A DNA stretch of 57,924 bases from an uncultured Burkholderiaceae bacterium (GTDB lineage Bacteria; Pseudomonadota; Gammaproteobacteria; Burkholderiales; Burkholderiaceae), in assembly GCA_937862845.1 (NCBI GenBank), contig CALMCK010000059.1:1-57924 (forward strand), read 5' to 3'. Position numbers and translations under genes: made by a program. The notes under the pieces are model-generated. The model saw only the letters and a list, made by a program, of their open reading frames with translations, did no database searches and had not been told where the DNA came from. Below, piece after piece: positions 1-57,924 of this stretch (positions are counted from its first letter, which is position 1; each line of letters begins with the position of its first letter).

Positions 1-620
1 AGCTGTTCGCCCTTGGCTTCGAAACCTTGCGGGCGCATCTCGTCGAATTGTGCTGCGCCGCCTGCGGCCACCTCAATCTCGATTTCCTTGTCATCGAGCT
101 CGCCCTCGCGCAGTTTTTTGCGGAATTTTTGGCGCGTGCTGCTTTCTGCTTTGTCCTCATCGGCTCGCGAATACTCACCCGTCGTCACTTCACGTGCGCC
201 AGGCAACAGCGCATCTAAAATGCGATCTTCTGCTGCGTCCTCGGCACGGCTTTGCATGAGTTTAGCGGCACCTGCGCGGGCGTTTTTGACCGCCACTTCA
301 ACCAAATCTTTGATGATGGATTCCACGTCTTTGCCGACGTAACCCACTTCTGTGAACTTGGTCGCCTCCACTTTAATGAATGGTGCGCCCGCGAGACGTG
401 CGAGGCGGCGGGCGATTTCGGTTTTGCCGACGCCCGTTGGTCCCATCATGAGAATGTTTTTTGGCGTGACTTCGACGCGCATGATGGCATCGAGCTGCCC
501 ACGTCGCCAGCGATTGCGCATGGCGAGCGCGACGGATTTTTTCGCATCGTTTTGGCCGACGATGTGTTTGTCGAGCTCTGAGACGATTTCTTTGGGGGTC
601 ATGCTGAATGGATTGGACAT
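1..620 (-). CDS. hslU: ATP-dependent protease ATPase subunit HslU (5' part; runs off the window edge)
   Basis: Manual translation from ATG at 620 (AAGGA upstream): [40 protein letters not shown]...[22 protein letters not shown]...[14 protein letters not shown]. Lies directly downstream of hslV. Confidence 0.97.
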
Positions 621-639
621 GTGGTTCCTTAACTGTTTT

Positions 640-699
640 GTAGCTCGGGGTTTAATCCGACATCGCTTCATTTAAACGTGTCGGGCAAGCCCGACCTAC
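640..699. repeat. REPIN-like inverted REP doublet
   Basis: GTAGCTCGGGGTTTAATCCGACA on + (640-662) and GTAGGTCGGGCTTGCCCGACA on - (679-699). Each is a GTAG tetranucleotide plus a palindrome; the two are inverted. Confidence 0.7.
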
Positions 700-714
700 C
701 GCAAATGATTGCTT

Positions 715-1248
715 TTACAATGTTTCGATGGTGTGGTTTTGGTTGGTGTAAATGCAAATATTGCCCGCGATTTCGAGGGATTTTTTGACGATTTCGGCGG
801 GCGATAAATCGGTGTTGTGCAGCAACGCCAAACCCGCCGATTGCGCAAACGCGCCGCCAGAACCGATGGCAATCAAGCCATCCTCGGGTTCGAGCACGTC
901 GCCATTGCCCGTGATGATGAGTGATGCGGTGTGGTCGGCGACGGCGAGCATCGCTTCGAGCCGACGCAGCACGCGGTCGGTGCGCCAGTCTTTGGTCAAA
1001 TCAATCGCGGCGCGGGTGAGGTGGCCATTGTGCTTTTCGAGCTTTGCTTCAAAGCGCTCAAACAAGGTAAATGCATCTGCGGTCGCGCCCGCGAAACCCG
1101 CAAGCACTTGACCGTTATAAAGTTTACGCACTTTGCGCGCGCTGCCTTTAACGATGGTGTTGCCCAGTGTGACTTGGCCGTCGCCGCCGATGGCGACCTC
1201 TGTGCCACGTCGCACCGATATGATGGTCGTGCCGTGGTATTGTTCCAT
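715..1248 (-). CDS. hslV: ATP-dependent protease peptidase subunit HslV
   Basis: N-terminal TTI nucleophile, [30 protein letters not shown] motifs. Confidence 0.98.
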
Positions 1249-1297
1249 GCTGTTCTCCGTGTGTTCGCTGATGCTTGATAAATTAGGGTGTTTTTAC

Positions 1298-1327
1298 AAA
1301 AAACAAGGGCGCGATAAATCGCGCCCT
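1298..1327 (-). terminator. Intrinsic terminator after dksA (also REP-like palindrome)
   Basis: AGGGCGCGAT-TT-ATCGCGCCCT followed by TGTTTTTT on the minus strand. Confidence 0.7.
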
Positions 1328-1349
1328 GCATCGTGGCTTTGCGTCTGGC

Positions 1350-1781
1350 TCAATCCCCAAACATTTTTTGTACTTTTTCGCGACGCTCTTGCGCTTCTAA
1401 CGACAGCGTCGCGGTCGGACGCGCGAGCAGACGACCGACACCAATCGGCTCGCCCGTTTCTTCGCACCAACCATAATCGCCCGAGTCGATGCTTTCGATG
1501 GACTGGCCAATTTTTTTGAGCAGTTTGCGTTCGCGGTCGCGCGTGCGCAGCTCTAACGCATGCTCTTCTTCAATCGTGGCGCGATCGGCGGGATCGGGGA
1601 CGACTTCGTTTTCACGCAAGTGTTCGGTGGTGTCGCCCGCGTTTTTGAGTAGCTCGTTTTGCATGTCGATCAGACGCTGTCTAAAAAAAGCCAGCTGTAC
1701 GTCGTTCATGTAGTCTTTAATCGGCATTTTAAGCAGTTTTGCCTCAGTCATTGCGCCCACTGCGTTGCGTTCTTGTGCCAT
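1350..1781 (-). CDS. dksA: RNA polymerase-binding transcription factor DksA (one-cysteine form)
   Basis: DPADRATIEEE coiled-coil tip, RDRERKLLKKI, YGWCEETGEPIG..RLLARPTATLS. Start moved to MAQERN (ATG 1781) so it does not overlap the upstream gene. Confidence 0.96.
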   Translation of the reverse strand: MAQERNAVGAMTEAKLLKMPIKDYMNDVQLAFFRQRLIDMQNELLKNAGDTTEHLRENEVVPDPADRATIEEEHALELRTRDRERKLLKKIGQSIESIDSGDYGWCEETGEPIGVGRLLARPTATLSLEAQERREKVQKMFGD

Positions 1782-1800
1782 TTCGGTCTCTCTAAAGTAG

Positions 1801-2727
1801 TTAATTTGCTTGCGCGGCGCAGCCTTCGAGCTCGCTTTGCATCTGTACAGCGGGTAAGTCATTGCCCCACAACCACATCTGGGTGCGCGGCATGTCTGTG
1901 ATTTGCCAAAAGCTGACAAAATCATCGGCCCATAAATGATGCAGGGCTTGTATGCACAACGGCGAGGACTCGCCTTTTAAGTAAACGATGGCCTGAAACC
2001 GCACCAGCTTGTCGCCATAAAGCACTCGCCAGCTTTCTAATGTGGCGCGTAATTTTCGTGCGGACAGCGACAAATCAAACGATAAATATACCACTTTACG
2101 TGCACCCCATGCATCTAAATCTGCTTTTTTTATCGCCTCGCGCCAAAGCGGTGCGTCGTTGGCGTATGCCGTAATAGGGTTGACGATGTCGGCATCGTTC
2201 TCAAATCCTTCGTGCAACCAAGCGGCCAGTGGATTCACGGCGCGCATATAGGGCACAAAGTCGGCTTTATACACATCCCCATCAAAACTCAACACGCGAT
2301 CCGCGAGCAGGAGACGATCGAGCGCCGCGCCATCGGGCAGATTGTCCCACAGCTTATCCAACTGCATCAGCACCAGCACTTCATCCAGCCCTGCCCCATG
2401 CTGGGGCAGCTCGTACAGCATCCACTGCGCCCACAGCATGGCGGGTGCACGCGCGGGCAATATAAATATAACCTTGGCCGCGGGTGTGGCGCGTGCATTG
2501 CTGACGCGTTGCACAACTTGGCCGACCACATCATCGTCCACCAAGAGGCTGCTTTTCATCACATGACACGACAGCCCTGCGCGTGCGTAGGCGCTGTCCT
2601 CGTGGGCGACCACACGCACAGATTGATCCATGTGTGCTTGCGCGGCTTGGCGCGCCCATGTCGGTACGTGGTCTGTGAAGTCGATGTCGGGTTGATTTTC
2701 AAACCAAAGTGACACAGCTAAATTCAT
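1801..2727 (-). CDS. Degenerate COG0523/CobW (G3E GTPase) family protein with CobW C-terminal domain
   Basis: C-terminus YGDKLVRFQAIVYLKG...IQALHHL...LWGNDLP...LEGCA resembles CobW_C. LADRVL and AVNPLA match the FADRI and xNPxA blocks. It sits where CobW-like genes usually precede dksA. No Walker A and no CxCC. Confidence 0.7.
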   Translation of the reverse strand: MNLAVSLWFENQPDIDFTDHVPTWARQAAQAHMDQSVRVVAHEDSAYARAGLSCHVMKSSLLVDDDVVGQVVQRVSNARATPAAKVIFILPARAPAMLWAQWMLYELPQHGAGLDEVLVLMQLDKLWDNLPDGAALDRLLLADRVLSFDGDVYKADFVPYMRAVNPLAAWLHEGFENDADIVNPITAYANDAPLWREAIKKADLDAWGARKVVYLSFDLSLSARKLRATLESWRVLYGDKLVRFQAIVYLKGESSPLCIQALHHLWADDFVSFWQITDMPRTQMWLWGNDLPAVQMQSELEGCAAQAN

Positions 2728-2740
2728 AGTCTGTCCTTTA

Positions 2741-3361
2741 TTACCATTGTTGCAAAATGATTCGTTTGAGCACATGCAAGCGTCGGTGAAAAAAATGATC
2801 GGCGCCCGCGATGACCGTCACAGGCAAGTCTTGCGGCTCGGCCCAACGCATCACGGCGCTCAGCGGAATCGTGTCGTCGAGCTCACCATGAATCACAATT
2901 GTGTCCTCGGCGACGGTCGCGACATCCCATTTGCCTGCGGCGGTGCCGATCATCACCATGCGTTGCACCGCTCTGCCGCTTGCTTTGAGCGTCTCTGCGA
3001 CGCGGCTGATGACGTATGAGCCGAACGAGAAGCCCGCCAAAACCAAAGGTTGTTCTGCACCGAACTCAGCGCGCATCCAGTCAATCACTCGCAGCGTGTC
3101 TTCCTGCTCGGCCATGCCGTTGTCGTGCACGCCGGCGGTTTTGCCGACGCCGCGAAAATTTGGGCGCACAGTGATGTAGCCCAGCTCGTTCAATGTTTTG
3201 GCCAAAGTCTGTGCGACTTTATTGTCCATCGTGCCGCCAAACAATGGGTGCGGATGGGCGACCAGTGCCACGCCGAGCACATCGCCTTTGGCTGCATCGA
3301 TGGCGATTTCGATGTCGCCCGCTGCGCCTGCGATGAGTTGTTTGACCGTGCCCGCAATCAT
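2741..3361 (-). CDS. Alpha/beta hydrolase (COG2945-like)
   Basis: HPHPLFGGTMDNKV, RPNFRGVG, GFSFG nucleophile elbow, HGELDD, ADHFF. Confidence 0.92.
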   Translation of the reverse strand: MIAGTVKQLIAGAAGDIEIAIDAAKGDVLGVALVAHPHPLFGGTMDNKVAQTLAKTLNELGYITVRPNFRGVGKTAGVHDNGMAEQEDTLRVIDWMRAEFGAEQPLVLAGFSFGSYVISRVAETLKASGRAVQRMVMIGTAAGKWDVATVAEDTIVIHGELDDTIPLSAVMRWAEPQDLPVTVIAGADHFFHRRLHVLKRIILQQW

Positions 3362-3684
3362 GCTTTATCCACCAACAATCGTGTGACCACGCGGTCGTTG
3401 GTCAGATGCTCGTGGATGATTTCATCCAAATCCGCCTTATCGACATATTGATACCAAACGTTGTCTGGGTACACCACACACACAGGGCCGTTGGCGCAAC
3501 GATCGAGGCAGCCTGCTTTGTTCACACGCACTTTGCCCGCTCCGAGCAAGCCGAGTTCGTGGGCGCGCTCTTTGACATACGCTTGTGCGTCTATCGCGCC
3601 GCAGCGCGCACAGTCGCCACGCTCGTCATCGGCATCGCGCTCGTTGAGGCAAAAAAAGATGTGGTGTTTAAAATATCCGCTCAT
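3358..3684 (-). CDS. Thioredoxin-like (2Fe-2S) ferredoxin
   Basis: HIFFCLNER...C...GCLDRCANGPVCVVYPDNVWY. Confidence 0.93.
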   Translation of the reverse strand: MSGYFKHHIFFCLNERDADDERGDCARCGAIDAQAYVKERAHELGLLGAGKVRVNKAGCLDRCANGPVCVVYPDNVWYQYVDKADLDEIIHEHLTNDRVVTRLLVDKA

Positions 3685-3709
3685 ATTCTGTCTGCTTTAT
3701 AATCATTGA

Positions 3710-4546
3710 ATGTTAATGTCGAACCTTACTTATCCGCCGCTGCAACTGGCCCGTTTACAAAACGGCTGGTCCACGCACAGCCAAGCCACAACGCCACTGG
3801 GCATACAGTATGTCGCCGAGTGCGAGTCAACCAATGCGCAATTATACAGCAGCACACGCCAGCACAACACTTTGTTGGTCACTGAGCGGCAAAGCCACGG
3901 CAAGGGTCAGTTTGAGCGCGCATGGGTCAGTGTCGCGGGCGATTTGATTTTTTCGCTCGGCCTCACATTGCCACTTGCGCAACTGCCCGCGTTGTCACTG
4001 CGCATTGGCTTGGCATTGACACAGGTGTTTGCGCAACACTCGCTCTCCACACAGCTCAAATGGGCCAACGATGTCATCGCACAACACCCCGACACAGGTC
4101 AGCGCGGCAAGCTCGCGGGCATATTGGTGCAGTCTCAGCCCGCCCACCACGGCCACGCGTGGGTGGTCATCGGCGTCGGTGTCAATGTCGCGCCGCGCTT
4201 GTTGCCCCAACAAATCAACGCCTCTGCCTTCGCACCGATCGGTTTGGCGCAGCTCGCGCCGCAGTGGAGTACGCCTGAAGCAGGCGCACGCGAGGCACTG
4301 CTGATTGCCCTCGTGGACACCATACTCGTTCACATCGAGACCGCCGCACTCAATCAAGACTTGCCCAAATTATGGAATGCGCACGACATTTGGCGCGGCC
4401 AAGCAGTGACACTCACCGACCCGCAAGGCGCAGAACACCATGGCACAGCAGCGGGCATCGCACCGAGCGGCGCGTATCAGGTTAAGCTCGACAGCAACGG
4501 CACGCTCAAAGCATTTGTCAGCGGTCAACTGCGAGCGCGCTCATGA
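3710..4546 (+). CDS. birA: Biotin--[acetyl-CoA-carboxylase] ligase (no N-terminal HTH)
   Basis: STN, QSHGKGQ..R.W, KWAND, GKLAGILV, GVGVN motifs; directly upstream of coaX. Confidence 0.9.
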   Translation: MLMSNLTYPPLQLARLQNGWSTHSQATTPLGIQYVAECESTNAQLYSSTRQHNTLLVTERQSHGKGQFERAWVSVAGDLIFSLGLTLPLAQLPALSLRIGLALTQVFAQHSLSTQLKWANDVIAQHPDTGQRGKLAGILVQSQPAHHGHAWVVIGVGVNVAPRLLPQQINASAFAPIGLAQLAPQWSTPEAGAREALLIALVDTILVHIETAALNQDLPKLWNAHDIWRGQAVTLTDPQGAEHHGTAAGIAPSGAYQVKLDSNGTLKAFVSGQLRARS

Positions 4547-5328
4547 ACACACTCACCACACCGACCACATTGCTCATCGACATCGGCAACACACGAATCA
4601 AATGGCACTTTGACAACAACGCGACACCCTTGTTGGCCGACACCGTCGCGACTGCACTCTCGCACCACGATCCACAATGGCTCAACGCACTCAAAAAAAT
4701 TTGGCAAAACCAAACCACGCCGACACAATGCCGCATCAGCAGCGTCGCCAGCGCAGACGTGTTGAGCCACGTCCAACACCTCATCGGCACGCTTTACCCC
4801 GACTGTGTGCAACACCTGATTCGCGCAGAAGCACAGCACCAAAAATTCAAACTCGCCTATCCCAATCCCGCTCAAATGGGCAGTGACCGCTACGCCCAAC
4901 TGCTCGGTGCGCAGATGCTGTGCACCGAGCAGCAACACATCGTCCTCAGTGCAGGCACCGCCACCACCATCGACGGCGTGCTCGCAGATGGGAGGCACAT
5001 CGGCGGTGTGATTTTGCCCAGCATGCAGCTGATGCGCCAAAGCCTGCATCAGTACACGGCCAAACTACCGCTGACCGATGGCGAGTTTCAAGCCACTCAC
5101 GCACCGACCAACACCATCGACGCCCTCGCCAGTGCCGCCACCCTCGCCAGCCTCGGCACGCTCAACGAATTCATCTCACGCTACATGCCCAGCGACGACG
5201 TCACACTCATTCTGTGCGGCGGCAACGCCAGCGCACTCAGCCCGCACATTCGCCACGCGCAAATAAAAACGGTGCTTCACGCACCGTCATTGTGTTTGCT
5301 TGGGTTGAAATTCTGGCAAGCCGACTAA
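4543..5328 (+). CDS. coaX: Type III pantothenate kinase
   Basis: [35 protein letters not shown]; ATGA overlap with birA. Confidence 0.93.
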   Translation: MNTLTTPTTLLIDIGNTRIKWHFDNNATPLLADTVATALSHHDPQWLNALKKIWQNQTTPTQCRISSVASADVLSHVQHLIGTLYPDCVQHLIRAEAQHQKFKLAYPNPAQMGSDRYAQLLGAQMLCTEQQHIVLSAGTATTIDGVLADGRHIGGVILPSMQLMRQSLHQYTAKLPLTDGEFQATHAPTNTIDALASAATLASLGTLNEFISRYMPSDDVTLILCGGNASALSPHIRHAQIKTVLHAPSLCLLGLKFWQAD

Positions 5329-6089
5329 ACGCTCAGATACCCCGCCATCTCCATTAAAAACAGCCCGTTAATCGCCGCATGCATGAGCAAAGGCGTGACG
5401 AGCGAACGTGTCTGCAAACGGGCAAAGCCCAACAAAACACCCAGAACAAATATACCAAACATTTCGTGCGCATGGTATTGGCCATGCAGCAAAGCCCATG
5501 TGAATGCAGCCAATGCGACCGCCAATGCTGGCGCATCTCTAAAAGGCAAGCGCTCAAAACCCGCCAACACAAACCCACGAAAAACCATCTCCTCAAGCAA
5601 CGGCGCAGAGACAACAACGAAACCAAACAGCCACCATTTGTTCATGCTTTTGGCATAGATGTCCTCTCCAAAACTCGAGACAGGCAGCCCCAAGCGTTGC
5701 GTCACAAAATCCATGGCCAAGGCCAAAGCAAGCGCAGCAGCCACCCATAAGAACAAGTGCTTCATCGGCACCGAACGAATCGGCAAGTAATCCGTGAACG
5801 GGCGTTTTTGTTTCAGCCGCACCAGCGCCCACAAAAACACCAGCAACACCGCACTCAAAGCCATCATCAACATGGACTCGACATCGCCATGCGCTTTCAT
5901 ATACTCAAGCAACGCCTCCGTGTCACTCAAGTGAAAATACATTTGAAACAACTCCGCCAAAAATGACGACACCGCAAAACTGGCGAGAAACAACGCCAAC
6001 ATCCAACCTGCCGTTGCACCTGCGCTCCAACGTGACGCGGACTCGCTCAACGCATCCGTTGTTTTGTTTGTGTTCATGTGTTCACTCAT
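5325..6089 (-). CDS. CPBP (CAAX/Abi) family intramembrane metalloprotease
   Basis: Multiple TM segments; EEMVFRG, WALLH and HAAIN motifs. Confidence 0.9.
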   Translation of the reverse strand: MSEHMNTNKTTDALSESASRWSAGATAGWMLALFLASFAVSSFLAELFQMYFHLSDTEALLEYMKAHGDVESMLMMALSAVLLVFLWALVRLKQKRPFTDYLPIRSVPMKHLFLWVAAALALALAMDFVTQRLGLPVSSFGEDIYAKSMNKWWLFGFVVVSAPLLEEMVFRGFVLAGFERLPFRDAPALAVALAAFTWALLHGQYHAHEMFGIFVLGVLLGFARLQTRSLVTPLLMHAAINGLFLMEMAGYLSV

Positions 6090-6148
6090 TTATATTTCCT
6101 TTGTTCGTCATCGTCACGGCACGTTTTTTTCTGAATACGGGCGAATCA

Positions 6149-8230
6149 TCAAGCCCGTGATGCGCGCCAGATGACCACACTTCTGGCGGCCACCACCCAT
6201 GACGCGCTTGTCGGCTCTGCATTTATCGCATTGTTTGAATCAAATATTTTTTGCCAAACCTGCGCCGCGCCAGCCACATGATCATGTGGTGGCTCGATGA
6301 CGAGTCCGTCTTGGCCCGCATTGAACCACATCAACACATCACTGCTGTCCAACGCCAGCGACGTGCTGCGCGGATGCAGCGACAGGCCCACAGCCTGCGA
6401 GCCACTCTCCCAATCCGCCACCTGCATCGGCACACCATCGGTGCGCCACCATTGTACGTCGTGTGCGGCGGCGACTGTGTCCGCGCCGCCTTTTAAAAAA
6501 TCATCAAAATGAAATGCCAAATGCCCGCGTCTGATTTGAGACAACGCGCCCACACACGCAATCAAATCTTCGTCTTTGTCTGCCCAATCCACCCACGTCA
6601 CCGCATTGTCTTGCGCATAGGCATTGTTGTTGCCGTGCTGCGTGCGGCCAAACTCGTCACCTGCCGTGAGCATCACAGTGCCCTGCGAGACAAACAGCGT
6701 TGCGAGCAGCGCACGGATGTCGCGCGTGCGTTTTTCTTTGAGCGCCGTCACATCCGCAGCAGACGTTTCATTCGGCAACTCGCCCTCGACACCGTTGCTC
6801 CAGCTGTGGTTGTCATTGCTGCCATCACGATTGTCCTCGCCATTATTACCGTTGTATTTATGGCTGTACGAGACCACATCGCGCAGCGTGAAACCATCGT
6901 GCGCGGCGAGAAAATTCACACTGGTGCTCGGCGCGCGATTCGACCGCGCAAACACATCACTCGAACCCGCCACACGCGTCGCCAAGCCACCGAGCACATG
7001 CGCTTGGCCTTGCCAAAAACGCCGCACGTCATCGCGGTATTTGTCATTCCACTCCAGCCACGGCGATTGAAAATTGCCCAATTGATAACCGCCGACACCG
7101 ATATCCCACGGCTCGGCAATCAACAAAGCCTGCGAAATCAAAGGGTCTTGCCGCATCGCCGCGAGCAGTGGCGCGTCGGTGGAAAACCCAGTCGGCAATC
7201 GCCCCATCACTGGCGCGAGGTCAAACCGAAAACCCGCCACCCCCGCATTCGTGATCCAATGGCGCATCGTGTCCATCATCAACTGCGCCACCCCCGCGCG
7301 CTCACACGCAATCGTGTTGCCGCAACCCGTGTCATTCATTAGCTGAAAATCGTCATCGTGTTTGTAATAATATAGATTATCCAAACCGCGCAGCGACAGC
7401 GTTGGACCAAACACATCGCCCTCGCCCGTGTGGTTAAACACCACATCCAAAATCGTCTGTATCCCCGCCGCACGCAGCGCATCGACCGTCGCGCGTAACT
7501 CATGCAAACCATTTGGACACAGACGCGGATCCAGTGCCATCATCGACACCGGGTTGTAGCCCCACGCGTTGTGCAAACCCAATCGGTGCAAATGCCGCTC
7601 ATTCACCCACGCGGCAATCGGCATGAGCTCGAGTGTATCGACACCGAGTTTAAGCAAATGTTCAATCACAGCTGGCTCGCGCAACGCCGCCACCGTGCCA
7701 CGCAACTCGGCAGGCACTTCTGGGTGCAATTGCGTGTAGGCCTTCACCGACAATTCATAAATAAACTGCGGTGCATGCGCGATGACTGTCGATCGAGGTG
7801 ACACATCAGCGACAAAAACATCCGCGCGGAAAATAGACTTGGGCACCAGATGCGCCGTGTCAAGCTGCTCTGATGCTGGCGCCGCGAGCAGATCATCAAA
7901 CACAAAGCCTCGGTCGATTTCTGTCGCATACGGATCAACCAGTAACTTATGCTCATCATAAAACTGCCCGCGACGAGGATTGTACTCACCCGCCGCACGC
8001 AAGCCATAGCGCAAACCCTCTGCGGGCACGCTGATGTTTTCTATCAAACCGTGGTGCACATCACCGCTGCGCCGGGGCAGTCGAATTCGTGCGGTTTCAT
8101 GATCGTGTTCGTCAAACACACAAAAATAAATCGCCGCCGCATTGGGTGCGAGCACAGCGATGTTTAAACCTGCTGGGTTTTGGCTCACACCGAGTGGGCG
8201 TGGCAAACCGTTTTTAATTGAATCATTCAT
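6149..8230 (-). CDS. glgX: Glycogen debranching enzyme
   Basis: KLLVDPYA, WGYNP, DVVFNHTGEG, GFRFDLA, IAEPWD, AHDGFTL, NGEDNRDG, GNNNAYAQDN. Confidence 0.96.
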   Translation of the reverse strand: MNDSIKNGLPRPLGVSQNPAGLNIAVLAPNAAAIYFCVFDEHDHETARIRLPRRSGDVHHGLIENISVPAEGLRYGLRAAGEYNPRRGQFYDEHKLLVDPYATEIDRGFVFDDLLAAPASEQLDTAHLVPKSIFRADVFVADVSPRSTVIAHAPQFIYELSVKAYTQLHPEVPAELRGTVAALREPAVIEHLLKLGVDTLELMPIAAWVNERHLHRLGLHNAWGYNPVSMMALDPRLCPNGLHELRATVDALRAAGIQTILDVVFNHTGEGDVFGPTLSLRGLDNLYYYKHDDDFQLMNDTGCGNTIACERAGVAQLMMDTMRHWITNAGVAGFRFDLAPVMGRLPTGFSTDAPLLAAMRQDPLISQALLIAEPWDIGVGGYQLGNFQSPWLEWNDKYRDDVRRFWQGQAHVLGGLATRVAGSSDVFARSNRAPSTSVNFLAAHDGFTLRDVVSYSHKYNGNNGEDNRDGSNDNHSWSNGVEGELPNETSAADVTALKEKRTRDIRALLATLFVSQGTVMLTAGDEFGRTQHGNNNAYAQDNAVTWVDWADKDEDLIACVGALSQIRRGHLAFHFDDFLKGGADTVAAAHDVQWWRTDGVPMQVADWESGSQAVGLSLHPRSTSLALDSSDVLMWFNAGQDGLVIEPPHDHVAGAAQVWQKIFDSNNAINAEPTSASWVVAARSVVIWRASRA

Positions 8231-8329
8231 CTGCTTCTTTTCTCAGATTTAACCCTGCATTTCAGGAAATTCAGAGCAGGTATGTCCTCATAAACCCGCC
8301 CCGCATATGCGTTGCCGCCACATGAAGAT

Positions 8330-8351
8330 GGCGGGCTTGAAAGCCCGCCCC
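8330..8351. repeat. REP-like palindrome between pgm and glgX
   Basis: GGCGGGCT-TGAA-AGCCCGCC, plus a partial half-copy AAACCCGCCCC at 8292-8302. Confidence 0.45.
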
Positions 8352-8383
8352 AGCGTTCTGCCCATGCAAACATCACCATTGAA

Positions 8384-10054
<1,671 letters not shown>

Positions 10055-10061
10055 TTAAAAA

Positions 10062-11606
10062 TTATGCCATTAAACCGCGATATAAAACCTCATACTGCAC
10101 CGCAGAGCGGCGCCATGCGACGTCGGCGCGCATGCCTGCTTTTTGGATGTTTTGCCATGTTTCGGCGTGCTCGTACAAGCGGATGGTGCGGACGACGGCG
10201 GTGACCAAGGCCTCTCTGGTTAAGTCGTGAAACTGCACGCCTGTGGCGACGGCGGCGGTGACGGCGGCGTCATTGGCGTCAATCACGGTATCGGCGAGGC
10301 CACCGACACTGGCGACGACGGGGACGCAGCCGTAGCGCAAACCATACAGCTGGGTGAGCCCGCACGGCTCAAATCTGGAGGGAACAAGTATGGCGTCACA
10401 ACCGCCTTGCATGAGGTGGGAGGTGGCTTCGTCGTAGCCAATATGAACCGCGACGTGGGTCGGGTGTTTGGCCACGGCGGCGTACAGTGCGGCTTCGAGG
10501 GCTTTATCGCCTGTGCCAAGGATGACGAGGCGAGCATTTTGCGCGACGATGGCATCGACGGCGTCGGTGACAATGTCAATGCCTTTTTGCCAAGTGAGGC
10601 GGCTGATGATGCAGAACAATGGCGCGTCGCTGTGCGGGATGTTGAAGTGGTCTTCGACAGCGCGTTTGTTGGCGGCGCGTTTGTCCAATGTCTCGCCTGT
10701 GAAGGCACTCGCAAGGGTGTCATCACTGGCGGGATTCCACACGTCCATGTCGATGCCGTTGACGATGCCACTGACCGAGTTGCCGCGCGCGCGCAGTAAA
10801 CCATCGAGTCCCATGCCGCCTTGTGGCGTGCAGATTTCGTGGGCATAGGTGGGGCTGACGGTGGTGATGGCGTCGGCGAATTGAATGCCTGCTTTGAGGT
10901 AGCCAACACAGCCATAATACTCAACGCCGTCGATGCCGAATGCTTCGGTTGGCAATCCCAGCTTGCCAAAAGTTTTGGCGGGGAATTGTCCTTGAAAGGC
11001 GAGGTTGTGAATGGTGAGGACGGTGCGCGGTTTGTGTTTGCCTGCGCCGAGGTATTTTAAATACGCGGGTGTCATGGCGGTTTGCCAATCATGCGCGTGT
11101 AAGACATCGGGTGCATAACCATCAATGGCGCCACCACCAATCATGGCCGCAGCGAGTGACAATGCTGCGTAGCGCTCGGGGTTGTCTTGCCAATCCGTGC
11201 CAGACGCGTCGCTGTAGGGGTTGCCCGCGCGCATGAATAAATGTGGCGCGTTGAGGACAAACAGCGCGACACCTTTAACGGTCGCGTGGACAATCTCTGC
11301 ATCGCCGCCAAAGTATTTGGGCAAACTCAATGCGTGCGTCGGCGTGCCTGCGGCTTCACTCAATGCAGCCATGACCGCTGGGTAACCAGGAATCAAGGTG
11401 GTCAGCGTGATCGGCGCGTCGGCCGTGGACAACTCGCCCAGCGCGAATGGCAATGCACCGACCACATCGGCCAGCCCGCCCGTTTTGATGAACGGATACA
11501 TCTCGGAAGCGACGGCCAGGATGTGCAGGGTGTTGTCTTTGGGCGGTGTTGCGGTGGGTTCAACAACAGGGGCGGGTGTGGGTGTGGGTGTTTTGGGTTT
11601 AATCAT
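10062..11606 (-). CDS. glgA: Glycogen synthase (with Pro/Thr-rich N-terminal extension)
   Basis: SEMYPFIKTGGLADV, HAHDWQ, TIHNLAFQG, SRLTWQKG, PSRFEPCGLTQL. Confidence 0.97.
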   Translation of the reverse strand: MIKPKTPTPTPAPVVEPTATPPKDNTLHILAVASEMYPFIKTGGLADVVGALPFALGELSTADAPITLTTLIPGYPAVMAALSEAAGTPTHALSLPKYFGGDAEIVHATVKGVALFVLNAPHLFMRAGNPYSDASGTDWQDNPERYAALSLAAAMIGGGAIDGYAPDVLHAHDWQTAMTPAYLKYLGAGKHKPRTVLTIHNLAFQGQFPAKTFGKLGLPTEAFGIDGVEYYGCVGYLKAGIQFADAITTVSPTYAHEICTPQGGMGLDGLLRARGNSVSGIVNGIDMDVWNPASDDTLASAFTGETLDKRAANKRAVEDHFNIPHSDAPLFCIISRLTWQKGIDIVTDAVDAIVAQNARLVILGTGDKALEAALYAAVAKHPTHVAVHIGYDEATSHLMQGGCDAILVPSRFEPCGLTQLYGLRYGCVPVVASVGGLADTVIDANDAAVTAAVATGVQFHDLTREALVTAVVRTIRLYEHAETWQNIQKAGMRADVAWRRSAVQYEVLYRGLMA

Positions 11607-11804
11607 GGGGGGTTCTTTTGATTGTTTCTGTGTGCTTTAATGGCGCTCATTGTCACCGTGGGTGCGCCAGAAGCCAGTGCTTTGGCCGCTGCGCACCAAG
11701 CTCTGAAAACTTGCCGCTCACATGCGGTTGGTGTGCTGCGCCAAAAATTGGCTTTCGAAACACGCTATGCTGCACCACAGCGTGGACATTTTTTATCAAG
11801 GTTT

Positions 11805-11826
11805 GGGTGGGCCATGCCCACCCTAT
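11805..11826 (-). repeat. REP-like palindrome in the glgC-glgA spacer
   Basis: ATAGGGTGGGC-ATG-GCCCACCC on the minus strand. Confidence 0.45.
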
Positions 11827-11838
11827 ATTTTGCTCGAA

Positions 11839-13107
11839 TCACAACTTCAGTGCGTCAATCATCGGCTGCGTGATGAGACAAATCCCTTTTTCAGAACGGC
11901 GAAAACGTTGGGCATCCAAAATCGGGTCTTCACCGACAACAAGTCCTTCTGGGATGATCACACTGCGATCGACCACGACATTGGTCAGGCGCGCGCTGCG
12001 GCCAATGCTGACGTAAGGCAAAATCACGCCGCCGTCGATGCTGCTGTATGAGTTGGCATGAACGCCTGTGAACAGCAATGATTTTTTGATGCTCGAGCCC
12101 GAGACGATACAGCCGCCAGAAACCAGTGAGCTGACCGCGCTGCCACGACGACCGTCTTCGTCATGGATGAATTTCGCGGGGGGCGTGAGTTCGGAGTGCG
12201 TCCAAATCGGCCAATCATGGTCATACAGATCAAGGGCAGGCACGATGTCTGTGAGGTCAATATTCGCGTCCCAATAAGCATCGAGCGTGCCAACATCGCG
12301 CCAGTAGTGTTCTGATTCTTGGTCGGAGCGCACGCATGAGTCAGAAAATCGGTGGGCGACCGCTTTGCCGTGTTTGACCACGTAGGGCACGATGTCTTTG
12401 CCAAAGTCATGTTCTGAATTGGGGTCTGCGGCATCTCTGCGCAACAAGTCAAACAAAAAGTCGGTGTTGAACACATAAATCCCCATCGAGGCCAACGCGA
12501 TGTCAGGCGAACCGGGCACACACGGTGGGTCGGCAGGTTTTTCGACAAAGTCAACAATCGTGTCGTGCTCATCGACGTGCATGACACCGAAACCTGTCGC
12601 CTCCATGCGCGGCACTTCAAGACAACCGAGCGTGATGTCTGCGCCCGTATCGACGTGTTGGCGCAGCATGATTTCATAATCCATTTTATAAATGTGATCG
12701 CCCGCGAGCACGACAATGTACTTCGGTTTGTAGCCGTCGATAATCTCAATGTTTTGGTACACAGCATCCGCCGTGCCTTTGTACCACGAGTCTTCAGAAA
12801 TCATTTGGCTGGCGGGCAAAATATCAAAGCTCTCATTGCGGTCCGAGCGGAAAAAGTTCCAGCCGCGCGTCAAATGGCGAATCAAGCTGTGCGCTTTATA
12901 CTGTGTGGAGACACCGATGCGGCGAATGCCTGAGTTGAGCGCATTGGACAATGCGAAATCGATGATGCGGGTTTTACCACCAAAATACACGGCGGGCTTG
13001 GCGCGTCGGTTGGTCATCTCGAGCAGGCGAGAGCCGCGTCCGCCGGCCAAGACATAAGCCATCGCATCTTTGGCGAGGCGTTGGTTGTTGTTATTGTTGG
13101 TACTCAT
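11839..13107 (-). CDS. glgC: Glucose-1-phosphate adenylyltransferase
   Basis: [52 protein letters not shown]. Confidence 0.98.
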
Positions 13108-13184
13108 TTTTGTCTCCAGTGTTTTTTGTTTTTGATGGAAAGTTGGCAGTATTGATGACGCAGAAAAATTGACGCTACATGTGG

Positions 13185-15413
13185 CTAAACCCTTTGCAAC
13201 ATCAGCGTCGCCAACGGCGGCAAGGTCAGCACAACATACGCATCGCCGTAGCCATCGTCAAACGCTTCGACCTCGCCCATGTTGCCGACATTGCTGCCGC
13301 CGTAGCAGGCGGCATCGGTGTTGATTATTTCGCGCCACATGCCCACATGCGGTACAGGCACGCGATAGTGTGAACGCGTGACGGGGGTTAAGTTCGCAAT
13401 CACGGCGACGGGCTTATCGTCCTCGCCACGGCGCAACCACGCAAACACCGACTGTTCGCTGTCGTCCACAATCAACCACTCAAAGCCAGCGCCATCGCAG
13501 TCTCTTTGATGCAAAGCGGGCACTGATTGGTGGGCATGATTGAGATCGCGCACGAGGTTTTGCACGCCTTGATGGGTGTCATAATCGAGCAGATGCCAGT
13601 CCAGTCCTTTGTCCTCATTCCACTCGGCGCGCTGAGCGAATTCTTGACCCATGAACAATAATTTTTTACCCGGATAGCCCCACATGAAGGCATAGTACGC
13701 CCGCAGGTTGGCGAATTTTTGCCACTCGTCACCGCTCATTTTTTCTAAAATCGTGCCTTTGCCGTGCACCACTTCATCGTGCGACAAGGGCAACACAAAG
13801 TTTTCTGAAAATGCATACAGCAGACCAAAGGTCAAATCATTGTGGTGGAATTTTCTGTGCACAGGCTCTTGTGTAAAGTAGTCAAGCGTGTCGTGCATAA
13901 AGCCCATGTTCCATTTAAAGCCAAAGCCCAATCCGCCGCTGTAAACAGGATGCGAGACACCAGGGAAAGAGGTGGACTCCTCCGCGATGGTCACCGCACC
14001 GCTGTGGCGTTGGTAAATTTCTGTGTTGACCCGACGCAAGAACTCAATCGATTCAAGGTTTTCTCGACCGCCGTCTTTGTTGGGAATCCACTCATCGGCT
14101 TTGCGTGAGTAGTCCAGATACAGCATCGAGGCCACAGCATCGACACGCAAACCATCGAGGTGATAACGCTCCAACCAAAATAAAGCGTTGTTGACCAAAA
14201 ATGATTGAACCTCATTGCGACCGAGGTTGTAAATCGCGGTGTTCCAATCAGGGTGATAACCCTGACGTTTGTCGGCATGCTCATACAGTGCCGTGCCGTC
14301 GAAATTCGCCAAACCATGCGCATCGGTGGGGAAATGCGCGGGCACCCAATCGAGTATCACACCGATGCCTGCCTGATGCGCCACATCGACAAACCGCGCG
14401 AAACCATCGGGGTCACCAAAGCGCGCCGTCGGCGCGAACAAACCCGTCGGCTGATAACCCCACGATGCATCGAGTGGGTGCTCTGTGATCGGCAGCACCT
14501 CAATGTGGGTGAAACCGAGCGTCTGCACATACGGAATCAAACGCGCCGCCAGCTCATCATACGAAATAAATTGACCCGCGTCATCGCGCTGCCACGAACC
14601 CAAGTGCACTTCATAAATCGACATCGGCTTCGCCCGAGCATCGCCATCACTGCGCTGCGCCATGTAAGCGTCATCGTGCCAAATAAAATGCGTGGTGTCC
14701 GTGACTTTAGAGGCATTTGATGGGCGGTTTTCTGCTGCTTGCGCCATCGGATCTGCTTTAAGCGGCAACGGCACGCCTTCAGCAGAGATGATTTCGTATT
14801 TATAAGCAATGCCAACGGGCAAATCAGGCACAAATATCTCCCAGATACCACTCGAGCGTTTGCGCATCACATGGCGACGACCATCCCAATAGTTAAAATC
14901 GCCGACCACCGACACACGCAAAGCATTGGGCGCCCACACCGAAAAATGCACACCCGACACACCCGCGTGCATCTGCGGATGCGCACCGAGCTTGTCATAC
15001 AGCGCCATGTGCTCACCCGCCGCCGTGAGGTAGTCATCGACAGGGCCGAGCACAGGACCAAAACTATACGCATCCACCCAACGCCATGTGTGCGCGCCAT
15101 CCCACGTACTCGCCTCAAAAATCAAAGGCTGGTGCGCCACCACAGGAATCGCGGCAACAAAAAAGCCCGCGTCATGCACGCGAGCCAGCCTCGAAACAAA
15201 ATTGCCTTGCAAGTCATAAACAGACATGCTGGTGACGCCAGATTCTGCAGGCATAAAAGCGCGCACCACCCAATCGCCATACGGCGTTTGGTGCAAACCC
15301 AACACCGCAAAAACATTGCTGTGTCGCCCCGCGATAATAGCATCCATCTCGGCAACGGGAATCGTCGCGGCGAGAACCGCATTCTCACTGGGCATCGTGA
15401 GTGTATTGTCCAT
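13185..15413 (-). CDS. glgB: 1,4-alpha-glucan branching enzyme
   Basis: [58 protein letters not shown]. Confidence 0.98.
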
Positions 15414-15681
15414 GCCAACCTCTTCTCTGTTTCTAATTATAATGAAGTCATAGTACGCTCACAACAATCATACTGCAACCATAAGTTGCATGGAAGGGCT
15501 TGCTTATGGGCTTTGCCGTTTACCCACTCTATTGCGTGGCAAACCTCGTTCAATCTGCTAAACGTGCCATACGGCGCTTTTTATTTCGCTGAACGGGTGA
15601 AATATACAAAACAAAAAATCATCCACAATCCATTCGATCGATTTTTTAAACCATGGTTTTTAGGACGCTCTCAACCATGTT

Positions 15682-16521
15682 TTAATTCATAAATAATTTA
15701 CCCGCCATCAATACTGCTGCTAAAACGGCCACCACCGAGAAACCACGCGAGAGAACGCGACCAGATATTTTTTTATTGACCACATTACCGATGAGCATAC
15801 CGACCATTGCACCGCCCGAAAATGGCAAACCGATATTCCATTCCAAAGTGCCGTGACTCGCTGAAATGGCCACACCCGCAGCAGACACCAGCGTAATGAC
15901 GGTGAGTGAAGTGGCGACGATAGAGCGCATGTCCAAGCGGGTGTTTTTAACCAGTGAGGGCACTATCACGAAGCCACCGCCGACACCGATTAAACCAGAT
16001 AAAAATCCAGCAATCGCACCCGTTAAACCAATCGCACGCACACAAGGAAAAGTCCAAATGAACTTGCCTGTGCTGACATTGCGCTCACAAGAGAATGTTT
16101 GCGAGTTCGCAGCACCATCAGCATCAGCATCAATATGAGTAACCTTAACCGCCGGGCTTGAGTTGCGCCACATTCTGACCGCGACCCAAATCAACACCAA
16201 CGTAAAGACAATCACCAGCGGCGGGTTGGGTGTTCTTTGCGCCACCCAAAATCCAATTGGCGAGAAACACACGCCCACACCCGCCATAAGCAGCGCGGCT
16301 TTATAACGCACGATGCCCTCGCGCAATCCCAATATGACCGCCACCAATGCGCCCAATGTGATCGCTAAAAGACCAATAGGCCCTGCTTGATTGACGTTGA
16401 GATGTAAAAATATAGTCAACATCGGCACAGACAATATCGCGCCGCCTGCGCCAGTTGCCCCCAGCACGATGCCCATAATCAACCCAAGGGTGACGATCTC
16501 AATCAATAAAGTTGTTAACAT
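15682..16521 (-). CDS. Sulfite exporter TauE/SafE family protein
   Basis: Duplicated GAGGAILSVP / GVGGGFVIVP TM repeats; directly downstream of sqr. Confidence 0.9.
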   Translation of the reverse strand: MLTTLLIEIVTLGLIMGIVLGATGAGGAILSVPMLTIFLHLNVNQAGPIGLLAITLGALVAVILGLREGIVRYKAALLMAGVGVCFSPIGFWVAQRTPNPPLVIVFTLVLIWVAVRMWRNSSPAVKVTHIDADADGAANSQTFSCERNVSTGKFIWTFPCVRAIGLTGAIAGFLSGLIGVGGGFVIVPSLVKNTRLDMRSIVATSLTVITLVSAAGVAISASHGTLEWNIGLPFSGGAMVGMLIGNVVNKKISGRVLSRGFSVVAVLAAVLMAGKLFMN

Positions 16522-16573
16522 AAGCGCCTATCAATAATTAAATGTGGTGATCGATTTAGATTTTGTTTGCCGT

Positions 16574-18151
16574 TTAATTTTGCACGGGTTTGGCCAACCA
16601 CTCGCGTCCTTTGAGCATGCCATTCCAGTAGAACCAAGGCAAAATTGTTTTCTTTAAATGCCACGCCATTTTTCTTGGTTTAGCCGGGTCTAACGGAAAG
16701 GTTGGCAAAAGCTTGCCGCCAAAACCAAATTCCGCAAGGACGATTTTGCCTCGTTCAACCGTCAATGGACATGAGCCATAGCCGTCATAAAGCATTGTCA
16801 TGGGTTTATTGTTCATTAGTGAAATCAAGTTTTCTGCCACCGCCACCACTTGTTTGCGTGTCGCCGCGGCGGTCTTGGCGTTCGGGCTTGAGCAGGCATC
16901 ACCAAGCCCAAAAATATTTTTAAATCGCGTGTGCTGCAACGTGTATTGATCGACATCCACCCAACCATCTGCATTGCCAAGCTCGCTTTTCTTTAGAAAA
17001 TCAGGTGCTGATTGTGGCGGCACCACATGCAACATATCAAAGCTGCGCGAGACTTGTACGGTATCACCATTGCTGTCTTTCACATCAAACCACGCTGTTT
17101 TATTTGGCCCATCTACCTTGACCAAATTGGCTGTAAAGTTGAGTGTGATATCGTATTTTTTGACATACGCCATCAATGGTGGAACGAAGGTTTCCACACC
17201 AAATAAGACCGCGCCGGCATTGAAAAAATCCACATTGACGCTGTTCAAAGTGCCTTGTTTCAACCACTCTGAGCAGGCCAAATACATCGCTTTTTGCGGT
17301 GCACCCGCACATTTAATCGGCATCGGCGGCTGGGTGAAAATGGCATTGCCAGATTTCAAACCTTGAACCAAAGTCCAAGTATAGGGCGCCAAGTCAAAAC
17401 GATAGTTCGATGTGACACCATTTTTCCCGAGTGTTTCAGTCAAACCTTCAATCGCATCCCAGTTGATCTGTAAGCCCGGCGCAACAGCTAAATACTCATA
17501 GTCCACTGACGCACCGTTTGACAAAACCACTTGATTTGCATCTGGCTTAAATTCAGTGACGGCCGCTTTAATCCATTTCACCTGCCGTGGCATCACCGAC
17601 GCCATGCTGCGCACCGAATCAGCAACATCAAACGCACCGCCACCGACCAGCGTCCACGCGGGTTGATAGTAATGTTGCTCTGACGGCTCAATAATCGTGA
17701 TGATTAAATTTGATTGGCGCTTGAGCAAACTCGATGCCAATGATATTCCTGCAGCACCCCCGCCCACGATGACAATGCCATGTTTGCTAACCTGCGCTGC
17801 GGGCGTGTTTAAATGCGCTTTGCTTTTTTGCCACAGGTCAGTAGAACGCGCACCCGACCGACAAAAAGCCAAAACAGGTGTTGGCGCTGCGGCTAAAATC
17901 TGTGCCATTTTTTGCGTTTGCTCATCAGTGAGTTGCCCGCTCACAACCGGCAAATAATAATATTGAATGCCTACCTGAGCGGCAGCATCGGACAACATTT
18001 CTGATGATGGTTGCTCCGCTCCGCCTTCACCGTCAGGGCGATTGTTGATGATGGTTTTAATGCCAGACGCTGCTAATTCTTCAAAATCATCTGTGCTCAA
18101 TTGCGGCGCCGTTAAAAAATCTTGGGTGTGTTGGGTCGTGGTGCATGTCAT
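16574..18151 (-). CDS. sqr: DUF442 (TIGR01244) sulfurtransferase fused to type II sulfide:quinone oxidoreductase
   Basis: N-domain IINNRPDGE...FCRSGARS; FAD motif IVGGGAAG; SQR cysteines in KCAGAPQK and YDGYGSCPL. Start taken at ATG 18151 (GGAG upstream). Confidence 0.92.
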   Translation of the reverse strand: MTCTTTQHTQDFLTAPQLSTDDFEELAASGIKTIINNRPDGEGGAEQPSSEMLSDAAAQVGIQYYYLPVVSGQLTDEQTQKMAQILAAAPTPVLAFCRSGARSTDLWQKSKAHLNTPAAQVSKHGIVIVGGGAAGISLASSLLKRQSNLIITIIEPSEQHYYQPAWTLVGGGAFDVADSVRSMASVMPRQVKWIKAAVTEFKPDANQVVLSNGASVDYEYLAVAPGLQINWDAIEGLTETLGKNGVTSNYRFDLAPYTWTLVQGLKSGNAIFTQPPMPIKCAGAPQKAMYLACSEWLKQGTLNSVNVDFFNAGAVLFGVETFVPPLMAYVKKYDITLNFTANLVKVDGPNKTAWFDVKDSNGDTVQVSRSFDMLHVVPPQSAPDFLKKSELGNADGWVDVDQYTLQHTRFKNIFGLGDACSSPNAKTAAATRKQVVAVAENLISLMNNKPMTMLYDGYGSCPLTVERGKIVLAEFGFGGKLLPTFPLDPAKPRKMAWHLKKTILPWFYWNGMLKGREWLAKPVQN

Positions 18152-18216
18152 TTTTGTCTCCATTATTTTATTTGTATAAGCGTCAGTGATATAAAACAAT
18201 GCTTAATTGATTTAAA

Positions 18217-18244
18217 TTATATGCTAATATAAAATAATATATAA
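18217..18244. promoter_or_regulatory. AT-rich divergent promoter region with a candidate operator
   Basis: TTATAT-GCTA-ATATAA inverted repeat and a further ATATAA, between the divergent sqr and pdo genes. Confidence 0.35.
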
Positions 18245-18266
18245 GATATTTTTTAAGGAGTTTTCT

Positions 18267-19127
18267 ATGACACCCATCATTCAATCTTTTTTTGATCCCG
18301 CAACTTGGACCATCAGCCATGTGCTTCATTCAGGCGTGGGCAGCGCCTGTATGATTGTTGATTCGGTTTTAGACTACGACCATAATTCAGGGAGAACGAA
18401 AACCAAGTCCGCCGACGAACTGATCGATTTCATCCAAAAAAACCAGCTTAAACTCGAGTGGATCATCGAGACCCATGCACACGCGGACCATCTGTCTGCA
18501 GCGCCTTATCTTAAAAAGACACTGGGTGGCAAAATTGCCATTGGCGAGCACATCAAAACTGTTCAGGGTGTTTTTACAAAGGTATTTAACTTTGAACCAG
18601 AGTTTCAAATTGACGGTTCTCAATTCGACACACTGCTCAAGGACAATGATGTTATTACGATTGGCGATTTGACCGTCAACGTGTTGGCGGTGCCTGGTCA
18701 CACGCCTGCATGCATCGCGCTGCAAACCGGCAACCATGTGTTTGTGGGCGACACTTTGTTTTTACCAGACGTTGGCACGGCACGCTGCGACTTCCCAGGT
18801 GGTGATGCGGCGGCGCTTTATCAATCCGTGAAACGCATTCTGAGCCTACCGCCAGAAACCACACTGCACATGTGCCACGACTATCCGCCTGAATCACGCA
18901 CTTACCAAACTTCTGGCACGGTAGCAGAACAACGAGCAAACAACATCCATGTTCATGATGGCGTGTCCATGGAAGAGTTTATAAAGATGCGTTCAACTCG
19001 TGACGCGACACTGGCCATGCCCACACTTATTCTGCCAGCAGTACAAGTGAACGTTCGAGCGGGGCGACTGCCACCTGCGGAGGACAATGGCGTGCGATAC
19101 TTAAAAATTCCGCTTGATGTGCTTTAA
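18267..19127 (+). CDS. pdo: Persulfide dioxygenase (ETHE1/Blh-like MBL fold)
   Basis: DSVLDYD, ETHAHADHLSAA, PGHTPAC, FVGDTLF, GTARCDFPGG, CHDY, YLKIP; divergent from sqr. Confidence 0.92.
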   Translation: MTPIIQSFFDPATWTISHVLHSGVGSACMIVDSVLDYDHNSGRTKTKSADELIDFIQKNQLKLEWIIETHAHADHLSAAPYLKKTLGGKIAIGEHIKTVQGVFTKVFNFEPEFQIDGSQFDTLLKDNDVITIGDLTVNVLAVPGHTPACIALQTGNHVFVGDTLFLPDVGTARCDFPGGDAAALYQSVKRILSLPPETTLHMCHDYPPESRTYQTSGTVAEQRANNIHVHDGVSMEEFIKMRSTRDATLAMPTLILPAVQVNVRAGRLPPAEDNGVRYLKIPLDVL

Positions 19128-19199
19128 TCAAACCGTTATGGGTGCGACAATCGCTCTCGATAGGTATTTCGGTGGCGCAATGATTGACTTGTGTGCTCG

Positions 19200-19230
19200 A
19201 CAAAAAGTGGACCATTGGTCCACTTTTTGT
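19200..19230. terminator. Bidirectional terminator between pdo and glgP
   Basis: ACAAAAAGTGGACCA-T-TGGTCCACTTTTTGT perfect inverted repeat between convergent genes. Confidence 0.85.
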
Positions 19231-19273
19231 ATGTCATGCTTGCGTCGCTTTTGTTGGTCTGGCCGCTCGCCTA

Positions 19274-21775
19274 TTAAGTCGTCGGAATGTTCCAAATTTC
19301 TTCAGCATACTCACGAATCGTGCGATCGGAGGAGAACCAGCCCATGCGTGCGGTGTTGAGCACGGCTTGTTTTTGCCATGCGTTTTGGTCGTGCCAGAGC
19401 ACGTCCATTTCACGTTGTGCGTCCCAGTAAGCTTGGAAATCGGCGGCAACGAGGAAGTGGTCAGAGTTCCACATCATGTCAACAAGACCTGCGTAGCGGT
19501 TTTTGTCCGTCGGCGAGTACACGCCGCTGGCGATGCCGTTGAGCACTTCTTTGAGCATCGGAATGCCTTCAATGGTGGCGCGGGCGTCATAGCCTTTGAT
19601 GCGCAGTTCGTCCACTTCTTGTGCGGTCATGCCGAAGATTTTGATGTTGTCTGCGCCGACGTGCTCGAGCATTTCGACGTTTGCACCGTCGAGTGTGCCG
19701 ATGGTGAGTGCGCCGTTCAGGCCAAACTTCATGTTGCCTGTGCCTGACGCTTCAAGACCTGCGGTGGAGATTTGCTCGGATAAATTAGCAGCGGGCATGA
19801 TGACTTCGGCGGCGGAAACATTGTAGTTGGGGATGAACACCACTTTGAGCAGGTCACCCACAATCGGGTCGTTGTTGACCACATTGCCGACGTCGTTGAT
19901 CAGGTGAATGATGGACTTGGCTTGCCAGTAGCTGGCGGCGGCTTTGCCTGCGAAAATCTTGACGCGCGGTGCCCAGTTTTTGGTCGGGTTGGCGCGTATC
20001 GCGTTGTAGAGCGCGATGGTTTCGAGGATGTTGAGCAGCTGGCGTTTGTATTCGTGGATGCGTTTGACTTGGATGTCAAACATGGCGCTCGGGTCTACTT
20101 TAACGCCAACTCGCTCGTGTATCAAGTGTGCGAGGCGAGTTTTGTTTTCGAGCTTGACGGCGGCGAATTCTGTGCGAAATGCGACATCGTCGGCGAATGG
20201 TGTCAAGTCTTGCAATCTGGCCGTGTCGTCCATAAACGCTTCGCCGATGGTGGTGCGCAGCAGTGCGGTCAAGCCTGGGTTCGCTTGCATGAGCCAGCGG
20301 CGTGGCGTGACGCCATTGGTTTTGTTGGTGATGCGATCGGGGAACACTTCGTGCAGTTCTTTGAACACGGTTTTGGTCATGAGGTGCGAGTGCAGTGCCG
20401 CGACGCCGTTGACTTTATGTGCGCCGACGAATGAGAGGTTGCCCATGCGCACGCGGCGGCCGCTGTTCTCGTCAATGATGGAAACTTTTTCGAGCACTTC
20501 TTCTGAGTGCCCCGCAGCTTTCACGTCGGTGAGCAGGCGTGCGTTGATCGCATAAATAATCTGCATGTGTCGTGGCAACATGCGTTCCATGAGATTCACA
20601 GGCCATGTTTCAAGCGCTTCTGGCAGCAAGGTGTGGTTGGTGTAGGACAACACAGCTTGCGTCATTTTCCATGCCGCGTCCCAGTTCAGATTGTGTTGAT
20701 CGACCAACAAACGCATCAACTCAGCCACTGCCAATGCTGGGTGGGTGTCATTCATCTGCACCGCGACTTTGTCGGCGAGGTTGTCCAGCGTGCTAAATTG
20801 CTGGATGTGGCGGCGCAAAATATCTTGCAATGACGCTGCGGTGAAGAAGTACTCTTGGCGCAGGCGCAGTTCTTGCCCTGCTTCGCTGGAGTCGGCGGGA
20901 TAGAGCACGCGTGAAATACTGTTGGCTCGGTTGTTTTCTGACAATGCGCCCGCGTAATCACCGCTGTTAAACAAATCGAGTTTAATCGGGCTGGCTGAAC
21001 GCGCGTGCCACAGGCGCAGAGTGTTAACGTTTTCACCGCGCCAGCCGACCACTGGTGTGTCATAGGCCATCGCTTGCACGATTTCTTGCGGTTTCCAAAT
21101 CGAGGTGGTCGCGCCATCCCATTCTTTACTCACGTCCACCGAGCCACCAAAACCAATGTCATAAGCGGATTCGCGACGTGGGAATTCCCACGGATCGCCG
21201 AACTCGAGCCAGTTTTCTGGGTACTCGACTTGCGCACCGTTTTCGATGGCTTGGCGGAACAAACCGTTGTCGTAACGGATGCCGTAGCCATAAGCAGGCA
21301 CACCGACCGTCGCCATCGACTCCATAAAGCAGGCCGCCAAACGACCCAAACCGCCATTGCCCAATGCGGCATCTGGCTCTAATTCACGGATGAAATCGAT
21401 GTCGACATTCAACTCAGACAAGGCTTGCGTGATGCCGCTGGTCAGCTCTAAGTTGTTCATCGCATCGCGCAACAATCGGCCAATCAAAAATTCCAACGAT
21501 AGGTAATACACGCGCTTTTTTTCGGCGCGGTAGTTCTCACGCGTGCTCGCCATCCAGCGATCGACGATGTGGTCGCGCACGACCAAAATGGTTGCAGTCA
21601 ACCAATCATTGCTGTTCGCCACCACAGGGTCTTTGCCGACCGAGTACGCGAGCTTCGCGAGGATTTCTGTTTTCAGATGGGGGGTGTGGTTTTCTCGGCC
21701 GGTGGGCGTCAAGTCGGCCCATACTTTGTTTAAGTCCATTGCGGCGTCTGCGCCACTGTTGATTGTGTCGGTCAT
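19274..21775 (-). CDS. glgP: Glycogen phosphorylase
   Basis: YYLSLEFLIGR, LGNGGLGRLAACF, ELRLRQEYFF, NDTHP, KRIHEYKRQ, EASGTGNMK (PLP lysine). Confidence 0.98.
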   Translation of the reverse strand: MTDTINSGADAAMDLNKVWADLTPTGRENHTPHLKTEILAKLAYSVGKDPVVANSNDWLTATILVVRDHIVDRWMASTRENYRAEKKRVYYLSLEFLIGRLLRDAMNNLELTSGITQALSELNVDIDFIRELEPDAALGNGGLGRLAACFMESMATVGVPAYGYGIRYDNGLFRQAIENGAQVEYPENWLEFGDPWEFPRRESAYDIGFGGSVDVSKEWDGATTSIWKPQEIVQAMAYDTPVVGWRGENVNTLRLWHARSASPIKLDLFNSGDYAGALSENNRANSISRVLYPADSSEAGQELRLRQEYFFTAASLQDILRRHIQQFSTLDNLADKVAVQMNDTHPALAVAELMRLLVDQHNLNWDAAWKMTQAVLSYTNHTLLPEALETWPVNLMERMLPRHMQIIYAINARLLTDVKAAGHSEEVLEKVSIIDENSGRRVRMGNLSFVGAHKVNGVAALHSHLMTKTVFKELHEVFPDRITNKTNGVTPRRWLMQANPGLTALLRTTIGEAFMDDTARLQDLTPFADDVAFRTEFAAVKLENKTRLAHLIHERVGVKVDPSAMFDIQVKRIHEYKRQLLNILETIALYNAIRANPTKNWAPRVKIFAGKAAASYWQAKSIIHLINDVGNVVNNDPIVGDLLKVVFIPNYNVSAAEVIMPAANLSEQISTAGLEASGTGNMKFGLNGALTIGTLDGANVEMLEHVGADNIKIFGMTAQEVDELRIKGYDARATIEGIPMLKEVLNGIASGVYSPTDKNRYAGLVDMMWNSDHFLVAADFQAYWDAQREMDVLWHDQNAWQKQAVLNTARMGWFSSDRTIREYAEEIWNIPTT

Positions 21776-21887
21776 TTCTTGCCCTCTTTCATTTTTATTG
21801 ATTTCTGTTTGCGTTTATTGTCAAAACAGCGGTGCACTCGTATCGGTGCAACCTGCGCATTATAAATGCAGTGGCTGCGCCTGACAA

Positions 21888-23549
21888 TCATAGTTTGCGC
21901 TCATCGGGTTGCCGCACTTTCAAGGTCGTTTTATGCGGCACAAGCGCCATGCCGTATTCAGCCAACGCCGTGATCGTCAAACTCGGATTCACGCCGAGAT
22001 TCGCGCTCACCACCGAGCCATCACAGATGCGCATGTTTTGATAGCCAAATACTTCCAAACGTTCATTCACCACGCCCTCGACCGCTGTGCGCCCCATGGT
22101 CGCGCCGCCCAAACAATGCGCGGTCATGGGGATGTTGAGCAAAACTTCGGTGATGCTGGTGACGGCGGTGCCGCCCGTGACGCGGGCACCGAGTTGGGCA
22201 AAGTCATTCGCCTCTGGAATGTAAGTTGGGATGGGCGTGCCGATGGTTTGCAAGCGCTTGCCAAAAGGTGAGTACCATGGCCGATCGTATGTCATGGTGA
22301 GGTGCCCGTCCATGGTTTGCATGCACAATAAAATCATGGTTTGTCGAGCGAAGCCAAATGGCAAAATAATTTGCATGGTTTTAATCGGATGGCGCACCAA
22401 TTGACTCAGCATCAACCACAGCCAGCGCAATACCCGACCACGCCCAACCCGACCATGCGTCATCAGCGTCGTTAATGCGCCCATGGCATCCGAGCCGCGC
22501 GGATAGCGCGTCGCTTCGATGTGGGTGTGCTCGTTGAGAAACACGCCTGAGCCGATGGCGACGCCTTTTGAGTTGTCGATGTTTTTATTCGCAGCGCCGA
22601 TGTAGCGCACACCGATGAGCGACTCGGCGTTGGTGCGCACTTTATGGCCGAGCATGTCGGAGATGTGCGGCAGATGGCCTGCCTGTTTCATTTGAAACAA
22701 CAACGCTTGCGTGCCCAGTGCACCACCCGCAAACACAATGCCTTGCGTGGTGAAGCTTTTCTCAATCTTTCGCCAGCCGATGGTCGAGCGCGTGTGCACG
22801 CGGTAACCCGTCGCGCCTGTCGCGCCGTCCAGCGGTATCACTGCGGTGACTTCGGTTTCTGCGTGCACCGTGGCGCCGAGCTGCTCGGCGAAATAGAGGT
22901 AGTTTTTATCCAATGTGTTTTTGGCATTGAATCGACAGCCCATCATGCAGCCGCCGCAACCGATGCAGCTGTTGCGCGCAGGGCCTTTGCCTTCAAAATA
23001 GGGATCAGGGTAACTCGCCCCTTGCGGCTTATCAGCATCGCCAAAAAACACGCCGACATCCGTCACATAATAAGAATCGGCCACGCCCGCGGCTTGCGCC
23101 ATGACTTTCAAACGCTCATCCGCTTCTGCCACTCGTTGGTTTTGGGTGGCGCCGAGCATCCGCTTGGCCGTCGCATAATGCTGCGGCATCAGTCGCGGCC
23201 AATCGGCCAAGCCCGCCCACTCGCCTTGTTGCCACACCACATCCTTGGGCTGCCACAGCGTTTGTGCATACGTGATGGAGCCGCCGCCGACTGCATTGCC
23301 CTGCAAGACAACCACGTGCTTGAAAAACCGCATGTTAAAAAAACCATACAACCCGAGCTTCGGTCTCCAAACATACCGCCGCGCACGCCAGCTTGACTCA
23401 GGTAAATTATCAGGCGTCCAACGCCGCCCCTGCTCCATCACCGCGACACGATAACCCTTTTCTGCCAGCCGCATCGCCGAGACGCTGCCGCCAAAGCCCG
23501 AGCCGATGACAATGTGGTCGTAGTCGTGTTGTTCATTGTGTGGCGTCAT
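21888..23549 (-). CDS. GMC oxidoreductase, cholesterol-oxidase (ChoD)-like
   Basis: VIGSGFGGSVSA, VGGGSITYA, CIGCGGCMMGC, NAKNTLDKNYL, TAHCLGG, NLGVNPSLTI. Start at ATG 23549 after AAGGAG. Confidence 0.88.
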   Translation of the reverse strand: MTPHNEQHDYDHIVIGSGFGGSVSAMRLAEKGYRVAVMEQGRRWTPDNLPESSWRARRYVWRPKLGLYGFFNMRFFKHVVVLQGNAVGGGSITYAQTLWQPKDVVWQQGEWAGLADWPRLMPQHYATAKRMLGATQNQRVAEADERLKVMAQAAGVADSYYVTDVGVFFGDADKPQGASYPDPYFEGKGPARNSCIGCGGCMMGCRFNAKNTLDKNYLYFAEQLGATVHAETEVTAVIPLDGATGATGYRVHTRSTIGWRKIEKSFTTQGIVFAGGALGTQALLFQMKQAGHLPHISDMLGHKVRTNAESLIGVRYIGAANKNIDNSKGVAIGSGVFLNEHTHIEATRYPRGSDAMGALTTLMTHGRVGRGRVLRWLWLMLSQLVRHPIKTMQIILPFGFARQTMILLCMQTMDGHLTMTYDRPWYSPFGKRLQTIGTPIPTYIPEANDFAQLGARVTGGTAVTSITEVLLNIPMTAHCLGGATMGRTAVEGVVNERLEVFGYQNMRICDGSVVSANLGVNPSLTITALAEYGMALVPHKTTLKVRQPDERKL

Positions 23550-23778
23550 CACTGCTCCTTGAATTCGTGTGCGGGTATTGCTGCGGGTATTCATGCTCCT
23601 CAGATTTTATACTTTTATGACACGAAGTCCACTATTGTTGATATTTTTATGGGATTTATCTGCTTTTTATCTGTAGTTAAACGCTGTTACTGCGTTATTA
23701 ACCGATTCACGGCAGGTTTTGTGCCACATCGGCAGCGCTTTACGTTAAAATCCATGCCAAATCAACAATGAGAACACC

Positions 23779-24570
23779 ATGTCAAAAATCACCCGCATCA
23801 TCAGCGCCAACCTCAACGGCATCCGCTCGGCCACCCGCAAAGGCTTTCTCGAATGGATAGCCACCCAAAACGCCGACTTCATCTGCGTGCAAGAACTCAA
23901 GGCACAGCACCCCGATTTATCCGACGACATGCGCGCACCACATGGCATGACTGGCTACTTTCACTGCGCCACCAAAAAAGGCTACAGCGGTGTCGGCTTG
24001 TACACGCGCCACACACCCGACGAGGTGATTTATGGGTTCGATGATGGTGGCGAGTTTGACAACGAAGGGCGTTGCGTTGAAGCGCGTTTCGGCAATCTGT
24101 CGGTCATCAGCGTCTACTTCACCTCAGGTTCAAATGATGACGCGGCCAAACAGGCCTCAAAATTTCGCTTTTTGGCATTGTTTTTGCCGCACATTTTGTC
24201 GCTGAAAGCCGCTGGGCGCGAGCTGGTGATTTGCGGTGATGTGAACATCGCCCACCACGAAATCGATTTAAAAAACTGGAAAGGCAATCTGAAAAACTCA
24301 GGATTCCTACCCGAAGAGCGCGACTGGCTGACTCAATTTTTGAGTGAGGCAGACCTCAAAGACGTCTACCGCGTCCTCGAACCCGACACACACCAATACA
24401 CATGGTGGAGCAACCGAGGTCAAGCCCGCGCCAACAACGTCGGCTGGCGCATCGACTACCAACTCGCCTCCAGCCACATCGCCGCCAAAGCCATCGCCAC
24501 CTCAGTCTACCGCGACAATATGTTTTCCGACCACGCCCCTGTCATCATGGATTACGAGCGCTTGCTTTAA
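23779..24570 (+). CDS. xth: Exodeoxyribonuclease III
   Basis: SANLNGIRS, CVQELK, GYSGV, GDVNIAH, YTWWSNR, GWRIDY, SDHAP. Confidence 0.96.
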   Translation: MSKITRIISANLNGIRSATRKGFLEWIATQNADFICVQELKAQHPDLSDDMRAPHGMTGYFHCATKKGYSGVGLYTRHTPDEVIYGFDDGGEFDNEGRCVEARFGNLSVISVYFTSGSNDDAAKQASKFRFLALFLPHILSLKAAGRELVICGDVNIAHHEIDLKNWKGNLKNSGFLPEERDWLTQFLSEADLKDVYRVLEPDTHQYTWWSNRGQARANNVGWRIDYQLASSHIAAKAIATSVYRDNMFSDHAPVIMDYERLL

Positions 24571-24616
24571 ACCACAAACCATCCAACCGACTCATCAATA
24601 CCTCTAGAAAGACCCT

Positions 24617-26359
24617 ATGAATCTCGCCACCCTTGCCGCCCCGCTCAACACCCGACCTTGGCGCCTCATCAGTTTACTCGTGCTGGGCTTCGCGTCAGGC
24701 TTGCCGCTCGCACTGACGGGACAAGCCATGCAGGCGTGGCTGACCACGGCAGGCATGGCAACTGCGACCATTGGTATGTTCAGCTTGGTGGCGCAACCTT
24801 ACGCTTATAAATTCATCTGGGCGCCATTGATGGATCGCTTCGAGCCTCCGTTTTTAGGGCGACGGCGCGGTTGGCTGGTGCTGACTCAACTGGGTTTGGC
24901 GGCATTGATATTCACCATGTCCACCCTTGACCCTCTGGCAACACCTTATGTCTTTTCTGCGGCAGCGCTGGCCGTGGCGTTTTTATCGTCGTCTCAAGAC
25001 GTGGTGATTGACGCTTACCGCACCGACGTGTCGCCCACATCAGAGCGTGGTTTGGCGGCCAGTTTGGGCGTGTTTGGTTATCGTTTGGCCATGATTGTGT
25101 CTGGCGGCATGGCTTTCATTTTGGCCGACTCGTTGGGCTGGAGCAATGTGTATCGCTTGATGGCGATGATTATGGTTGGCATGGCGGTGTTTTCTATTTT
25201 CACGCCAATCATTGCCGATGATGAAATGCAGACTCAACGTCAAAGCGATTTTTCACGCTTCGCCGTCATGGTGCTTGCGGCGGTTTTGGCATTTTATGCT
25301 GCGCGCACGGCACTGGCGAGCTGGGTATGGCCTGCTGAGGACGTGATGCCTGCTGCACGCTCGATATTTCTTGGACTGCTGCCGTTGTCTGCGGCACTGC
25401 TGACGGCGGAAGCGGCGGGGCGATTGATGCGCTTTAAAGCACGCAAAGACGTGAGCGGTTTTATTTACATGCTGTTTGGCGTTTTGGTTGGCTATTACGT
25501 GGGCGATGCGATTGCCTCTGTGCTCAACACATCCGTCACTGCGCTGATTACCGACGCGGGCATGGCGGAGAAATTTGTGCCGAAGTGGGTTGATTTGGTG
25601 CAAACTTTGCTGATTCTGTCCTGCGTGATTCCAGGTGCCTATTTTGGCGCCAAGCTGGCACAGTTTGAGCTGTTGCTCACGCCTTTAAAAAACTACTTTG
25701 ACCGTGATGCGGCATGGGCATTTTTGTTTTTGATTATTCTTTACAAACTCGGCGATGCTTTTGCGGGCAGTCTGTCCACCACTTTTTTACTCAAAGGCGC
25801 ATTGTTTTCTCAAACCGAAGTGGGCTTGGTGAATAAAATGTTTGGCATGTTTGCCACCATCGTCGGTGCGATTTTCGGTGGTGCGCTGATGTTGCGGCTC
25901 GGTTTGTTCCGCGCCTTATTGGTGTTTGGTGTATTACAAGCCGTGTCCAATCTGGGTTTTTGGATGCTAGCCGAATTCGGTAAAGATGCTTGGGGGCATC
26001 TCACCTTCTCGACTGGCGGCATCACACAATTCCTCACGGGCAATAAAGAGCTGGGCGCAGACATGCTCATCGACAACTTACTGCTCGCGGTGGTTTGCTT
26101 TGAAAACATCACGGGTGGCATGGGCACCACAGCATTTGTGGCGCTGCTGATGGCGATAGCGAAAGGTGGCCACAGCTTGGTTCACTTTGCGCTGCTCTCA
26201 GCATTTGCTGCCATTGGTCGAATCTATGTCGGCCCTATTTCTGGCGTGCTGTCCGAAACCATTGGCTGGTCAGATTTCTTTATCTTTGGTACAGTGATGG
26301 CCATTCCGGGCATTGTTTTGTTGTGGCGCATGAGGAAAAAAATTGTGGCCTTGGCTTAA
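24617..26359 (+). CDS. ampG: AmpG family muropeptide MFS transporter (long form)
   Basis: LGFASGLPLAL, KFIWAPLMDR, GRRRGWL, SQDVVIDAYR, YKLGDAF. Confidence 0.92.
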   Translation: MNLATLAAPLNTRPWRLISLLVLGFASGLPLALTGQAMQAWLTTAGMATATIGMFSLVAQPYAYKFIWAPLMDRFEPPFLGRRRGWLVLTQLGLAALIFTMSTLDPLATPYVFSAAALAVAFLSSSQDVVIDAYRTDVSPTSERGLAASLGVFGYRLAMIVSGGMAFILADSLGWSNVYRLMAMIMVGMAVFSIFTPIIADDEMQTQRQSDFSRFAVMVLAAVLAFYAARTALASWVWPAEDVMPAARSIFLGLLPLSAALLTAEAAGRLMRFKARKDVSGFIYMLFGVLVGYYVGDAIASVLNTSVTALITDAGMAEKFVPKWVDLVQTLLILSCVIPGAYFGAKLAQFELLLTPLKNYFDRDAAWAFLFLIILYKLGDAFAGSLSTTFLLKGALFSQTEVGLVNKMFGMFATIVGAIFGGALMLRLGLFRALLVFGVLQAVSNLGFWMLAEFGKDAWGHLTFSTGGITQFLTGNKELGADMLIDNLLLAVVCFENITGGMGTTAFVALLMAIAKGGHSLVHFALLSAFAAIGRIYVGPISGVLSETIGWSDFFIFGTVMAIPGIVLLWRMRKKIVALA

Positions 26360-26363
26360 ACCT

Positions 26364-26393
26364 AAAACACCGCCCAAATGGGCGGTGTTTTTT
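26364..26393. terminator. Bidirectional terminator between ampG and phaM
   Basis: AAAACACCGCCCA-AA-TGGGCGGTGTTTTTT between convergent genes. Confidence 0.85.
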
Positions 26394-26430
26394 ATAGGGT
26401 GTTGTTTGGTTATTTCTGGCTGCTCGTCGC

Positions 26431-27057
26431 TCACGCTGCGGGTTTTTTGCGAGTGGCTGGCTTGGCCTTTGGTTTGGCTGCTGCTGCTTTTGCTTTGGCG
26501 GTGGTGCTTTTCGGCGGGTCAGTTGCGTCAGCGGCCACGGCTGCGTCGTCGAACACTGATTTGGCCAATTGACCAAACTGATTCTGCAATCCGCTCCACC
26601 AGCTTTGCGCCATTTGCTCAAATGCAGCGGGCATGGCGGACGCGTCAGCAGGCGCTGCGTTATCGCTGGTTGCTGATTGCGGGTCGGTTTGAGTGGCTTC
26701 GGTCGCATTGTCTGCGCCATCGGTGGCTTCAGCTGTTTGGCCAAATGCGCCTGCATTTGCAAAGCCGCTCATCGCATTGGCTGACATCTCTTGCCACTGA
26801 GCGAGCGCGAGCAACGTTTGTTTTTGTACTTGCAGCTGCTGCACGCCGCTGTTGACCATTTGCAAATTCATGTTCAACCACTGCGCCACCGATTCGAGCT
26901 GGGCAATCCGCTCATCGAGGCTCTCGATATTTTGTTGCGCATCATTGAGCAACGGGTTCACCATCGGCATGCCTGCAAACATGTCGGACGGTGCTTGCTC
27001 GGGCGCACCGCTGGTCTGATTGGGCCAATTAAAAAACGGTGGCATTTGGTTGAACAT
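26431..27057 (-). CDS. phaM: PhaM-like PHA granule/nucleoid-associated protein
   Basis: LDERIAQLESVAQWLNMNLQM...LQVQKQTL coiled coil, WWSGLQNQFGQLA, Lys/Ala/Pro-rich tail. AAGGAG precedes ATG 27057. Confidence 0.75.
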   Translation of the reverse strand: MFNQMPPFFNWPNQTSGAPEQAPSDMFAGMPMVNPLLNDAQQNIESLDERIAQLESVAQWLNMNLQMVNSGVQQLQVQKQTLLALAQWQEMSANAMSGFANAGAFGQTAEATDGADNATEATQTDPQSATSDNAAPADASAMPAAFEQMAQSWWSGLQNQFGQLAKSVFDDAAVAADATDPPKSTTAKAKAAAAKPKAKPATRKKPAA

Positions 27058-27205
27058 GGCAAACTCCTTTGACAATCGGTGGTGTGGGTTGAAATGCATC
27101 ATACGCCTTTTTCACCCAAAATCCAACGCGTCAACCAAATCACCCGCAACGGCCTTAAATGCACTCCGCCACATCACGAGTCCAGCAAGCTCGGTATAAT
27201 CCACC

Positions 27206-28264
27206 ATGACCACCTCACCTCTGCGCCGCACCCTCATCGCCAGCGCCCTACTTCACACCGCTCTCGCCGCCACACTGTGGTTGAACGCGGCAGACTATAC
27301 CGTGGACGCCATCAAACCACCCGAGGTCATCGACACCACCATCCTGCCGCCGCCCGAGCCCGTGGTTGAAACACCTGCCCCCAGCCTCGCACCGACGGCC
27401 AAAAAAAATCAAGCGCACGCAGGCAAAGCCGCCGCCAAAGGCATGAACAGCCAAGCCAAAGACACCGTGGGTGACAATGCCAACGCCGACGGCAACACCG
27501 CCAGCGCAGGCAATGCCGATGCCGCCGACAAGACAGGCGATGCGCAAGGCCAAGGCCTCACGGGCGCCGATAAAGGCGCGACAGAAACGCCGAGCGTGGC
27601 AGAGTTACCCAGCGGTGTGCCCGTGGATGTCAAACCATCTGGCGGTTTCACAGTCAAATACAATGTGACATCAACGGGCAAACTTGATTTGGGTGGCAGC
27701 GGGAGTTTCACATACAAACGGGATGAAGCAAATTATTCAGCCGACTTAAGCATCACCGCATCTCCATTCAAAGTGGGCGCCCACTCAAAGGGTGAAATCC
27801 GTCCAAACACACTCGCCACAACGGAGTTTCACGACGGATACAGCATTTTTGGTATTGGAAAAAATGGCAGTCGTTACAAAATTAAATACAATGAAGAATT
27901 GGTTGATTTTAATGGGAAAGGCGGTGCCAAACCATTGCCAGCCAAAGCCATGTTTGACTACGTATCTGCCATTGTTTACATACAGTCTTTGTTGCAGCAA
28001 GGCAAACACCCACAGACACTGAGCCTGTATGTGGGTAAAAAATCTGACAGCACTAAAGCCACCGTGACTTTTGGCACCATGGAAAACATTTCAGTCTACA
28101 ATGACCCTACAAGCTACCCAGCCATCCCAGCCTCATTCGCTATTGAAAGTGGCAGCATCAAAAGCCTGACCATTTGGTTTGTCCCGAGCAAACAAAGCCT
28201 GCCTTATAAAATGTCCATCGTTTTAAAAGAAGGCACAACCGTGATTCTTAATAAGACCGAATAA
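27206..28264 (+). CDS. Membrane-anchored protein: N-terminal SxxxH anchor, Pro/Ala-rich linker, DUF3108-like beta-rich C-domain
   Basis: LIASALLHTAL anchor, low-complexity linker, C-terminal IWFVPSKQSLPYKM resembling the DUF3108 WLAP..LPVxI motif. Confidence 0.6.
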   Translation: MTTSPLRRTLIASALLHTALAATLWLNAADYTVDAIKPPEVIDTTILPPPEPVVETPAPSLAPTAKKNQAHAGKAAAKGMNSQAKDTVGDNANADGNTASAGNADAADKTGDAQGQGLTGADKGATETPSVAELPSGVPVDVKPSGGFTVKYNVTSTGKLDLGGSGSFTYKRDEANYSADLSITASPFKVGAHSKGEIRPNTLATTEFHDGYSIFGIGKNGSRYKIKYNEELVDFNGKGGAKPLPAKAMFDYVSAIVYIQSLLQQGKHPQTLSLYVGKKSDSTKATVTFGTMENISVYNDPTSYPAIPASFAIESGSIKSLTIWFVPSKQSLPYKMSIVLKEGTTVILNKTE

Positions 28265-28482
28265 CGCATGGTAAAGCGCCTTACCACCATCACAGCAGAC
28301 ATCACACTGAACAGCTGCGTGATGAAATCATCCCAGCCACATCGACCGTTACCCACTTTTCGAGCGGCAGCTTGAAAACTTTGAGCGTCTGGTTTGCCAA
28401 CAGCGAAGCGCATTTACCGATTAAACTCAACATCAAACTCACAGACAATAACCAAATCAATCTTTTACAAGTCCAACCATGA
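28265..28482 (+). pseudogene. Start-less, diverged copy of the C-terminus of the upstream DUF3108-like gene
   Basis: Frame ending at TGA 28480-28482 reads ...LRDEIIPATSTVTHFSSGSLKTLSVWFANSEAHLPIKLNIKLTDNNQINLLQVQP*, matching SGSIKSLTIWFVPSKQSLPYKMSIVL of the upstream ORF at 13 of 26 positions. Confidence 0.7.
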
Positions 28483-28940
28483 TTCAATTCACCCACACCC
28501 TTGCTGTCAATCAGCCAAACCAACCCGCCCTCGATTTAACACAAATCTGGAATGGTCTCATTCTGCGCATCATCGAACAACCTCGCTTCACACCTGGATT
28601 GGATCGCGTGGAATTATTGGAACAAAATCCCCCAGAGCAGCCGACGCGTTATCGACGCGCTTTGCATTTTGGCGAGCACGTGGTGTGCGATGCAGTATCC
28701 ATCACGCCGCAGCAGTCGATTGAGTTCGTGACTGAGGCAAACGATGCCACACCATCGGGTCGATTGCTGATTGAAGTGAACCCTGATTTATCTTTGACAC
28801 TCTCTTATGCGACCGAGTTTCCAGAGGCCTCTAGCGCTGAAGAGGAGCAGCTGCTCGGCATGGTGCAAGCCGCTTATCACGCGGCGGATGTGGACATGAT
28901 TCGCATCATCCGTGAATGCGCTTTGAGCGTGCGGCATTGA
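28479..28940 (+). CDS. DUF1857/AtaL-like SRPBCC domain protein
   Basis: MIQFTHTLAVN.P, QIWNGLILRIIEQPRF.PGL, RALHFG, AAYHAADVDMIRIIR. Confidence 0.75.
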   Translation: MIQFTHTLAVNQPNQPALDLTQIWNGLILRIIEQPRFTPGLDRVELLEQNPPEQPTRYRRALHFGEHVVCDAVSITPQQSIEFVTEANDATPSGRLLIEVNPDLSLTLSYATEFPEASSAEEEQLLGMVQAAYHAADVDMIRIIRECALSVRH

Positions 28941-28993
28941 TTTAAATTTTTGCAACGCAGCATCGATAGTTGCGAAATTTATGGCCCACCAAC

Positions 28994-29022
28994 TTGCAAG
29001 TGCCGAGCAATCGGCGTAACCT
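28994..29022 (+). promoter_or_regulatory. Putative sigma70 promoter of hpf
   Basis: TTGCAA-17 nt-TAACCT. Confidence 0.45.
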
Positions 29023-29145
29023 AAAAGCCATGCGTTGCCGAATCAGAAAGCAGCGTAGGGACAGCAAGTTGTTTTCCACAGCACGATGTATGCCGCTTAT
29101 GTTTATGGTTTACAGCGTGCCCAAACTGTATGACGGAGGTTTATC

Positions 29146-29463
29146 ATGAATGTTCAATTATCAGGTCACCATGTCGAAGTCACCCCAGCGTTGCGCGACT
29201 ATCTCACCGAAAAACTCACCCGCGTCAAGCGCCATTTCCCACAAGCCATCGAAGTCCAAGCCACTCTTTCTGTTGAAAAAGATGAACACAAGGCATCCCT
29301 GCATTTACACAGCAAGGGACACGACTTCCACGCAGAGGACGTCGAAAAGGACTTGTACGCAGCCATCGATTTAGTGACAGACAAATTGGACAAGCAAGTG
29401 CGTCGCTTCAACGACAAAAACAAAACCCACCACTCCGACGTCAAACGACAAGAAGTCGCATAA
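29146..29463 (+). CDS. hpf: Ribosome hibernation promoting factor (HPF/RaiA family)
   Basis: MNVQLSGHHVEVTPALRDY...DLYAAIDLVTDKLDKQV; GGAGG RBS. Confidence 0.95.
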   Translation: MNVQLSGHHVEVTPALRDYLTEKLTRVKRHFPQAIEVQATLSVEKDEHKASLHLHSKGHDFHAEDVEKDLYAAIDLVTDKLDKQVRRFNDKNKTHHSDVKRQEVA

Positions 29464-29483
29464 ACCTCACCATGCACCACAAC

Positions 29484-29508
29484 ATCGCGCTTTCGAGCGC
29501 GATTTTTT
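29484..29508 (+). terminator. Intrinsic terminator after hpf
   Basis: ATCGCGCT-TTCG-AGCGCGAT followed by a T tract. Confidence 0.8.
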
Positions 29509-29676
29509 ATGCGCCACGCTCGGGCCATGTTAAAATTCGCCCTCGCTCATGAGCGCCTTGCTCGATGCGTTTTGTGCCTCCGATAGGCACGCCGCTGGTT
29601 TGAACTATTTTTCAACACCCGCGCCCTTTTAACCCTACAACGTCAGCCCTCGCTGTTGGTTGTATCAAGGAAATTT

Positions 29677-30219
29677 ATGATTAATCTTTTTAGTTTTTTG
29701 TATTTAGCGACCGTCGTGTTGGCCAATTTAACCTTCGCGCATTTCATGCAAGGGGATGACCTCCACACCCTGTTGATTGCCGACGGTGTGATTTGCTTTT
29801 TGACCATCGGTTTTGACATGGCGATACGCGACAAGCTGCACGATGCTTGGCACCACCGTGGCCTTTTTTGGAAAATGCCTGCGTTGATTTTATCCGGCTC
29901 TGTCATCAGTTATTTAATCAACCGCGAGGCACAAGAGGTCGCCATCGCGTCGTTTACCGCATTTGCCGCAGCGGGCTTTGTCGATTTTTTGATTTACCAC
30001 GGATTGCGCGAACGCAGCCGCTGGCAACGCGTCAACGGCTCCAATGTGGTCAGTGCCGCTGTGGATTCATTGGCGTTCCCCATCATGGCCTTTGGCTTGC
30101 CGATGCAGTGGAATTTCTTCGCGGTGGAGTTCGCCACCAAAGTCATGGGCGGTGTTTTGTGGTTTGTCGTGATTGGTTATCTGATTGCTAAATACACCAA
30201 GCGCCACGCCGCCGCGTGA
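29677..30219 (+). CDS. VUT family (YhhQ/DUF165-like) putative queuosine precursor transporter
   Basis: VVLAN, AIRD, AIASFTAF...VDFLIY, SNVVSAAVDSLAF..MAF motifs; about 6 TM segments; AAGGA before ATG 29677. Confidence 0.8.
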   Translation: MINLFSFLYLATVVLANLTFAHFMQGDDLHTLLIADGVICFLTIGFDMAIRDKLHDAWHHRGLFWKMPALILSGSVISYLINREAQEVAIASFTAFAAAGFVDFLIYHGLRERSRWQRVNGSNVVSAAVDSLAFPIMAFGLPMQWNFFAVEFATKVMGGVLWFVVIGYLIAKYTKRHAAA

Positions 30220-30231
30220 TGCCAAACACCT

Positions 30232-30270
30232 ATAAAAAACCGATGGTCGCAGCGACCATCGGTTTTTTAT
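30232..30270. terminator. Bidirectional terminator
   Basis: ATAAAAAACCGATGGTCGC-A-GCGACCATCGGTTTTTTAT between convergent genes. Confidence 0.88.
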
Positions 30271-30291
30271 TCAACTTTTTATTCAGCGCGC

Positions 30292-30492
30292 TTAACGCTC
30301 GATAAACCACATCATCACGCTTTTAAGCAAAAAACCAACCACGCCCAAAATCAAAGCAAGCAACAACACCATGGTGCCGTATCGCCCTGCTTTGGACTGG
30401 CGTGCCAGATTGAGCACGATGAAAACCATCAACAATATCAAGCCGCCCACACCCACATACATCATCATATCGCTCAGTTGCGCCTCGGTCAT
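30292..30492 (-). CDS. DUF2788 family small membrane protein
   Basis: MVFIVLNLARQSKAGRYGT; two TM helices. Confidence 0.8.
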   Translation of the reverse strand: MTEAQLSDMMMYVGVGGLILLMVFIVLNLARQSKAGRYGTMVLLLALILGVVGFLLKSVMMWFIER

Positions 30493-30493
30493 A

Positions 30494-31036
30494 TCAGTCT
30501 TTCTTGCCTGCGTGCTTGTTTAACCATGAGGCCAACATGTGTGGTTGCAACGCATCGTAGGCTTCGAAGGGTTGATGTATCCATGGGCTGTTGTCCAGCA
30601 AGTCCACGCAGAAGTCAGGTTCTTGTTTCGCCCAACCTTTGCGCCACAGCACTGCTGAACGCACATCGGTGATCGCTGGGTAGTGTTCTTTCAAATGCTT
30701 TTTGACCGCATCGAGCGTCACACCTGTGTCGATTAAATCATCGACCAGCAACACACTGCCCGACAGTTCACCCTGCGTCATCGAGATATTTTTGCCAATG
30801 TGTAAGTCGCCCTGCTCCTTGCCGACCGCTTCGCGATACGAGCTGGTAGACAGCACGGCGAGTGGTTTGTCGAAAATTCGACACAGCACATTGCCCGCGA
30901 CCAAGCCGCCGCGCGCGAGAGACAGCACGACGTCGAACTGCCAGTTTGACTCATAAACCTGTAATGCCAAACGCTCAATCATGCGGTGATAGGCTTGCCA
31001 ATCAACATACAAATCGGTTTCGGTGGTTTGTTGCAT
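30494..31036 (-). CDS. Purine phosphoribosyltransferase family protein
   Basis: LARGG, VLLVDDLIDTGVTL PRPP motif, WIHQPFE; directly downstream of purA. Confidence 0.9.
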   Translation of the reverse strand: MQQTTETDLYVDWQAYHRMIERLALQVYESNWQFDVVLSLARGGLVAGNVLCRIFDKPLAVLSTSSYREAVGKEQGDLHIGKNISMTQGELSGSVLLVDDLIDTGVTLDAVKKHLKEHYPAITDVRSAVLWRKGWAKQEPDFCVDLLDNSPWIHQPFEAYDALQPHMLASWLNKHAGKKD

Positions 31037-31082
31037 GATTTTTCCTTATCGCTTATTTTTTATTTCAAAATCAAAAAATGAA

Positions 31083-32417
<1,335 letters not shown>

Positions 32418-32429
32418 TCAACCGCTCGC

Positions 32430-33584
32430 TCAAATATCGCGAACCACCCATGAATTGTTTTCTAAAACCAGCGCCCGATTGCAGATGAAATCTTCTTCTT
32501 GGTGGGCTTGCCCCGCCAAAGCCTCAATCACAATTTCGCCGCTCGCACGCAAAGTCTCAATCGCCGCACGCAAATCCGCATCCATCGCCCACGGTGCCGA
32601 GATGGCTTGTGTGGCAGGCAGGTTGGGCAACAGCTCGGTGATTTCGCGCAAATCTATTGAAAAACCCGTTGCAGGACGCGCACGGCCGAAGCGCTCACCA
32701 ATGTGATCATAACGACCACCGCGCGCCATCGCATTCGGCGCACCCGCGCAGTAAGCGGCAAACATCACGCCCGTGTGGTACTGATAACCCGCCAAATCGG
32801 CCAAGTCAAATTGCAGCACGCCGCTGGTGTCCAAGCTCGCCAGTACGGCCAACTCATCGAGCGCTTGCGTGATGTCGGGGTGATTCGGCAACACCGAACG
32901 GGCGCGCTCAATCACTTCCACACCACCGTACAAATCGAGTAAGGCCAACAATGCCGCGCCCGTCTCATCATCACATTGCGCCGTCAGCTCGCGCAACGCC
33001 GCCGTGTCTTTGCCCTGCAGCGCGCGGTACACCGCATCGGTGTTTTGACTCAAAGTGGGCGCGCGATCGAGCAACACACGCACAATCCGCGCATGTGAAA
33101 TATCCAAACGCAAACCGGGCACCTGACAAAAACGCAAAGACGCCAACAACAAACTCTGTATCTGCGCATCCGCTTCCAAGCCCGCATGACCATAAATCTC
33201 CGCACCAATTTGCATCGGTTCACGTGATGTCAACAAGCCATTCGCACGCGCATGAAACACGCTGCCGAAATAGCACAGTCGCGCCACGCCAGAACGGTTG
33301 AGCAAATGCGCATCAATGCGCGCCACCTGCGGTGTGATGTCGGCACGCACGGCCAAGGTTTTACCACTGCCCGCATCCGCCCATTTGACGGTGCGCAAAT
33401 CAAGATCGTCGTCCGCATCATCGAGCAACGCATCGGTGTACTCCACCAGCGGCGGCATCACCAATTCAAAGCCATGGCGCTGATACAAATCGAGCAAGCC
33501 TCGGCGCAGCGAATCGAGCATGCGTGCCTGGCGCGGCAATACATCGGAAATTTGGTCGGGCAAAACCCAAGCGTTATTAGTCAT
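32430..33584 (-). CDS. hisZ: ATP phosphoribosyltransferase regulatory subunit
   Basis: WVLPDQISDVLP, RADITPQVARIDAH, REPMQIGAE, ARGGRYD, RPATGFS; precedes purA. Confidence 0.95.
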   Translation of the reverse strand: MTNNAWVLPDQISDVLPRQARMLDSLRRGLLDLYQRHGFELVMPPLVEYTDALLDDADDDLDLRTVKWADAGSGKTLAVRADITPQVARIDAHLLNRSGVARLCYFGSVFHARANGLLTSREPMQIGAEIYGHAGLEADAQIQSLLLASLRFCQVPGLRLDISHARIVRVLLDRAPTLSQNTDAVYRALQGKDTAALRELTAQCDDETGAALLALLDLYGGVEVIERARSVLPNHPDITQALDELAVLASLDTSGVLQFDLADLAGYQYHTGVMFAAYCAGAPNAMARGGRYDHIGERFGRARPATGFSIDLREITELLPNLPATQAISAPWAMDADLRAAIETLRASGEIVIEALAGQAHQEEDFICNRALVLENNSWVVRDI

Positions 33585-33603
33585 TGTCAGTCTATCGTTT
33601 TAC

Positions 33604-33702
33604 AAATAAAAAACACGCCTGAACTGAAAAGTGTCGAAGGCGTGTTCAATCAGGACTCGCCACACATTCATGCGACTCGCCCTGCTTTTCAAAAGCATTT
33701 TA
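33604..33702 (-). promoter_or_regulatory. Structured 5' leader of hisZ-purA with a terminator-like hairpin
   Basis: TAAAAT -10 box (33697-33702, minus strand), then CAGG..CCTG stem, then AACACGCCT/AGGCGTGTT stem followed by TTTTATTT just before the hisZ start. Confidence 0.5.
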
Positions 33703-33798
33703 CTGGAAAAACCGCCAAAACTCACGTTTTTTATCGCCAATCACAGTATTATTCAGGACACTGCAACATCAATCGCCCACTTCATTTAAAGCACCACC

Positions 33799-34449
33799 AT
33801 GCAAATTTATCTCATCCCCGTCACACCTTTTCAACAAAGCTGCTCACTCATCGTCTGCAAAACCACACGCGATGCCGCCGTCGTCGACCCAGGTGGCGAC
33901 ATTGAACGCATATTAGAAACCATCAAGCAGGCCGACGCACAGGTCACGCAAATCCTACTCACCCACGGCCACCTCGACCACGCCGCAGGTGCGCCCGAGC
34001 TCGCCGCCGCGTTGGGCGATGTGCCCATCATCGGCCCGCACATTGACGATCAGTTTTGGCTCGACAGCCTGGACGAGCAATCCAAACGATTTGGCTTCGG
34101 CCACGCCCACGCATTTCACCCGACGCGCTGGCTCGATGAGACAGACACCGTGCAGATCGGCAACCATCAGCTCAACGTGATTCATTGCCCGGGGCACACA
34201 CCGGGACACGTGGTGTTTTACAGCGCAACACAAAAAATCGCATGGGTCGGCGATGTGATATTTCAAAACTCCATCGGCCGCACCGACTTCCCACGCGGCA
34301 ACCACGACGATCTCATCAGCAGCATTCAAAATAAATTATTCCCGCTCGGCGACGACGTGCAATTCGTCCCCGGTCACGGCGCCACCTCCAGCTTCGGCAT
34401 CGAGCGCACACACAATCCGCATTTAAAAATCACCAAAAAATACTCTTGA
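33799..34449 (+). CDS. MBL-fold metallo-hydrolase (YcbL/GloC-like)
   Basis: IPVTPFQQ, VVDPGG, THGHLDH, PGHTPGH, GDVIF..SIGRTDFP, PGHG. Confidence 0.92.
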   Translation: MQIYLIPVTPFQQSCSLIVCKTTRDAAVVDPGGDIERILETIKQADAQVTQILLTHGHLDHAAGAPELAAALGDVPIIGPHIDDQFWLDSLDEQSKRFGFGHAHAFHPTRWLDETDTVQIGNHQLNVIHCPGHTPGHVVFYSATQKIAWVGDVIFQNSIGRTDFPRGNHDDLISSIQNKLFPLGDDVQFVPGHGATSSFGIERTHNPHLKITKKYS

Positions 34450-34495
34450 TATTTGGCAAATTCCCCACCGAAAAAAACAGCACAACGTGCTGCAC

Positions 34496-34512
34496 TGCAC
34501 CACGTTAGTGCA
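34496..34512. promoter_or_regulatory. NtrC-like binding site
   Basis: TGCACCA-CGT-TAGTGCA, 17 bp, fits TGCACYA-N3-TRGTGCA. Confidence 0.55.
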
Positions 34513-34520
34513 ATTATTCA

Positions 34521-34548
34521 TTGACGCAACGATAAATTCGGTTATGAT
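34521..34548 (+). promoter_or_regulatory. Putative sigma70 promoter of the amino-acid ABC operon
   Basis: TTGACG-16 nt-TATGAT. Confidence 0.55.
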
Positions 34549-34628
34549 TTCACCTGATTGTCGCCCGATTGATTTCAATGAGCGCGCAACGCCTTTTTTC
34601 ACATTTTAAATTTATTCAGGAGATTTAC

Positions 34629-35477
34629 ATGACTCACCACTTAAAAGCTCTGGGCTTGTCTACCATCATGATTGCATTGATGGCCGCCTGCACACCCGCA
34701 CCTAAAAAAGACGCAGCACCCGCCACCGATGCCGCAACACCGACGGCCACTGCGACGCCTGCCGCACCATTGAAAATCCGTTTTGGCACGGATGCTTCGT
34801 ACGCACCGTTTGAGTCAAAAAATGCAGCGGGCGAAATCGTCGGCTTTGACATCGATTTGGGCAAAGCCATCTGCGCTGAAATCAAAGCGGAATGCACATT
34901 CCAAGACCAAGCATGGGACGGCATTATTCCCGCCCTCGAATCAAAACAGTATGATGCGATTTTATCGTCTATGAGCATCACTGCCGAGCGCAAAGAGAAA
35001 GTAAATTTCTCTCAAAAACTGTGGAACGCACCCAACGCGTTTTTGGGCAAAGCAGGCACAGCATTCGAAGCCACTGACGCTGGCTTGACAGGCAAAACCA
35101 TCGCGGTACAAAAAGGCACCCTCCAAGAAACCTACGCCAAAGAAGTTTATAAAGGCGCAAAAGTCAAAAGCTACGGCACGATTGAACAAGCCTACACTGA
35201 TTTGACGGCCAACCGTGCCGACGTGGTGTTCGCCGATGGCGTGGTGGTTTCTGATGGTTTCTTGAAAACGCCTAAAGGCAAAGGCTACGCTGTTTTGGCC
35301 GAAGTGCCCTCAAGTGCCAACGTCACCATTTTGGGTGAAGGCACTGGCATCGCCGTTCGTAAAGACGACGCCGAATTATTGGCCGCTTTGAACAAAGGCA
35401 TTGAAGCCATTCGTGCCAACGGTCAGTATAAAACCATCGCTGATAAATACTTCGATTTTGACATCTACGGTAAGTAA
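34629..35477 (+). CDS. Basic amino acid ABC transporter substrate-binding lipoprotein (ArgT/HisJ/AotJ-like)
   Basis: Lipobox LMAAC; GTDASYAPFE, GFDIDLG, WDGIIPAL, SSMSITAERK, KYFDFDIYG. Confidence 0.92.
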   Translation: MTHHLKALGLSTIMIALMAACTPAPKKDAAPATDAATPTATATPAAPLKIRFGTDASYAPFESKNAAGEIVGFDIDLGKAICAEIKAECTFQDQAWDGIIPALESKQYDAILSSMSITAERKEKVNFSQKLWNAPNAFLGKAGTAFEATDAGLTGKTIAVQKGTLQETYAKEVYKGAKVKSYGTIEQAYTDLTANRADVVFADGVVVSDGFLKTPKGKGYAVLAEVPSSANVTILGEGTGIAVRKDDAELLAALNKGIEAIRANGQYKTIADKYFDFDIYGK

Positions 35478-35491
35478 GCCAAGCCTCTAAA

Positions 35492-35529
35492 AAACAATGC
35501 CCGCCTAACGATGTTTGCGGGCATTGTTT
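35492..35529 (+). terminator. Intercistronic hairpin after the binding-protein gene
   Basis: AAACAATGCCCGC / GCGGGCATTGTTT 13-bp stem. Confidence 0.65.
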
Positions 35530-35664
35530 CAACAACTTTTATGGATTGGGCGCTTGCATTCAGGCAAAAATAAACCTTAAGCACGGAGCGAAAACTCGCT
35601 TCACAACAATGTTTGCCTGAATAGAATCGCCCCTATTTTCAACCCCACACTTGAGGAGCACACC

Positions 35665-36375
35665 ATGGTTTCAGGTTTTGAAGTCGTGCTGCCCTATCTG
35701 CCACGCATACTGAAAGGCGCCCTTCTGACCGTCGAGCTGGCCGTTCTTTCCACAGCATTGGCCATCATTTATGGCTTAATCGGCGCCCTGATGAAAACCT
35801 CAGAGAGCCGCGTTGCCCGCGCCATTGCCAGTTTATATTCCACCATTGTGCGCGGCATTCCTGAGCTGGTGTGGATACTGTTCATCTTCTTTGGTTTGAA
35901 GTTTTCTGTTCAAAACATCGCCGACCAGCTTGAGGTCGTCCCAGTCAACATCAGCCCATTCATTGCCGGCTCTCTGACGCTGGCCTTCATCTATGGCGCT
36001 TATTTCACAGAAACTTTTCGCGGTGCGATGCTCGCCATCCCTGCAGGACAACTTGAAACAGGGCGCGCTTACGGCATGAACGGCAGGCAAGTCTTCTCTC
36101 GCATCACCTTTCCCCAACTCATGCGTTATGCTTTACCGGGCATCCGCAACAACTGGCTGGTGCTGGTCAAGGCCACCGCGATTGTGTCGGTCATCGGCTT
36201 GGACGACATGACGCGCATCGCCCAGCAAAGTGGTGCAAGCGTGGGTGCATCGTTCGTGTTTAATTGCACATCGGCCATTTTATTCCTCATCATCACCTCG
36301 ATTTCTTTCACAGTTTTCCGCCGTCTAGAAAAAACTTACAATCGCGGTTTAAAGGGGTTCAACTATGGAAAGTAA
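35665..36375 (+). CDS. Amino acid ABC permease (HisQ/AotQ-like)
   Basis: RGIPELV, YGAYFTETFRGA, GQLETGRAYG, LVKATA. Confidence 0.92.
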   Translation: MVSGFEVVLPYLPRILKGALLTVELAVLSTALAIIYGLIGALMKTSESRVARAIASLYSTIVRGIPELVWILFIFFGLKFSVQNIADQLEVVPVNISPFIAGSLTLAFIYGAYFTETFRGAMLAIPAGQLETGRAYGMNGRQVFSRITFPQLMRYALPGIRNNWLVLVKATAIVSVIGLDDMTRIAQQSGASVGASFVFNCTSAILFLIITSISFTVFRRLEKTYNRGLKGFNYGK

Positions 36376-37075
36376 ATTTTTCTCACAGCTGATCGAAGCG
36401 CTCAAGCTGTGCATCGATGGTTTACCTGAAACCCTGATGCTGACTTTTTCATCGGTGATTGCTGGCTTTATGATTGCCATCATTCTCTCGATTCCACGCG
36501 CCAATAAAAACTCGTTGGGCGGGCGCTCGGTCGGCATGTTCACCTACGTCTTCACTGGCACGCCCTTGCTGGTGCAGCTGTACATCATTTACTACGGCCT
36601 GCCAGAATTCAGCTGGGTCCAAGACTTACAAGAGGTCAAAGGTTTTGAGTTCATGAAAGGCGGCTTCTTCTGGGCTTGGCTGGCTTTTACGCTGAACACA
36701 GCGGCATACAGCACGGAGATTTTCGCTGGCGCCATTCGCAACACGCCCAATGGCGACATTGAAACGGCCACGGCCTATGGCATGGGCCGCAGTCAGCTGA
36801 TGCGCCATGTCGTCATGCCCTCAAGTCTGCGCCGCGCCCTGCCTGCTTACAGCAATGAAATCATCATGATGATGCACGGCACCTCGCTCGCCTCATTGGT
36901 CACGCTCATGGAAGTGATGGGGCAAACCAGCTCGTACTACTCTCGCACGTATGAGTTGTTCCCTGCATTCACGGCAGCAGGGATTGTGTATCTGAGCCTG
37001 ACTTTGATTTTTGTTTTTTGTTTCCGACAACTTGAGAAACGCTATCTGTCTCACCTCAAAAGAAGCGCCCACTAA
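36365..37075 (+). CDS. Amino acid ABC permease (HisM/AotM-like)
   Basis: GTPLLVQLYIIYYG, LNTAAYSTE, RRALPAYSNE. Confidence 0.92.
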   Translation: MESKFFSQLIEALKLCIDGLPETLMLTFSSVIAGFMIAIILSIPRANKNSLGGRSVGMFTYVFTGTPLLVQLYIIYYGLPEFSWVQDLQEVKGFEFMKGGFFWAWLAFTLNTAAYSTEIFAGAIRNTPNGDIETATAYGMGRSQLMRHVVMPSSLRRALPAYSNEIIMMMHGTSLASLVTLMEVMGQTSSYYSRTYELFPAFTAAGIVYLSLTLIFVFCFRQLEKRYLSHLKRSAH

Positions 37076-37077
37076 TC

Positions 37078-38196
37078 ATGCGTACAGAAACCATACCCCT
37101 ACCCAGCGCCAGCATTGGTCAATCATTTGAGCTGACCGCACTGCACTTTGGCGACGAGACCGCGAGCCGCAAAGTTTACATTCAAGCGAGTTTACACGCC
37201 GATGAGTTGCCCGGTGCTTTGGTGTGCCATCACTTGCGCACGCGCTTGGCCGCGCTGTCTGAGCACATCACATCACACATCATCGTGGTGCCGATGGCCA
37301 ATCCCATCGGACTGGCGCAGCAGTTATTGCACACACCGCAGGGGCGTTTTGAGCTGGGCACGGGGCAAAACTTCAATCGTCTGGGCGAATTGAGCCTGCT
37401 CGGTTTGACCCTGCGCGAGCTCGAATCGTCTAACACTTTGCTCGGCGCCGATGCCGAAGTCAACACCGCGCTCATCCGCGCAGCGATGCAGCGCGCCCTG
37501 GCCAAACACGAGTGCGGTACTCAGCTCGAGGCCATGCATTTGGCTTTATTAAAGCTGGCGTTTGATGCCGATGTGGTGATTGATTTACATTGCGACTGGC
37601 GTGCGGTCATGCACGTCTACACCACGCCTGAAGGCTGGCGCGCGATTGAACCATTGGCGCGTTATCTGGGCAGCGAGTGCCAGCTCATCGCAAACGACTC
37701 TGGCTGCAACCCTTTTGATGAAGCGCTCTCGACGGTCTGGATGCAGCTGGCCCATCGTTTCACCGACGCCAACATCACCGCCGCCTGCTCGACCACCACA
37801 GTCGAGTTGCGTGGTCAAGCCGATGTCACACACGAGCACGCCACTCAAGACGCCGATGCCATCATCGAATACCTCAAGCACGAAAACCACATCGCACTGC
37901 CCGCCGCACCTGCCCCTGCGTTACTCAATGACATCTCACCGCTCAACGGCGTGGCGCGCGTGGCAGCACCGTGCGGCGGCGTGGTGGTCTATCACGTCAC
38001 CGCAGGCGACCGAGTCACCGCAGGACAATTGATTGCCGAAGTCATCAATCCCGTTGCACACGAGGCCACAGCCATTCACAGCACGATTGACGGCTTTGTA
38101 TATGCATGCGGCCTGTCTCGATACACCAAGCTCGGCGACGCCATCATGTCAATTTCGGGTCATAAAGACCTTGGCCACGCCACGCTCTCCGCATAA
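37078..38196 (+). CDS. Succinylglutamate desuccinylase/aspartoacylase family protein (AotO-like)
   Basis: QASLHADELPG, VPMANPIG, NFNR, DLHCD, TVELRG zinc-peptidase motifs. Confidence 0.88.
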   Translation: MRTETIPLPSASIGQSFELTALHFGDETASRKVYIQASLHADELPGALVCHHLRTRLAALSEHITSHIIVVPMANPIGLAQQLLHTPQGRFELGTGQNFNRLGELSLLGLTLRELESSNTLLGADAEVNTALIRAAMQRALAKHECGTQLEAMHLALLKLAFDADVVIDLHCDWRAVMHVYTTPEGWRAIEPLARYLGSECQLIANDSGCNPFDEALSTVWMQLAHRFTDANITAACSTTTVELRGQADVTHEHATQDADAIIEYLKHENHIALPAAPAPALLNDISPLNGVARVAAPCGGVVVYHVTAGDRVTAGQLIAEVINPVAHEATAIHSTIDGFVYACGLSRYTKLGDAIMSISGHKDLGHATLSA

Positions 38197-38218
38197 ATAT
38201 TCACCACAGAGGTCTATC

Positions 38219-38983
38219 ATGGATGCATTAACCATCAGCAACATTCATAAAAAATTCGGCGACAAAGAAGTCCTGCGCGGCATTTCGCTGTCCGCCCAAG
38301 CAGGTGACGTCATCAGCATCATCGGCTCGAGCGGATCGGGCAAGAGCACGTTTTTACGTTGCATGAATTTGCTCGAGCACCCGAATCAAGGCAGCATCGC
38401 CCTCAAAGGCGAAGCGCTCAAACTGCAAGCCGACAAATACGGCGAGCTGCATGCGAGCGACACCAAACAATTGCAACGCTTTCGCACGCGACTGGCGATG
38501 GTGTTTCAGCATTTTAATTTATGGTCGCACATGACCGTGATGGAAAACCTCAAAGAAGCACCGATGCGCGTGCTCGGCATTTCAAGTGCCGAAGCGCAAG
38601 CACGCGCTGAAAAATACCTCAGCAAAGTCGGCCTTAAAAACGTCGAAAACGCATACCCCATCGCGCTGTCAGGCGGCCAACAACAACGTGTCGCCATCGC
38701 CCGTGCACTGGCGATGGAACCCGAAGTGCTGTTGTTTGACGAGCCGACTTCTGCGCTCGACCCTGAACTGGTCAATGAAGTCTTAAAAGTCATGCGCGAC
38801 TTGGCGGACGAAGGTAGCACCATGATTGTCGTCACGCATGAAAAGGGCTTCGCTCATGAGGTGTCCAACAAATTGGTTTTTTTACACCAAAGTCAAATTG
38901 AGGAACAAGGCGACCCGCGTGAGGTGCTCACTCATCCCAAGTCTGAACGATTGCAGCAATTTTTATCGGGCAACTTAAAATAA
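38219..38983 (+). CDS. Amino acid ABC ATP-binding protein (HisP/AotP-like)
   Basis: GSSGSGKST, LSGGQQQRV, LFDEPTSALDPE. Start at ATG 38219 after GAGG. Confidence 0.95.
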   Translation: MDALTISNIHKKFGDKEVLRGISLSAQAGDVISIIGSSGSGKSTFLRCMNLLEHPNQGSIALKGEALKLQADKYGELHASDTKQLQRFRTRLAMVFQHFNLWSHMTVMENLKEAPMRVLGISSAEAQARAEKYLSKVGLKNVENAYPIALSGGQQQRVAIARALAMEPEVLLFDEPTSALDPELVNEVLKVMRDLADEGSTMIVVTHEKGFAHEVSNKLVFLHQSQIEEQGDPREVLTHPKSERLQQFLSGNLK

Positions 38984-38985
38984 GA

Positions 38986-39020
38986 ATGTAAAATGCGCAC
39001 TTAAGGTGCGCATTTTACAT
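38986..39020. terminator. 15-bp perfect hairpin between the ABC operon and the decarboxylase
   Basis: ATGTAAAATGCGCAC-TTAAG-GTGCGCATTTTACAT. Confidence 0.65.
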
Positions 39021-39052
39021 GGCCACCACCGCCACACATCGAGGAGCTTTGT

Positions 39053-41311
39053 ATGAATTTTCAATTTCCCATCATCATTGTCGATAAAGACTTTAACACG
39101 GATAACATCGCCGGCACTGGCATGCGTGCGTTGGCCGATGCGATTAAAACCCTCGGCACAGAGGTTTTGGCCGTGACCCAAGCGCGCGATTTCATCGGAC
39201 TCGCGCAGCAAGCCGCACGGGCGAGCGCCTTTATCGTGTCGGTCGATGAACCAGAAAACGGCGAACACCCGCACGAGGACATGGCCGCGCAGTCAGTGCG
39301 CGATTTGCGCAGTTTGGTGACAGAAATCCGCCACCGCAACGCCGACATTCCTTTGTTTCTCTATGGCCGCACACACACGGCACGACACTTGCCGATTGAC
39401 ATCACGCGCGAAATGCATGGTTTCATTCACATGTTTGAGGACACCAATGAGTTCATGGCTCGCCATATTTTGCGTGAGGCTCAAGCGTATGTCGATGGTT
39501 TGTTTCCACCTTTTTTTGGCAAGCTGTGCAAATACGCGCAAAACTCTTCTTACTCATGGCATGCACCCGGCCACTCGGGTGGTGTGGCTTTTTTAAAAAG
39601 CCCTGTCGGTCAATTGTTCCATCAATTTTTTGGCGAAAACATGCTGCGCGCTGACGTGTGCAATGCCGTTGAAGAGCTCGGCCAACCGCTGCAACACACG
39701 GGTTCCGTGCGTGAGTCTGAGGACAATGCCGCGCGGATTTTTAAAGCGGACCATTGTTTCTTTGTCACCAACGGCACATCGACATCCAACAAAATGGTTT
39801 GGCATGCGAATGTCGCACCGAATGACATCGTCATCGTCGATCGCAATTGCCACAAGTCCAGCCTGCACGCCATCGTCATGACGGGCGCGATTCCCGTGTT
39901 TCTCACGCCAACGCGCAATATGTACGGCATCATCGGCCCCATTCCCAAATCTGAGTTTTTGATGGAAACCATACAGCGCAAAATCGACGCCCATCCCTTC
40001 ATCGAGGACAAAACCGCGAAACCACGTTTTTTTGTGCTGACCCAATGCACCTACGATGGCGTGATGTACAACGCGCAGACCATTAAAAAAATGCTCGATG
40101 GTCAAGTCGAAACATTGATGTTCGATGAAGCATGGATGCCGCACGCCTACTTCCATCCGTTTTACGAAAACTACTACGCCATCAATGGCGAGTCTGGCCG
40201 CACCCAAAAGTCAACAGTGTTCGCCACACAGTCCACCCACAAACTGCTCGCTGCGCTCTCGCAAGCCTCGCAGATTCTCGTGCAAGACGCCGTCGAGCAA
40301 CCACTCGATCGCCACCGCTTCAATGATGCCTTCCTCATGCACACATCGACCAGCCCACAATATGCCATCATCGCATCGTGTGATGTCGCCGCGGCCATGA
40401 TGGATGGTGCGGGCGGTGAAGCACTCACAGAGGACAGCTTGATAGAGGCGATGGACTTTCGCCATGCCATGCGCAAAGCCGCTGAAGAATACGCCGATGC
40501 ATGGTGGTTTACAGTTTGGGGGCCTGACACACCACTGCCCGAGCAAGGCATTGGTCAGCAAGCCGATTGGGCGATTATGCCCAATGATCGCTGGCATGGT
40601 TTCAAAGGCATTGAGCAAGACATGAATATTCTTGATCCAATCAAGACCACCATTCTCATGCCTGGCCTCGACATCGACGGCGTGTTTGGCGACATGGGCA
40701 TTCCCGCCACGCTGGTCGCCAACTACCTCGCCGACTACGGCATCATCATCGAAAAAGTCGGTCTGTACTCGTTGTTTTTGATTTTCAACATCGGCACGAC
40801 CAAAGGCAAGTGGAATACTTTACTCACCGAGTTGCAACAGTTCAAAGACATCTACGATGACAACAAACCACTGGCCAAAGTATTTCCAGAATTCATTAAA
40901 GAAAACCCCTGCTATGCCAAACTGGGCATGAAAGATTTGTGCCAACAGATTCACGAAGCCTATAAAACACATGACATCGCCCGCATTCAGCACGACATGT
41001 ACATCGCCCCAGTCATCCCCGCCATGCGCCCCGCCGACGCATGGGCCAAAATGGCGCGCCGCCAATACACGCGTGTCAATGTGCTCGATTTAACTGAAGA
41101 GCACATCACCGGCTCTCTGATCACGCCTTACCCACCGGGGATTCCGTTGTTGGTGCCGGGGGAGAAGTTCAACCGTTTGATTATTGACTTCCTGCACTTT
41201 GCATTGGCATTTAACAGCAAATTCCCAGGCTTTGAACAAGACGTGCATGGCTTAATTAAAATGCAGGTCGATGGCGTCACCACCTACTTTATCGATTGCG
41301 TGGACGCGTGA
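39053..41311 (+). CDS. Orn/Lys/Arg decarboxylase (wing-domain type, LdcA/AdiA-like)
   Basis: WHAPGHSGG, VTNGTSTSNK, DRNCHKS, FDEAW, QSTHKLL (PLP lysine), PYPPGIP. Confidence 0.95.
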   Translation: MNFQFPIIIVDKDFNTDNIAGTGMRALADAIKTLGTEVLAVTQARDFIGLAQQAARASAFIVSVDEPENGEHPHEDMAAQSVRDLRSLVTEIRHRNADIPLFLYGRTHTARHLPIDITREMHGFIHMFEDTNEFMARHILREAQAYVDGLFPPFFGKLCKYAQNSSYSWHAPGHSGGVAFLKSPVGQLFHQFFGENMLRADVCNAVEELGQPLQHTGSVRESEDNAARIFKADHCFFVTNGTSTSNKMVWHANVAPNDIVIVDRNCHKSSLHAIVMTGAIPVFLTPTRNMYGIIGPIPKSEFLMETIQRKIDAHPFIEDKTAKPRFFVLTQCTYDGVMYNAQTIKKMLDGQVETLMFDEAWMPHAYFHPFYENYYAINGESGRTQKSTVFATQSTHKLLAALSQASQILVQDAVEQPLDRHRFNDAFLMHTSTSPQYAIIASCDVAAAMMDGAGGEALTEDSLIEAMDFRHAMRKAAEEYADAWWFTVWGPDTPLPEQGIGQQADWAIMPNDRWHGFKGIEQDMNILDPIKTTILMPGLDIDGVFGDMGIPATLVANYLADYGIIIEKVGLYSLFLIFNIGTTKGKWNTLLTELQQFKDIYDDNKPLAKVFPEFIKENPCYAKLGMKDLCQQIHEAYKTHDIARIQHDMYIAPVIPAMRPADAWAKMARRQYTRVNVLDLTEEHITGSLITPYPPGIPLLVPGEKFNRLIIDFLHFALAFNSKFPGFEQDVHGLIKMQVDGVTTYFIDCVDA

Positions 41312-41332
41312 CAATGTGATGGCAGTGCGCCC

Positions 41333-41362
41333 AAAAATGCCGCTCAAGTGAGCGGCATTTTT
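41333..41362. terminator. Bidirectional terminator
   Basis: AAAAATGCCGCTCA-AG-TGAGCGGCATTTTT between convergent genes. Confidence 0.88.
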
Positions 41363-42378
41363 CACACATCATAACCCGTCGGATTTTGGCTCTGCCAACG
41401 CCACGCATCGCGACACATGTCCTCGATGCTGTGTTGCGTTTTAAACCCCAGCACCGCTTGTGCACGAGTGGGATCTGCATACACCGAGGCGAGATCGCCC
41501 GCACGGCGCGGCGCTATTTGATAAGCGACACGACGCCCCGACACCTGCTCAAAAGCACGCAGCATTTCCAACACCGTCACCGCTTGCCCCGTTCCCAGAT
41601 TCAACGTGGTTGACTCCTGACCACTGAGCAAATACGCCAAAGCCAACACATGCCCACGCGCCAAATCCATGACGTGAATATAATCACGCTCGCCCGTGCC
41701 ATCGCGTGTGTCGTAGTCATCGCCATACACCGAGAGCTTCTCGCGCAGACCCACTGCGACTTGCTGCACATACGGCATGAGGTTGTTCGGCACACCACTC
41801 GGATGCTCCCCGATGAGACCCGATGGATGCGCCCCCACAGGATTGAAGTAACGCAACATCGCATAACGCAATCCCACATCGGCGCGCGCCAAATCCGCCA
41901 CAATGTGCTCCATCATGACTTTAGATTGGCCATACGGATTGCTGGCACTGATGGGCGCATCCTCACCCATGGGCGAGATGCCTTGCGCGCCATAGACTGT
42001 GGCGGATGAGCTCAGTACGATGCGCGACACCCCCGCGTTTTGCATCGCTTGCAACACGCTGATGAGGCCTGTGACATTGTTGTGGTAATACGCCAAAGGT
42101 TGCGCCACAGATTCGCCAACCGCTTTGAGTGCTGCGAAATGTATGACCGCATCAATGCGCTGCTCGCGCAACACCCGCTCAACAGCGGACGCATCCAACA
42201 CACTCGCTTCAATCAATAAAGGGCGGACGCCCGTGATGCGTTCAATGCGGTCAATCACAATCGGTGAGCTGTTGATGAAATTATCCAGCAGCACCACCGT
42301 GTCGCCACGCTCAATCAGCGCGACAGCGGTGTGCGAGCCGATGTAGCCTGCGCCGCCAGTGAGAAGTATGTTGCTCAT
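41362..42378 (-). CDS. galE: UDP-glucose 4-epimerase
   Basis: LTGGAGYIGSH, HFAALKAVGES, SSSATVYG, YGQSK, LRYFNPVGAH, PNNLMP. Start at ATG 42378. Confidence 0.97.
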   Translation of the reverse strand: MSNILLTGGAGYIGSHTAVALIERGDTVVLLDNFINSSPIVIDRIERITGVRPLLIEASVLDASAVERVLREQRIDAVIHFAALKAVGESVAQPLAYYHNNVTGLISVLQAMQNAGVSRIVLSSSATVYGAQGISPMGEDAPISASNPYGQSKVMMEHIVADLARADVGLRYAMLRYFNPVGAHPSGLIGEHPSGVPNNLMPYVQQVAVGLREKLSVYGDDYDTRDGTGERDYIHVMDLARGHVLALAYLLSGQESTTLNLGTGQAVTVLEMLRAFEQVSGRRVAYQIAPRRAGDLASVYADPTRAQAVLGFKTQHSIEDMCRDAWRWQSQNPTGYDV

Positions 42379-42565
42379 AGAATCCTTTTTTAGAAATACC
42401 GCACAGAAATTTTCACAACTGCAGTGAATTTTTTTGTAGCCGTCCTGATTTATTTTGCCACAAACACCAGAATTGCCACAATCTGCTGCGGGCTTTTGCG
42501 TAAAATACACATGACATATTTGACCACCATTTTACCCAAAACCCACGCAACATCCACCAACATCT

Positions 42566-43375
42566 ATGAAATCTGACACCAGCCCACCCAATATTTACCT
42601 CATCGGCGACGTTCAAGGCTGCTCGAAGGCACTGCGCGCATTGCTCAAGCAAATTCCGCCAGATGCGCAGCTGTGGTTCTGTGGCGATTTAATCAACCGC
42701 GGTCCCGATTCATTGGGTGTGCTTCAGCAAGTTCATGCATTGGGCGAACGCGCTCGGGTGGTGCTGGGCAATCATGACATCCACCTCATCGCGGTCGCGG
42801 CGGGTGCCCGCACATTGAGTCAGTCCGACACTTTGGACGAGATTCTCGCATCGCCCGATAGGGATTTTTGGCTCGACTGGTTGCGCCACCTGCCGCTGGC
42901 GGTCTATGAGCACGGCGTATTGATGGTGCATGCGGGGGTTCTGCCGGAGTGGCGTTTGGACGATGTGCTCAATCATGCACATGAGTTAGAAGACATGCTG
43001 CAAAGCGATGATTGCGAAAGTCGCCTGCAAACTTTATTTGGCAATGAGCCCAATGCGTGGCACGACGACTTAGAAGGCGACGAGCGTCTGCGCGTCATCA
43101 CCAATGTATTCACCCGCATGCGCACATTGAATGCGGACCACAGCTTGGATTTTTCGTTCAAAAGCGTGTTGTCCGATCTGCCAAAGCATCTCACACCGTG
43201 GTTTGCCGTTCGACCACGCGCCAGCGGCGACACGCCAATTTTTTTCGGCCACTGGTCGGCATTGGGGCTGCACACATTTGCAAACACCACCTGCCTCGAC
43301 ACAGGCTGCGTCTGGGGTCGAGACCTGAGTGCCTATCACTATCCCAGCGGACGCATCCTCACCGCGCGTGAGTAA
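42566..43375 (+). CDS. apaH: Symmetrical bis(5'-nucleosyl)-tetraphosphatase
   Basis: IGDVQGC, GDLINRGPDS, LGNHD, VHAG, FTRMR, FGHWSALG, LDTGCVWG. Confidence 0.96.
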   Translation: MKSDTSPPNIYLIGDVQGCSKALRALLKQIPPDAQLWFCGDLINRGPDSLGVLQQVHALGERARVVLGNHDIHLIAVAAGARTLSQSDTLDEILASPDRDFWLDWLRHLPLAVYEHGVLMVHAGVLPEWRLDDVLNHAHELEDMLQSDDCESRLQTLFGNEPNAWHDDLEGDERLRVITNVFTRMRTLNADHSLDFSFKSVLSDLPKHLTPWFAVRPRASGDTPIFFGHWSALGLHTFANTTCLDTGCVWGRDLSAYHYPSGRILTARE

Positions 43376-43391
43376 TCACAGCAGACCATCC

Positions 43392-44066
43392 ATGGGTTTC
43401 CACACATCCACCATTAAACTCGCCGACAGTCGCCGCCACGGCGCAGGCACAGAGCTGTTCATTGTCGAGGGTGACTCTGCCGCGAGCGCCGTGGCGGCGT
43501 TGCGCGACTCAAACACCCAAGCAGTGTTGCCCATGCAAGGCAAACCACTGAACGCCATTAAAGCGGGCCCTGCCAAAGTGCAGGCCTATGGTTTGTTTCG
43601 TGCGCTCAATGACTGTTTGGTCGAGACACCGACCGCCGATTTATTTGCCAGCAGCGCGCCGCGTTTTGAACGCATCATTTTGTTGTTTGACCCCGATGCC
43701 GACGGCATTCACAGCAGCGCACTGATGCTCATGTATTTTTATCAATACTTGCGCCCATGGCTCGACTCTGGAAAAGTCGAATTGATTCACGCGCCGTGGC
43801 TACAAATCACTGTGGCCGAGCGCAGTGAACCTGTTTATGCGTATTCGGAAGCGCACAGTCAAGCATTGCTCACCGACTTGCGCGCACAAAACGTGGCATG
43901 CCAAATCGTGCGCTATCGCGGACTGGCAGGGATTGATGGCAAAACACTGTTTGAGAAATGTATTTCACCCGCGACGAGACGCACGCGGGTGATGTCAGCA
44001 GCGGATGCACTCGCCGCGATTGAGGTGTTTGGTGGCGCTCCAAAACGCGCGGCCCCAGTCAAATGA
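43392..44066 (+). CDS. Stand-alone type IIA topoisomerase B-subunit TOPRIM/C-terminal domain protein (GyrB/ParE-like, no ATPase)
   Basis: KLADS, ELFIVEGDSA, QAVLPMQGKPLN, IILLFDPDADGIH, RYRGL...SPATR. Start at ATG 43392 or GTG 43368. Confidence 0.9.
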   Translation: MGFHTSTIKLADSRRHGAGTELFIVEGDSAASAVAALRDSNTQAVLPMQGKPLNAIKAGPAKVQAYGLFRALNDCLVETPTADLFASSAPRFERIILLFDPDADGIHSSALMLMYFYQYLRPWLDSGKVELIHAPWLQITVAERSEPVYAYSEAHSQALLTDLRAQNVACQIVRYRGLAGIDGKTLFEKCISPATRRTRVMSAADALAAIEVFGGAPKRAAPVK

Positions 44067-44094
44067 CAATTGATTCGACAAGGCTCATGCCCAA

Positions 44095-44892
44095 TTAAAC
44101 CCCACGTTGCATCTGCTCATAGGTTTCCGCAGACATCACGTCCTGACCGAGTGCGCGCGCGACAGCCTCTTGTGTGGCTTTGGCCAGCTCTTGCCGCTGT
44201 GTGTATTGTGCGGCGGGGATGATGGGGCAAAAATGCACATTGGCGGTCAAGCCAATGTTTGAGGCCAGCAACCAAAAACTGCCCAATAAACTGGTGTCGC
44301 CCGCATATGAAGCCACTTGGCTGTGCCGACCATCTTTGGAGTACGACACGCCGACGGGATAAATATGCAGCGCACTCTCTATCGCGGGCTGAAACAAGTT
44401 GCTTTTAAAGGGCAACACATACGTGCCATCTGTAGTGGTGCCTTCGGCATACAGACCAATCAATTCACCATTGCTCGCCGCTTGACTGATTTCTTTATTG
44501 GTTTTAGAAATCATGTGTCGATTGCCGCGCTCGACATACAGTGTGCCCGCGCTGGAAACCAATGCACCCAACAGAGGCCATTTTTTAATTTCTGATTTGG
44601 CGATAAAGCGTGTTGGCTGAATCGCATTGGTGACAAAAATATCCAACCACGAACTGTGATTGCTCACCAGCAAGCCTCGCATGGGCAGCTGAACCGGCGC
44701 GCGCGCCACATTCACCCGCACGCCCAACACCCTCAATAAAATTCTCGACCAACCACGAATGAAATTTTGACGCAAACCCCATCGCATGAAGCGAAAAAAC
44801 AAGAAGGTCAAAAGCAAACCAATCAACACGTGTAACAAAAACACAGTCAATCGCACCACGCCAACCACGCTGCCCAATACATTCATATCCAC
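44095..44892 (-). CDS. 1-acyl-sn-glycerol-3-phosphate acyltransferase family protein
   Basis: SNHSSWLD, FIAKSEI..WP, AEGTTTDG, PFKSNLF. Confidence 0.92.
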   Translation of the reverse strand: MDMNVLGSVVGVVRLTVFLLHVLIGLLLTFLFFRFMRWGLRQNFIRGWSRILLRVLGVRVNVARAPVQLPMRGLLVSNHSSWLDIFVTNAIQPTRFIAKSEIKKWPLLGALVSSAGTLYVERGNRHMISKTNKEISQAASNGELIGLYAEGTTTDGTYVLPFKSNLFQPAIESALHIYPVGVSYSKDGRHSQVASYAGDTSLLGSFWLLASNIGLTANVHFCPIIPAAQYTQRQELAKATQEAVARALGQDVMSAETYEQMQRGV

Positions 44893-44904
44893 TCATCCAA
44901 TCAA

Positions 44905-46200
44905 TTAAACAACCGCGTACACCACGCGACCACTGACCAATGTCGCTGTGACAGAGGCGGGCAACTCATAAGCCAAAAACGGTGTGTTGCTGTGGCCACC
45001 ACGAATCACATCGCTCGTTAATGTCCAATCCGCCGCTTCATCAAACACCACCAAATCGGCGTGGGCACCGACCTGCCACAGCGGCTCAGGCAAACCAAGC
45101 ACGCGATAGGCGCGTGACACGGCACTCGACAATGTCACCGCCAAATCGACGCGCTCCTCGCGCGCCACTTTGACCAACAAAGAAATCAACCACTGCACAC
45201 CGAGCGCACCCGCTTGCGCGAGACCGACGGGCAAATCTTTCGCATCGGCATCCACCGCTGTGTGGTCAGACACCACCACATCAATCGTGCCATCGAGCAC
45301 GGCTGCACGCAATGCGGCGCGATCGCTGGATGTGCGCAGCGGCGGATTGAACACAAACTGGCTGTCAAAATAACCCATGTCCGTGTCGACCAAATGCAAA
45401 TGATGCACATTGACATCACAGCTCACATTGAGGCCTTCTGCTTTGGCGGTGCGAATCAGGTCAACCGCACGTGCAGACGAAATCCGACACACATGCACGC
45501 GCGGCGCGGCATTGCCCATGCCGCGCAGAAGCTCAAATAAAGTATAAAGCGCAACGGTTTCTGCCGCCACTGCCACACCCGACAAACCCAAACGCGAGGC
45601 ATAAGCACCCGATGCGGCGTAGGCATCTTCGCCCTGCCCCAAATAATAATCCTGCGCGCGCAGCCAGACGGGCAAATTAAAACTCGCGGCATATTGCAAT
45701 GCACGCTGCAAAACTTTGGTGTTTTGAATCGTCACGTCGGCTTGCGAGAATGCCACACAACCGTGTTGCGCCAAACTCGCCATCGGCGCGAGCAGCTCGC
45801 CTTGCAAGCCTTGCGTCAATGCGCCAATCGGATACACGTGTGACAAGCCGAGCGCATCGCTGCGTGAGGTAAGCAAAGTCACCAAACTCGACTCATCCAA
45901 AATCGGCGAGGCATCGGGCAACACCGCCACATGCGTCACGCCACCTGCGACGGCGCCATTGAGCACATCGGCCATCACATTGTAGCGGTGCCCACCTTTG
46001 GCCGAAAAACGTGTCGCCAAATCCGCCAAGCCAAAGCTGATGCAAGCGCCCGCACCGTCAATCACGGTTTGCGCCACGAAGCCTTCGGGCTGTTGACCCA
46101 CGCCCGCAATTTTTTCATCGATGACATACACATCACTGAATTTTTTGTCGGTGTGACTGGCGTGCACCAGCCGCACATTTTTAATCAATACATGGTTCAT
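44905..46200 (-). CDS. pyrC: Dihydroorotase-like protein, probably the non-catalytic PyrC' (ATCase scaffold)
   Basis: DHOase fold (AGGVT, NPPLR, SDH). The metal-binding DxHxH is replaced by DLATR. Overlaps pyrB. Confidence 0.88.
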
Positions 46201-47216
46201 GCGCCCGTCCCTCCCGCTAAAATCGCCATCACGGCCATGCGTGCGGCGATGCCGAAACTCACCTGCGGCAAAATCACGGCCTGCGCACCATCGGCCACTT
46301 CTGACGCGATTTCCACACCTCGGTTAATCGGTCCGGGATGCATGACAATCGCATCAGGCTTGGCATAAGCGAGCTTCTCGCGTGTCAAGCCGTAGTGGGC
46401 GAAATACTCAGATTCCGATGGCAGCAGTGCGCCGTGCATGCGTTCTTTTTGTAGGCGCAGCATGATGACCACATCGACGTCCTTTAAACCTTTTTTCATG
46501 TCGTGGTAGACGTGCACACCGAGCTCTGCCAACCCATGCGGCAACAAAGTCTGCGGTGCAATCACGCGCACTTCGGGCACGCCCAACGTGGTGAGCGCAT
46601 GAATGTCTGAGCGCGCGACACGTGAATGCAAAATATCACCAACAATCGCCACGCGCAGCTGCGTGAAGTCTTTTTTATAGTGCCGTATCGTCAACATGTC
46701 GAGCAAACCCTGTGTCGGGTGCGCGTGTTGACCATCGCCTGCATTAATGATGTGAATGTCTTTGCGGCCAATGCGGTTTAAGTGTTGCGCCATTAAATAC
46801 GGCGCACCGCTTTCGCTGTGGCGCACGACAAACATATCGGCGTGCATCGCGGCGAGATTGTCCATGGTGTCGAGCAGCGTCTCGCCTTTGCTGGTCGATG
46901 ATGCTTCGATGTTGAGATTGACCACGTCAGCGGAGAGTCGCTTCGCCGCGATTTCAAAAGTGGTGCGCGTTCGTGTGGAGTTTTCAAAGAAAATATTGAA
47001 CACCGATTTACCGCGCAGCAAGGGGACTTTTTTCACATCCTGATCGGTCAAGGACATGAAGGATTCGGCGGTGTCTAAAATGTGGTGCAAGGTCTCGCGT
47101 GACACCCCTTCGAGCGTGAGCAAATGCTGCAGTCGGCCGCTTGCGTCCATCTGCGGGTTGCGGCTGTTGCGCGCAGCGGCCCACGGCACCGGTGGTGGCG
47201 TATAAATCTCACTCAT
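46197..47216 (-). CDS. pyrB: Aspartate carbamoyltransferase catalytic subunit
   Basis: [48 protein letters not shown]. Confidence 0.98.
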
Positions 47217-47764
47217 GCAGTCACTCCCTCAACATCCGCGCGCAAAGGCACTCGAAAACAAAAACGGTGGTGCTCATCGCGTTCCAGCACCAGTTTATAA
47301 ACAGGGTCAAAATCGCCAACACCACCGACCCACTGTGCCGCCATCGGCAGCTCGCGGCCACCTCGGTCAAACAACACCGCCAAGTCAACTCGGCGCGCGC
47401 GTCCAAAATCAAAAATCTCATTGAGCGCCGCGCGCACACTTCGACCGCTGTTGAGCACATCGTCGCACAGCAGCACATCGCGGTCGTTCAAATCAACGGG
47501 CACATCGGTGGTTTTCACATTGGAGCGAATGCCCACCATCGCGAAATCATCTCGATAAAAAGAAATGTCAATCGTGCCGAACGGCTCGGTTAAATTCAAA
47601 TCAGCGTGCAAGCGCTCTGCCAACCACGCACCGCCTCGATGCACACCGATGAGCACGGGTGGCTGTTCGGCAGTTTCAATTTGCGCGCGCACTTGCGCGA
47701 GCAATTGTCCATACAGATGCTCGGCATCGGGAATCGGCGTGGTGGGTGTGTTGAATGAGTTCAT
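47213..47764 (-). CDS. pyrR: Bifunctional pyr regulator/uracil phosphoribosyltransferase PyrR
   Basis: [30 protein letters not shown]. Confidence 0.93.
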
Positions 47765-48171
47765 ACAGAGTCCAAGTATTGTTGCAAAATCACCGCCGCC
47801 GCTTTGTCGTCCTGTGGCACGGCGCGGATTTTTCCATCGGCGCGGCGTTGGTTGGTTGTGCCGAGCACCGCAGAAGAATAACGCTCGTCCACTTCAACCA
47901 CGAGGACATTAAATGCCTCGCGCAGCTGTGCCGCAAAGGCCAAACACGCGGCAGTCATCGCATGCGGCGTGTCGTCGGGCTGACGAGGAATGCCGAGTGC
48001 GATGGTGTTGGGTTGCCATTCGTTGATGAGCTTTTTGACAGCTGCTATGACCTGCGCATCGTCGCTGCGCTCAATGATGAGCAGCGGCTCGGCACTTTTT
48101 GTGAGTGTGTTGCCAACTGCGACACCGACGCGTTTGCGTCCGTAGTCGATGCCGATGACCGTCGCGACCAT
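47761..48171 (-). CDS. ruvX: YqgF/RuvX pre-16S rRNA processing nuclease
   Basis: GIDYGRKRVGVA, VDERYSS, DKAAAVILQQY. Confidence 0.94.
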   Translation of the reverse strand: MVATVIGIDYGRKRVGVAVGNTLTKSAEPLLIIERSDDAQVIAAVKKLINEWQPNTIALGIPRQPDDTPHAMTAACLAFAAQLREAFNVLVVEVDERYSSAVLGTTNQRRADGKIRAVPQDDKAAAVILQQYLDSV

Positions 48172-48788
48172 CAGGCGTGACCCGCTTGGTCAGACAACAT
48201 CGCTTCATCGAAACCCAACAAGCGCATCGCTTGATTGTAGCGTTCGCGCGGCAAGGTCTCAAACAAAACATGCTCGTCCGCGGTCACGTTAAGCCATGCA
48301 TTGCGCGCCAGCTCATCCTCAAGTTGACCCGCACCCCAGCCCGCATAACCCAGCGCAAGCAACATGTGCTCAGGCCCTTCGCCACGCGCGACGTCCTCGA
48401 GGATGTCACGCGAGCTGGTCAGGCCGAGGTTGTCCGTGATTTGTATCGTGGCGGCGTATTGGTGAAACGGCGAGTGCAGCACAAAGCCGCGCTCGGTTTG
48501 CACAGGTCCGCCGACCAAAACGGTTTCATTGGCATGCGCGACATACTGTATCGACATGTCATCGACCACCGCGAGTTTGGTCAACACATCCGAAATCGTC
48601 ACATCCGAGCTGCGGTTGACCACAATGCCCAGTGCACCACTCGCATTGTGCTCGCAGACATACACCACGGTGCGCTCAAACGCATCGCCAAGCTGGCTGG
48701 GCATGGCGATGAGAAATTGACCGACCAAATTAAGCGGCATGGCGGGCGATGGGGGTGTTTGCGTGGCGGATGTGTTCATGGGCATCAT
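48171..48788 (-). CDS. YqgE/AlgH family protein
   Basis: FLIAMP, GGPVQTERGFVLH, LGYAGWGAGQLEDE, GHA C-terminus. Confidence 0.95.
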   Translation of the reverse strand: MMPMNTSATQTPPSPAMPLNLVGQFLIAMPSQLGDAFERTVVYVCEHNASGALGIVVNRSSDVTISDVLTKLAVVDDMSIQYVAHANETVLVGGPVQTERGFVLHSPFHQYAATIQITDNLGLTSSRDILEDVARGEGPEHMLLALGYAGWGAGQLEDELARNAWLNVTADEHVLFETLPRERYNQAMRLLGFDEAMLSDQAGHA

Positions 48789-48807
48789 TTTACCGTAATT
48801 TCGACGG

Positions 48808-48839
48808 ATTGAACGCCCTGCGTGGGCAGGGCGTTCAAT
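48808..48839. terminator. 14-bp perfect hairpin between barstar and yqgE
   Basis: ATTGAACGCCCTGC-GTGG-GCAGGGCGTTCAAT. Confidence 0.55.
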
Positions 48840-48878
48840 TAATTTTCATTCATCGCAGACCTCTCCAAACCGCTCTCG

Positions 48879-49268
48879 CTAAACCACCCACCACAGGATT
48901 GTGACAGCCACGCCAGCGGCATCGCTCATGGCGTCTTGCAAGGTGTCTTTGATTGAAAACCACTGTTTTTGTTGCGCCACACTGCTTTTAATCAACCAGA
49001 CCTGTGGTGGCATCTCTGGGCGGGCCGCCGCTGCTCGCTCGCTGGCCACATCGTACAACGCGTCCAGATTGCTGCCGAAATAATCAGGGAAACCCAAGCG
49101 GGTCGCCATCACGGCCAGTGCGTCAAATGCGCTGGTCGCCTCGCGCCAATCAATCACGACCACATCCGCGCCAATCTCATCGACACACACCCGCAAAGTC
49201 TCGCCCAACTCTTCTGTGTGAATCTCGCGCATTTTGCCCGCCGTGCGGCTCCAAATGTCATCGCTCAT
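48879..49268 (-). CDS. Barstar family RNase inhibitor
   Basis: LGFPDYFGSNLDALYD motif; ATGA overlap with the RNase gene. Confidence 0.85.
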   Translation of the reverse strand: MSDDIWSRTAGKMREIHTEELGETLRVCVDEIGADVVVIDWREATSAFDALAVMATRLGFPDYFGSNLDALYDVASERAAAARPEMPPQVWLIKSSVAQQKQWFSIKDTLQDAMSDAAGVAVTILWWVV

Positions 49269-49783
49269 GGTTTAACCCTTAAAAAACTGCGGTAATGGTC
49301 TGACGTGTAGTAGTACTCGCCACTGCTCGCCACATCGCCTGTGCTGCCCTGACCCGCGATGATGCGGCGCGCGCCGCGATCGCTACTGTTGGGTGTGATG
49401 ACGGTGTACTCGCGGTAATAGCCTTTGGGCTGATACGGCAGTAATTTTTCGCGATTGCCAAACACCGAGCCATCTTTGCTGTAGGGAAAACGGCCACGCG
49501 CTTTAATCGTGTCAATCACCTGTTGCGCCTCGACGGGCAACTGGTGGTAGGCGATGCCGCTGCTGTTATCGGTGTTGTTGTCCGCACGCTGGTTTGCGCT
49601 GCGCTCTTTTTTTGACTCGGCACCACGTGGCGGATTGGCCGATTGCTGTTGGGTCGTGATCGTGTTTTGCGCGTGCGCTGGCACTGCGGGTGCATCTTTG
49701 CGCCAGCCATTGCAAGCCGTGACAATCACCATCACGAGCACAACACACAACAACGCGCGCCAGCCGTAACTGCGTTTTAACAT
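49265..49783 (-). CDS. Guanyl-specific ribonuclease (RNase Sa/barnase family), predicted lipoprotein
   Basis: Lipobox IVTAC; FPYSKDGSVFGNREKLLP, YYREYTV, RGARRI, YYTSDHYRSF. Confidence 0.92.
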   Translation of the reverse strand: MLKRSYGWRALLCVVLVMVIVTACNGWRKDAPAVPAHAQNTITTQQQSANPPRGAESKKERSANQRADNNTDNSSGIAYHQLPVEAQQVIDTIKARGRFPYSKDGSVFGNREKLLPYQPKGYYREYTVITPNSSDRGARRIIAGQGSTGDVASSGEYYYTSDHYRSFLRVKP

Positions 49784-49863
49784 GAAGCATTTCCTAAATG
49801 ACGGTTGGGGTCAGCGACAAAAAACATCTCGGCTCTTGCCAAAGCGACGCACACAAGCCCGCA

Positions 49864-52173
49864 TCAACTTGCATTGACATTGCCGAAATTCGCTTGAACC
49901 ACGGCCAGCGCGACCATGTTGACAATGCGTCGAACCGTCGATGACGGCGTGAGCACATGCACAGGCTTGGCGGCACCGAGTAAAAACGGACCGACGGCGA
50001 CGTTGCGCCCCGATGCTGTTTTTAACAAATTGTACGAAATGTTGGCGGCATCGATGTTGGGCAAAACCAATAAATTCGCTTCGCCCGTGAGCGTGGAATT
50101 CGGCATGATCTCGCCGCGCATGATAGGATCAAGCGCCACATCGCCATGCATTTCACCATCGACTTCGAGCTCTGGCGCGCGCTCGCGCAGCAGTTGATAC
50201 GTGGCGCGCATTTTTAGCGCAGATGGTGCATTGCTTGAGCCAAAATTCGAATGCGAGAGCAAAGCGACGCGCGGCACGAAGCCGAGACGGCGCATTTCTT
50301 GAGCAGCCATGAGTGTGATTTCAGCGAGCTGCTCTGCGCTCGGGTCGTGGTTGACGTGGGTATCGACGAGAAACACCTGACGACCGGGCAACATCAAACC
50401 ATTCATCGCGGCATACACGCTGGCACCTGACTTGCGCCCGATCACTTGATCGATGAATTTCATGTGCAAATCCGTCATGCCAAAAGTGCCACAAATCATC
50501 GCGTCGGCATCGCCATTGCGCACCATCATGCTGCCAATCAATGTGCTGCGTCGGCGCATTTCGAGGCGGGCATAGTCTTTGGTCACGCCCTGTCGTTCTG
50601 TGAGTGCCAGATAGTTTTTCCAATACTCATGGTAACGCTCATCATGGTCGGGGTTGATGTATTCATAATCAACGCCTGCTTTCAAGCGCAATCCAAAACG
50701 CTCCAAGCGTTGTTCAATCACGGCGGGACGACCGACGAGAATCGGCTTGCAAATCGCCTCATCGACCAACACCTGCACAGCGCGCAACACGCGCTCGTCT
50801 TCTCCCTCGGCGAGCACGACGCGGGTGCCGTTTTCTTTGGTGTATTTTTTCGCCAAGCTGAACACGGGCTTCATGAATGTGCCGCTGTGGTAAACGAATT
50901 GTTGCAACGACTCAATATACGCATCCATGTCGGCAATCGGACGCGTGGCGACACCCGAATCCATCGCGGCTTGCGCGACTGCGGGCGCAATTTTAACAAT
51001 CAAACGCGGGTCAAATGGTTTGGGAATCAAATACTCGCGGCCAAAACTTAAGTTCTGAATGCCATACGCAGAGGCGACCACATCGGATTGCTCTTGTTTG
51101 GCCAAATCAGCGACGGCCTTAACAGCGGCCACTTCCATTTCACGCGTGATGGTCGTCGCCCCCACATCAAGCGCACCACGGAAAATAAATGGAAAGCACA
51201 AAACATTGTTCACTTGATTCGGATAATCCGTGCGTCCCGTGGCGATAATCGCATCGGGGCGTACTTCTTGCACCAGCTCTGGTAAAATCTCTGGGGTCGG
51301 ATTCGCCAACACAAACACCAACGGATCGCTCGCCATCTTTGCCACCATGTCTTGCTTGACCACACCCGCAGCAGAGAGGCCGAGCAAAATATCCGCGCCG
51401 TCAATCACCTCGCTCAACGTGCGTTGGTCGGTATCTTTCGCGAATTTTTCTTTGTCCTCATCCATCAGCTCGACGCGACCTGTGTAGACCACACCCGCTA
51501 AATCGGTCACCCAAATGTTTTCAATCGGCATGCCCAAATCGACCAACAAATCCAAACACGCCAACGCCGCCGCACCTGCGCCCGACGCGACCAGTTTCAC
51601 TTTTTTAAGGTCTTTGCCGACCACATCCAAACCATTCATAATCGCCGCGCCGACCACGATGGCCGTGCCGTGTTGATCGTCATGAAACACAGGGATGCTC
51701 ATGCGCTCGCGCAATTTTCGCTCGACATAAAAGCAATCGGGCGCTTTGATGTCCTCTAAATTTATCCCACCAAACGTCGGCTCCAACGCCGCAATGATTT
51801 CGACCAGCTTCTCAGGATCTGGCTCATTCAACTCAATGTCAAACACATCAATGCCCGCAAATTTTTTAAACAAAACGCCTTTACCCTCCATCACAGGCTT
51901 GCTGGCGAGCGGGCCGATATTGCCCAAACCGAGCACTGCGGTGCCATTGGTCACCACGCCGACCAGATTACCGCGCGCGGTGTAGCGCACTGCATTGGCG
52001 GGGTCTTTGACGATTTCCTCACAGGCGAACGCCACACCAGGCGAATACGCCAGCGCCAAATCATGTTGGTTGATTAAATTTTTGGTCGGCTGCACCGCGA
52101 TTTTACCCGGCACTGGGAACTCGTGATAATCCAGTGCGGCTTGGCGAAACGCGTCGTTGGTGTGTTTGGTCAT
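49864..52173 (-). CDS. maeB: NADP-dependent malic enzyme with PTA-like C-domain
   Basis: [42 protein letters not shown]. Start at ATG 52173 after AGGAG. Confidence 0.97.
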
Positions 52174-52295
52174 GACATCTCCTTTGGCGATTTTTTTCCA
52201 TTTTACGCCAATTGAAGCGTTCACAACATTGGTTTCGCATGCCTTTTTTTTAAAACCGTGGCATCATGTCGCAGACATCCCTTTGAATAAACACC

Positions 52296-54230
52296 ATGCG
52301 CGAATTATCCCAATGCTCCGCTTTACTATTTGATGGCTCAAGCGCAAATGCGGTGAGCCGTTTGTTTGTGGGCGCGTCACAGGCTTGGATGGTGCATGCA
52401 GACGATGGCGTGGCGGCTTTCCAACAAGCGTTGCACGACATCGACACCGCCACGCGCGCGGGTGCGCATGTGGTGCTGTCCATGTCTTATGAAGCCCTCC
52501 AGTCATGCTCGGTCGGCGCGGGCATGCCATGGCAGGATAAGCCCAGCGCGCACCCAGACATTGAGCCGACGCCTTTATTACAAGCACTGGTGTTTGATGC
52601 GCCGCGTCGCCTGAGCCGCGCCGAAGCGCTCGATTGGCTCAAACAGCAAGGCGCGACAGCGAGCACACTGCTCACGCCGACTGTGCCGCTGGTGTCTGAA
52701 CGCGAGTTTGCCGACGACATCGACTCCATCCGAGCACTCATCGCTGCGGGCGACAGCTATCAGGTCAACTATACATTTCCCGTGTTGTGCGACCTGCTCG
52801 CCACCCACGATGCCGATGCCGCACATCACGATGATGCATTGGCCAAAATCTATCATCAGTTGGTGCAGGATTTGCGCATTCCTTACGGCGCGTATTTGAC
52901 ACTGCCCGCGAACTCTCTGCTGTCGTTCTCGCCCGAGTTATTCGTTGAACTGAACCATCACACATTAACCTGTCGCCCGATGAAAGGCACGATGGCGGTC
53001 GCCGAAACCGACAACGAAACCACGCGACGCGCGGCCATGCTGGCGGCGGATCCAAAGAATCGTGCAGAAAACTTAATGATTGTCGATTTGATGCGCAATG
53101 ATTTGTCCGCGCTGTCATGCACGCGCCACGTGCGCGTGCCGACATTGTTTGAGGTCAAGCGCTACGGCGCGGTGTTGCAAATGACATCAACCGTGTGCGC
53201 CGATTTGCATGCGCAGCCGAGTTTGTCTGAACTGTTCAATGCGGTTTTTCCTTGCGGCTCCATCACGGGTGCACCGAAGCGGCGTACGATAGAAATCATT
53301 GACGCATTAGAACCCTACGCGCGCGGCGCCTACTGCGGTGCGATTGGCCACATTGAGCCCGCGGCGGATGGAAAAATCAATGCCACTTTTTCTGTGCCGA
53401 TACGCACATTAGAAACATCAGCGACGCCCATCATCCAGCACGCCGCGACACCGAGCAGACACGCCATTGCGCGCTGGCCGATACAACTCTCTGTCGGTGC
53501 GGGCATCACGCACGACTCCAATGCGGCCGATGAGTGGCAAGAGTCTTTGCTCAAGGCGCGCTTTCTCACGCAACACACCCAGACCTTTGAGCTCATCGAA
53601 ACCATGCGCGTCACACAAAATGACGATGCTCTATGGCAAGTCACATTGCTCGATGAGCATCGCGGCCGCATGGCGAACAGCGCGCGTGCGCTGGGTTTGC
53701 CATTTGATGCGACAGAGTTTAACGACGCTGTGCACAGCGCCACCACACGCATCGTCACCCATCCGTCCGAGACGCCACCTGATGCGATTCGCCTGCGACT
53801 GGCATTGAGCCACGACGGTTTTTCACATGTGTTGGCCGTGGCAGAGCCGACACCCGACTGTGCACTTTTTTCTATTCACCCGACACACACCGATTCGCGC
53901 AATCCGTTTTTGCAACACAAAACCAGCGTGCGCGTGCAGTACAACGATGCGCTCTGCGATGCGATTACGCGTGGTTTGTTTGATTATGTGTTTGTCAATG
54001 AGCGGGGAGACATCACCGAGGGCGCGCGCAGCAATATCTTTATCTGTCTCCATGGCGAATGGCTCACGCCGCCACTGCACTGCGGTGTCTTGGCGGGCGT
54101 GCAACGCGGACAACTGATACAAAAACTAAAGGCCCAAGAAAAAATCTTGAGCGTTGAGGATGTGCGTGGGGCAGAAAAAATACTGTTGTGCAATGCGCTG
54201 CACGGCGCGATAATCGCTCGCCTCGTTTAG
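52296..54230 (+). CDS. Fused aminodeoxychorismate synthase component I / ADC lyase (PabB-PabC)
   Basis: GDSYQVNYT, SFSPELF, PMKGT, AENLMIVDLMRND, PCGSITGAPK, followed by a class IV aminotransferase domain (HKT, TEGARSNIF, GVLAGV). Confidence 0.9.
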   Translation: MRELSQCSALLFDGSSANAVSRLFVGASQAWMVHADDGVAAFQQALHDIDTATRAGAHVVLSMSYEALQSCSVGAGMPWQDKPSAHPDIEPTPLLQALVFDAPRRLSRAEALDWLKQQGATASTLLTPTVPLVSEREFADDIDSIRALIAAGDSYQVNYTFPVLCDLLATHDADAAHHDDALAKIYHQLVQDLRIPYGAYLTLPANSLLSFSPELFVELNHHTLTCRPMKGTMAVAETDNETTRRAAMLAADPKNRAENLMIVDLMRNDLSALSCTRHVRVPTLFEVKRYGAVLQMTSTVCADLHAQPSLSELFNAVFPCGSITGAPKRRTIEIIDALEPYARGAYCGAIGHIEPAADGKINATFSVPIRTLETSATPIIQHAATPSRHAIARWPIQLSVGAGITHDSNAADEWQESLLKARFLTQHTQTFELIETMRVTQNDDALWQVTLLDEHRGRMANSARALGLPFDATEFNDAVHSATTRIVTHPSETPPDAIRLRLALSHDGFSHVLAVAEPTPDCALFSIHPTHTDSRNPFLQHKTSVRVQYNDALCDAITRGLFDYVFVNERGDITEGARSNIFICLHGEWLTPPLHCGVLAGVQRGQLIQKLKAQEKILSVEDVRGAEKILLCNALHGAIIARLV

Positions 54231-54243
54231 CGAGCGTGATGGG

Positions 54244-54912
54244 TTAAACCCCGTACCGACTGCGATACGCCGCCACTTGTGCACGGTACTGCACCAACTC
54301 GGCGGCATCGTTGTTGTCCAAATACGCCATCAAATCATTGAGGTTGGCAATCGAGAAAACGGGGATGCCGTATTCATTCTCAACGTTTTGCACCGCCGAA
54401 AACTCACCGACATCATCGGCCGTGCCGCTTTTCTCCATCCGATCGAGTGCAATCAAAACCGCCACAGGTGTCGCACCCGCAGCACGCAGCATCTCGACCG
54501 ACTCGCGCACAGACGTGCCCGCAGAAATCACATCATCGACAATCACCACGCGCTGACCTGCCAATGGCGCACCGACCAATGTGCCGCCTTCGCCGTGGTC
54601 TTTTGCTTCTTTGCGATTGTACGCATATGGTGTGTTGGCATTTTTTTGCGCGAGCGCCATGGCGGTCGCGGCGGCCAGCGTGATGCCTTTATACGCAGGG
54701 CCAAACAACGCATCAAACTCAAATCCTGCGGCGCGCTGCTCGAGCAACACACCCGCGTAAGCGGTGGCGAGCTGTTGCAAACTTTCGCCGTCGTCAAACA
54801 ACCCCGCATTGAAAAAATACGGCGAAATGCGAGCGGCTTTGGTTTTAAACTCACCAAAACGCAAGACGTTTTTTTGAAGGGCAAAGGCGATGAATTGGGC
54901 GGCAATTGTCAT
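54244..54912 (-). CDS. pyrE: Orotate phosphoribosyltransferase
   Basis: SPYFFNAG, FGPAYKGI, NRKEAKDHGEGG, VDDVISAGTS. Confidence 0.98.
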   Translation of the reverse strand: MTIAAQFIAFALQKNVLRFGEFKTKAARISPYFFNAGLFDDGESLQQLATAYAGVLLEQRAAGFEFDALFGPAYKGITLAAATAMALAQKNANTPYAYNRKEAKDHGEGGTLVGAPLAGQRVVIVDDVISAGTSVRESVEMLRAAGATPVAVLIALDRMEKSGTADDVGEFSAVQNVENEYGIPVFSIANLNDLMAYLDNNDAAELVQYRAQVAAYRSRYGV

Positions 54913-54935
54913 GGTGTTTCTAGTTCATTCAAGGT

Positions 54936-55712
54936 TTAAGTGGAAGGTGTTTCGGCCAAGTCAGCATCTGCTTTGGGGGCAACCCAACGTGCGATGAAAA
55001 GACCCAGCTCATAAAGCAAGACCAAAGGTATGGCGAGCAACAGCTGTGACGCCACATCTGGTGGCGTGACCACAGCGGCGATGGCAAATGCACCGACGAT
55101 GACGTATGGGCGCGCGACTTTGAGTTGCGCGAGTGTGACGATGCCCAGTCGCGTGAGCACGACGACAACGACAGGCACTTCAAATGTTAAGCCGAAGGAG
55201 AGAAACATGGTCAAGCCAAAACTCAAATACTTGTCAATGTCTGTGGCCATCTCGACGCCGATGGGCGTGAGTGCGGCCATGAGTTTAAACACCGTTGGGA
55301 ACACGAAAAAATAAGCAAAGGCGCTGCCGACAATAAATAAAATATAACTCGAGGCAATAATCGGCACAACGAGTTTTTTTTCATGCTGATATAACCCTGG
55401 CGCAATGAAAGACCAAGCCTGATGCAACACGACGGGCAGCGCGAGGGTGAAGGCGACCCACATGACGAATTTAAGTGGCACAAAGAAATTTGAGGTGACA
55501 TCGAGCGAGAGCATGCGCGAGCCTGCGGGCAGATTGTCCAACATGGGCTTGGCGAACGCACCAAAAATATCGTCGCGCCAATACAGCAGGCATAAAAAAA
55601 TCACCAGCACGGCGAGCGCTGATTTCATCAAGCGCGAACGCAGCTCAATCAAATGCGTCATCCAACCCGTAAGGTTGGTGTCATTGCTGGTGTCGGGTAA
55701 TTTTTGAGTCAT
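54936..55712 (-). CDS. tatC: Twin-arginine translocase subunit TatC
   Basis: HLIELRSRL, FIAPGLYQHEK, FEVPV, TPPDVASQ. Confidence 0.97.
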   Translation of the reverse strand: MTQKLPDTSNDTNLTGWMTHLIELRSRLMKSALAVLVIFLCLLYWRDDIFGAFAKPMLDNLPAGSRMLSLDVTSNFFVPLKFVMWVAFTLALPVVLHQAWSFIAPGLYQHEKKLVVPIIASSYILFIVGSAFAYFFVFPTVFKLMAALTPIGVEMATDIDKYLSFGLTMFLSFGLTFEVPVVVVVLTRLGIVTLAQLKVARPYVIVGAFAIAAVVTPPDVASQLLLAIPLVLLYELGLFIARWVAPKADADLAETPST

Positions 55713-55765
55713 AGCGTTCAATAAAAAAGCGTGTTTTGCAACGCGCCTGTGTCACTCGTCTGGCA

Positions 55766-56257
55766 TCAAACAAAAAACGACACTTTGGGTTTGCTCGTGT
55801 GTGCGGCGTAGCGACGATGGCGCGCCATGCGCGCCGCCTCGCTGGTGACGCGGGATTTGATGCCGTTTTGCTGTTTGTACCACTGTGGCACACGGCCTGT
55901 TTTGACGCGCCAGTGTGCACGTCCTGTGCGCTTGGCGATGTGTGCGGGATAGGGCTGTTCGGCATACGACTGGCCAATGTTGCTCGCGCCGCGCACCACG
56001 TTCTCGGCTGCACTCCATTGATCGCGCACGGTTTTTTCCACATCATTGAAATCATCTTTGATGCTTTGCCCCATGTCTTTGAGATCAGCCAGCGCCATGT
56101 CTTTGCTCACCTCGTCTTTGACATCGCGCAAATATCGCTGCGCGCGACCCAACAAAGTCCCCGCGACACGGGCGACACGAGGCAGGCGCTCGGGACCGAG
56201 CACAATCAGTGCGACCACGCCGATGATGGCGATTTGTGAAAAGCCAATGTCAAACAT
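55766..56257 (-). CDS. tatB: Twin-arginine translocase subunit TatB
   Basis: MFDIGFS...LIVLGPERLP. Confidence 0.95.
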   Translation of the reverse strand: MFDIGFSQIAIIGVVALIVLGPERLPRVARVAGTLLGRAQRYLRDVKDEVSKDMALADLKDMGQSIKDDFNDVEKTVRDQWSAAENVVRGASNIGQSYAEQPYPAHIAKRTGRAHWRVKTGRVPQWYKQQNGIKSRVTSEAARMARHRRYAAHTSKPKVSFFV

Positions 56258-56266
56258 GTGTTTGGC

Positions 56267-56485
56267 TTATGACTGTTTTTCGTGGCGCTTGGTGTCGGCC
56301 ACGTCGATGACTTTGTCTGTGGCGTCGGTCATTTTTTTAGCCTCGTCTTCGCTGTTCATGCCGTCTTTAAAACCTTTAACGGCAGAGCCCAAATCGTTGC
56401 CCATGTTGCGCAATTTTTTGGTGCCAAACACCAGAACCACCACCACCAATAATACCAATAAATGCCAAATGCTGAATGCACCCAT
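56267..56485 (-). CDS. tatA: Twin-arginine translocase subunit TatA
   Basis: SIWHLL...[22 protein letters not shown]. Confidence 0.96.
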
Positions 56486-56528
56486 GTCTCACTCCTAAAA
56501 TTTTAAATTTATAAATTAAACCACGTTG

Positions 56529-56891
56529 TTACGGAAAAGCACGCCAAGGACGATCGCCTGCGAGCACATGCAAATGTATATGGTACACCTCTTGCATACC
56601 ATCGGGCCCTGCATTCATCACGACCCGTAAACCACCTTCTGGCAACGCTCTGCCGCCATTTTCTGAAGCAAGTTTGGGGGCCATGGCCATCATTCGCCCA
56701 ACAATCGCCTCATCGGCTGGGCGGACATCGCCCAGTGTGGCGATGTGAGTTTTTGGCACGATGAGCAAATGAACGGGTGCAGCTGGGTTGATGTCGTGAA
56801 ACGCTATCAACTCGTCGTCCTCAAATACTTTTTTTGCAGGGATGTCGCCTGCAACTATTTTACAAAAAAGACAGTCATGCATCTGACTCAC
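56529..56891 (-). CDS. Histidine triad nucleotide-binding protein (HinT-like)
   Basis: [26 protein letters not shown]. Confidence 0.95.
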
Positions 56892-57256
56892 TCCTTATTT
56901 TCTCGAGCCACAGCTGCGGGCGGCGCTTTTAGTGTCTCGACTCGCGAGGCTTTTTCGTCCAATCCTGACATACCTTCGCGGCGTGCCAGTTCTTTGACCA
57001 CATCTTTAAATGACAGATTGTAGTACGATAACATGACCATGGTGTGAAAAACCAAGTCCGCCGACTCATAAACAATTTTGCTCGCGTCTTGGGTCTTGCC
57101 AGCCATCACGACTTCGACCGCCTCTTCGCCGACTTTTTTGAGGACGGTGTCCTCACCTTTATGTAACAGGCGTGCCACATAAGACAGCTCTGGATCACCG
57201 TCGCGGCGCGAGGCGATTAACTCATCCAATTGTCCCAAAACATCCACAGCATTCAT
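56888..57256 (-). CDS. hisE: Phosphoribosyl-ATP diphosphatase
   Basis: [30 protein letters not shown]. Confidence 0.96.
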
Positions 57257-57273
57257 GGTATTTCCCTCAAAAT

Positions 57274-57666
57274 TTATTTTTTATAAATGTCGTCTGGTGA
57301 TTTAACCACAGGCTCAGTCACTCGCCATTGTTGTGTCTCAAAATCATAGGCCTCAAAAAAGCAACTGTGACGCCCAGTGTGGCAAGCAATACCGCCATCC
57401 TGCACCACGCTCAGTAACAACACGTCCTGATCGCAGTCAACGCGCACCGACTGGACGTGTTGAACATGACCCGATTCTTCGCCTTTAAACCACAATTTAT
57501 TGCGCGAGCGCGAAAAATACACCGCGCGACGCAAAGCCAATGTTTGCTCAAGTGCCTCTCGGTTCATCCATGCAAACATCAGCACTCGGTTGGTGCCGTG
57601 CTCCTGCGCAATCACAGGCACGAGGCCATGGTCATCCCAACGAACGTGGTTCAATACATCTGTCAT
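57274..57666 (-). CDS. hisI: Phosphoribosyl-AMP cyclohydrolase
   Basis: [30 protein letters not shown]. Confidence 0.97.
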
Positions 57667-57756
57667 TTTACGTCAATTCTCTTTGCTAGATTAAATCGCT
57701 TCGATTTACCTTCATGGCAATCGTGTGAAGTTTCAACTGGTGATAGGCATTCAACA

Positions 57757-57924
57757 TCACAAGCGAATCGAAATCCCCTGCGCCGCCATCAGTTGTTTCG
57801 CCTCGGCCACCGTGTGTTGGCCAAAGTGAAAAATACTCGCCGCGAGCACCGCATCGGCGTGGCCCTCTAAAATCCCATCCGCCAAATCCTGCAAACCACC
57901 GACACCGCCCGAAGCCACCACAGG
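57757..57924 (-). CDS. hisF: Imidazole glycerol phosphate synthase subunit HisF (3' end only)
   Basis: Manual translation: [55 protein letters not shown]. Confidence 0.95.

Follow-up and report, generated by a model that had tools for sequence, protein, structure and literature searches.

A free-standing TOPRIM and tail module of type IIA topoisomerase B subunits forms a separate bacterial gene family and may act as an ATP-independent partner of GyrA

The window, by which we mean the whole analysed stretch of 57,924 nucleotides from an uncultured Burkholderiaceae bacterium, contains a gene whose product is the TOPRIM and tail module of a type IIA topoisomerase B subunit, encoded on its own and without an ATPase. 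To our knowledge, type IIA B subunits are thought to be functional only as ATPase-TOPRIM units seated on an A subunit, and a B subunit without its motor (B′) has been met chiefly in the form of a laboratory fragment. Our best explanation of the natural version, which we call mini-B, is that it is a loosely docking, ATP-independent partner of GyrA that modulates gyrase, a reading that we regard as quite possible although short of probable.

Residues are given in E. coli numbering, obtained by offset from the genome's own GyrB with D426, K447, K740 and E744 as anchors, as these are reported in PMC9886550 and structure 6RKS, and residue counts refer to the non-gap rows of the 163-row family clade. 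The features are as follows.

42566 to 43375, plus strand: apaH, a neighbour in this lineage only and outside the system
43392 to 44066, plus strand: stand-alone type IIA TOPRIM and tail (B′) gene, 224 aa from its ATG
43467 to 43481, plus strand: EGDSA; E26 is E424, a metal ligand (152/152), and D28 is D426
43530 to 43553, plus strand: PMQGKPLN; Q49 stands in place of K/R447 and P52 in place of I450, K51 is K449 and N54 is N452
43689 to 43712, plus strand: DPDADGIH; D498 163/163, D500 162/163, D502 163/163, H505 162/163
43914 to 43934, plus strand: YRGLAGI hinge; K740 has become R (150/155) and E744 is replaced by S, G, N or A
43959 to 43979, plus strand: C190 through R196; T754 has become C (152/156) and R196 is R760 (155/158)
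44028 to 44066, plus strand: C-terminal end, stopping after F213 (F777) with a short low-confidence tail
44095 to 44892, minus strand: PlsC/OlsA-like acyltransferase, convergent with the mini-B gene

The preliminary description had reported an open frame of about 224 aa that covers only the C-terminal half of GyrB/ParE, and the frame at 43392-44066 is indeed open as far as the TGA at 44064-44066. Two alternative starts lie upstream, GTG 43368 (232 aa) and GTG 43329 (245 aa). The suggestion that a GTG start would overlap the end of apaH is right for GTG 43368, which does overlap the apaH stop; however, the starts of close homologues (MYFKNTPIKL-type) align with ATG 43392, so that this ATG is the likely start, in which case 16 nt separate the gene from apaH and the two do not overlap. 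The GC and GC3 of the gene are similar to those of its neighbours, and a promoter scan for it gave only chance-level matches. An assembly break was looked for in contigs of four other public runs, which are probably DNA, and none was found: the apaH-gene junction is spanned by one such contig (X3 record 22, 43279-43572) and the 3′ end of the gene by another (X2 record 14, 44015-44256). A single contig of run X2 has an opposite-strand joint at 43974/44015, in the 3′ end of the gene, which is probably an artefact.

The Pfam scan that had been proposed as a check matched Toprim in the 224-aa protein (E 1.6e-11) and DNA_gyraseB_C only weakly (E 0.078), while the NCBIfam GyrB/ParE models match only in their C-terminal third, at about positions 400-614, and far under their cut-offs. 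Neither Pfam nor NCBIfam finds an N-terminal GHKL ATPase or transducer in the protein, and clade members measure 120-367 aa; the large insert of E. coli-type GyrB is likewise missing from the mini-B protein, and neither gyrA nor parC lies beside the gene in the window, so that the four absences first noted all hold. The AlphaFold model (pLDDT 90.3, from a 39-row alignment) predicts the TOPRIM and tail fold of GyrB/ParE, superposing on the GyrB′ chain 5BS8_B with Z 23.6 and an rmsd of 3.7 over 205 aligned residues. Type IIA chains take ranks 1-11 of the structure ranking (Z 16-24), whereas other TOPRIM proteins score below Z 10 (2I5R at 8.9, RNase M5 6TG6 at 7.4), and the TOPRIM carries the EGDSA glutamate and the DxDxD motif that mark GyrB and ParE.

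Could the gene simply be a piece of gyrB or parE, created by recent truncation, by decay or by misassembly? Full-length gyrB (C270, an 837-aa frame, 34% identical to mini-B) and full-length parE (C20, a 659-aa frame, 29% identical) are both present elsewhere in the genome, as had been expected, and neither is near-identical to it. Same-length orthologues abound. The best 120 homologues listed, from a search restricted to 123-392 aa, are 172-258 aa long and 49-99% identical, and a length-unrestricted profile search listed at least 150 clusters at 50% identity; of 149 new clusters, 112 fall within the family clade and none exceeds 367 aa. In an IQ-TREE quick tree with rows thinned at 66% and 72% identity, the 51 family rows stand together on one side of a branch of length 1.04 (SH-aLRT 100), apart from 45 GyrB/ParE rows and nested in neither the GyrB nor the ParE clades; the tree is unrooted and does not fix the parent lineage. 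The idea that stand-alone orthologues form a clade of their own is thus upheld.

Selection points the same way. Nei-Gojobori dN/dS has a median of 0.24 and a maximum of 0.43 in 215 filtered pairs of 84 sequences, the filter capping pN at 0.25, which biases distant pairs; in the 19 pairs with dS below 0.5 it is 0.04-0.39. The whole range of 0.04-0.43 lies well under the value near 1 that had been named as a sign of decay, and the sequences support a real and separate clade under purifying selection. There are a few points on the other side: comparisons for the window's own gene are all saturated (about 0.2 against L021), leaving it without an unsaturated dN/dS partner, some copies look damaged, one of them (G341) matching only profile positions 2-147, and a stop falls within 3 of the 29 matches from the Pirellulaceae-centred sample. 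Low identity to the genome's own B subunits, the separate clade with its long stem, dN/dS in the unsaturated pairs, the 112 of 149 clusters in the clade and the contigs that bridge both gene ends nevertheless refute truncation, pseudogene or artefact for the family, and for the mini-B in general we hold such an origin to be extremely improbable. In the copies L115, L289, L314 and L315 either the frame is short or the match is interrupted by a stop, and G341 also has stops in gyrA, where an assembly error is possible.

The family is hidden in databases, where its members carry the labels 'DNA gyrase subunit B' or 'toprim domain-containing protein'; the ESM Atlas holds only unnamed Toprim clusters of such length. 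A full-text literature search, which omits most subscription journals and supplements, found no prior description. The mini-B is a real variant of the type IIA B subunit, apparently without known prior study.

The five motifs first pointed out (KLAD, EGDSA, PMQGKPLN, DPDADGIH and YRGLAGI) are all present, and across the clade they separate into what is kept and what has been replaced. The acidic ligands are near-invariant, which argues for a working metal site, and S427 (151/152), G448 (161/161), K449 (159/161), N452 (162/163) and L509 (162/163) are also kept. Newly fixed are K447Q (156/161), I450P (160/161), A499P (156/163) and A/S504I (151/163); A432V occurs in 135/152, E466 has become L, F or W, and D774 is mostly hydrophobic in the family rows. 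G430, K433, E466, T512 and E744 have been lost by the family, and G430, K433, I506, T512, M745 and T753, which in canonical B subunits are invariant or almost so, drift or change in it. The YKGLGEM hinge of GyrB/ParE is replaced by RGL(A/G)(S/G/N), with K at position 740 in 2/155; no E is found among the five commonest states shown at 744, and none in the 51-row family alignment (0/51).

These changes fall on positions of known consequence. K740 is reported to contact the scissile phosphate, and a part in religation has been proposed for it (PMC11626157), the E. coli E744A and K740A enzymes did not reach full supercoiling in the experiments described in PMC9886550, and albicidin is reported there to contact K447 and E744. 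Substitution of K447, E466 and E744 would give the protein a different DNA and drug pocket. There is no invariant tyrosine in the family alignment, the best column reaching 98/163, so that for type IIA chemistry an A subunit would have to be supplied by another gene.

The family is patchily distributed. Within the genus 3 of 8 genomes carry the mini-B, and within the order 12 of 401 do, mainly in two families (f8, 4/4; f21, 7/10); a sample of 400 further genomes from across the phylum yielded none. A Pirellulaceae-centred phylum sample gave a short frame in 1 of 301 genomes, the other four matches being full-length B subunits, and in the family of the Pirellulaceae genome on which the sample was centred the mini-B occurs in 29/201. 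One copy, which bears the annotation 'toprim domain-containing protein', is plasmid-borne, in Thiodictyon. This patchy range suggests transfer and loss. On the plasmid, PRTRC-system genes, a helicase and an RNB ribonuclease precede the copy (L316:7992-8672), and TraB/VirB10 fragments follow it. A scan of genome contigs returned 5 family loci of 80, ordinary gyrB and parE dominating; viral contigs gave no pattern matches for the family or for P0237, and the 10 phage records considered of 67 matches are 33-35% identical, the level of ordinary GyrB/ParE.

The position of the gene directly after apaH had been given some weight, and it invites the suggestion that the mini-B is an operon partner of ApaH in Ap4A turnover, the two genes being on the same strand with the mini-B starting 16 nt past the apaH stop. 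The congeners tell against it: in none of five does the mini-B lie within about 1.5 kb of apaH, in G002 apaH abuts the plsC-like gene with nothing between them (an empty site), and in G006 the two are about 1 Mb apart. Synteny thus contradicts the link, which we consider most improbable, and the significance first attached to this position falls away. In G004, G006 and G031 the gene stands beside what we take, from motifs, to be ispD-like or ATP-synthase genes. When 98 and then 28 loci were clustered, no conserved neighbours were found across clades, synteny being confined to the genus, and a crude scan of 128 family loci (676 kb, some of them duplicates) found no gyrA, parC or GHKL motif, its single match being attributable to chance. 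A crude pattern search of 98 loci likewise gave no MoxR or VWA neighbour. PADLOC returned no match of note. The mini-B gene is solitary. As to the rest of the window, the plsC-like gene at 44095-44892 (minus strand) has a lyso-ornithine lipid acyltransferase, OlsA, as its best model, under the cut-off. Judged by its motifs, the frame at 49265-49783 (minus strand) resembles a secreted barnase-like ribonuclease, and the adjacent frame at 48879-49268 (minus strand) a barstar-like inhibitor.

A type IIA A subunit is present in every carrier checked (14/14 and 5/5, G424 being the same as G233), and full-length B subunits in 13/14 and 5/5. In the genus g25, each of four genomes that carry the mini-B (G031, G091, G141, G184; completeness 82-94%) has one A and one B subunit, with no parC or parE seen, which leaves GyrA as the only candidate partner there. 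Three Planctomycetota genomes (G421, G422, G423) have, besides the mini-B, two A subunits of similar score each, and two of the three have two full-length B subunits. Replacement of the type IA topoisomerase by the mini-B is rejected, as carriers keep a type IA relaxase (19/20; 9/9 in non-carriers), and for the same reason a second relaxase fills no obvious gap.

Alternatively, the mini-B might be a non-catalytic decoy or competitor that soaks up YacG or another GyrB-binding inhibitor, or that is dominant-negative on GyrA. The contacts of YacG in GyrB are reported to be H505, L509, R516 and F777 (PMC4083091), and they are largely kept (162/163, 162/163, 126/161 and 121/149, respectively). YacG is found in 28/28 carriers versus 2/14 control genomes, but it is also found in 20/20 non-carrier relatives, so that co-occurrence does not discriminate. 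Moreover, a decoy has no need to fix four acidic ligands, and their near-invariance disfavours the decoy idea of the preliminary description in its purely passive form; a sponge for gyrase poisons is unsuited because the drug-contact positions K447 and E744 are lost, not kept. We judge this explanation improbable.

The LMG..RR.F terminal helix of GyrB/ParE, on which the preliminary description is silent, is absent family-wide, with 39-55 residues after position 740 in most members versus 64-83 in 45/45 canonical rows. More basal short members that keep K740 (P0222, P0237, P0264, P0211) are also without the helix, and basal K740 members already have C754; on this sequence evidence, loss of the helix is old, dating from early in the family. 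The basal short relatives as a group (P0211, P0216, P0222, P0228, P0231, P0237 and P0264) lack the helix; most of them have K740, with motifs of the EGVS/EGMA type. In a GyrA-free crystal of M. tuberculosis GyrB′ (2ZJT), residues from 692 onward are reported missing through disorder (PMC2761264), and the GyrA-free TopBK crystal is described as modelled only to 654, with the remainder disordered (PMC2923608). In S. aureus, R630 and E634 are reported to line the hinge pocket between GyrA and GyrB (PMC9298182). The missing helix is thus the segment disordered in GyrA-free GyrB′ crystals, which counts against ordinary GyrA binding. We take R630 and E634 of the hinge pocket to lie within it. The constructs with reported activity span 485-714 (PMC2761264) and 448-675 (PMC2923608), terminal helix included, so that the precedent does not show the helix to be dispensable.

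These losses give room to a second enzyme-like reading, in which the mini-B would be a GyrA-independent, Mg-dependent TOPRIM phosphodiesterase. The protein would have discarded the helix that docks on GyrA and made its flexible parts more rigid, and it would employ water for nicking or trimming DNA ends or for clearing protein-DNA adducts, much as TOPRIM serves for hydrolysis in RNase M5 and OLD. This reading would account for the early loss of the helix, basal K740 members included, for a protein that ends where the ordered GyrA-free GyrB′ core ends, for a solitary gene with varying neighbours and for near-invariant metal ligands. The α1 and DNA-binding loop regions, reported to be disordered in free GyrB′ (PMC2923608), are also those remodelled here (A432V, I450P, A/S504I, E466 to L/F/W and a mostly hydrophobic D774). 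On the other hand, two basic residues, K433 and K447, have gone and the protein has acquired no DNA-binding domain, stand-alone TOPRIM proteins are structurally far (Z 8.9 and 7.4 vs 23.6 for GyrB′), and neither PADLOC nor the clustering of loci points to a conserved repair or defence neighbour. We also know of no type IIA TOPRIM that acts alone, which we count against this reading. It is possible, if on the doubtful side.

Narrowly ahead of it we place the ATP-independent GyrA partner, chosen because B′ with GyrA has precedent in vitro and because GyrA is present in all carriers checked. E. coli GyrA2/B47-2 is reported to relax DNA without ATP (PMC7897471), M. tuberculosis GyrB′ with GyrA likewise (PMC2761264), and TopBK with GyrA to cleave DNA (PMC2923608). 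Position 740 remains basic, and the absence of E744 does not speak against a functional type IIA enzyme, since T4 gp60 has KGLGSL. There is nevertheless much on the other side: the terminal helix is gone here, though T4 gp60 and the active constructs have it; residues that hardly vary in canonical B subunits have changed; E744A and K740A fall short of full supercoiling in E. coli; the 128 loci gave no gyrA, parC or GHKL motif; and carriers already have a type IA relaxase. The mini-B would dock loosely on host GyrA in GyrB's place, and the complex would cleave and rejoin DNA without ATP but could not supercoil; gyrase would then be modulated either by letting out negative supercoils or by resealing stalled GyrA-DNA complexes. 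That the mini-B is expressed, binds Mg and GyrA, is active and has a role of this kind in the cell is in all of this what we infer.

In its broadest form the proposal is that the mini-B represents a third sort of type IIA B subunit to have evolved naturally, a protein without a motor, moving horizontally and with a rebuilt poison pocket, that would reseal or relax DNA without ATP on host GyrA, or act alone on stalled GyrA-DNA adducts; taken whole, we hold this to be unlikely, if worth stating. If true, nature would have encoded in a gene what the A2B′ relaxase does in vitro, and gyrase would be controlled at a further, new level. A natural B′ family in two distant phyla makes the choice between an ATP-free gyrase core and a new enzyme testable, and it amounts to an experiment of nature on four positions, K447, E466, K740 and E744, that are of central importance for religation and for the action of drugs.

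Set against known systems, the mini-B is closest to the B′ modules of GyrB and ParE (E. coli GyrB47; M. tuberculosis GyrB′/TopBK, 2ZJT, 3IG0 and 5BS8; S. pneumoniae ParE30), with which it shares the TOPRIM and tail fold, the N-terminal boundary and the E..DxDxD site at about 30-34% identity. Those modules are engineered or proteolytic and keep the terminal helix, whereas the mini-B is a natural gene without it and differs further in K447Q, I450P, K740R, T754C and the loss of E466 and E744. Absence of the ATPase, the changed hinge and the missing helix place it outside GyrB/ParE. RNase M5 (6TG6) and the small TOPRIM protein 2I5R resemble it in having a TOPRIM fold, an acidic metal site and no tyrosine, but they reach only Z 7-9 and are without the type IIA tail and hinge. 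OLD is likewise a stand-alone TOPRIM protein; with type IIA chains at ranks 1-11, the closest fold is not of the M5/OLD type. Mini-A, a type IIB homologue that came to light through the mining of databases, is similarly a topoisomerase subunit reduced to a minimum and standing alone, but by the cited account it is type IIB and virus-encoded (PMC7671362), whereas the mini-B is derived from a type IIA B subunit, is mostly chromosomal and has no invariant catalytic tyrosine of its own such as Mini-A and Spo11-like enzymes have. The T4 topoisomerase II subunit gp60 is a natural ATPase-less type IIA B polypeptide with Ser at 744, one of the residues that the mini-B family has there, yet it keeps the terminal helix (LMG..RKEW). 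The T4 protein is reported to be split through TOPRIM, with the ATPase half, gp39, encoded nearby (PMC11461880), whereas the mini-B has the whole TOPRIM in one gene, and the crude motif scan of the 128 loci revealed no complementary ATPase-half gene near it. The mini-B is thus a member neither of GyrB/ParE, nor of the T4-type split subunits, nor of the Mini-A-like enzymes.
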